Positions 1-30,727 of a stretch of 30,727 nucleotides of DNA are shown here, piece by piece (positions within the stretch are counted from its first letter, which is position 1; every line of letters begins with the position of its first letter). The notes under the pieces were generated by a model. That model searched no databases and was not told the DNA's origin. It saw only the letters and a list, made by a program, of their open reading frames with translations. This stretch comes from a virus, in UHGV virus genome UHGV-0157886. One strand, given 5' to 3'. Both the position numbers and the translations under genes were made by a program.

Positions 1-838
1 TCGTGTAACCATACTGATCTTTAAGATCTGCGGTAATCTCATCGTCTATGATGCTGAATTCTAATTTCCAGTTCAGCGGCCTACGCGTACCACTGACATG
101 CCTGGAAATATGAGACAGGTAGCTTTTTTTCCCTCCGGCCAAAATGTAACGCGAGGTTATTTCTGTCACTATGCCGACTGCAGCAGGAGTAACACGATAA
201 ACAGCCCCATTAATCCTGACAAAGTTTGAAATGGTTTTTATCTCATACCCGACAGACATGTCCAAGCGAGAGCTGTCATATTTGCCATTAGCGAGATCTG
301 TAACATACATTGCGTTGTCGATGTTATCAGGCCTAACTACCCCACTATATAAGTCTTGCACATATTTTTTTGTTACAGCATCCTGAGAGTTCTTCGGATC
401 GGCCAAATTGGAAATTCTGTTTTGCTTTGCATCGTAATATTTTGCAAGCAAAGATGGTTTCATCAATGCACGTCTGAACCACCCAAAACATCGCTGGATC
501 AGCATCGTCAGGTAGTCAAATGCATCTTCATGAACTTCGGGGAAAAATTTTCCCTGATTGCGAAGATCAGTCTCCTGCACCACATCAAGCACACGCTCTA
601 TCGTGATTCGCCAGCCAGCAGCAAGCGGCGACGGAAGAACCACTGCACCGCCACTATAAGTTCCCGCCCCTGTTACTGTATAACCAGCATCCAGCACTAG
701 TTCTGTTACGTTACCGTTAAGGTCAGACACCTGAACAACCAGGTCGGATTTTTTGAAAATACGGAAGGTATACGGAAATGATGTCGTAACGCCGTTACCT
801 GTGTATTCGTTGTGGTCAACTTCGGTTGAGACCGTCAT
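1..838 (-). CDS. Tail fibre / tailspike, N-terminal part only (ORF open to the left window edge); T7 gp17-like N-terminal particle-binding domain
   Basis: ATG at 838-836 preceded by GGAG (rc of 846-849). Reading frame is open for about 279 codons to position 1; the supplied ORF track lists no minus-strand ORF here, consistent with no stop before the edge. Translation starts MTVSTEVDHNEYTGNGVTTSFPYTFRIFKKSDLVVQV and contains RISNLADPKNSQDAVTKKYVQ, which matches the pattern of the T7 gp17 N-terminal domain as I remember it. Last gene of the virion operon. Confidence 0.65.
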   Translation of the reverse strand, partial: MTVSTEVDHNEYTGNGVTTSFPYTFRIFKKSDLVVQVSDLNGNVTELVLDAGYTVTGAGTYSGGAVVLPSPLAAGWRITIERVLDVVQETDLRNQGKFFPEVHEDAFDYLTMLIQRCFGWFRRALMKPSLLAKYYDAKQNRISNLADPKNSQDAVTKKYVQDLYSGVVRPDNIDNAMYVTDLANGKYDSSRLDMSVGYEIKTISNFVRINGAVYRVTPAAVGIVTEITSRYILAGGKKSYLSHISRHVSGTRRPLNWKLEFSIIDDEITADLKDQYGYT

Positions 839-942
839 GTTAAATCTCCAGATAGTCGCAGCACCCGTTGCGCCGCATATCTGGTTATTCTATTACCTGA
901 AAAACCACATATGGATAGAAAGACTGTGAATATGAACAGATA

Positions 943-957
943 TTACCTTTCGGGTAA
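943..957. promoter_or_regulatory. Operator-like inverted repeat TTACC-N5-GGTAA (site 1), upstream of the tail fibre gene
   Basis: Perfect TTACCtttcgGGTAA with A/T flanks; an AACCACATA box lies at 903-911. Same motif recurs at the other transcription-unit heads. Confidence 0.5.
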
Positions 958-994
958 TTTGCAAAACGTGCTGGATAGCAAACAAATTATTTGA

Positions 995-1014
995 TACTGT
1001 ATAAATATACAGTT
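995..1014. promoter_or_regulatory. LexA (SOS) box overlapping a promoter
   Basis: TACTGTATAAATATACAGTT matches the E. coli LexA consensus TACTGTATATATATACAGTA at 18 of 20 positions, with CTGT-N8-ACAG intact. TTGATA at 991-996 is a possible -35. Lies 20 bp upstream of the ORF at 1034. Confidence 0.7.
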
Positions 1015-1033
1015 ATTGCATGGAGAAGATAAG

Positions 1034-1291
1034 ATGCAGCAGTATCACTATCCACTGGAAGACGGATTTACCGAAAGGATCCACACGCCGGGAGGCGTCA
1101 GGTCACTGGTGGAGGGATCGCACTTGATGAAATTACTCCGGGATCTCGATAAGGATGGATTTAATGTCGATGGCCCACTTGCCGAACTGACTGCACTGAT
1201 TAACTACGTCACCAGCTCACAGATGTCTATGCGGGATCTGCAAACACATCTCGACTATTGTGCCGAACAATTACGAAAACAAACCACATAA
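1034..1291 (+). CDS. Small soluble protein (85 aa) under the LexA box; candidate SOS-induced antirepressor
   Basis: ATG at 1034 with GGAGA 8 nt upstream (the ORF-track start at 1016 is a TTG). Plus strand, convergent with the virion operon. Acidic/charged 85-aa product, no TM segment. Function is inferred from context only. Confidence 0.5.
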   Translation: MQQYHYPLEDGFTERIHTPGGVRSLVEGSHLMKLLRDLDKDGFNVDGPLAELTALINYVTSSQMSMRDLQTHLDYCAEQLRKQTT

Positions 1292-1297
1292 AGAAAA

Positions 1298-1313
1298 GGC
1301 CGCGAAAGCGGCC
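1298..1313. terminator. GC hairpin GGCCGC-GAAA-GCGGCC between convergent genes; probable bidirectional intrinsic terminator
   Basis: Perfect 6-bp GC stem with GAAA loop. The minus-strand transcript would be followed by UUUUCUUUA (rc of 1289-1297); the plus-strand U-tract is weaker. Confidence 0.5.
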
Positions 1314-1314
1314 T

Positions 1315-1326
1315 GTGACATGTCAC
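1315..1326. repeat. Perfect 12-bp palindrome GTGACATGTCAC, copy A
   Basis: Identical 12-mer also at 18528-18539 and 20793-20804. Overlaps the stop codon of the 98-aa membrane ORF. Confidence 0.8.
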
Positions 1327-1619
1327 GTTCCTTTTCTGAATGATAGCCGTTCGAAAAATGATGACATTCCACCGCAGACAATAGCAAAGATGATCCCACC
1401 AAAGAAGAGAAGGCCAGCCTGCCACCACTCCCACCGCCATACATCCACAGCACCAACCATACCAACAATCGCTCCAACAAATGGAATATAGCTCACGATG
1501 AAAGCAATGGGGGCTGCAATTATCCAGTGCAATCCCCACCATGATTCAAGCCCAGCCATAATTGCTGCCAACTGAAAAAGACCAACGACGATATAAACAA
1601 TGAATCCTATAGCTTGCAT
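1323..1619 (-). CDS. Small integral membrane protein (98 aa, 3-4 predicted TM helices); holin-like or membrane moron candidate
   Basis: Strongly hydrophobic translation (MQAIGFIVYIVVGLFQLAAIMAGL...). ATG 11 nt after the stop of the preceding small ORF. Followed by the terminator hairpin. Confidence 0.55.
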   Translation of the reverse strand: MQAIGFIVYIVVGLFQLAAIMAGLESWWGLHWIIAAPIAFIVSYIPFVGAIVGMVGAVDVWRWEWWQAGLLFFGGIIFAIVCGGMSSFFERLSFRKGT

Positions 1620-1631
1620 GTAGTCACCTAT

Positions 1632-1805
1632 TTACCCAGTAAAAATCAGAGGCCTCCCCTCAATAAGGCTTGCAACAAGAACTATTCCCTGCACAACAAA
1701 GATGAACCAGCAAATAGCTTGAGTCTGAGGGTTAAGAAAATATTTGTAGCGGTCAATAAATAACAACCCACCAGAAATTATCACACTCAAAATAATTAAA
1801 AACAC
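1632..1805 (-). CDS. Small membrane peptide (57 aa, 2 hydrophobic segments), GTG start; not in the ORF track
   Basis: My translation of the minus strand: GTG at 1805 preceded by AAGGAAG (rc of 1810-1816), open to TAA at 1634-1632. Product (M)FLIILSVIISGGLLFIDRYKYFLNPQTQAICWFIFVVQGIVLVASLIEGRPLIFTG. Below the 60-aa track cutoff. Confidence 0.35.
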   Translation of the reverse strand: MFLIILSVIISGGLLFIDRYKYFLNPQTQAICWFIFVVQGIVLVASLIEGRPLIFTG

Positions 1806-1814
1806 AACACTTCC

Positions 1815-4289
1815 TTATTGCGGAGTGACATCCTGAGGTCGCCACCAGTATGTCTGATTAAACTCTTTCTTCGAACGTTGCTCCATTTTACGCAAATAGC
1901 CTGGTGAAAAATACTCCTGCATCTGGTTAAAGATCATATGATCGAGAGCCGCCTTTAAGTACCAGAGATTCGCACCTGGCATCAAACCTTTCCCCAGCTT
2001 CACCAGATCACCACCAGTCTGCTCACTCTTCCCTTCCACAGCATTTAACGGTATGCCCTGAGCAATCTTCACTACGTCATCAACCAGACCAGCTACCGGG
2101 CCAAGCATCGACGCCAGCGCGCCGCTTCCGTACCTAGTGTGATCTGACAATAAAAAGTCACCGTAAAGGCCAAGACCACCACCTTTCAGTAGAGCACCAA
2201 GCCAAAATTTAGCAGCATCTTCTCCTGTCATCTCGCGAGGATTACGACCAGACGCAAGGTCGTTAAGTTGCTGCGACAAAGCGCCAAGAATGGTCGTACT
2301 GGCAATAAACGTCGCAATATATGCCGCACGCCCACCAGCAGACGGCATACCCATAGCGCGTGACCAGTGACGCATAACCACCGAGATAGGGAACGATTTA
2401 AACAGGAAAACACTTCTCGTTAATTCACCTTTCCATGTTCCACGCTGAATACCAGAACCGGTTATCAGTTGCTCACGTGCTCCCGGTGTAATAACAGCCA
2501 TATCAACTTCTTCAGTTACGGCACCGAGCAGTTTACGCATTGCCTCAAATTTCACGCGTTCAGGCTCACCAAGATGTTTAACTGCTGAATCAGGGATACG
2601 CATAATGCTTTCCGGTGTCAGCATCGTATTATTGCCGTTCCCCCAGTCCTCCTGTTGCGCCAGCTTCCATACGCTCCAGTCTGTGTCAGTAATCCCTTTG
2701 CTTTTCAGGATACGAAAATCAGAATTATCGAGGCTACGAAGGTCTGGTGTCCGTGACACTACTTCTCCCAGGCTTCCAATCATGGTTACGCCATAGGCGC
2801 GCTTGTGCGCATCTGACCATGCTGTAAGCCCACTGGCACGCATTACCGCCGTTGCCGCCCAACGAGACACAGACGGCCCCATATTATCCATCGCCCAGCG
2901 GTTAACGCTGCCAAGTAGAGATTCCATCGCCAGACCAGCGCGGCGCGCCCGCGCAAGTTCTGTACGGTTCGTTGGGTCCATAGCTTCAAGCTGGTTGCGG
3001 AATAACTGGTTCATTGGAAGGTTGGTAACCTTCGCAGACAGATACATGGTTCCAAGATCAGAGAACGATGACAGCAACGCGGATCCGAGTCTGCTGGCAA
3101 CCAGCCAGTTGCGGATATTGTCAGACCATCGCGCGATGTGCGGATTCGCTACAGGCTGTGTCTTTCCGGAAATAAAGTTGTACAGATTCTCTGTGTTGTT
3201 CGCCAGCCGCTCGACTTTACCGGTTTTACTCGGGTTAGCTGTTGCCGTTTCTGCCTTCACCTGATCAAGAAGAGAGCGGAAAACATGATCGGGGTTTGGG
3301 CCATATGTTTCCACCAGTGCAATATCTTTACTGATACCTTCAAGGTGACCGACCATGATTTCCCATAGAGAGCGATCGCCATAAAGTTGCTGATATTGCA
3401 GATAGGAATCTGCATCTTTGAAATGTATCTGTCGTGATGCATTACCACGGTTAGCACGTGCGCCGGAAATTCGCATTCCGGTATCAGTAAGCTTATTCAG
3501 CCCACCAGTAGCGATCGTGTTATAAGCCTCTCCAAGAAATGCAGACAACTCGGCATCGTTCATCAGTTGTCCATCGGCTCGGGTATAATATTTGCGATCC
3601 AGCTTACCTATAACATCGCTAACCCATTTATCTTTTGATACCGCCCCAACCTTTTCCATAGAATGATGTTGAGGGATCCCCCAGTTTTCGAGATAGCCAA
3701 TGTCCCCACCAGCATCATTAAACCGGCGGCGCAGCAGCTCTGTAACTTCTCTCCACGCCTTAGCACCTTTTCTTGCTTTAGCATTGCCAGTATTTTGCCC
3801 TCGCATTTCATATACCAGATCACGCACGCCAGCTTCATCTTCAAACAGGCCAAAAAAGCGAGGATCAACTGCTTCAAATGCCTCCTGCAATTGACTCAAT
3901 GCATAATCACGAGTGGCTTTTGTTCTGGACTCAACAGAGAGGAAATTCGATTTACCGTCTGCATTAAAAGCAATAGTACGGTTAAGAGCGCCAAGTTTCC
4001 CATCAGCCCCTTGATAGCTATTGATAAATTTATCCAATCTCTGACGTGCGGCTATAGTGAGGGCCACACGACGTTTCTTTAATGCCGCTTCTCGCTGTAA
4101 TTCTTCAGATGCCAATTGTGCTGCTCGATATAGCCGCTCTGATTCGGAAAGTTGTCTCCACGACATCGGGTCATCACGAGCAATGGAGCGCATATTTCGA
4201 TAAATGCGGTCTTCAATGTTCTGTATTTCTCGCGCCGTTAACGTGCGCTGCGCCGCCTGCTGAACCGCTTGTATACATTCCTGTCTCAT
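1815..4289 (-). CDS. Internal virion / ejection protein (824 aa), T7 gp15/gp16-class by position
   Basis: Large ORF in a translationally coupled chain after the tail tubular genes. GAGAGG 9 nt upstream of the ATG at 4289. No family recognised from sequence alone. Confidence 0.55.
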   Translation of the reverse strand: MRQECIQAVQQAAQRTLTAREIQNIEDRIYRNMRSIARDDPMSWRQLSESERLYRAAQLASEELQREAALKKRRVALTIAARQRLDKFINSYQGADGKLGALNRTIAFNADGKSNFLSVESRTKATRDYALSQLQEAFEAVDPRFFGLFEDEAGVRDLVYEMRGQNTGNAKARKGAKAWREVTELLRRRFNDAGGDIGYLENWGIPQHHSMEKVGAVSKDKWVSDVIGKLDRKYYTRADGQLMNDAELSAFLGEAYNTIATGGLNKLTDTGMRISGARANRGNASRQIHFKDADSYLQYQQLYGDRSLWEIMVGHLEGISKDIALVETYGPNPDHVFRSLLDQVKAETATANPSKTGKVERLANNTENLYNFISGKTQPVANPHIARWSDNIRNWLVASRLGSALLSSFSDLGTMYLSAKVTNLPMNQLFRNQLEAMDPTNRTELARARRAGLAMESLLGSVNRWAMDNMGPSVSRWAATAVMRASGLTAWSDAHKRAYGVTMIGSLGEVVSRTPDLRSLDNSDFRILKSKGITDTDWSVWKLAQQEDWGNGNNTMLTPESIMRIPDSAVKHLGEPERVKFEAMRKLLGAVTEEVDMAVITPGAREQLITGSGIQRGTWKGELTRSVFLFKSFPISVVMRHWSRAMGMPSAGGRAAYIATFIASTTILGALSQQLNDLASGRNPREMTGEDAAKFWLGALLKGGGLGLYGDFLLSDHTRYGSGALASMLGPVAGLVDDVVKIAQGIPLNAVEGKSEQTGGDLVKLGKGLMPGANLWYLKAALDHMIFNQMQEYFSPGYLRKMEQRSKKEFNQTYWWRPQDVTPQ

Positions 4290-4294
4290 TTAAT

Positions 4295-6097
4295 TTAACC
4301 TCTCAAGAAACACGCCACAGCGACATCAAACAGGCTGGAATCCTGTATTGCCTGCTCACTTTCCATGTTCGCTTCATCCAGTACTTCACGCGCACTGCGC
4401 GATTGTGGATTACCATCATCATCCAGCACGGTGATTATCATGTCAGGTGATTCAAGCAGCGAGTCTTCAGCTATGCGCAGATCAATATCTCCTGCCGGAT
4501 CTGCCATCATCTTTTGTTCTGCCTGTTGCAATATCTTACCGGGCTCAAAAGGAGCTACTTCGTCTGGCGTCCTGACCTCTGCTGTTTTATAGAATGAAAC
4601 AGCCTGAGCATTAAGTTCACTTTCTGCCTGCTGTCTCCGAGCCAGTTCTGCTCGAGCTTCAAAAAACTGACCGCCAGGCTCGTGCGGTGCCAACGCGTTA
4701 CGGGAAAATTCCAGGCGTTCTTGTGCCTGCCGGATTCGTTGGTCAATATCGCGAAGTCTGACCTGTTTATCTGATCGAGCACGAGACAAAGCTTTACCGC
4801 TGCCGGTTGGCTCTTCTGCAAGAATTTGTGCGCGCTGTTCAGTGAGATTTTCAATAATTCGTTGGCTATTAGCGATTTCAGACTGGTAAACCTGTCTATC
4901 GCCACGCGGCAAAAGCTGCGCGGCCTGTTCTTCAAGCAACCGATTTTCTATAGCGCGCGCCGTTACTCCATCATCTACAGATGACAGAGCCTCATTAACT
5001 GCCTGAGACAGCAGACTCTTACGCCCAGGAATTTCACTGAAAGATGCAGGCTCAACAATGCTGGCAACGTCTACAGGTCTCCCTTGGCTAACATCAGACA
5101 TAGCTTTTCGCAGAGCCTGAATGTGAGAATTGCGCGAAAGCACGTTGATCGGCACGCCGGGAGAAATATCAATTTCAGCATGATGAGCGGCATTCGCCGC
5201 CAGTGCAGCATCGACATCAACTGGTGAAAAATTGGGGGTGCTTGTAGCCTCACCGCGAGAGTTAATAAATCTGCCGACACCACCAAACGCCACCCCAAGA
5301 ACAGCATCAATAGCAATTGCCTGTCGATCCAACACATCATACTGGTTAGCCATTTCGCTATAGCCACCATCACGAAGCGTTTTTGCAGTAAGCCCACGCT
5401 GTGCCATACCGAACGCAATATTTGTACCTGCGGCATAGGCAATATCTGGCGTTGCACGTACTGCTGTTGCTGCGGCGCGTCGCACTGAACTTTCACCCGT
5501 CCGCGCAAGCTGAGACGCCACACCTTCCGCCAGCGCACCACCAGCACGTAACCCGAGGCTCATAGGGATCAGTGTTCCGGCACCAGCAGTAATACCCTGC
5601 ACTAATCCCGCTTCCTGCGCCGTCCTGAAATCAACACCCTGTGCTGTCAGCCGTTCAAACTCAGAAAAACCCTGTAGCGAAGTTACCGCCGCAGCACCTC
5701 CGACCGGACCACCGAGCGTTGTACCGATAACAGCCTGCCCGCCCATATCGAACAACCCATAAAGAACCTGCCCGGCGGTTCCGGTTGTCGCGGCATCAGG
5801 CGTCAGCCGCTTAACCTGCTGCTCTGCTAGTTTTCTCTGCTCGGCAATGTATGAAACTGAAGTGTCATTGAGCGAGGTGTTTTCGTTAACAAACTGAGCA
5901 ATCGGGGATACGATTTTATCCATCCCTGCCCAGAGCAACTGATCTGGCTTTGCCACCAGCCCGGAGTACAAACCAGACAATGCCGCTCCTACAGCATTGT
6001 CGAAAAAGCCAACATCGCTGTTAAAGCCAACTGGATTTGATGCTGCTTCGTCAAGCTGCTGATTCTGGTTTACTGGATTAAGGCCAAAGTAACTCAT
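4295..6097 (-). CDS. Internal virion / ejection protein (600 aa) with Gly/Ala-rich hydrophobic N-terminal half and coiled-coil C-terminal half
   Basis: Start ATG overlaps the upstream stop (ATGA at 6094-6097). Gly/Ala-rich segments typical of membrane-inserting ejection proteins. Confidence 0.55.
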   Translation of the reverse strand: MSYFGLNPVNQNQQLDEAASNPVGFNSDVGFFDNAVGAALSGLYSGLVAKPDQLLWAGMDKIVSPIAQFVNENTSLNDTSVSYIAEQRKLAEQQVKRLTPDAATTGTAGQVLYGLFDMGGQAVIGTTLGGPVGGAAAVTSLQGFSEFERLTAQGVDFRTAQEAGLVQGITAGAGTLIPMSLGLRAGGALAEGVASQLARTGESSVRRAAATAVRATPDIAYAAGTNIAFGMAQRGLTAKTLRDGGYSEMANQYDVLDRQAIAIDAVLGVAFGGVGRFINSRGEATSTPNFSPVDVDAALAANAAHHAEIDISPGVPINVLSRNSHIQALRKAMSDVSQGRPVDVASIVEPASFSEIPGRKSLLSQAVNEALSSVDDGVTARAIENRLLEEQAAQLLPRGDRQVYQSEIANSQRIIENLTEQRAQILAEEPTGSGKALSRARSDKQVRLRDIDQRIRQAQERLEFSRNALAPHEPGGQFFEARAELARRQQAESELNAQAVSFYKTAEVRTPDEVAPFEPGKILQQAEQKMMADPAGDIDLRIAEDSLLESPDMIITVLDDDGNPQSRSAREVLDEANMESEQAIQDSSLFDVAVACFLRG

Positions 6098-8607
6098 TGC
6101 GGAATATCTCCGGAGAATCTCTGACGCTTCTGTGTCAGATCAAGAACAACGGGAGAACCATCATCTTTTAGCAGATAACCAGTACCAAGTTTCACCAGGT
6201 ACTGACTATCGCCGTAACTTTGCAAACCATACTGACCAGGCGGTGTTTTTATCCCTGTGCCAACAACTTGTTCATTCCAAGCCTGATTAACCTGCTTATC
6301 GAATTGCTCTGCAGACATTCCCCACGGCAAAAGAACATTCCCCATTCCGTTATAGTCATGCACGCCACCTGTAGCTACGTTAACAGCCTGTTTCCAGATA
6401 TCATTGTCAATTTCGCCTGATACCACGCCTTTTTTCGCCATCACACCAGCGTAATAGTCCTTTGCGATCTCGTATGCCATTGATGCCCCCTGAGCATCAC
6501 CAGCAAATGCATCCTTCACCATGTCAGAAAACTCAAGGCGAAGATCAGCATCTTTAGGCATCGGAATACCTTTCGCATCATCAGTACCTTTACGAGCCGC
6601 CGCGCCAGCAAGAATTGTCTGCGCAGCGGTTTCAGGAGACACGGAAACATCCGGATTAAACCAGTTTTTTTCTGCCAAAATACCACCTGGCTTATCCATC
6701 AGTATCCCGGCAACGGCAGCAGATGGAGCGTTGGCACTGATCTGCTGTAGTGCTGACATATACACCTGCCCACCACCAGTGCTCTGCCTGATGGTATCGA
6801 GATATGCTGCCTGTTGGGAAACGGGCGCATCACGAAAGAAAACACCGATCTGATTGGCCTCGTCTTTGGAAAAGAACGTCAGTGGAGTGCCATATGACTT
6901 AGCAAGGTCACTGACCTGAGCAGCACGCAAGGCAACGCTCTGTCCAAAGTTATCCTTATTGCTCATGTCGATAGGCTTTGTCTGTCCGGCGGCAAGAGAG
7001 AACTGTACAGGATCAGCCTGTCGCTGCTTTATCACCTGACTTGCAGCCGACACAACGTTGTCATAAAGAGCGGCTCGTGCCGCATAACCCTCCCCTGTCT
7101 CACCAGTATCCGGGCGTAATTGCTCAACATATGCTGTAATGCTGCTTGTCGGCATGTTGCGGAAAGAGCCTATATACTGTCCGGCGATTTGCGTATTTCT
7201 GAACTCGGTATATCGCAGGTTTCCTTCTCTTACTCCATAAGCTGCAATAAAATCAGCCTCACCAGGTGGGTTAGGAAATTCAACGCCACGCATATACGCA
7301 GCTGTCGCATCGCGAACCTGGCTGTCAATCATCGTTTTATATTCAGCCTGCTGCTGCCGACGCAGTTGATCCGCCTGTCGCATAAAACTTGCCTGCGCCT
7401 CAGGAGATGCCGCATCGAATGCTGCATTACCGGTATAGCGTTTGGTGTTGGTTGGAATTGTTGATAAACCAAGTGCTGCACTGACACCAGCAGTTAACTG
7501 CTGATCACTGTATGGCTGGCTACCGTTCTCATGATGGATAATGGCTGCACAAAGCGCCTTCAGGGTATCAGGATTAGATGCATCGAGAGGCTCATCAGCA
7601 GAAACGCCAAGTTGTTCGCACACTGCTTTGATATACGACATAGTGTCATTTTTATCAGCAGGCGGTGCCCAGCGATTAATTATCTCGCTGACGGTATCAA
7701 TACCCTGCCTCTGATACGACATCAGGTTCCGCCCTAATGCACGAATCCCGTGTTCAGGTGTTTCGAATTTAGCAAATCGACCATCATCACCGGTCTGGCC
7801 TACCCACGGATTAGTTTTGCTGTATTCGAGATTTCCTGGGTTATTGTTGCGTATGCCACGGGCACGCTCGGAAGAGTCACTATCTGCTACAGCACGGCGA
7901 GCTCCAGCAGCAGTATCACTTAACTCGCCATTACTTTGGATGAATGCGGTCTCATTGTTTGCCGACCACTGGGACAATGCAGCATCAGCAACCTTCTCTT
8001 TAAACTCGATTTTCTTGGCCTGGATTTGCTCGTTGCTCCAGCCATGTGCAACACCGTACTCCTCAATTTGCTGGAAAGTTTGTTTGTTAGCCAATACGTA
8101 TGCGGCGTTGTCGCCATACAATGCTGCGGCATTTTTACCATTGTTCAGCAGTGTCGCCTGAAACTGGCCTTCTTCGTAGGCATTAATTTGCCCTATCTCG
8201 TGTCGCCCGGCCTGCGTAGTGAACTGAATGCGCTGCTGCTGCGCCTGCTGCATGAAAGCATTACGAGCCTGTTCATCCGGCAGCGACATAGCCAGTTGTT
8301 CGACCTGAGCATCAAACTGCTGCGTATACTCATGGCCTTTTCCAATAGCATTTTTCCCTTTCAGGTTAAGCAATCCTGTTTCAGGATTATTCAGCAGATC
8401 GCTGCTTATCTGACTGAGGTTAAGAGATGCCTCCTGAGCCAGAGCGATATTGGCACGCTGTTTTGCCTGCCCCAAAACATCAATTGCCTCTGTCCCTGCC
8501 CGAACAAAAGCATCACCAATACCTTGCTGAGAAAACGTCTGCAAGCCTGCTGACTGAACTCCACGACTCTCAACCTGACGTCCGGATACTGTTGGTACGA
8601 CTGGCAT
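6094..8607 (-). CDS. Large internal virion protein (about 837 aa) with a possible cell-wall-hydrolase-like domain
   Basis: The ORF-track start at 8682 is probably too far upstream: the ATG at 8607 overlaps the stop of the preceding gene (TAATG) and has GGAGG 6 nt upstream. Internal segment RARGIRNNNPGNLEYSKTNPWVGQ...FAKFETPEHGIRALGRNLMSYQ looks like a conserved enzymatic or binding domain; the muralytic assignment is unverified. Confidence 0.55.
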   Translation of the reverse strand: MPVVPTVSGRQVESRGVQSAGLQTFSQQGIGDAFVRAGTEAIDVLGQAKQRANIALAQEASLNLSQISSDLLNNPETGLLNLKGKNAIGKGHEYTQQFDAQVEQLAMSLPDEQARNAFMQQAQQQRIQFTTQAGRHEIGQINAYEEGQFQATLLNNGKNAAALYGDNAAYVLANKQTFQQIEEYGVAHGWSNEQIQAKKIEFKEKVADAALSQWSANNETAFIQSNGELSDTAAGARRAVADSDSSERARGIRNNNPGNLEYSKTNPWVGQTGDDGRFAKFETPEHGIRALGRNLMSYQRQGIDTVSEIINRWAPPADKNDTMSYIKAVCEQLGVSADEPLDASNPDTLKALCAAIIHHENGSQPYSDQQLTAGVSAALGLSTIPTNTKRYTGNAAFDAASPEAQASFMRQADQLRRQQQAEYKTMIDSQVRDATAAYMRGVEFPNPPGEADFIAAYGVREGNLRYTEFRNTQIAGQYIGSFRNMPTSSITAYVEQLRPDTGETGEGYAARAALYDNVVSAASQVIKQRQADPVQFSLAAGQTKPIDMSNKDNFGQSVALRAAQVSDLAKSYGTPLTFFSKDEANQIGVFFRDAPVSQQAAYLDTIRQSTGGGQVYMSALQQISANAPSAAVAGILMDKPGGILAEKNWFNPDVSVSPETAAQTILAGAAARKGTDDAKGIPMPKDADLRLEFSDMVKDAFAGDAQGASMAYEIAKDYYAGVMAKKGVVSGEIDNDIWKQAVNVATGGVHDYNGMGNVLLPWGMSAEQFDKQVNQAWNEQVVGTGIKTPPGQYGLQSYGDSQYLVKLGTGYLLKDDGSPVVLDLTQKRQRFSGDIPQ

Positions 8608-9152
8608 TATAATCCTCCGGGTAATCTGGTTCCTGCTGCTGCCCCGATTGGCGCAGGAGTGCTTTGAGTAAACGGACTCCACGTCCCACCAAACATCTGG
8701 TACGCACCGTATGCCTTCAGAGGCGCAGTGAGCAATGTTGTTGCTGCTCCCACATTCCCCTGTTTACGGGCTGAACTGGCTTCTGCTTTATAGTTGGCAG
8801 CCTGAACCTGATAACCGTAAGCCTCGCGTTGCGCGTTATTCACCGTCGTCAGCGAATCAAGAGCGCCAAACTGGGCAGTGTCGCCAAATATATCCAGCGC
8901 GTTACCTGTAGATAAATCAGCGCCGGTAGCCCCCATTGTCGCCGCCTGTGTACCAAGCCGCTGTCGGGTCTCTCTGCGTCGTTGCTCAGCTTCAGCGTTA
9001 CCTCTGTTTATTGCATCATTTGCCTGAGCTGTGGCTATATCTGCGTTCGCTTCTGCAACCTTCGAGGCATACTTTCCCTGTTGGTACTGGGTGTATGCCT
9101 GAATGCCACTCATGGCGAGCATTGCGCCACCAGCAATAACCGGATCGCACAT
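8607..9152 (-). CDS. Internal virion protein (181 aa, Ala/Gln-rich), T7 gp14 position
   Basis: Start overlaps the upstream stop (TAATG at 9150-9154). Size and position match podovirus internal core protein B. Confidence 0.45.
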   Translation of the reverse strand: MCDPVIAGGAMLAMSGIQAYTQYQQGKYASKVAEANADIATAQANDAINRGNAEAEQRRRETRQRLGTQAATMGATGADLSTGNALDIFGDTAQFGALDSLTTVNNAQREAYGYQVQAANYKAEASSARKQGNVGAATTLLTAPLKAYGAYQMFGGTWSPFTQSTPAPIGAAAGTRLPGGL

Positions 9153-9616
9153 TATTTTCTCTCCATGTGAAATCTGTGGAAATTAAGACCAAGAGCACCA
9201 TAAGGCGCGGCTTCTTCAAGCCTGAATCCAAGCCAGTGCAGCCATGCTTTGGCAACATGGTTTCGCTCGTCGACGTAGTTTTCCAGGCGCGGATAAACTG
9301 CCAGCATCTGCTGCAATACAGGGCGGCAGTGGCGCAGAAATGTCTTCTGATATTTTTCAATACGGCTGGTTCCTACCAGCCAGGGCGTACCATTGCCACC
9401 GATCATTGACGCCGGAGATACACCAAACATGGTTACCAGTTCTCCGTTCGCGAACCCTGACCAGGCCATAGTCGCAGTGCGAAGACCAACGCGCAGCGCA
9501 TCTTCGGTAGTCATCAGCGATACCGCATACAGTTCGTCAATATCAGCCTGACGAACATCCGGCAAAATCATCTGAAGATGCTCTTCGGTAGCGGGAATAA
9601 TTTGAACATCGATCAT
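9152..9616 (-). CDS. Virion-associated protein (154 aa), T7 gp13 position
   Basis: Translationally coupled between the tail tubular B-like gene and the gp14-like gene. No recognisable motif. Confidence 0.4.
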   Translation of the reverse strand: MIDVQIIPATEEHLQMILPDVRQADIDELYAVSLMTTEDALRVGLRTATMAWSGFANGELVTMFGVSPASMIGGNGTPWLVGTSRIEKYQKTFLRHCRPVLQQMLAVYPRLENYVDERNHVAKAWLHWLGFRLEEAAPYGALGLNFHRFHMERK

Positions 9617-12087
9617 CAGAATCCCCCAACAGTAAGGCGAGGAATAACGGCAAGAACAGACAGCGGCAACGGGTCAAGCTGACGGATTTTTACACGCCCG
9701 TTTTTGCCCCAGTTACTGTCCAGTTTCACTTCTACTTTTCCGGTAGCATCATCAACAGGATCATCGTAGAACTCGAATTCACGCTGTGGATATTCGTACC
9801 ATTTACCGCCGGGCGTAGTCGCCCAGATGCCGCGACTGGCATTCACAACCAGAGTAACGGACGGGATCACCTGTTTTTTGTCCAGCAGCGTTTCCTGTCC
9901 GTTAATGTTGATATCCAGTGTTTCGAATTCAGCAGTTATTGGCAGGCCGATGTGCACAACAGCCCCCGGTGATTCCAGCGTGACGGCACCTCCGGAAACC
10001 ACTTTTTGTGGTTCCACGTTCGCATCAGAGAGGATGTTTACGGTCTGGCCTTCAAGATGAGACAAGCCGCCAAATGTCCGGCGCGCCATCTGCCAGTTCG
10101 TGGTGGCCACATTCCTGAGGGATGGCGGGACGTTCCTGTTAGCACGAACCACTACTGCGGTATTGCTGGTTACAGAAATAATGTCGCAACGTAATTCTTT
10201 TGACACTTCATCGCCAGTATCAGGATCAGCTCCGGTATAAGGGAACTGTAGTTGCGCACCAACATCACTACTGGTGAAGTACGCACCACCAGAAACACTG
10301 ATTGTATATTCCGCGTGGTAATCCCATTCACCAGAACCACCAGTGATGGTCATCGTTCTGTCAGACGTATTTCTTCCATCATAGCTAAGGCCAGAATCAA
10401 CAAAGAAAGCATCTTCATCGCTGGTAAATAAACGGCTGGACAGTCTCTCGATGTATCTCACTGTTTGCCCGTTAACGGTTCTGTTAACGACGAAATACAC
10501 CGCATCTTCATTGCCTTCGCTGATACTGCATGTGCTTTCATATTTTCCGGTACTGGATTGTGGTGCCCATGCAAAAACCTGCTGATCACGCAAATAGGTC
10601 ATCACCAGTAATTTACCGTCATCACGAATGCAGAAGGCACTGGAGTAAGGGACAATCGAGAAGCACCAGTCAACAATGCTGTGCTTCTGAAAAAGATGAT
10701 TGGCAAGGATAGTAAGGTCGTTCCCCTGATAGCCGTCAACATCGAATGAGTAGGCCAGATCACGGACAACACTGCCTTTCTCCTGGACGAACAGAGCAAT
10801 ATTCGCCACGGCAATTGGTGGGACATTGCTCGAACCATTTGATCCCTGAGAGCTGAATGCAAATGATGATGGAGTTAATACTTTGTTCTGGTCGCCGGTG
10901 ATGACGTACTCACCTCCGGAAGTCAGTGCCACCAGCGAACCGACATCAATCAGGTGGCGGATCTCATTAACCTGACGCCCGGCATAGGTGTAGATAATTC
11001 TGTCGTCATCCTGCGTAGGATTGCTTTTGCCAAAATCCTTATAATCCCCAGTACGGCTGGCCCAGATAGTCTGAGGGAACGCTGTCGATGCGGCGAAGTA
11101 AAGACGTTGTTGATAATAAACAACCGTGCCAGGATAACCGTTAACACTGTTCCAGGCATATTTAGCCCATTTATAGCTGGCATTATCCTCGCCAACGACC
11201 TGCGAAGGGATATAGGAAATCACCTCAGCAGTTGCAGTAGTGCCATTTACAGCAGTTATACGGGCAATGCCAAAACCACTGTGCAGATACTCCCACTCAA
11301 TGCCAGTATCATCATCACCGGATCCGCCCCAGCCATCCCATGATGTGCCTTCTGTATGCGAAGGGCGCAAAGTGCCTGTTTTGCCTGCTGTAACGGCGCG
11401 ATAGTAGTTACTGTCTGCACGGCGAATATCGCCAATCGACGTACTCTTACTGGTTTCCCATACCGGCACAGAATCCACTGCAGGCTGTTCCAGATAGAAC
11501 AATTTGCCTACCTGCTCCGCGCCAAAAATAGAGGCGCTTGCCGTTAACGTAATTGTCCCGGTGCTGGCGCTGGCATAAACCGTCACTGACTCATCAATAT
11601 TGATATCTTCAAATGGCCCGTTCTTCGTTACCACATCAACCAGTTGCCAGTTGTCATGCGCATAGCGGCGCAGCTCTTTCGGCGGGTATGCCGGGTGAAC
11701 CAGCGTAAGCACGTCGGCGCTTTGCGTGAATTTAATTCGGAACAGATCGGCTTCAGTATATGGCGTGGCAATTTCATAAATAACATTGCTGCTGTTCAGC
11801 ACCAACGCACCATCTTTGATAACGCGCATGTACTGGTGTCCGAACTCCAGAGCATAAGTCTGAACCGTCGAGAATTGGAACGGGATCAGGCGGCATTTCC
11901 GATTTGGGTATTTGGCGGCACCGACAAAACGCGTACCAGGTCGATTCTCAACGCCGCCATACTGCCGCACGATAAAGTTATCGCACTTGCGCAATGCTAC
12001 CTGGTACTTCGCCATGTCAATACGCCCGTACAACGACGGTCCAATCTCACCACCGGCAAAGCTGGGCTGGATCCAACTGATAGCCAT
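9616..12087 (-). CDS. Tail tubular protein B-like (nozzle; T7 gp12-like), 823 aa
   Basis: Size close to T7 gp12 (794 aa). N-terminus MAISWIQPSFAGGEIGPSLYGR...NFIVRQYGGVENRPGTRFV resembles the gp12 N-terminal pattern from memory. Directly follows the gp11-like gene. Confidence 0.5.
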   Translation of the reverse strand: MAISWIQPSFAGGEIGPSLYGRIDMAKYQVALRKCDNFIVRQYGGVENRPGTRFVGAAKYPNRKCRLIPFQFSTVQTYALEFGHQYMRVIKDGALVLNSSNVIYEIATPYTEADLFRIKFTQSADVLTLVHPAYPPKELRRYAHDNWQLVDVVTKNGPFEDINIDESVTVYASASTGTITLTASASIFGAEQVGKLFYLEQPAVDSVPVWETSKSTSIGDIRRADSNYYRAVTAGKTGTLRPSHTEGTSWDGWGGSGDDDTGIEWEYLHSGFGIARITAVNGTTATAEVISYIPSQVVGEDNASYKWAKYAWNSVNGYPGTVVYYQQRLYFAASTAFPQTIWASRTGDYKDFGKSNPTQDDDRIIYTYAGRQVNEIRHLIDVGSLVALTSGGEYVITGDQNKVLTPSSFAFSSQGSNGSSNVPPIAVANIALFVQEKGSVVRDLAYSFDVDGYQGNDLTILANHLFQKHSIVDWCFSIVPYSSAFCIRDDGKLLVMTYLRDQQVFAWAPQSSTGKYESTCSISEGNEDAVYFVVNRTVNGQTVRYIERLSSRLFTSDEDAFFVDSGLSYDGRNTSDRTMTITGGSGEWDYHAEYTISVSGGAYFTSSDVGAQLQFPYTGADPDTGDEVSKELRCDIISVTSNTAVVVRANRNVPPSLRNVATTNWQMARRTFGGLSHLEGQTVNILSDANVEPQKVVSGGAVTLESPGAVVHIGLPITAEFETLDININGQETLLDKKQVIPSVTLVVNASRGIWATTPGGKWYEYPQREFEFYDDPVDDATGKVEVKLDSNWGKNGRVKIRQLDPLPLSVLAVIPRLTVGGF

Positions 12088-12695
12088 CAGGACAACCTCG
12101 CAATGGTAAACTCATCAACCGGTGGCTGTGGTTCCTGTGATTCATTCTGGCTATGCGAGCCAGCACTAAGAATCACGCGATTGTACATATTGAGGGCAAA
12201 CGTACCGAGGTCTGCATTCCCAGTCAGCGCCATGTTAATAGCTGCCGCAAGACGCCAGGCCAACGCCTCCATAAAAATGGCATCAAACATGTTCACATCT
12301 GTAACGCGAGAGACATACTTGAGCCATGCCTGAGGCTGGTCTGTGTAGATCAACTTTCCTGTTCCGTTGGTGTCTGCACCAACTTCGTACTGAACGCGCA
12401 TTGCTGCTGTTGGATTGCGTACACCAGGAAGCATAATTTCAGTAATGCGCAGACAATCTGACGGGTACTGGTACGCATATTCCCAGTCAGGCGGTGGATT
12501 GCTCGTATCTGCAAGCGCCACGCGTTTGGTAGCAAAGTTCCAGTCAAAATCAGAAAGCACAGCATCACGACAGGCCTCAAAGTGCAGCGAACATTCCCCC
12601 GCTTCCTTGCTGGCTTCCGTCAGGCTGTTAATGCTGCGGCTGTTGCCAATATTGGACAGCGCACGATTACAGATCTCTACTACAGAGGCCATCAC
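12087..12695 (-). CDS. Tail tubular protein A-like (gatekeeper; T7 gp11-like), 202 aa
   Basis: Size matches T7 gp11 (196 aa). N-terminal EICNRALSNIGNSRSINSLTEAS resembles the gp11 N-terminal pattern. Confidence 0.5.
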   Translation of the reverse strand: MMASVVEICNRALSNIGNSRSINSLTEASKEAGECSLHFEACRDAVLSDFDWNFATKRVALADTSNPPPDWEYAYQYPSDCLRITEIMLPGVRNPTAAMRVQYEVGADTNGTGKLIYTDQPQAWLKYVSRVTDVNMFDAIFMEALAWRLAAAINMALTGNADLGTFALNMYNRVILSAGSHSQNESQEPQPPVDEFTIARLS

Positions 12696-13021
12696 TCACC
12701 TCCGTTACCGTACAGAGTTTCAGCCGCTGATTTTTCTACATCCCCGGAAACAGGAGCGATCGCCATATCAGTGATCTGCAGATCGGCGCTGCGATTAACG
12801 CCATCGTTAGTTTCTCTGGCAGACAGGCCTCGAATAACAGCCTTTGCAGTTATCATCACTTCCGTTCCGACGCCCTTAGGTTGCGCCTTCAGCTTATTCA
12901 ATGTGTCGTTATTAAGAGTGATGCACAGCCCCCACGGGTATTCATCGCGAGTTCTGGTTTCTCCGCTCTCATCCTGGTAGCTGTCAGTGCCGGTTTTGAG
13001 GTTTACGAGTTCCATATACAC
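12692..13021 (-). CDS. Hypothetical virion-module protein (109 aa)
   Basis: ORF in the operon between the capsid and tail tubular genes. Start follows a hairpin and GGAG. Confidence 0.4.
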   Translation of the reverse strand: MYMELVNLKTGTDSYQDESGETRTRDEYPWGLCITLNNDTLNKLKAQPKGVGTEVMITAKAVIRGLSARETNDGVNRSADLQITDMAIAPVSGDVEKSAAETLYGNGGE

Positions 13022-13024
13022 TCC

Positions 13025-13047
13025 TGCAATAAAGGGGCCGAAGCCCC
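13025..13047 (-). terminator. Intra-operon hairpin GGGGC-CGAA-GCCCC followed by a U-tract on the minus transcript; probable attenuator
   Basis: Stem 13034-13038 / 13043-13047; minus strand continues UUUAUUGCA. Lies downstream of the capsid-proximal genes, as often seen after highly expressed capsid genes. Confidence 0.4.
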
Positions 13048-13065
13048 TTGTCTGATCCGCGAGGC

Positions 13066-13410
13066 TTACACGCCCAGTTCTTTACGCTTATCTGCGATCT
13101 TCTCGCGGAGCGTTTCGGCTTTGGCGTTATGGTGTGGCTTCTCGTTAAAGAGCAATTCGTACTCTTCACGGAGCTTATCCAGTTCACCATCATCTGACAC
13201 ATCGTTGATGATTTTGGTGCTGGTTGCTGCCATTGACACCTTTCCTGCAACTTTTGCTTTTGCCTGTCTGGCTGCATCGTTAACAGGTTCCAGTGCGCTA
13301 CCAGGCTCACCTTCGTATTCGATTTCTGCCCCCTCCGGCCACAGAGTGTTATGGATATGAGAGAGGCGCAGAACGCGGTATCTTGGTTTCTCACCTGACA
13401 TCGATATCAC
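13066..13410 (-). CDS. Hypothetical protein (114 aa), charged/coiled-coil C-terminus
   Basis: Most protein-like of the overlapping frames here (the alternative 12984-13394 frame is Cys/Arg-rich). Confidence 0.4.
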   Translation of the reverse strand: MISMSGEKPRYRVLRLSHIHNTLWPEGAEIEYEGEPGSALEPVNDAARQAKAKVAGKVSMAATSTKIINDVSDDGELDKLREEYELLFNEKPHHNAKAETLREKIADKRKELGV

Positions 13411-13411
13411 C

Positions 13412-13849
13412 TTAACCAGTTACTTTTGAACGGATCGGATACGGCGTATTGGCATCAACATCAAGACTGATACCCGCAGTGAATTCGCCAGCCGTTAGTG
13501 GGCCAGTTGCGACGGAGTAGTTAACACGCAGATATCGCTGAACACCGGCAGGCACCTTTGCAGAAACAACTCGTTTACCTGCTGTCAGGGCGGTCTTTGC
13601 CAGTGCACCACTATCATAAATAGTGGTCCATGAGCTGTTATTCTCACTCGTCTGCAACTGGATGTTTACAGTTGCCTCACCACTTGCCGTGGCGGCTTCG
13701 TTAACCAGCACCCAAAACTCAAGCGGGTAACCCACGCCGATATCACGACGTTTTCCGTCAATTGGACCGAGATCGATTACGTCAGTAGAAGCCGCGGTAT
13801 TCGTAACCGCCTGAGCTTCGGAGAACATCAACAGTTTGTCGGTGATCAT
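13412..13849 (-). CDS. Virion protein (145 aa), Thr/Ala/Val-rich; possible capsid decoration protein
   Basis: GGAG 7 nt upstream of the ATG at 13849. Immediately downstream of the major capsid gene. Composition suggests beta-rich fold. Function inferred from position only. Confidence 0.4.
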   Translation of the reverse strand: MITDKLLMFSEAQAVTNTAASTDVIDLGPIDGKRRDIGVGYPLEFWVLVNEAATASGEATVNIQLQTSENNSSWTTIYDSGALAKTALTAGKRVVSAKVPAGVQRYLRVNYSVATGPLTAGEFTAGISLDVDANTPYPIRSKVTG

Positions 13850-13900
13850 CTTCTTTCTCCATTAGTGGGTCTGTTACGACCCACAGGTTAATAACAGGCG

Positions 13901-14893
13901 TTACACCACGCGGGCTTCTGTTTCCAGAAGCGCATCAGTTTCACGGATTGGTACACCACGGAATGAAGTCCACCACTCGCCTTCAGTCTCTTTTACGCTG
14001 ATAGCCAGAGATGTTTTCTCCAGAGACTGCAGATCAAGAGCCTGGCCTACAGTGCGGTTCATGTAGAACACCGGGCGGCCCATGCCACGGTTTGGAATGC
14101 GATGTAGTGCTTTAACCATCAACTTCGCAATATTTGCGGCAGAGGAAGGTTCTGAAAGATTGCTGACATCGATATTTGCAATGCGAACAACATAACGCCA
14201 GTCACGCAGAGCAAGTCCGTTGTCCCATTTGTAATGGGTGCGATAGCCTTCGTACTTGCCGCCATTAGCATCTTCCAGTGTCACCTGGCCTTTATCTTCC
14301 ATCTGGATGCCAGCCTTCTGCCCTTTCGGGAAGATGCCATGCACGGTGTTTTCGCCCCACACCACTAACCAGATTGAGGTGTTATCTGTACCCGTGCCAC
14401 CAGCATCAATGATGTTCTGAGCATTACCCGCAGACAGGCTGGAATAGCGGGAGGACAGTCCCATAAACTGCTGAGGGTTAACGCTGGAATCACCATAAAA
14501 CAGCGTCTGCGCCATCTGCTGATTCATCGCTTCAATAAATGCGCGGTCTTCAGACAGGCGGAATTCGGCGGTATTGCCGTTCAGATCAGCCAGTGACTTA
14601 TCGACTTCAGCATAGGTTTCCAGCATGCCCACGTAATCGGTTACCTGCACTGTGGTTGATTTGCTTGGCTGTACGCCATAGTTCAGCAAACGCCAGGTAG
14701 CTGAAGGTAAACCAGAACGAATGGTGGTTCGGTGTCCGGTAGGAAGGTTCCCTTCGACAAAAGGCATATCCTGAAGGATCGGGTTAGTTTGACCGAGAAG
14801 CTCGATAATCTTATCGACTTTCCCGTTTGGATCGACGCGCTTACCCCAGTCAGCCAGCGTTAGCGCAGTTAAGCCTTTAACAGACATTGTCAT
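13901..14893 (-). CDS. Major capsid protein (330 aa)
   Basis: Follows the scaffold gene in the canonical portal-scaffold-capsid order. Size typical of HK97-fold podovirus capsid proteins. Confidence 0.65.
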   Translation of the reverse strand: MTMSVKGLTALTLADWGKRVDPNGKVDKIIELLGQTNPILQDMPFVEGNLPTGHRTTIRSGLPSATWRLLNYGVQPSKSTTVQVTDYVGMLETYAEVDKSLADLNGNTAEFRLSEDRAFIEAMNQQMAQTLFYGDSSVNPQQFMGLSSRYSSLSAGNAQNIIDAGGTGTDNTSIWLVVWGENTVHGIFPKGQKAGIQMEDKGQVTLEDANGGKYEGYRTHYKWDNGLALRDWRYVVRIANIDVSNLSEPSSAANIAKLMVKALHRIPNRGMGRPVFYMNRTVGQALDLQSLEKTSLAISVKETEGEWWTSFRGVPIRETDALLETEARVV

Positions 14894-14901
14894 TTCCTCT
14901 C

Positions 14902-15597
14902 TTATTTGCCATAGAGCACTTCGGCCGCACTACGCTGGCCTTCATTACCACCGGTGACCATGCCATCTTCAGACATCGCCTTTCCGATTTTCACGAACGT
15001 TTTGACCAGATCAGGGTGATTACCCAGCCCGGTGGTGTTCAGATATTCTTTGAGTTCAGGTGTCCCGAACTGGTCAAGCGCACGCTGTGCGGCGCTAAGG
15101 TTAGAAATCAACTTGTCGCCACCGATTTCTTTGTCAGCTTTTACATCCGCAGCCCACTGCTCGGTTGTTTTCTGCCAGGCTTCTGCCTGGCGCTGCTGAA
15201 CACCTGCCAGAATCTTCGGATAAGCATCAACCAGCTTTTGCGCTTGCTCGTTGGTCAGGTTAAGTTCTCGCGCCACCGGCTCGAATTCCTTCAACGCTTC
15301 TGTATCCAGCTCTACGCCTTCGGCAGCCTGAAACTCGTACTTCTCAGGCGCACCCTCTGGTTTATCGCCGTCCTTTTTTTCATCCTGCTTATCGTTTTCA
15401 GGCTTTTTGTCATCAGCAGGTTTATCGCCATCAGCAACAGGTTGTGGCTTATCACCTTCCTGTTGTGATGGATCACCAACTGGAGCAGGGTTATCACCTG
15501 CAGGCGCTGACGGTTCTGACGCAGCCGGAGCTGCTCCACCATCGACTGGTTGCTCATTGCAAAGACGGCGATACAGCAAACGCTCAAATAAATTCAT
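14902..15597 (-). CDS. Scaffolding protein (about 231 aa) with an acidic Pro/Asp/Lys-rich N-terminal region
   Basis: ATG at 15597 with AGGAG 5 nt upstream (the track start at 15603 is a GTG). Low-complexity acidic N-terminal half and helical C-terminal half are typical of scaffolds. Confidence 0.6.
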   Translation of the reverse strand: MNLFERLLYRRLCNEQPVDGGAAPAASEPSAPAGDNPAPVGDPSQQEGDKPQPVADGDKPADDKKPENDKQDEKKDGDKPEGAPEKYEFQAAEGVELDTEALKEFEPVARELNLTNEQAQKLVDAYPKILAGVQQRQAEAWQKTTEQWAADVKADKEIGGDKLISNLSAAQRALDQFGTPELKEYLNTTGLGNHPDLVKTFVKIGKAMSEDGMVTGGNEGQRSAAEVLYGK

Positions 15598-15599
15598 GA

Positions 15600-15896
15600 T
15601 CACTCCTGTTCACTGGCCTCTTTGGCCATCTTCAAATACTGTTCAGGGCAATGCGCCATAACGCGCTGAAACAGTTCCAGCGCCAGATTGCGTTGCCCCT
15701 CATTAAATGCCATTGCCATAGCATCCATCGGAGAGATAGCGGAAAACACCCGGCCTTTCTCCAGCACAGACCAGACAACGCGACGCCCCTGTTCACTGCT
15801 CATGACAAAGCGAATGTCATCAATTTCACGCTGTGCCATGTCACGTTGCTTACGGGCGTTTTCTTCTTTCAGTTGATCGTCTTCGTAATCTGTCAT
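15600..15896 (-). CDS. Hypothetical head-assembly protein (98 aa) between portal and scaffold
   Basis: Start overlaps the portal stop (ATGA at 15893-15896). Charged helical translation. Confidence 0.45.
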   Translation of the reverse strand: MTDYEDDQLKEENARKQRDMAQREIDDIRFVMSSEQGRRVVWSVLEKGRVFSAISPMDAMAMAFNEGQRNLALELFQRVMAHCPEQYLKMAKEASEQE

Positions 15897-17572
15897 TGTG
15901 ATTGCCCACCCTGACCACTAACTGCATTCGCCATAGCTGACAAAACACTCGGATCCGAAGTTTTAGCTTCGCTTAGCGTCTTGGCACCCTGTGCCGCCGC
16001 CATCCCCATCGCCATCATTTGTTGCTGCTGTTGCTGCTGTGCCCGTTGCTGGCGAGCCTGCTCAACCTGTTCCTGCGGAACAATGACGATTGGAGACACT
16101 CCGGACATATCAGCGAATGCATCGATCGCCTGATCAACGTTGAGTTTGTCGAGAGCTTCTGGTTTCGCTTGCGCAAGTTGACCAATGAAGTTAACCGTGG
16201 ACGCCAGACTGGACAGGCCGATAGACTTCTGCGCCTGAGCCATGACGGAAATGTATTCGACCTTCAGGGGCATGCCTTCCATCGCGTCAGGCGGTGGCGG
16301 CAGCATGTTTTTACGCACCATCATCGAGAAAGCGCGGTCAATGAGAGGATTAAGACATTCGTCGTTCAGACGCTCCAGAACCGGCCCCAACATCAGAAGC
16401 TTTTCTTCTTTCATTTCGATCACCGCTTCAACAGGCATTGAGCGGGTATTGATGTTCTGCAACATCATGAACAGATCGACGAAGTAGGCGCTGTTAATGA
16501 TTTGACGAGTGTCCTGAATGTCTGCCACCAAATCTGCTGTACTGGGGTTAACCAGATAAGCAGGCCTGAAGCCATCCTGACCAGTAATCTGATCGATATA
16601 CGTGATGTCGCCAGGAAGAAGGGAGGCACGCTGATTCTTGAGGGAAGTCGGAGCAACCATCGGCGGATTGGTGGCTTTATCAATCAACTGCGACTTGCGC
16701 TTCTGGAGAAGCTGCAATGCCTTAACAGGTCCAAGCGCCAGCATACCCGGGCATGATGATCCATAAACATCTTCGCCATTAACTTCCCAGCGCGGAGCCA
16801 TAATTGGAAACTCATCGAATCCGGACTCACGCAACAACTTGTCGTTATCGCCACCAACCTCGTAATAAACCGATTTGAATGGCTTGTTCTTGCTATCCAG
16901 CTTCGATGTATCGCGGTCAATGTTCGGGTAAACCGAATGCATCACTTCGATCCACTTCTCGTAGGTGCCGCTTTCCCACATGCTTTTTACGGATTCGCTG
17001 ACGTTATTTAGCCCGAACTCCTGAACAAGCTGACGAACAGTCATAGAGAACTTGCGAAAACAGGTGTCAACACTGCCACGAGGTGAGTTAGCCAGGTAGT
17101 AACTGCCTATCGGGAATGGCATTGTGCGAATGATGTCCTCGTCATCCTCCAGTACCGCCATTGCACCGGTGCTGTATGTGCCGAGGCTTCCGTATAACTG
17201 CGGAAGAGACTGGTAGAGATTCGACTTATTGAACATATCGTTCATGCGGTTCTGCACCGCCTCAAGCCACAACTTAACAGGGCCATAATCCATCATTTCA
17301 GGATCTGGCGTAGCCAGGCGAAACCACGGACGCGCGGGGCTTGTGATGCCTGACATCATGCCGCTGGCGAGAGTGCGCGCCGCCATAGTCCCGGTCGAAT
17401 CAATAATACGTGTATTGCGTCGATCGTTACGGTTGACCTCAGAAGTCAGAAAGCGGGAACCACGCGGGTTGATGTAATCACTCAACTCGCGCCAGTGCGG
17501 CTCGAACGACTGACGCTCGCTTTCAAGTTGTGCGAACTGTTTGTTCAATCGCTCTTTAGTTGTTTCCGCCAT
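15893..17572 (-). CDS. Portal (head-to-tail connector) protein, T7 gp8-like, 559 aa, with C-terminal poly-Gln/Ala-Met tail
   Basis: Directly downstream of the large terminase, with expected size. C-terminus QQRAQQQQQQQMMAMGMAAAQGA resembles the Q/A/M-rich C-terminus of T7 gp8 from memory. Confidence 0.7.
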   Translation of the reverse strand: MAETTKERLNKQFAQLESERQSFEPHWRELSDYINPRGSRFLTSEVNRNDRRNTRIIDSTGTMAARTLASGMMSGITSPARPWFRLATPDPEMMDYGPVKLWLEAVQNRMNDMFNKSNLYQSLPQLYGSLGTYSTGAMAVLEDDEDIIRTMPFPIGSYYLANSPRGSVDTCFRKFSMTVRQLVQEFGLNNVSESVKSMWESGTYEKWIEVMHSVYPNIDRDTSKLDSKNKPFKSVYYEVGGDNDKLLRESGFDEFPIMAPRWEVNGEDVYGSSCPGMLALGPVKALQLLQKRKSQLIDKATNPPMVAPTSLKNQRASLLPGDITYIDQITGQDGFRPAYLVNPSTADLVADIQDTRQIINSAYFVDLFMMLQNINTRSMPVEAVIEMKEEKLLMLGPVLERLNDECLNPLIDRAFSMMVRKNMLPPPPDAMEGMPLKVEYISVMAQAQKSIGLSSLASTVNFIGQLAQAKPEALDKLNVDQAIDAFADMSGVSPIVIVPQEQVEQARQQRAQQQQQQQMMAMGMAAAQGAKTLSEAKTSDPSVLSAMANAVSGQGGQSQ

Positions 17573-17586
17573 TTCAATGACTCCGG

Positions 17587-17793
17587 TTACTGACCAAGTA
17601 GCGTTTTACCGCTGGTATTAGCGGTTGATGTGTCGCCCTGAGAACCGGTAAGCAGCGTAGAACTACGACCAGCAGCAGCGCGACGGCGACGTGTTTCTTC
17701 GTCGCGGGCATCAACAACGGCGGCATCCTGCTCCTGTGGTGCTGCCTGAACTTCTGGTGTTGCAGGCACTGATGGTGAGCTACCCATGCACAT
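17587..17793 (-). CDS. Small basic Ala/Pro/Arg-rich protein (68 aa) immediately upstream of portal
   Basis: ATG at 17793 with GGAG 7 nt upstream. Preferred over the overlapping 79-aa frame in the track. Confidence 0.4.
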   Translation of the reverse strand: MCMGSSPSVPATPEVQAAPQEQDAAVVDARDEETRRRRAAAGRSSTLLTGSQGDTSTANTSGKTLLGQ

Positions 17794-17883
17794 ATCAATG
17801 ACTCCGTACGCAATTAAATTATTACCAATTTAACCACATATGATTTATTTATCGTAGATAGTTGACATTTAACGCACAAATTA

Positions 17884-17898
17884 TTACCTTTCAGGTAA
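17884..17898. promoter_or_regulatory. Operator-like inverted repeat TTACC-N5-GGTAA (site 2) in the portal / tRNA intergenic region
   Basis: Perfect TTACCtttcaGGTAA. TTGACA at 17862-17867 sits 17 bp upstream on the plus strand; AACCACATA at 17832-17840. Confidence 0.5.
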
Positions 17899-18220
17899 CT
17901 AAAGAGTTCATTCCGGTTGCTAACCTGACTGGCTTGTCGTTAAATTGAACAGGTGGAGTGAGCTTTTGTTTTGAGCAGTACGGCGTATGGCACATGCGCC
18001 GATAGCGGTCTGGATACGTTTAAGGGGCACCCTCCCTTGCTCGGGCAAACGAACCAGGTAGCCGGAATGTGCAAGTCGAGCGGTTTTATTCCGCGCACGG
18101 GGATTCACCATCCCGGCGATTCGGTGTGACGCCTCGGAAGAGACGAGGGTACAACGATGAGAGCATTTATGGAGCCGCGACAAAGTGTGGCGCCTTAACA
18201 GGCTAAGTGCTCTCAGCGTT

Positions 18221-18297
18221 GTGGCATTAGCTCAGTTGGACAGAGCAACCGCCTTCTAAGCGGTTGGTCGCAGGTTCGAATCCTGCATGCCACGCCA
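18221..18297 (+). tRNA. tRNA-Arg, anticodon UCU (reads AGA), CCA encoded
   Basis: Manual cloverleaf: acceptor GTGGCAT / ATGCCAC, D-arm GCTCAGTTGGACAGAGC, anticodon stem ACCGC / GCGGT with loop CTTCTAA, T-arm GCAGG-TTCGAATC-CTGC, discriminator G, CCA at 18295-18297. Confidence 0.85.
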
Positions 18298-18340
18298 GAA
18301 TCACGCCTAAGGACCGTGATGCCAGAAGTTCCAGGTGCTT

Positions 18341-18382
18341 GGCGGTGATGGTTTCCCTTGAAGGACTATCACCGCCCTTTTT
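18341..18382 (+). terminator. Intrinsic terminator downstream of the tRNA
   Basis: 9-bp stem GGCGGTGAT / ATCACCGCC followed by CTTTTT. Confidence 0.65.
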
Positions 18383-18460
18383 ACAGCAGGACGCCATTGC
18401 GATGACTTCATGCTGTAAACCAGTACAGCCACGGAAGGCATAACTCATTGCTTCCAGTTC

Positions 18461-18484
18461 GCCCGGTTCGCCGGGCATTTTTTT
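18461..18484 (+). terminator. Second intrinsic terminator (GCCCGG-TTCG-CCGGGC + T8)
   Basis: Perfect 6-bp GC stem with TTCG tetraloop followed by ATTTTTTT. Confidence 0.7.
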
Positions 18485-18527
18485 AAGGTGTGAATCATGA
18501 AATACGAATTCGATGGATTTTGATGTC

Positions 18528-18539
18528 GTGACATGTCAC
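18528..18539. repeat. Perfect 12-bp palindrome GTGACATGTCAC, copy B
   Basis: Identical to copies at 1315-1326 and 20793-20804. Lies just downstream of the large terminase stop. Confidence 0.8.
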
Positions 18540-18543
18540 AAAC

Positions 18544-18570
18544 AGCCAGCCGATGAGCTGGCTTTGTTTT
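18544..18570. terminator. Hairpin AGCCAGC-CGATGA-GCTGGCT with T/A-rich flanks on both sides; possible bidirectional terminator after the large terminase gene
   Basis: 7-bp stem; TTGTTTT follows on the plus strand and GTTTG on the minus strand. Confidence 0.45.
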
Positions 18571-18613
18571 ATCCTCACCAGAGGATATCAGCAGCATTAT
18601 CCCCTCCAGAGGA

Positions 18614-20089
18614 TTAAGCATAGGGATCGTAATCTGTAATGGCCTTGCCTTGCTGGTTCTGCTGACCGGGAATTCGCAGACGCTTCGACACCGGGAAAGC
18701 AAACGTCAGCAGTAGCGCATCGCCTTTACCCGGCGAACGCCCAAGCCGCTCCTTGATATCTTCCTTCGGTTCGATAACGATTTTACCGTCCACGCGAACT
18801 TTGTACTCTGCCGCCGACAGGTCGTCCGCTGTTTCCTGGTCATCCAGCATGCCGCCCAGCCTCAGCCATGTCTTGCATGCATTGAACATCTCCCCACGCT
18901 TGTTAAGCATCTGCGGGTCAGTGGACGCACCGCCGAACGGAACAAGTTGCCATGTACGTCCCCAGCCATCACCGATTGACTTCAAACCGGTTCCGTAACC
19001 GAAGTCGATGAACACCGCGTCAGCCTGGTACTGGTCTTCAAAGTCAGCGATACGCTTCGCCATAATCAGATCGTCGGTTGTCTTGTTGCCAGTCCATAGC
19101 ACCTTACTGTGCAGCCCCTGCCGCAGGTATATCACCGCGTCATCAACGCCTGAATATGCCGGGTCAACACCGATTATCACCGGAGCATGCGCCACCTGCG
19201 CAGCGGTTACCACCCGTTTCATTGCCTCATCAGTAAGACCGGTAGGGATAAACTGCAATTCAGATGCATCAGGGAATATGCCGCGCACACGGATTTTAAC
19301 GAAGTCGCTGTCTTCCCCGTAGTCATCAACCCATTTCTGCAACTGCTGTTTGTTAGTGCCTTCCACCGTCCGGCTGTCAATCTGCGCAGTTTTCCAGCGG
19401 TGTTTATATTTGCGGAAACATTCACGGAATCGCCCGGTATTACGCGTCGGGTTTCCGAACGCCACCCAGATAATCTCAGTGTCTTCGTCCGTTAGCGCAC
19501 CTTCGGCAACTTCCCACACCAGATCCGCAATATTCGACGCTTCATCGAATACCACGATGATGCGTTTGCGCTCGTTGTGTAGTCCGGCGAATGCCTCAGT
19601 GTTGTGCTCAGACCAGGGGATTGCGTCAGCTCGCCACCGCTTGTCGTGTCCAGGGTCATTGCTGTACATCGCGGTAGCTGTACAGGTAAACCAGTCTTTC
19701 GTGATAGCAAGGTTTGACCACTTGATAATTTCCGGCCAGGTCTTCGTTCGTAGCTGGTTGTCGGTGTTGGCGGTCACCACGACCTTACAATCCTCGCAAG
19801 TGGACATGCCCCAGTTGATCAGCATTGAGATGAATGCGGATTTACCAATACCGTGACCCGAAGCACGTGCCAGCATAAGCGGCTGATAGCGCGTCTCTGG
19901 ATTCTGCAGGTGATCACGTATCTCTCGGAACGCATCAGCCTGCCACTTACGTGGGCCGGTAGCATGTGCCAGTTCAGTCCCCTCTTCCCCCCACGGGAAC
20001 GCATAGAGGGCATAGCCAAGCGGATCGTGAGTGAACCCTGCAATATCCTCGATCAACTGCTCTTCAGGAGATAACGCTGTATCTGTCAC
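18614..20089 (-). CDS. Terminase large subunit (491 aa)
   Basis: Walker-A-like ARASGHGIGKSA near the N-terminus. Size, acidic nuclease-like C-terminal half, and position immediately after the small subunit with overlapping stop/start. Confidence 0.8.
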   Translation of the reverse strand: MTDTALSPEEQLIEDIAGFTHDPLGYALYAFPWGEEGTELAHATGPRKWQADAFREIRDHLQNPETRYQPLMLARASGHGIGKSAFISMLINWGMSTCEDCKVVVTANTDNQLRTKTWPEIIKWSNLAITKDWFTCTATAMYSNDPGHDKRWRADAIPWSEHNTEAFAGLHNERKRIIVVFDEASNIADLVWEVAEGALTDEDTEIIWVAFGNPTRNTGRFRECFRKYKHRWKTAQIDSRTVEGTNKQQLQKWVDDYGEDSDFVKIRVRGIFPDASELQFIPTGLTDEAMKRVVTAAQVAHAPVIIGVDPAYSGVDDAVIYLRQGLHSKVLWTGNKTTDDLIMAKRIADFEDQYQADAVFIDFGYGTGLKSIGDGWGRTWQLVPFGGASTDPQMLNKRGEMFNACKTWLRLGGMLDDQETADDLSAAEYKVRVDGKIVIEPKEDIKERLGRSPGKGDALLLTFAFPVSKRLRIPGQQNQQGKAITDYDPYA

Positions 20090-20682
20090 TGATTACCATC
20101 CTGACGTTCTTTGAGTCGCTTCCTGGCTGCTGCTATGCGATCAGCAATTGTCACATTCACATTAACATCCAGACGTTCTTTGAACGCGTTGACATCAACA
20201 TGCTTACCAATCAGCTCAAGGTTCTTCACCTTGTCAGGCCATTTAATTTTTTTGAGGATTGTCTCTATCGAATCCTCGTTCATGTTCATGATGGTCGATG
20301 ACAGATCAAAGCCACTAAGCGTAGTGCGCCAGATTTTCGGCCACTCACGGATTGGTTTAAGGCTCCCATCGTCGTTGAGGATGTCGATCACGTCCATCTG
20401 GTCGATCTCCACCAGGCGCATGAGAACGTAATCAGCACTGACGCGCATTCGTTTGTTGCGCTCCTCCATCAACTCGGCAATCCGTTTTTGAATGCGTTCA
20501 TCGCGCATCATGACGCTGGCTTTAACTGCCGCTGTATTTGGGGAGAATCCTGCGTTAATCGCTGCCTGAGTCTGGTTTTCAGGCGTTTTGATGTATGACT
20601 GGCAATAAGCCTCCTGCATTGCTGTTAGTGGCTTAAATTGCGTTGATTTGCGTTTATAGGTTTTAGGTTCAGCAGGCATCAT
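20086..20682 (-). CDS. Terminase small subunit (about 198 aa)
   Basis: Basic helical N-terminus, then oligomerisation-like region, directly upstream of and overlapping the large subunit. The ORF-track start at 20760 adds a Thr/Val-rich extension that overlaps the operator repeats and a terminator, so the ATG pair at 20682/20679 (MMPAEPK...) is preferred. Confidence 0.55.
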   Translation of the reverse strand: MMPAEPKTYKRKSTQFKPLTAMQEAYCQSYIKTPENQTQAAINAGFSPNTAAVKASVMMRDERIQKRIAELMEERNKRMRVSADYVLMRLVEIDQMDVIDILNDDGSLKPIREWPKIWRTTLSGFDLSSTIMNMNEDSIETILKKIKWPDKVKNLELIGKHVDVNAFKERLDVNVNVTIADRIAAARKRLKERQDGNQ

Positions 20683-20691
20683 AACCACCGT

Positions 20692-20721
20692 GGTAATAGT
20701 TACCGTTGTGGTAATAGTACC
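20692..20721. promoter_or_regulatory. Cluster of TTACC/GGTAA half-sites, including a perfect TTACC-N5-GGTAA at 20700-20714, immediately upstream of the small terminase start
   Basis: GGTAAtagTTACCgttgtGGTAAtagTACC: four alternating half-sites. Confidence 0.5.
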
Positions 20722-20723
20722 AT

Positions 20724-20751
20724 GCAAAATAAAGCCGCCATAGTTGGCGGC
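20724..20751 (-). terminator. Intrinsic terminator in the leader of the packaging operon
   Basis: Hairpin GCCGCC-loop-GGCGGC (20734-20751) followed on the minus transcript by UUUAUUUUG. Confidence 0.55.
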
Positions 20752-20792
20752 AGTATCCAAAACCCGTCAAATTCATCATGCATAATCTACTC

Positions 20793-20804
20793 GTGACATG
20801 TCAC
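20793..20804. repeat. Perfect 12-bp palindrome GTGACATGTCAC, copy C
   Basis: Identical to copies A and B. Overlaps the stop codon of the 115-aa ORF upstream of the packaging operon. Confidence 0.8.
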
Positions 20805-21148
20805 ACTATTAATTTCGTTTCATGCCAGCCTTTAGTCACCCAGCATTGCGAGTCACCATTACACGGGCATGAATTAACGGGAACTCTCTCGCCGCACTTA
20901 CCGCAAAGTTTTCTGCTGATCGATTTTATACGCCCGCGCACACGTGCATCATCCTGGCGGATCAGCAGCGCGATGTACTCGGCCATTTCATAGGGATCGC
21001 GACCAGGGCGCCGGGCGGCGCAGTTCCGCGCCAGCATTTCCTGCTCCTGCTTATCCAGCACCAGTTCAATTTTGCGCTCACCGGCGGCGGACTGCCGAGC
21101 GCGCTGCGCGGCTTTGCGTTCTGCGGGGGATTTAGCCACGAATCGCAC
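20801..21148 (-). CDS. Hypothetical protein (112-115 aa) with basic N-terminus and C-terminal Cys cluster (CGKCG...CPCNGDSQC; possible zinc ribbon)
   Basis: GTG start. A second GTG at 21139 has GGAG 8 nt upstream and is the more likely start. High-GC region with competing frames, so the call is tentative. Confidence 0.35.
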   Translation of the reverse strand: MRFVAKSPAERKAAQRARQSAAGERKIELVLDKQEQEMLARNCAARRPGRDPYEMAEYIALLIRQDDARVRGRIKSISRKLCGKCGERVPVNSCPCNGDSQCWVTKGWHETKLIV

Positions 21149-21254
21149 TCCACGCCAGATTGATTAATGACTCCCAGGCAATATAAACCCGGATACCAGC
21201 AGCCAGGCCGAAACCAATCACCATGGCATAAAGCAGAGCGTTGCACTTGTTCAT
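21132..21254 (-). CDS. Small hydrophobic peptide (40 aa, single TM); not in the ORF track
   Basis: ATG at 21254-21252 overlaps the DUF551 stop (TAATG) and has AGGAGGTG 6 nt upstream. Product MNKCNALLYAMVIGFGLAAGIRVYIAWESLINLAWSAIRG. Confidence 0.45.
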   Translation of the reverse strand: MNKCNALLYAMVIGFGLAAGIRVYIAWESLINLAWSAIRG

Positions 21255-22099
21255 TACTTCACCTCCTGCGGTGGTTCCGGTAGCGGCATCCAGTGGGTTA
21301 CGTCATCTAGGATATTTCCTGATAAATACGTGAAAGCTCTGTATTTTTTGTAATCAATTGGATTTACAACCCAGTTCCAATATGCGGCCACGATTTCACC
21401 TTGACTAAATGCCAGTAACATTTTGGTGTCTTCCGGCATTCGCTCACTACAGCTTATCCAACCATCCGGAGTTACCGGAGAGTTGCCAGCGGCCTCGGGC
21501 ATATCCGGACCTTTGCGAATAGCCTTTGCAAGCTCAACAGGGTCATCGTAAAGCCAGTCGCCAGTTTGTGGGTGATTTGCTTCTGCAAGCTGCGCAGCCC
21601 ATTCAAGACCATCTTTTTGACCTTGGAGATAATCAAGCGGCAACTCTTCATGATTACTTGCAGGTTCGGCACTATGAAGCATGGCGGCGCGGCAGGCGTT
21701 CCAGCCTCTCACCTCTGCAATAGCGGCAACAGCATCAACCGCGTACATGCTAAGAGGATTAGGCATTGGTTTTTCTTCCGGTACTACTGGCACTGGAGGG
21801 GTGGCGTAGAGTGGAACTCCTCCCCCTCCACCAGAAAATTCATTGCGAGCGTTATACTCACGACCATCTGCGTCATCACGCATCCACGCCACCGGTTCTG
21901 CTCCCAGTGATGCCAGTGCAATTCGTGCCAGCTCACGCACAACTTCAGGGGGCGCGTGACGGTCATTCAGGTCATCCCACAGACGTAGCATGTTATCGCT
22001 ATCAGGGTTAACATCCTCATTAGTTCCGGCCAGCGCACTAATAACCTCATCGGCTGCTTCAATAATTTTCTGTGCCTGTTCTCTGGTAATAGTGGTCAT
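21254..22099 (-). CDS. DUF551-domain phage protein (281 aa)
   Basis: C-terminal segment DGWISCSERMPEDTK...YWNWVVNPIDYKKYRAFTYL...THWMPLPEPP matches the DUF551 signature as I remember it. Start overlaps the upstream stop (ATGA). Confidence 0.6.
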   Translation of the reverse strand: MTTITREQAQKIIEAADEVISALAGTNEDVNPDSDNMLRLWDDLNDRHAPPEVVRELARIALASLGAEPVAWMRDDADGREYNARNEFSGGGGGVPLYATPPVPVVPEEKPMPNPLSMYAVDAVAAIAEVRGWNACRAAMLHSAEPASNHEELPLDYLQGQKDGLEWAAQLAEANHPQTGDWLYDDPVELAKAIRKGPDMPEAAGNSPVTPDGWISCSERMPEDTKMLLAFSQGEIVAAYWNWVVNPIDYKKYRAFTYLSGNILDDVTHWMPLPEPPQEVK

Positions 22100-22305
22100 T
22101 TGTTAATCCTCAAAACTTTATGCCCGGGCGCAAAAGCACGTGTTTTGTCTTTACTTATTCGCCACCCGTCTTTACGGGCCTCTTTTGCACAACCAGACCA
22201 TGACGTACCGATATACTCACCGAAGTCTGGCACTGGATATACACCTTCCGTACACTGGCGGCAGTCACAATAGAGATGCATGGTGTAACTTGCGGCAATA
22301 GCCAT
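22096..22305 (-). CDS. Small Cys-rich hypothetical protein (69 aa)
   Basis: ATG at 22305 with AAGGAG upstream (the track start at 22338 is less likely). Confidence 0.4.
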   Translation of the reverse strand: MAIAASYTMHLYCDCRQCTEGVYPVPDFGEYIGTSWSGCAKEARKDGWRISKDKTRAFAPGHKVLRINK

Positions 22306-22306
22306 A

Positions 22307-22792
22307 TCATTCTCCTTTGATGCGAATGCCTGTTGCAATGCTGTTTATGATGCTGTCAGTGCATGGGGTAGAAAGCTGGGCATCTCCAGCAATTTTCATG
22401 ACCTCAACATCTGCATATCGAATACCGAGGTGTATCAGACCGGCTATGCCTGACTTAAGCCGAGCATTTTCCATAAATAGAACTTTTGCCCGCTGTTTTT
22501 CTGCTTCAAGCTCAACGCGCAGCTTCCCTACCGTTAGCGCAATATCCTCGTTCTCCTGATCGCGGCTTTTGATGTATTGCAGGTTTCTTTCCCGTTCATC
22601 CAGCAGTGCCAGCACGGTTTCTGGTCCGGTCAGAAATTTGAAGGCGTTGAGCGCATCAATATCCACACCGTAATCTTTAAGTTCCTGTTCACTTAACAAG
22701 TCATCATCAGCTGGCAACATTAACAGGCGTTCCATTGCTGGAATTGCACGTTCCGCCACCTCACGCAGTGCCTGATAATCAATCTTGCTCAC
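22307..22792 (-). CDS. Ea22-like (ead) early protein (about 162 aa)
   Basis: GTG at 22792 with GGAGG 6 nt upstream, overlapping the upstream stop (GTGA). Contains IDYQALREVAERA and LLDERERNLQYIKSRDQENEDIALTVGKLR, which I recall as Ea22-family motifs. Confidence 0.5.
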   Translation of the reverse strand: MSKIDYQALREVAERAIPAMERLLMLPADDDLLSEQELKDYGVDIDALNAFKFLTGPETVLALLDERERNLQYIKSRDQENEDIALTVGKLRVELEAEKQRAKVLFMENARLKSGIAGLIHLGIRYADVEVMKIAGDAQLSTPCTDSIINSIATGIRIKGE

Positions 22793-23352
22793 TGGTTGCC
22801 TCCTTTGCGAATCTGTTCCGCCCATTCTTCAAGGGATTTCTCCGCATATTCACCGGACAGGCCATCAATCGGATGCGGTTCATTAGCCAACTCTTCTTTC
22901 GCTGACAAAATCATGCGTGTAACGTCGAAAACTTCACGCAAAGACTTATTGATAAATCCGTGATTGAACGCAGCAGCAAGACGGCTTGCGGTGTAGTTAA
23001 TCCCCTCGTTGCGTGCCTCCGCACGTACTTCAGCCAGAAAAGCATCGGTGGCTGGCATATTTCCTGTTGCCTTCATGGCCTCCAAAATAACCAGAACGCC
23101 ATCTCTCCCAATCTCCTCGCAGATGACCTCGGTGCTGTCGCCAACAACATCGCAAAATGCCTGAACTGCTTTACGAGCCAGCTCATTCTCCGCCGCCAGC
23201 GCATTAGCACGCACCAGTTGCACTTCCAGTTGCGTTGCCAAATCGCTGATCAGCTTTGCTACACTGCGCATATCAACGGCACCACATTCAGCTTTCAGTT
23301 CCGAAGCCATCTCATGCCCGGCGGCAACTAACCCTTTGATATTACCGTCCAT
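22789..23352 (-). CDS. Hypothetical early protein (187 aa), helical
   Basis: GAGGG upstream of the ATG at 23352. No family recognised. Confidence 0.45.
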   Translation of the reverse strand: MDGNIKGLVAAGHEMASELKAECGAVDMRSVAKLISDLATQLEVQLVRANALAAENELARKAVQAFCDVVGDSTEVICEEIGRDGVLVILEAMKATGNMPATDAFLAEVRAEARNEGINYTASRLAAAFNHGFINKSLREVFDVTRMILSAKEELANEPHPIDGLSGEYAEKSLEEWAEQIRKGGNQ

Positions 23353-23413
23353 CTTTACCCTCGCTTATCCACATAACTTATTGATTACATTGATAACTAA
23401 AAAGATCGTCGAT

Positions 23414-23758
23414 TCAGAACTCTTCGATGTTCCAGCCACCACCTGCTTTCTTTGGTTTAACCGTTACCCCGATGATTCGGAACGGATACTGATCTGCGGC
23501 GACTTTGGTTTTCACCCTGGCGTCGTCGGTCCAGAAACCTTTCACTTCGTGCAGTTCCATCTCGCCGGTGGCGAGCATCACAGCAAAATCGGGCGTATAG
23601 AACGTGTTGTCAGCTAACCGAAGCTTGATACCCTCAAATCGATACCAGACGATTTCTCCTGCACGTTTACGCAGCTCAAGGTGCTGGCAATACGCAGATT
23701 CTGTTTTGTTCATCTGGCCTGTTTTGAGTCGACCAAGAGCCTGTATCTGTTTTCTCAT
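23414..23758 (-). CDS. DUF1064-family phage protein (114 aa)
   Basis: Size and motifs (YCQHLE...GEI..Y.FEGIKL...YTPDF...EVKG) fit DUF1064 as I remember it. Located just after the replication genes. Confidence 0.5.
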   Translation of the reverse strand: MRKQIQALGRLKTGQMNKTESAYCQHLELRKRAGEIVWYRFEGIKLRLADNTFYTPDFAVMLATGEMELHEVKGFWTDDARVKTKVAADQYPFRIIGVTVKPKKAGGGWNIEEF

Positions 23759-23761
23759 GAT

Positions 23762-23838
23762 TTACCTCTGAGGTAATTAAAAACCACATAAGACACGAAA
23801 TCAATAGATTTTAGAATATTTTATTACCTAACAGGTAA
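23762..23838. promoter_or_regulatory. Two perfect TTACC-N5-GGTAA sites (23762-23776 and 23824-23838) flanking an AACCACATA box (23782-23790) and a minus-strand TTGATT-N17-TTTAAT promoter-like element
   Basis: The proximal site overlaps the Shine-Dalgarno sequence (GAGG) of the DUF1064 gene. Confidence 0.5.
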
Positions 23839-23875
23839 TTGTCGAGGCGTAAAAAAATGCGCTATCGCGCTGGTA

Positions 23876-24676
23876 TTACTTGATAAATCCTGCCGCCTTT
23901 CCCCGCCTGTATTCCTCCATCAGCCACTGCGCCGGTGTTATTCCCCCAAGGGTGGCGGCGTTAGGCATGCACCCGAAACTTCGCCCTGGTGGATGGTAAA
24001 CGTCTCTCCCTGTGTCCGGAGGCGTACTCATGGGCTCTGGCTTTGCCTGTATGCTGATCACCGGATCGGGTATCTGCTGTCCGGAAGCCACCTTTTTCGC
24101 CCAATCATCGAGCAGCCTGCGTGCGTGTTTCTCAACCTCAATCTCGCTAAGCTGGCGCTGATACATTGCACGGCGGGTATCACATACGACCCAGTACATA
24201 ACCGGATGTCGCCACGGGAATCTTTCGGGACCACCAGGATATAAACTTTTTTCCTTGCTGTACCGGTGAAACTCCGCCATCACATCGTCAATGGTGACGC
24301 CAAGAACCATCTTGCTGTCTTTGCACCACTTGATAAATTGCCCTGGAGACGGCCAGAACGGAGATTCACTGGCGCGGGCGTGGCGCATACCAGCAGAAAC
24401 CTGTTCACGGGTTCGGATCCCCCCTTCGGCAAACGCAGCAATCCACTGCTGTTTTGCAGCAACTTCCTGCTCTGGCGTCTTCAGGTTGGTTACCACTGCC
24501 GCCGGAAACAGTTGTTTCAGCTGTTTAAAAAGGGCATCAACAAGCCTCTCTGCTGACATGTTCACCACATTGTCATTGTTGACGTACTGATGCTCATAAC
24601 CTGACATGCGAGAAAGGGCTTCTCCGTCACGGTTTTGTATCGCGGTAAAAACGTTGTTCACAAGAAATCCTCCCAT
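23876..24676 (-). CDS. Replication protein P-like helicase loader (lambda P family)
   Basis: LFPAAVVTNLKTPEQEVAAKQQWIAAFAEGGIRTREQVSAGMRHARASESPFWPSPGQFIKWCKD aligns by eye with lambda P (LATFPASLANRDQNEVNEIRRQWVLAFRENGITTMEQVNAGMRVARRQNRPFLPSPGQFVAWCRE). Exact start uncertain; overlaps the 3' end of the O-like gene. Confidence 0.75.
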   Translation of the reverse strand: MGGFLVNNVFTAIQNRDGEALSRMSGYEHQYVNNDNVVNMSAERLVDALFKQLKQLFPAAVVTNLKTPEQEVAAKQQWIAAFAEGGIRTREQVSAGMRHARASESPFWPSPGQFIKWCKDSKMVLGVTIDDVMAEFHRYSKEKSLYPGGPERFPWRHPVMYWVVCDTRRAMYQRQLSEIEVEKHARRLLDDWAKKVASGQQIPDPVISIQAKPEPMSTPPDTGRDVYHPPGRSFGCMPNAATLGGITPAQWLMEEYRRGKAAGFIK

Positions 24677-25455
24677 GCTTCAGGGCTGTTCCAGTGCGGA
24701 ACGTTGTTATCAGGTAATGTTGATTGCTTCTGTCTGCTAATCTGCAGCCGCCTTGCCAGCTTCTGCTCCCACTGTGCCTGATGGTATGCCTTACCCTCAG
24801 CCATCCAGTAAATTCTGAACTCTGCAAGTTCCTGTGCCGTTGGCAGACTGTCCAGGTAGATCCCCTGCAATGAGCTTTTCCGAAGAAAGTCATCTGATGG
24901 CTGCCATTGTTCATGCATGACAAATTTGCCTAATTGCCCTGGCCCACCAGGAGGAACAAAGTTATTCATCACGGCGTTGTTTGCTCCGGGGTCATGAGGC
25001 ACAGAATCCCCGCTTTTTGTCCTGCTCTCCCTCTCTTGGTTAAATGACTGGTTATATGACTGGTTCTGGATCCCGTTTTTGGGATCATTCAACATCCCGT
25101 TTTTGGGATCATTCAACATCCCGTTTTTGGGTATATTCCCGTTTTCGGGTTCATTGCCCCCCTCCCGGTTGCCTTTAATGTTCCCGTTTTTGGTTATATT
25201 AAGAGAGAAAACCCGCACTCTTTTTGTCGCTCCCTTTCTCTCTCCGGTATCTGAAATAAGCCCCATTTTCATGAGCGATATAAGCCCGGCCTGCACGGTT
25301 TTTTTATTCAGGCAAGTGTCTTTAACGAGGCGTTCTATGCTGGGGTAGCAGAGGTTATATTCATCGGCTCTGTCAGCCATCGAGAGCAGTATGAGCTTTA
25401 ATGATGAGCTACCTGGATCTGTCTCCCAGGCCCAATCTGTTGCATGTCTGCTCAT
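24658..25455 (-). CDS. Replication initiator, lambda O-like (N-terminal winged-helix domain), with origin iterons inside the gene
   Basis: N-terminal LKLILLSMADRADEYNLCYPSIERLVKDTCLNKKTVQAGLISLMKMGLI matches the phage replication-initiator HTH pattern. The repeated peptide NGNIPKNGMLNDPKNGMLNDPKNG is encoded by tandem DNA repeats, as in lambda O/ori. Confidence 0.7.
   Translation of the reverse strand: MSRHATDWAWETDPGSSSLKLILLSMADRADEYNLCYPSIERLVKDTCLNKKTVQAGLISLMKMGLISDTGERKGATKRVRVFSLNITKNGNIKGNREGGNEPENGNIPKNGMLNDPKNGMLNDPKNGIQNQSYNQSFNQERESRTKSGDSVPHDPGANNAVMNNFVPPGGPGQLGKFVMHEQWQPSDDFLRKSSLQGIYLDSLPTAQELAEFRIYWMAEGKAYHQAQWEQKLARRLQISRQKQSTLPDNNVPHWNSPEAWEDFL
25071..25200. repeat. Tandem direct repeats (iterons; about 24-bp unit TCCCGTTTTTGGGATCATTCAACA, 2 perfect and about 3 degenerate copies); probable replication origin
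   Basis: Copies at 25071-25094 and 25095-25118 are identical; degenerate copies follow through about 25200. A/T-rich stretch adjacent. Confidence 0.65.
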
Positions 25456-25470
25456 GATTAATCTCCGCTA

Positions 25471-25671
25471 TCAGTTTGAGTGTTGTGGGGAGGAATTAAT
25501 CATGATCTGCTTAATCTCTGCCCTGATGCGACGGTTTGATTCCATGGTGCACTCAACACAGTGTCCGTTGTAAACCCAGCGTTCACTGTCATGTCCGTGC
25601 TTACATGGTTTTCCGGTGTAGTAGCGTTTAAGTCCGCGCTTTGCGGCATCAATACGTGTAATGATTTCCAT
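25471..25671 (-). CDS. Small Zn-ribbon-like protein (66 aa; CxH...CxxC) in the position lambda gives to cII
   Basis: ATG at 25671 (MEIITRIDAAKR...). The longer track ORF starting at 25734 has an implausible hydrophobic extension. Not CII-like by sequence. Confidence 0.4.
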   Translation of the reverse strand: MEIITRIDAAKRGLKRYYTGKPCKHGHDSERWVYNGHCVECTMESNRRIRAEIKQIMINSSPQHSN

Positions 25672-25751
25672 GGTAAGCCCTGTTATTAGTATTGGGATTA
25701 CGGTTATTTTGTGCTGACACAAAAAAAAGATCAACCATATTTGGTTTTTTA

Positions 25752-25766
25752 TTACCTTTGAGGTAC
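25752..25766. promoter_or_regulatory. Operator-like site TTACC-N5-GGTAC (one mismatch), site 4
   Basis: TTACCtttgaGGTAC, between the post-cro terminator and the replication operon. Confidence 0.4.
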
Positions 25767-25770
25767 GAAT

Positions 25771-25800
25771 AGATATGAAAAGACCGCCGGATGGCGGTCT
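25771..25800 (-). terminator. Intrinsic terminator just downstream of cro (tR1-like position)
   Basis: 8-bp stem AGACCGCC / GGCGGTCT with GGAT loop; minus transcript continues UUUCAUAUCU. Confidence 0.6.
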
Positions 25801-25821
25801 ACAGAGGGTTGTGGCTGGATA

Positions 25822-26052
25822 TCATGAGTAGAAGAAGTATGCCAGTTCTGCTTTTGAGCGCAGCCATTGTCTTGATTTACAGGCTTTAAAAAGCCCATCC
25901 ATCAATACCTTACCTGGCATTTTGCGCTTACCTGTTAAGTGAGTCTGGATATAGTGACTCGTCGTTCCGGCTTCCTGTGCGAAGGCTTCACGCTCATCCG
26001 GAGTAAGTGCAAGCCAGTGCTTTTTGAAATCGAAATGTCCGTTATCGCTCAT
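25822..26052 (-). CDS. Cro-like small regulator (76 aa), divergent from the repressor gene
   Basis: Small basic protein with a putative HTH (FAQEAGTTSHYIQTHLTGKR). Transcribed divergently from the CI-like gene across an operator cluster. Family not recognised with certainty. Confidence 0.45.
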   Translation of the reverse strand: MSDNGHFDFKKHWLALTPDEREAFAQEAGTTSHYIQTHLTGKRKMPGKVLMDGLFKACKSRQWLRSKAELAYFFYS

Positions 26053-26088
26053 AGCTATTGCCTGATATTTATTTCAGATAATAAATAT

Positions 26089-26151
26089 TCACCTATAAGG
26101 TAACAAAAATCAAGGATAGTTACCCATGAGGTGCATTTACCTGTTGGGTAA
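26089..26151. promoter_or_regulatory. Immunity operator cluster: three 15-bp inverted repeats (26089-26103 TCACC-N5-GGTAA; 26120-26134 TTACC-N5-GGTGC; 26137-26151 TTACC-N5-GGTAA) between cro and cI
   Basis: OR1-3-like arrangement in the 154-bp divergent intergenic region. Half-site TTACC/GGTAA is shared with the sites elsewhere in the genome. Confidence 0.6.
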
Positions 26152-26206
26152 TATTGCTTTAAATTGAATCATCTTCTGATTCAGATATGAGGCGATTTTC
26201 CAGAAA

Positions 26207-26791
26207 ATGAAAAGTATCCAGGACGTCCGCAGGCAAAATCTCAACGACTTGATCGACCGTGAATTCAATGGTGTTCAGACGCGGATGGCAGAAAAACTTG
26301 GAACTCAGGCAAATCTGGTAAACCGCTGGGCTCTTGGCAAGAAGGTTATCGGCGACCAGGTTGCACGAAAAATTGAAGCTGCCGCCAATAAACCACGTAA
26401 CTGGCTTGATATCGATCGCTCGCTTTCTCAGGAGGGTTTTCAGCCTGTCGGACCAAGCGACATTGGTCAGCTGGCGGCTCACAACCTGGAACGCTGGATG
26501 AGCGAAAGCCGCGACCTTTCAACACAGGGAAAACTTCACCGCGCATCCGGCGTAGCCCAGGTGACAATCAGCCGCCTGTTAAACAATGAGGTCAGCGTTT
26601 CCATTTCCACCCTGGAGAATGTTGCATCCGCATTCGGGCGTCACGGATATGAATTACTGATTCACCCGCACGACCCTGCGACTATCAACTATGACCGCTC
26701 GCGCTACGCATTGTTACCCGAAACCGAGAAAGCAAAGATCGAAAGTTACATTGAATTTGTCATCAACCAGAACGAAAAAAATAAACAATAA
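26207..26791 (+). CDS. CI-like repressor (194 aa) with two HTH-like segments and no S24 peptidase / autocleavage domain
   Basis: HTH_XRE-like segment QTRMAEKLGTQANLVNRWALGKKVIGDQVARKI and a second HTH-like segment ASGVAQVTISRLLNNEVSVSISTLENVASAFG. No Ala-Gly/Ser-Lys protease motifs. No Shine-Dalgarno sequence (possibly leaderless, like lambda cI from PRM). Confidence 0.55.
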   Translation: MKSIQDVRRQNLNDLIDREFNGVQTRMAEKLGTQANLVNRWALGKKVIGDQVARKIEAAANKPRNWLDIDRSLSQEGFQPVGPSDIGQLAAHNLERWMSESRDLSTQGKLHRASGVAQVTISRLLNNEVSVSISTLENVASAFGRHGYELLIHPHDPATINYDRSRYALLPETEKAKIESYIEFVINQNEKNKQ

Positions 26792-26812
26792 AACTATAGT
26801 TTTCAGCAAGTA

Positions 26813-26836
26813 AGCCGCCTCATGGCGGCTTTTTTA
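26813..26836 (+). terminator. Intrinsic terminator after the repressor gene
   Basis: Hairpin AGCCGCC-TCAT-GGCGGCT followed by TTTTTT. Confidence 0.7.
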
Positions 26837-26848
26837 TTGCCATCAAGA

Positions 26849-26925
26849 TTACCTTATGGGTAATTTTTTTAACTCATATCTATTGACATCAAACCAAATA
26901 CGCATAATCATTACCCCAACGGTAA
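26849..26925. promoter_or_regulatory. PL-like early-left promoter region: TTGACA -35 (26883-26888) flanked by two perfect TTACC-N5-GGTAA sites (26849-26863 and 26911-26925)
   Basis: Operator / -35 / AT-rich -10 region (CATAATCA) / operator arrangement directly upstream of the first early-left ORF. The -10 spacing is ambiguous. Confidence 0.5.
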
Positions 26926-26944
26926 CAGACCGAGGTAACAAATT

Positions 26945-27097
26945 ATGCAGTGGAAAATCATCAACGGTTGGTACTGCGTTACTGCATGCGGATTCATGAG
27001 CTGGAAGTTCCGCACCTTACAGGAAGGCATTAAGTGGGCTTTCGTCAGCAAAGAAGCTCGCGATGTGGCCAACGATAACGAGATATGGGAGGGCTGA
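26945..27097 (+). CDS. Small hypothetical protein (50 aa), first gene of the early-left operon; not in the ORF track
   Basis: ATG at 26945 with GAGG 7 nt upstream. Product MQWKIINGWYCVTACGFMSWKFRTLQEGIKWAFVSKEARDVANDNEIWEG. Stop is 2 nt before the next start. Confidence 0.4.
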   Translation: MQWKIINGWYCVTACGFMSWKFRTLQEGIKWAFVSKEARDVANDNEIWEG

Positions 27098-27099
27098 TA

Positions 27100-27399
27100 A
27101 TGAACGTTAATCAGCAGAAAAATCTTCAAAAAATCATGCTGGCATTCGACAAGGACTACCGCCTGTCAGAACAGCTATATGACCGACAAGTTGAACTGAT
27201 TGAGAGTATCCGGCTTCATCAACTGGCCTCAACTTTCGATGTTGTAACAGGCAAAGGCGTTCGCCAGGAAGTACTGGAGGCCGCTAAAGACAGCCCTGAG
27301 TTCGAAGAACTAATGGATGCCTACCGGCGCGAGGCAATGGCAATTATCGCCCGCTGGGATCTGGCTGATCAGATTGATGGGCAGAGGGACGCGGCATGA
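27100..27399 (+). CDS. Hypothetical early protein (99 aa)
   Basis: ATG at 27100 (MNVNQQ...) with GGGAGGG upstream; the track start at 27085 is in-frame but lacks an SD. Stop overlaps the exonuclease start (ATGA). Confidence 0.45.
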   Translation: MNVNQQKNLQKIMLAFDKDYRLSEQLYDRQVELIESIRLHQLASTFDVVTGKGVRQEVLEAAKDSPEFEELMDAYRREAMAIIARWDLADQIDGQRDAA

Positions 27400-28295
27400 T
27401 GCGGAACGCTGGAATCATGGATAGAACAAAATACATCGGAGGAAGCGATGTTGCAGGGATTCTTGGAATTAGCCCATGGCGCACCCCGCTTGAGGTTTAT
27501 CTGGATAAGGTCCAGCCACGTGTCAAACCAGTAGACCCAAGCAAGCAGAAAGTTTTCACGCGTGGCCAGCGTATGGAGCCATACGTAATAGACCTGCTTT
27601 CTGAGGAAACAGGGATGGAAATCGTTCATCGCGGAAACCGCTATATCCACCGTGATTACGATTTTATTGCAGCTGAGATCGATGCAGAAGCAGCGTCAGG
27701 CGAGAACATTGAGATCAAAACAGTTAGTCCGTTCAAAGCCAAAGAATGGGGAGAAATCCAGACAGATGCAATTCCTGTGCATTACACGGCCCAGGCCATG
27801 CACGGGTTGATGGTTACAAACAAACAGGTATGCGTTTTCGGTGTGCTTATCGGTGGCGACGACTTCCGAATCTATCGGGTTGAGCGTGATGAAGAAACTA
27901 TCCAGGCGATCTTAGAAAAAGAAATCGCTTTCTGGGACCGAGTGAAAAATCTTAACCCGCCGGAAGCTACCAGCGTAAGCGATGTATCACTGATGTTTGA
28001 GAAAGATGCCGGGACAAGTATCGAGGCTGACGGAAAGGCACTCGCACTATTCAACGATCTACGAGACATGAAGTCACGCAGAAAATCACTGGAAGAAGAA
28101 ATAGCTATATCAGAAGAGAAGCTGAAGATGTACATGCAAGAGCACTCAGTCCTGACCCTGGACGGAAAGCCGCTCTGCACATGGAAATCTCAGATCAGCA
28201 ACAGATTCGACCAGAAGCTATTCCAGTCAGTACACCCTGAGTTATTCGAAAAATTCAAAACAACAACGACACAACGCGTCTTCAGAATGAAGTAA
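27396..28295 (+). CDS. YqaJ-family viral recombination exonuclease (lambda Exo-like PD-(D/E)XK alkaline exonuclease)
   Basis: N-terminal motif YIGGSDVAGILGISPWRTPLEVY and size (299 aa) are typical of YqaJ-like exonucleases. Immediately upstream of recT. Confidence 0.7.
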   Translation: MMRNAGIMDRTKYIGGSDVAGILGISPWRTPLEVYLDKVQPRVKPVDPSKQKVFTRGQRMEPYVIDLLSEETGMEIVHRGNRYIHRDYDFIAAEIDAEAASGENIEIKTVSPFKAKEWGEIQTDAIPVHYTAQAMHGLMVTNKQVCVFGVLIGGDDFRIYRVERDEETIQAILEKEIAFWDRVKNLNPPEATSVSDVSLMFEKDAGTSIEADGKALALFNDLRDMKSRRKSLEEEIAISEEKLKMYMQEHSVLTLDGKPLCTWKSQISNRFDQKLFQSVHPELFEKFKTTTTQRVFRMK

Positions 28296-28304
28296 GGAGA
28301 AAAA

Positions 28305-29327
28305 ATGTCTATCAATGCACTTAAGGCAGCGGCTACCGGTAACCAAGTTGCACATCATAATGAGAAACCAACAACTCTGGCCGGACTTCTGGCAGACCCA
28401 AAAATTAAAGCTCAGATGGCTTTGGCACTTCCAAAGCACATGACAGCAGACCGTCTGGCGCGCATAGCAACCACAGAGATCCGAAAGGTTCCAAAACTTG
28501 CATCATGCGACCAAGCCAGCTTCCTGGGGGCAATTATGCAATGTGCCCAATTGGGTCTTGAACCAGGCGGAGCTCTTGGACACGCTTACCTGATACCGTT
28601 CGACAAACGCCAGAAAGTAAATGGAAGATGGGAAACCGTATCTACAGAAGCACAGCTGATTATCGGCTATCGCGGAATGATTGACCTTGCCCGCCGCTCT
28701 GGGCAGATCCTGAGTATCTCGGCTCGTACCGTACATACAAACGACAAATTCAGCTACTCATACGGCCTGGAAGAAACGCTCGAGCATTTACCTTGCGAAA
28801 CAGGTGACCGCGGAGAATTAACGCACGTTTACGCCGTTGCACGACTGAAAGATGGCGGAGTCCAATTTGAAGTTATGAGCCGGGCAGACGTTGAGAAAGT
28901 TCGTGCACTGAGCAAAGCCGGTAGCAGTGGCCCATGGGTTGATCACTTCGATGAGATGGCTAAAAAAACAGTAATTCGCCGACTGTTCAAATATCTTCCT
29001 GTTTCTATTGAGATGCAGAAGGCTGTTGTTATGGATGAGCGCGCTGAAGCTGGACTTAGCCAAGATAACGCAGCTGTTATCACTGGTGAATATTCCGTAG
29101 TTGACGATGAGCGTCAACACCTGTCGCCAATTTCAGATTCAGAACGAGAAGAAGCTCGAGAATATATCATCGCGATACTTAATAGCCTGGATCCATCTGC
29201 TGAAGATGCAAAAACGATGTTCAAGCGCGCTGAAAATGAAATTAACACCATGGCTGAAAAGCTCGGTGATGAATATCACCAAAAATTCATGATGACGCTT
29301 AACGATATGCGTCCAGAATTCGAGTAA
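28305..29327 (+). CDS. recT: RecT-family single-strand annealing protein
   Basis: 340 aa with RecT-like core (LGLEPGGALGHAYLIPF...GYRGMIDLARRSG). Paired with the YqaJ exonuclease as in Rac RecET-type modules. Confidence 0.7.
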   Translation: MSINALKAAATGNQVAHHNEKPTTLAGLLADPKIKAQMALALPKHMTADRLARIATTEIRKVPKLASCDQASFLGAIMQCAQLGLEPGGALGHAYLIPFDKRQKVNGRWETVSTEAQLIIGYRGMIDLARRSGQILSISARTVHTNDKFSYSYGLEETLEHLPCETGDRGELTHVYAVARLKDGGVQFEVMSRADVEKVRALSKAGSSGPWVDHFDEMAKKTVIRRLFKYLPVSIEMQKAVVMDERAEAGLSQDNAAVITGEYSVVDDERQHLSPISDSEREEAREYIIAILNSLDPSAEDAKTMFKRAENEINTMAEKLGDEYHQKFMMTLNDMRPEFE

Positions 29328-29376
29328 CCACCACCGCGGCGCCACGCGCGCCGCACTGCAACCAAGAGAGGTATTT

Positions 29377-29625
29377 ATGAAAGGTGCATTAGGTAAGAAG
29401 GAACTCCTGGCGGTGGTGCCACTGTCATGGAGCACTATCGACCGTATGGAGCGCGCAGGTGAATTTCCTAAACGCTGGTATATCACTGACAAACGCTGCG
29501 CATGGAACCGTGACGAAGTTGAGCGTTGGCTTGATGAACGTCAGGCAGCAAGCCCGGCAGAGTTCCAGGGTAAAAAACCTCCTGTTCAGCAACGTGTATA
29601 TCGTCCTGTGAGCAACGCGGCATGA
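29377..29625 (+). CDS. AlpA-family (MerR-like HTH, excisionase-like) phage regulatory protein
   Basis: LSWSTIDRMERAGEFPKRWYITDKRCAWNRDEVERWLDE matches the AlpA / Phage_AlpA pattern from memory. Size 82 aa. Confidence 0.55.
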   Translation: MKGALGKKELLAVVPLSWSTIDRMERAGEFPKRWYITDKRCAWNRDEVERWLDERQAASPAEFQGKKPPVQQRVYRPVSNAA

Positions 29626-29734
29626 GTGTGCTGCTAAGGCACTGGAGCAAATGGTCAGGATGGTACTTATTCCTGGCCTCTGTTTCAGCATGGCTTTATC
29701 TGCTGGCATTAATTTTCAGAGAGGGTTGGATTAA

Positions 29735-30034
29735 GTGAGAAAGTTAAGCCGACTTGAAAAATATCACATGAACAAGGTTTCAATGCGCAGTCCGTCAAAG
29801 ATTGTCGCCGTTACTCCTGCGGCGATAGAGATCGAAAAACGCGCGATTGAAAGAGAGAAAAAAGGGCAGTTCCGCATTGCCGCTCACCTTTGGCTTCAGT
29901 GTATGGATGTTGCTTCTGGTGATGTTGAGCGTGCAAGGATCGCGGTTCGCAGGGACCAATGTATCACAAAAGGTAACGGCCTTCGCCGTGGAGACTATAG
30001 CGGTATAGGATGTTGCGGGGTGGTTTATGACTAA
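29735..30034 (+). CDS. PerC-family-like small transcriptional activator (99 aa)
   Basis: Pattern HLWLQCMDVA...ERARIAVRRDQC resembles the PerC/Pch W..M....ER....RR..C signature as I recall it. GTG start at 29735 or ATG at 29768. Confidence 0.4.
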   Translation: MRKLSRLEKYHMNKVSMRSPSKIVAVTPAAIEIEKRAIEREKKGQFRIAAHLWLQCMDVASGDVERARIAVRRDQCITKGNGLRRGDYSGIGCCGVVYD

Positions 30035-30677
30035 GAAATACACACTAATCTATGCAGATCCACCCTGGGTATACCGGGACAAAGCCGCAGATGGTAATCG
30101 CGGTGCCGGTTTTAAATATCCGGTTATGAGTGTGATGGATATCTGCCGCCTTCCTGTGTGGGATTTGTCCGATGAAAACTGTCTGTTGGCCATGTGGTGG
30201 GTGCCAACACAACCACTCGAAGCACTAAAAGTTGTTGAAGCCTGGGGGTTCCGTCTGATGACCATGAAGGGCTTCACGTGGATAAAATGTGGTAGTCGAC
30301 AACCAGATAAACTGGTTATGGGTATGGGACACATGACTCGCGCCAATAGTGAAGATTGCCTGTTTGCAGTTAAGGGAAAACTACCTCCGCGCATTAATGC
30401 AGGGATCGTTCAGTCATTTACCGCACCGCGGCTTGAGCATTCAAGAAAACCAGATGTCGTTCGTGAAAAACTTGTGCAATTGTTAGGCGATGTTTCTCGC
30501 ATTGAACTGTTCGCCCGCCAGTCGTCTCATGGCTTCGATGTTTGGGGTAATCAGTGCGAAGACCCGGCAGTGCAACTACACCCCGGATACGCGTTGGATA
30601 TTGGCGGATTAACAAATGCATTCAGCAATGCTCCGCTGTCACCAACAGACAACCAGGGGCGGGAGCGTGCAGCATGA
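30027..30677 (+). CDS. MT-A70-family DNA N6-adenine methyltransferase
   Basis: Catalytic DPPW motif in LIYADPPWVY near the N-terminus. Size 216 aa, typical of phage Dam-like MT-A70 enzymes. Confidence 0.7.
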   Translation: MTKKYTLIYADPPWVYRDKAADGNRGAGFKYPVMSVMDICRLPVWDLSDENCLLAMWWVPTQPLEALKVVEAWGFRLMTMKGFTWIKCGSRQPDKLVMGMGHMTRANSEDCLFAVKGKLPPRINAGIVQSFTAPRLEHSRKPDVVREKLVQLLGDVSRIELFARQSSHGFDVWGNQCEDPAVQLHPGYALDIGGLTNAFSNAPLSPTDNQGRERAA

Positions 30678-30727
30678 ACAGGGCATCACCAGCAGATTTA
30701 AGGAAATGCCTTGAAACTGCAAACATG
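30674..30727 (+). CDS. Start of a further early-left ORF (partial, runs off the right edge)
   Basis: ATG at 30674 overlapping the MTase stop (ATGA); open to the window end. Too short to identify. Confidence 0.3.
   Translation, partial: MNRASPADLRKCLETANM

Follow-up and report, generated by a model that had tools for sequence, protein, structure and literature searches.

How are the packaging genes transcribed in a temperate phage whose terS leader carries an intrinsic terminator and in which no Q gene is recognised? The locus that raises this question lies in the window, the whole 30,727-nt stretch of UHGV virus genome UHGV-0157886 analysed here. It stands in front of terS (20086..20682, minus strand), the first gene of the late/packaging operon, which encodes a Terminase_2 protein (Pfam PF03592, E = 1.1e-29) and is followed by terL (18614-20089). 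Judged by its sequence, the window is a Uetakevirus, that is, a temperate podovirus of the epsilon15/phiV10/SPC32H type. Phages of the phiV10 type share 94-98% DNA identity with it, and its terS/terL genes are 97.8% identical in DNA to their phiV10 counterparts. Moreover, ORF order and Pfam/PHROG matches reveal synteny with epsilon15, SPC32H and phiV10 (terS-terL-(moron/tRNA)-gp3-portal...tailspike), with a gp49-like gene closing the early-right operon immediately in front of terS. The early/late junction of the window is thus ordinary for the genus, and it adds one modest new lead.

As originally predicted, only accessory ORFs are found from the replication genes to terS, namely DUF1064, Ead/Ea22, DUF551, a 40-aa peptide and a Cys-rich protein. 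The Cys-rich gene (20801..21139, minus strand), a member of the epsilon15 gp49 / phiV10 p55 / N15 gp46 family, closes the early-right 'nin-like' unit; most of its homologues are 112 aa long, and its start is therefore placed at the second GTG at 21139, which gives a protein of 112 aa. The 40-aa hydrophobic ORF before it (21132..21254, minus strand; PHROG 5525, E = 7e-30) has a stop that overlaps this GTG (GTGGCTAA). The suggestion that a Q gene is absent also holds, since the ORFs tested gave no Q-family match in Pfam, PHROGs or NCBIfam. Neither Q nor any other antiterminator family was detected among the tested ORFs from cro to terS or among those of the early-left operon, and profile searches of the window proteins returned no match to the Q, N, Ogr/Delta or Mor families. 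Likewise, no lysis cassette is present between the replication genes and terS. The lysis genes had been expected elsewhere, either outside the window or among the small proteins at 1323-1805. The layout of the relatives favours the former, whereas the small proteins gave no holin/endolysin family match and the relatives possess a full holin/endolysin/Rz cassette elsewhere. In epsilon15, SPC32H, phiV10 and BUCT711 the lysis genes come after the tailspike and in most cases past the O-antigen-modification genes, next to attP/int. The left end of the window cuts through the tailspike gene, which is on the minus strand with its ATG at about 836 and runs off the end, and hence the cassette most likely lies beyond that end. 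For annotation, it is normal in Uetakevirus to find neither a Q gene nor a lysis cassette here, and their absence points to no gap and no exotic mechanism.

The palindrome, intrinsic terminator and operators that had been proposed as a distinct leader of the packaging operon are all found upstream of terS in minus-strand order. The terminator (20726..20751, minus strand) is composed of the hairpin GCCGCCA-acta-TGGCGGC (20751-20734), with a stem of 7 pairs (6 of them G-C) and a 4-nt loop, and of the T-tract TTTATTTT directly after it (20733-20726). A 53-nt RNA containing the hairpin folds with -17.2 kcal/mol (z = -2.6 versus shuffles). Its homologue is already annotated in GenBank for epsilon15 (rho-independent terminator 39646..39672) and also for phiV10, and the hairpin is kept, without compensatory changes, in most of 80 IMG/VR relatives. 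It is predicted to end transcripts from the early-right operon or from a moron, probably with good efficiency. The arrangement of a terminator followed by an operator is seen again downstream of the cI, cro and P genes. A search of the leader against Rfam identified no known RNA family, the sole match being a sub-threshold one to rseX (E = 0.31).

The 41-nt spacer between the palindrome and the hairpin (20752..20792, minus strand) is the deletion scar of a moron ORF, at a position that serves as an insertion hot spot in the relatives. For instance, in relatives with a 305-nt gap a 70-aa ORF is found here whose 3' end (gatgaatttgatggactttgaatact) agrees with the spacer of the window, while LexA-box morons are found at the same place in other relatives. 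The distance from palindrome to hairpin is accordingly 23, 41, about 227 or about 330 nt. Because the spacer is an insertion/deletion slot, no conserved PR'-like promoter exists upstream of the hairpin. The only promoter-like match there, GTGACA-18-CATGAT (20804-20775, 9/12), was rejected as it sits in this deletion-scar spacer of 23 to about 330 nt.

Downstream of the hairpin, the original prediction recognised a cluster of four TTACC/GGTAA half-sites. These sites are real and reach the terS start, and they resolve into two 15-bp operators, but the leftmost 'GGTAC' is not an operator half, relatives having GTTAC, GATAG or GATAC instead. O1 (TTACCACAACGGTAA, 20700..20714) is a perfect TTACC-N5-GGTAA, and its epsilon15 homologue is annotated as a protein_bind 'repressor' site (12..27). 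O2 (TTACCACGGTGGTTA, 20682..20696), found by motif scan, has one mismatch, ends at the terS ATG (20682) and overlaps the Shine-Dalgarno sequence GGTGG. The O1 half-sites are unchanged in all leader variants compared; O2 keeps its one-mismatch form in most lineages and is lost in some Klebsiella-type leaders. In the whole window the motif has 12 copies (at most 1 mismatch; 0.41 expected), located at the OR and OL positions, at the early promoter P2 described below and in the leaders of terS, gp3/portal and tailspike. In epsilon15 there are 15 copies, several of which, that before terS among them, carry the annotation 'repressor' binding site, and every relative retrieved shares one operator type.

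The protein that would recognise these operators is encoded in the window. The prophage repressor Rep (26207..26791, plus strand) matches the SPC32H repressor structure over its full length (5D50_A, E = 4e-42, residues 1-190), and a TTACC-N5-GGTAA scan places the OR (26089-26103 and 26137-26151) and OL operators (26849-26863 and 26911-26925) on the flanks of its gene. The sites in the terS leader carry the same operator sequence as these flanking sites. We infer that TTACC-N5-GGTAA is the immunity operator of the prophage and that Rep binds O1 and O2. In SPC32H, Rep binds palindromic sites as a tetramer, which is broken up by the antirepressor Ant (PMC9638917). The corresponding ant gene of the window (1022..1291, plus strand; 87% identity to SPC32H Ant) has a perfect LexA box, CTGTATAAATATACAG, at 997-1012, and a second match to the LexA-box pattern is located at 924-939. 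Operators are also associated with P2 (TCGACA-16-TAAAAT, 23818..23845, minus strand), a candidate internal early promoter predicted to drive the genes from DUF1064 through the Cys-rich gene. One of them (23824-23838) lies in its spacer and another at 23762-23776, and the equivalent place in epsilon15 is annotated as a repressor site (35906..35922).

Between the T-tract and O1 we found a candidate extended -10 element, TGgTACTAT (20714..20722, minus strand), here named P_terS, whose final T doubles as the first base of O1. It is proposed on the grounds of conservation and geometry. The seven specified positions of TGnTAnTAT are invariant in 18 distinct leader variants drawn from more than 80 relatives, while both 'n' positions take three bases each. 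The element has the features of an extended -10 sigma70 promoter (TG at -15/-14, -12T, -11A and -7T), and these critical positions do not vary. From the hairpin to the ATG, it and the operators are the only conserved blocks that stand out. The predicted PL, TTGACA-17-AATCA[T]TACCCCAACGGTAA (10/12 match), shows an identical overlap, its operator likewise starting at the last base of the -10. The two predicted promoters differ in that PL lacks the TG and carries a consensus -35 (TTGACA), whereas P_terS has the TG and no recognisable -35, because its -35 region is the 3' arm of the hairpin; moreover, its -10 (TACTAT) matches at only 4/6 positions. A few occurrences of the pattern TGNTANTAT by itself are expected by chance in 30 kb, and the case for P_terS therefore rests on conservation, which among related sequences could instead mark an extended protein-binding site. 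Conservation of GGTGG does not separate the models, since it overlaps O2. Transcription starting inside O1 would leave a 5' UTR of only about 25 nt. A -10 directly downstream of O1, as at P2, was rejected because the hexamer there is not conserved (CTATTA, CAATTA, TTATTA, TTATTT, TAAAAT). In the accessible literature no mapped transcription start, termination or binding data were found for the window or related leaders, and the accessible ZX5 and phiV10 papers state nothing on late transcription.

The palindrome GTGAC-NN-GTCAC represents a different kind of site. Its 12-nt copy C (GTGACATGTCAC, 20793..20804) overlaps the TGA stop of the Cys-rich gene, and exact repeats are found at two other unit ends. 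Copy B (18528..18539; epsilon15 equivalent 2142-2153) is located just past the terL stop and a hairpin at 18563-18544, while copy A (1315..1326; epsilon15 equivalent 19517-19528, beside an annotated terminator at 19531..19556) overlaps the stop of a 98-aa ORF and abuts a terminator at 1314-1297. The pattern GTGACNNGTCAC matches three times in the window against 0.01 expected. Outside the window, the motif occurs at or near the stop of the Cys-rich homologue in epsilon15, ZF40, Chlobot, N15, a Yersinia P2-like phage and a clade of 45% identity. Five genomes have 3-4 copies each and a 14-kb locus has 3, again with 0.01 expected, and none was found in Vibrio K308. By association in every lineage that has the motif, it is probably the binding site of the Cys-rich protein.

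The protein itself belongs to a family (PHROG 536; epsilon15 gp49, N15 gp46) found in hundreds of enterobacterial prophages. A locus search with one distant query gave no match. Compared with ribbon-helix-helix regulators (Arc/Mnt/CopG/ParD), structural comparison yielded only weak beta-alpha-alpha fold matches, which are followed by a Cys cluster (C79-x2-C82...C92/94...C99). No Pfam family was matched at E <= 0.01. A relation to Q, Ogr/Delta or Mor/C, raised in the original prediction, did not emerge, for there was no Q-family match and neither Ogr/Delta nor Mor/C is among the 25 listed families that matched the 54 homologues at E <= 1. A TraR/DksA-like reading (E 0.05-0.07 for TraR and YbiI, hhalign probability 57%) is only remotely conceivable, being absent from the structural matches and having a Cys spacing unlike CxxC-N17-CxxC. 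The protein can also no longer be regarded as the only candidate regulator nearby, as the window encodes Rep, a Cro-like protein and, by family match in the early-left operon, a PerC-like activator (29735-30034) and an AlpA-like protein (29377-29625). Furthermore, its homologues occur alongside Q-like genes in ZF40, Chlobot and N15, hence it is not a generic replacement for Q, and in the Yersinia P2-like phage the homologue is found at the end of the early (gpA) operon, distant from the late genes. A bolder and rather doubtful idea is that this ribbon-helix-helix-like family with its GTGAC-N2-GTCAC sites may form an operon-junction regulator in several unrelated temperate phage types. Sitting at its own stop codon and at a small number of further unit ends, in many cases shortly before an intrinsic terminator, it would decide whether polymerase stops or continues, and it would be part of a Q-independent early-to-late switch in Uetakeviruses. 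The predicted 12-bp site gives, in any case, a concrete handle on a widespread 112-aa family of unknown function.

Taken as a whole, we give about an even chance to the view that the late genes restart from an insulated promoter shut off directly by Rep, without any need for Q-like readthrough. The junction would then comprise four stacked modules, namely the last early gene with its palindrome, a moron slot, a terminator and a compact promoter-operator. The Cys-rich gene would end the early-right unit in its own probable binding site, and the terminator would stop transcripts arriving from the upstream, Rep-controlled P2 (23845-23818) or, in phages that have one, from a moron promoter. Right after the T-tract would come the promoter-operator, with its extended -10 at 20722-20714, the start point within O1, and O2 over the ribosome-binding site. 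In the lysogen, a non-cleavable repressor of the SPC32H type on O1 and O2 would keep terS-terL silent. Upon SOS induction, by analogy with SPC32H, LexA-controlled Ant would inactivate Rep, and the late operon would initiate by itself. Rep would thus directly switch each late unit (terS, gp3/portal and tailspike) as well as the early units, with no cascade of the Q type.

The original prediction took the terminator in the leader to imply regulated readthrough, and this deduction is not upheld. The half-sites belong to predicted Rep operators, the conserved TGnTAnTAT stands between the T-tract and O1, and relatives with a UmuD-like LexA-box moron have lost the hairpin and yet retain both TGnTAnTAT and O1, so that re-initiation at a Rep-controlled promoter is the simplest reading and an antiterminator is unnecessary. 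In its fullest form, which we consider unlikely, readthrough would mean that the late operon lacks its own promoter. Its transcription would depend on polymerases that come from P2 or PR and pass a leaky hairpin, or that become termination-resistant through a phage factor (the Cys-rich protein at the palindrome, or an N-like function), and Rep at O1/O2 would act only as a roadblock in the lysogen. A terminator does stand between the last early gene and terS, with an interrupted T-tract compatible with partial readthrough, and a canonical -35/-10 promoter is absent between hairpin and terS, where the conserved Shine-Dalgarno sequence implies an mRNA starting upstream of it. The palindrome also precedes terminators, by 41 nt in the leader (23 nt in epsilon15) and by 1 nt at 1314-1297. 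However, its distance from the hairpin varies among the relatives as given above, and its copy at terL comes after the hairpin rather than before it. The lack of a Q, N, Ogr/Delta or Mor match, the coexistence of Cys-rich homologues with Q-like genes and the remote position of the Yersinia homologue all speak against this reading as well.

Two further explanations concern the promoter and the repeats themselves. It is less likely still that TGnTAnTAT/O1 is a weak promoter in need of an early phage activator (the PerC-like, AlpA-like or Cys-rich protein), in a cascade of two tiers like those of P2 (Ogr) and Mu (C). Such an activator would compensate for the missing -35 of P_terS, and both a PerC-family activator and an AlpA-like protein are indeed encoded in the early-left operon; moreover, the gp3, tailspike and epsilon15 lysis leaders share a conserved TATGTGGTT-N7-(-10-like) block, a possible activator site. 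Yet TATGTGGTT is missing from the terS leader, which has no conserved block before the ATG besides the operators, the hairpin and TGnTAnTAT. Extended -10 promoters can function without a -35 or an activator, and the known targets of PerC-type proteins are virulence genes of the host, not late genes of phages. A role of TATGTGGTT as the -35 of late sigma70 promoters was rejected, for it keeps a fixed 7-nt spacing to -10-like hexamers but shows no consistent -35 or 17-bp spacer. Finally, the ACTATTACCAC / TTACC-GGTAA repeats before and over the terS start might be pac-type sites for the small terminase (compare SPP1 pacL/pacR, or cosB before lambda Nu1) instead of operators. These 11-nt direct repeats, spaced by 18 nt, do lie immediately upstream of terS, and several GenBank records begin in this leader, those of epsilon15 and SPC32H immediately behind the T-tract, while the ends of the BUCT711 record fall within O1. 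A packaging role is nonetheless highly improbable, as the same 15-mer is present at the OR/OL positions and in at least 6 other leaders and is an annotated repressor site in epsilon15, while the records do not start at one common point (that of phiV10 begins at the palindrome) and their starts are probably conventional.

Under the preferred reading, an insulated restart governed by Rep, the comparison with known systems suggests a flat regulatory design, in which the early, packaging, head/tail and tailspike units are each placed under one antirepressor-controlled repressor, in contrast to the cascade of lambda/P22. Within the genus, the leaders of epsilon15 (AY150271.2), phiV10 and SPC32H share the arrangement of the window, consisting of a gp49-family gene, GTGTGACATGTCAC at its stop, GCCGCC(A/G)ACTATGGCGGC with a T-tract, TGnTACTAT, two TTACC-N5-GGTAA sites and terS. 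They are also alike in Rep and Ant, in carrying the tRNA-Arg moron and in where the lysis cassette is located. Epsilon15 is distinguished by a leader with only about 78% DNA identity to that of the window and by a distance of 23 nt between palindrome and hairpin, against 41 nt in the window, where the lost moron has left its scar. The extended -10 reading and the link between palindrome and gp49 are both unannotated in the epsilon15, phiV10 and SPC32H records retrieved. The Rep/Ant switch of SPC32H (5D50) corresponds to that of the window in full-length Rep homology, a closely similar Ant, a LexA box before ant and palindromic operators; the accessible account covers the structure and oligomeric state of Rep-Ant, whereas the window has predicted operators also before terS, gp3/portal and tailspike. 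The late leader of lambda (PR' - qut - tR', with Q) is similar in having an intrinsic terminator between the early region and the structural/packaging genes, and a small regulator-like gene last in the early region. In contrast to lambda, the window shows no Q-family protein among the tested ORFs, no lysis cassette after the terminator and, ahead of it, neither a promoter nor a pause element that is conserved; the terminator is also dispensable in some relatives. The immunity operators of the window, moreover, are placed directly on the late leader, where lambda has none.

The window has the gene order of an epsilon15-like temperate podovirus. Most of its genes lie on the minus strand, where a Cro-like repressor gene (26052-25822) comes first and is followed by those for a DnaT/HTH initiator, a lambda-P-like protein, DUF1064, Ead/Ea22-like and DUF551 proteins, a 40-aa peptide, a Cys-rich protein of the epsilon15 gp49 / N15 gp46 family (21139-20801), terS (20682-20086), terL, portal and the remaining genes. 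On the plus strand, the divergent gene at 26207-26791 aligns along its entire length with the SPC32H repressor structure 5D50 (E = 4e-42), and the 4 kb around the terS leader shares 94-98% identity with phiV10-like Escherichia phages and ~80% with epsilon15/SPN1S-type Salmonella phages. On these grounds the window is a Uetakevirus. Its early-left operon also encodes a PerC-family transcriptional activator (29735-30034, plus strand; Pfam PF06069, E = 6e-7; PHROG 868) and an AlpA-like regulator/excisionase (29377-29625, plus strand). The moron (accessory cargo) region between terL and gp3 carries a tRNA-Arg(UCU) gene on the opposite strand (18221-18297, plus), also found in SPC32H and ZX5, with plus-strand terminators nearby (18341-18376 and 18461-18476) and a LexA-box-like CTGTAAACCAGTACAG at 18413-18428; an 83-aa minus-strand ORF overlapping the tRNA gene (18227-18478) is probably spurious.

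Upstream of terS, a palindrome, an intrinsic terminator and a cluster of half-sites all occur where the original prediction had put them. The palindrome GTGACATGTCAC (20793-20804) overlaps the TGA with which the Cys-rich gene ends and recurs exactly at 18528-18539 and 1315-1326; the pattern GTGACNNGTCAC thus has three matches in the window against 0.01 expected. The terminator (20751-20726) consists of the hairpin GCCGCCA-acta-TGGCGGC followed by TTTATTTT, with a stem of seven pairs, six of them G-C, and an RNA fold of -17.2 kcal/mol (z = -2.6). The half-sites resolve into two 15-bp inverted repeats, O1 (TTACCACAACGGTAA, 20714-20700) and O2 (TTACCACGGTGGTTA, 20696-20682), the latter overlapping the Shine-Dalgarno sequence and ATG of terS.

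These repeats belong to a larger set, as TTACC-N5-GGTAA with at most one mismatch occurs 12 times in the window versus 0.41 expected. Besides O1 and O2, sites lie between the repressor and the Cro-like gene (26089, 26137), after the repressor gene, where they flank the predicted promoter PL, TTGACA-17-AATCAT (26849, 26911), past the Cro-like gene and its terminator (25752), at P2, the internal promoter TCGACA-16-TAAAAT before DUF1064 (23824, 23762), before gp3/portal (17884) and before the tailspike (943). The remaining one-mismatch match, at 711-725 within the tailspike reading frame, may be due to chance. Epsilon15 has 15 such sites, several of which its GenBank record lists as protein_bind 'repressor', including one 20 nt before terS. 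The motif at the repressor-flanking sites, together with this annotation, identifies the leader cluster as a putative immunity operator. The hairpin after gp49 is a rho-independent terminator in the epsilon15 record, and the same leader terminator is annotated in phiV10; both main leader elements are hence already in public annotation.

We compared the leader among 80 IMG/VR relatives (Cys-rich protein identity 82-100%) and several GenBank phages, defining classes by the distance from the Cys-rich gene stop to terS. The distance is 101 nt in the epsilon15 type and 119 nt in this window; the 305 nt class has a 70-aa ORF inserted between palindrome and hairpin, while classes of ~400 and ~451 nt carry an 85-aa ORF and a 109-aa UmuD-like ORF, respectively, each with a sigma70 promoter overlapped by a LexA box. 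The palindrome follows the Cys-rich gene stop in all loci except a few truncated ones, and the cargo position, between palindrome and hairpin, is constant; this slot (20752-20792 in the window; comparison loci L003, L004, L008, L017 and L090) is a moron insertion hot spot. The 41-nt spacer occupying it in the window agrees in sequence with the 3' end of that 70-aa ORF and is therefore a deletion scar, and a weak promoter-like match within it was for this reason rejected as a conserved element. The UmuD-like class is without any hairpin and retains the sequence just upstream of O1.

That retained sequence may hold a promoter. In 18 distinct leader variants anchored on O1, positions -8 to 0 read T-G-n-T-A-n-T-A-T, with all seven specified bases invariant and three different bases at each of the two 'n' positions, and the motif is kept even beside unrelated upstream sequence, the moron classes being an example. 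Such a pattern marks a candidate extended -10 element (TGn + TAnTAT, -11A, -7T). The element and O1 share one base, the last T of the former being the first of the latter, and the predicted PL has the same -10/operator overlap, AATCA[T]TACCCCAACGGTAA. Transcription would start ~7 nt downstream, inside O1 (~20707), giving a UTR of ~25 nt that includes GGTGG. Moreover, a terminator followed within 15-40 nt by an operator for the prophage repressor Rep is a recurring pattern: after cI (26812-26831, then 26849-26863), after the Cro-like gene (25800-25781, then 25766-25752) and after the P-like replication gene, where a small GCGC hairpin + T7 (~23850-23870), annotated as a terminator in phiV10, precedes P2 and its operator (23824-23838).

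The arrangement suggests that transcription units are individually insulated, each with operators for one common repressor, Rep, which would be inactivated by a LexA-controlled antirepressor, Ant. The ant gene (1022-1291, plus strand) shows 87% identity to SPC32H Ant, and a perfect LexA box belongs to it (997-1012); PMC9638917 summarises the Rep tetramer and how Ant disrupts it. Q would not be required under such a design, and, as originally stated, no Q-family protein was found by Pfam, PHROGs or NCBIfam among the ORFs tested from cro to terS and in the early-left operon. Control of the leader by terminator readthrough, which the original prediction had named beside reinitiation, or by an activator is possible, and the neighbouring Cys-rich protein is one candidate agent. 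It gave no matches to the Ogr/Delta, Mor or Q families. Phages ZF40, Chlobot and N15 encode both a homologue of it and Q-like genes, and a Yersinia P2-like phage has its homologue as the last gene, after gpA, so that the protein does not act as a generic Q substitute. We hold direct repression of the terS leader with moderate confidence; the accessible literature yielded no transcript mapping for any genus member.

Several other observations concern the late leaders. A second LexA-type box (924-939) adjoins the Rep operator of the tailspike leader (943-957), which suggests possible joint control of this unit by Rep and LexA. The exact minus-strand 9-mer TATGTGGTT occurs at 903-911, 1282-1290, 17832-17840 and 23782-23790, and at 2990 and 24753 of comparison locus L005. 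In the leaders of the tailspike, gp3 and P2, and in that of epsilon15 lysis, the distance from the Rep operator down to the 9-mer is ~30-40 nt. Three late leaders have a -10-like hexamer 7 nt beyond it, and ~60 nt of the gp3 leader surrounding it do not differ between the window, epsilon15 and SPC32H; the 9-mer may serve as an element of late promoters or of the 5' UTR. Klebsiella phage BUCT711 has a linear GenBank record that starts and ends within O1 of the terS leader (the break falls between TTACCTAAAAG and GTAA; L098/L099); this may reflect where the assembly happened to be broken, or may hint at a packaging end close to the operator.

The palindrome GTGAC-NN-GTCAC, expected by chance ~0.01 times per genome, travels with the Cys-rich gene. 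It lies at or beside the stop of this gene in epsilon15, SPC32H, PAT1, Klebsiella and Enterobacter relatives, the Pectobacterium myovirus ZF40 (gene ~69% identical in DNA), the lambda-like siphovirus Chlobot, N15 (gp46; central dinucleotide TG), the Yersinia P2-like phage (central GC) and, in a 45%-identity clade, all five loci. A 36%-identity clade has it 138 nt downstream, and the single Vibrio phage examined has none near the gene end. The listed instances include L096 9933 and L100-L105. Three copies are present in this window, epsilon15, ZF40 (L009 5125, 7622, 14944), N15 (L097 28550, 33237, 39269; one inside repA) and a 14-kb locus of the 36%-identity clade, and four in BUCT711. Phages as unrelated as a myovirus, N15-like and P2-like types thus share palindrome and gene. 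Fixed half-sites with a variable centre are the pattern expected of a dimeric DNA-binding protein, and by this association the palindrome is the probable site of the Cys-rich protein. In Uetakeviruses two of the three copies stand a short way ahead of intrinsic terminators that close units (20804-20793, before the terminator at 20751; 1326-1315, abutting that at 1314-1297), and the third immediately follows the terL hairpin.

The Cys-rich protein matches PHROG 536 'transcriptional regulator' (E = 1e-53) and no Pfam or NCBIfam family. Its homologues form 728 clusters at E <= 0.001 (149 representatives after 50% clustering), and source names, where shown among 120 listed clusters, are 'hypothetical', 'uncharacterised' or 'phage protein'. 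An alignment of 54 sequences reveals, besides a basic N-terminus, a core of strand-helix-helix type, one long helix and conserved cysteines clustered as CxxC...C...C, and the AlphaFold2 model has a pLDDT of 92.7. A weak TraR/YbiI resemblance of the C-terminal half (E ~0.05; hhalign probability 57%) finds no backing in structure or Cys spacing. Possible roles are those of an insulator or roadblock, a termination modulator or a looping protein. Within 21132-21148, the start that gives the annotated 112-aa length is the second GTG (21139). The TAA that ends the 40-aa hydrophobic ORF overlaps this codon (GTGGCTAA), which suggests translational coupling; the 115-aa version from the first GTG is probably too long.

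Lysis genes had been sought either in small ORFs at 1323-1805, which match no holin or endolysin family, or outside the window. The latter agrees with epsilon15, SPC32H, phiV10 and BUCT711, where a holin/endolysin/spanin cassette follows the tailspike and precedes attP/int, with O-antigen-modification genes in between in three of the four. Since the tailspike of the window (start ~836, minus strand) extends past its left end, the cassette should by analogy lie beyond it.

Compared with known systems, the leader resembles that of the lambda late operon only in its terminator; tests for a Q protein and for a conserved promoter/pause element preceding the terminator found neither. It matches the leaders of epsilon15, phiV10 and SPC32H element for element, and records of this type already annotate the terminator, as well as the repressor site in the case of epsilon15. 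What apparently goes beyond existing records is the extended -10 reading with its PL-like operator geometry and the link between GTGAC-N2-GTCAC and the PHROG 536 protein, both of which are open to simple experiments.
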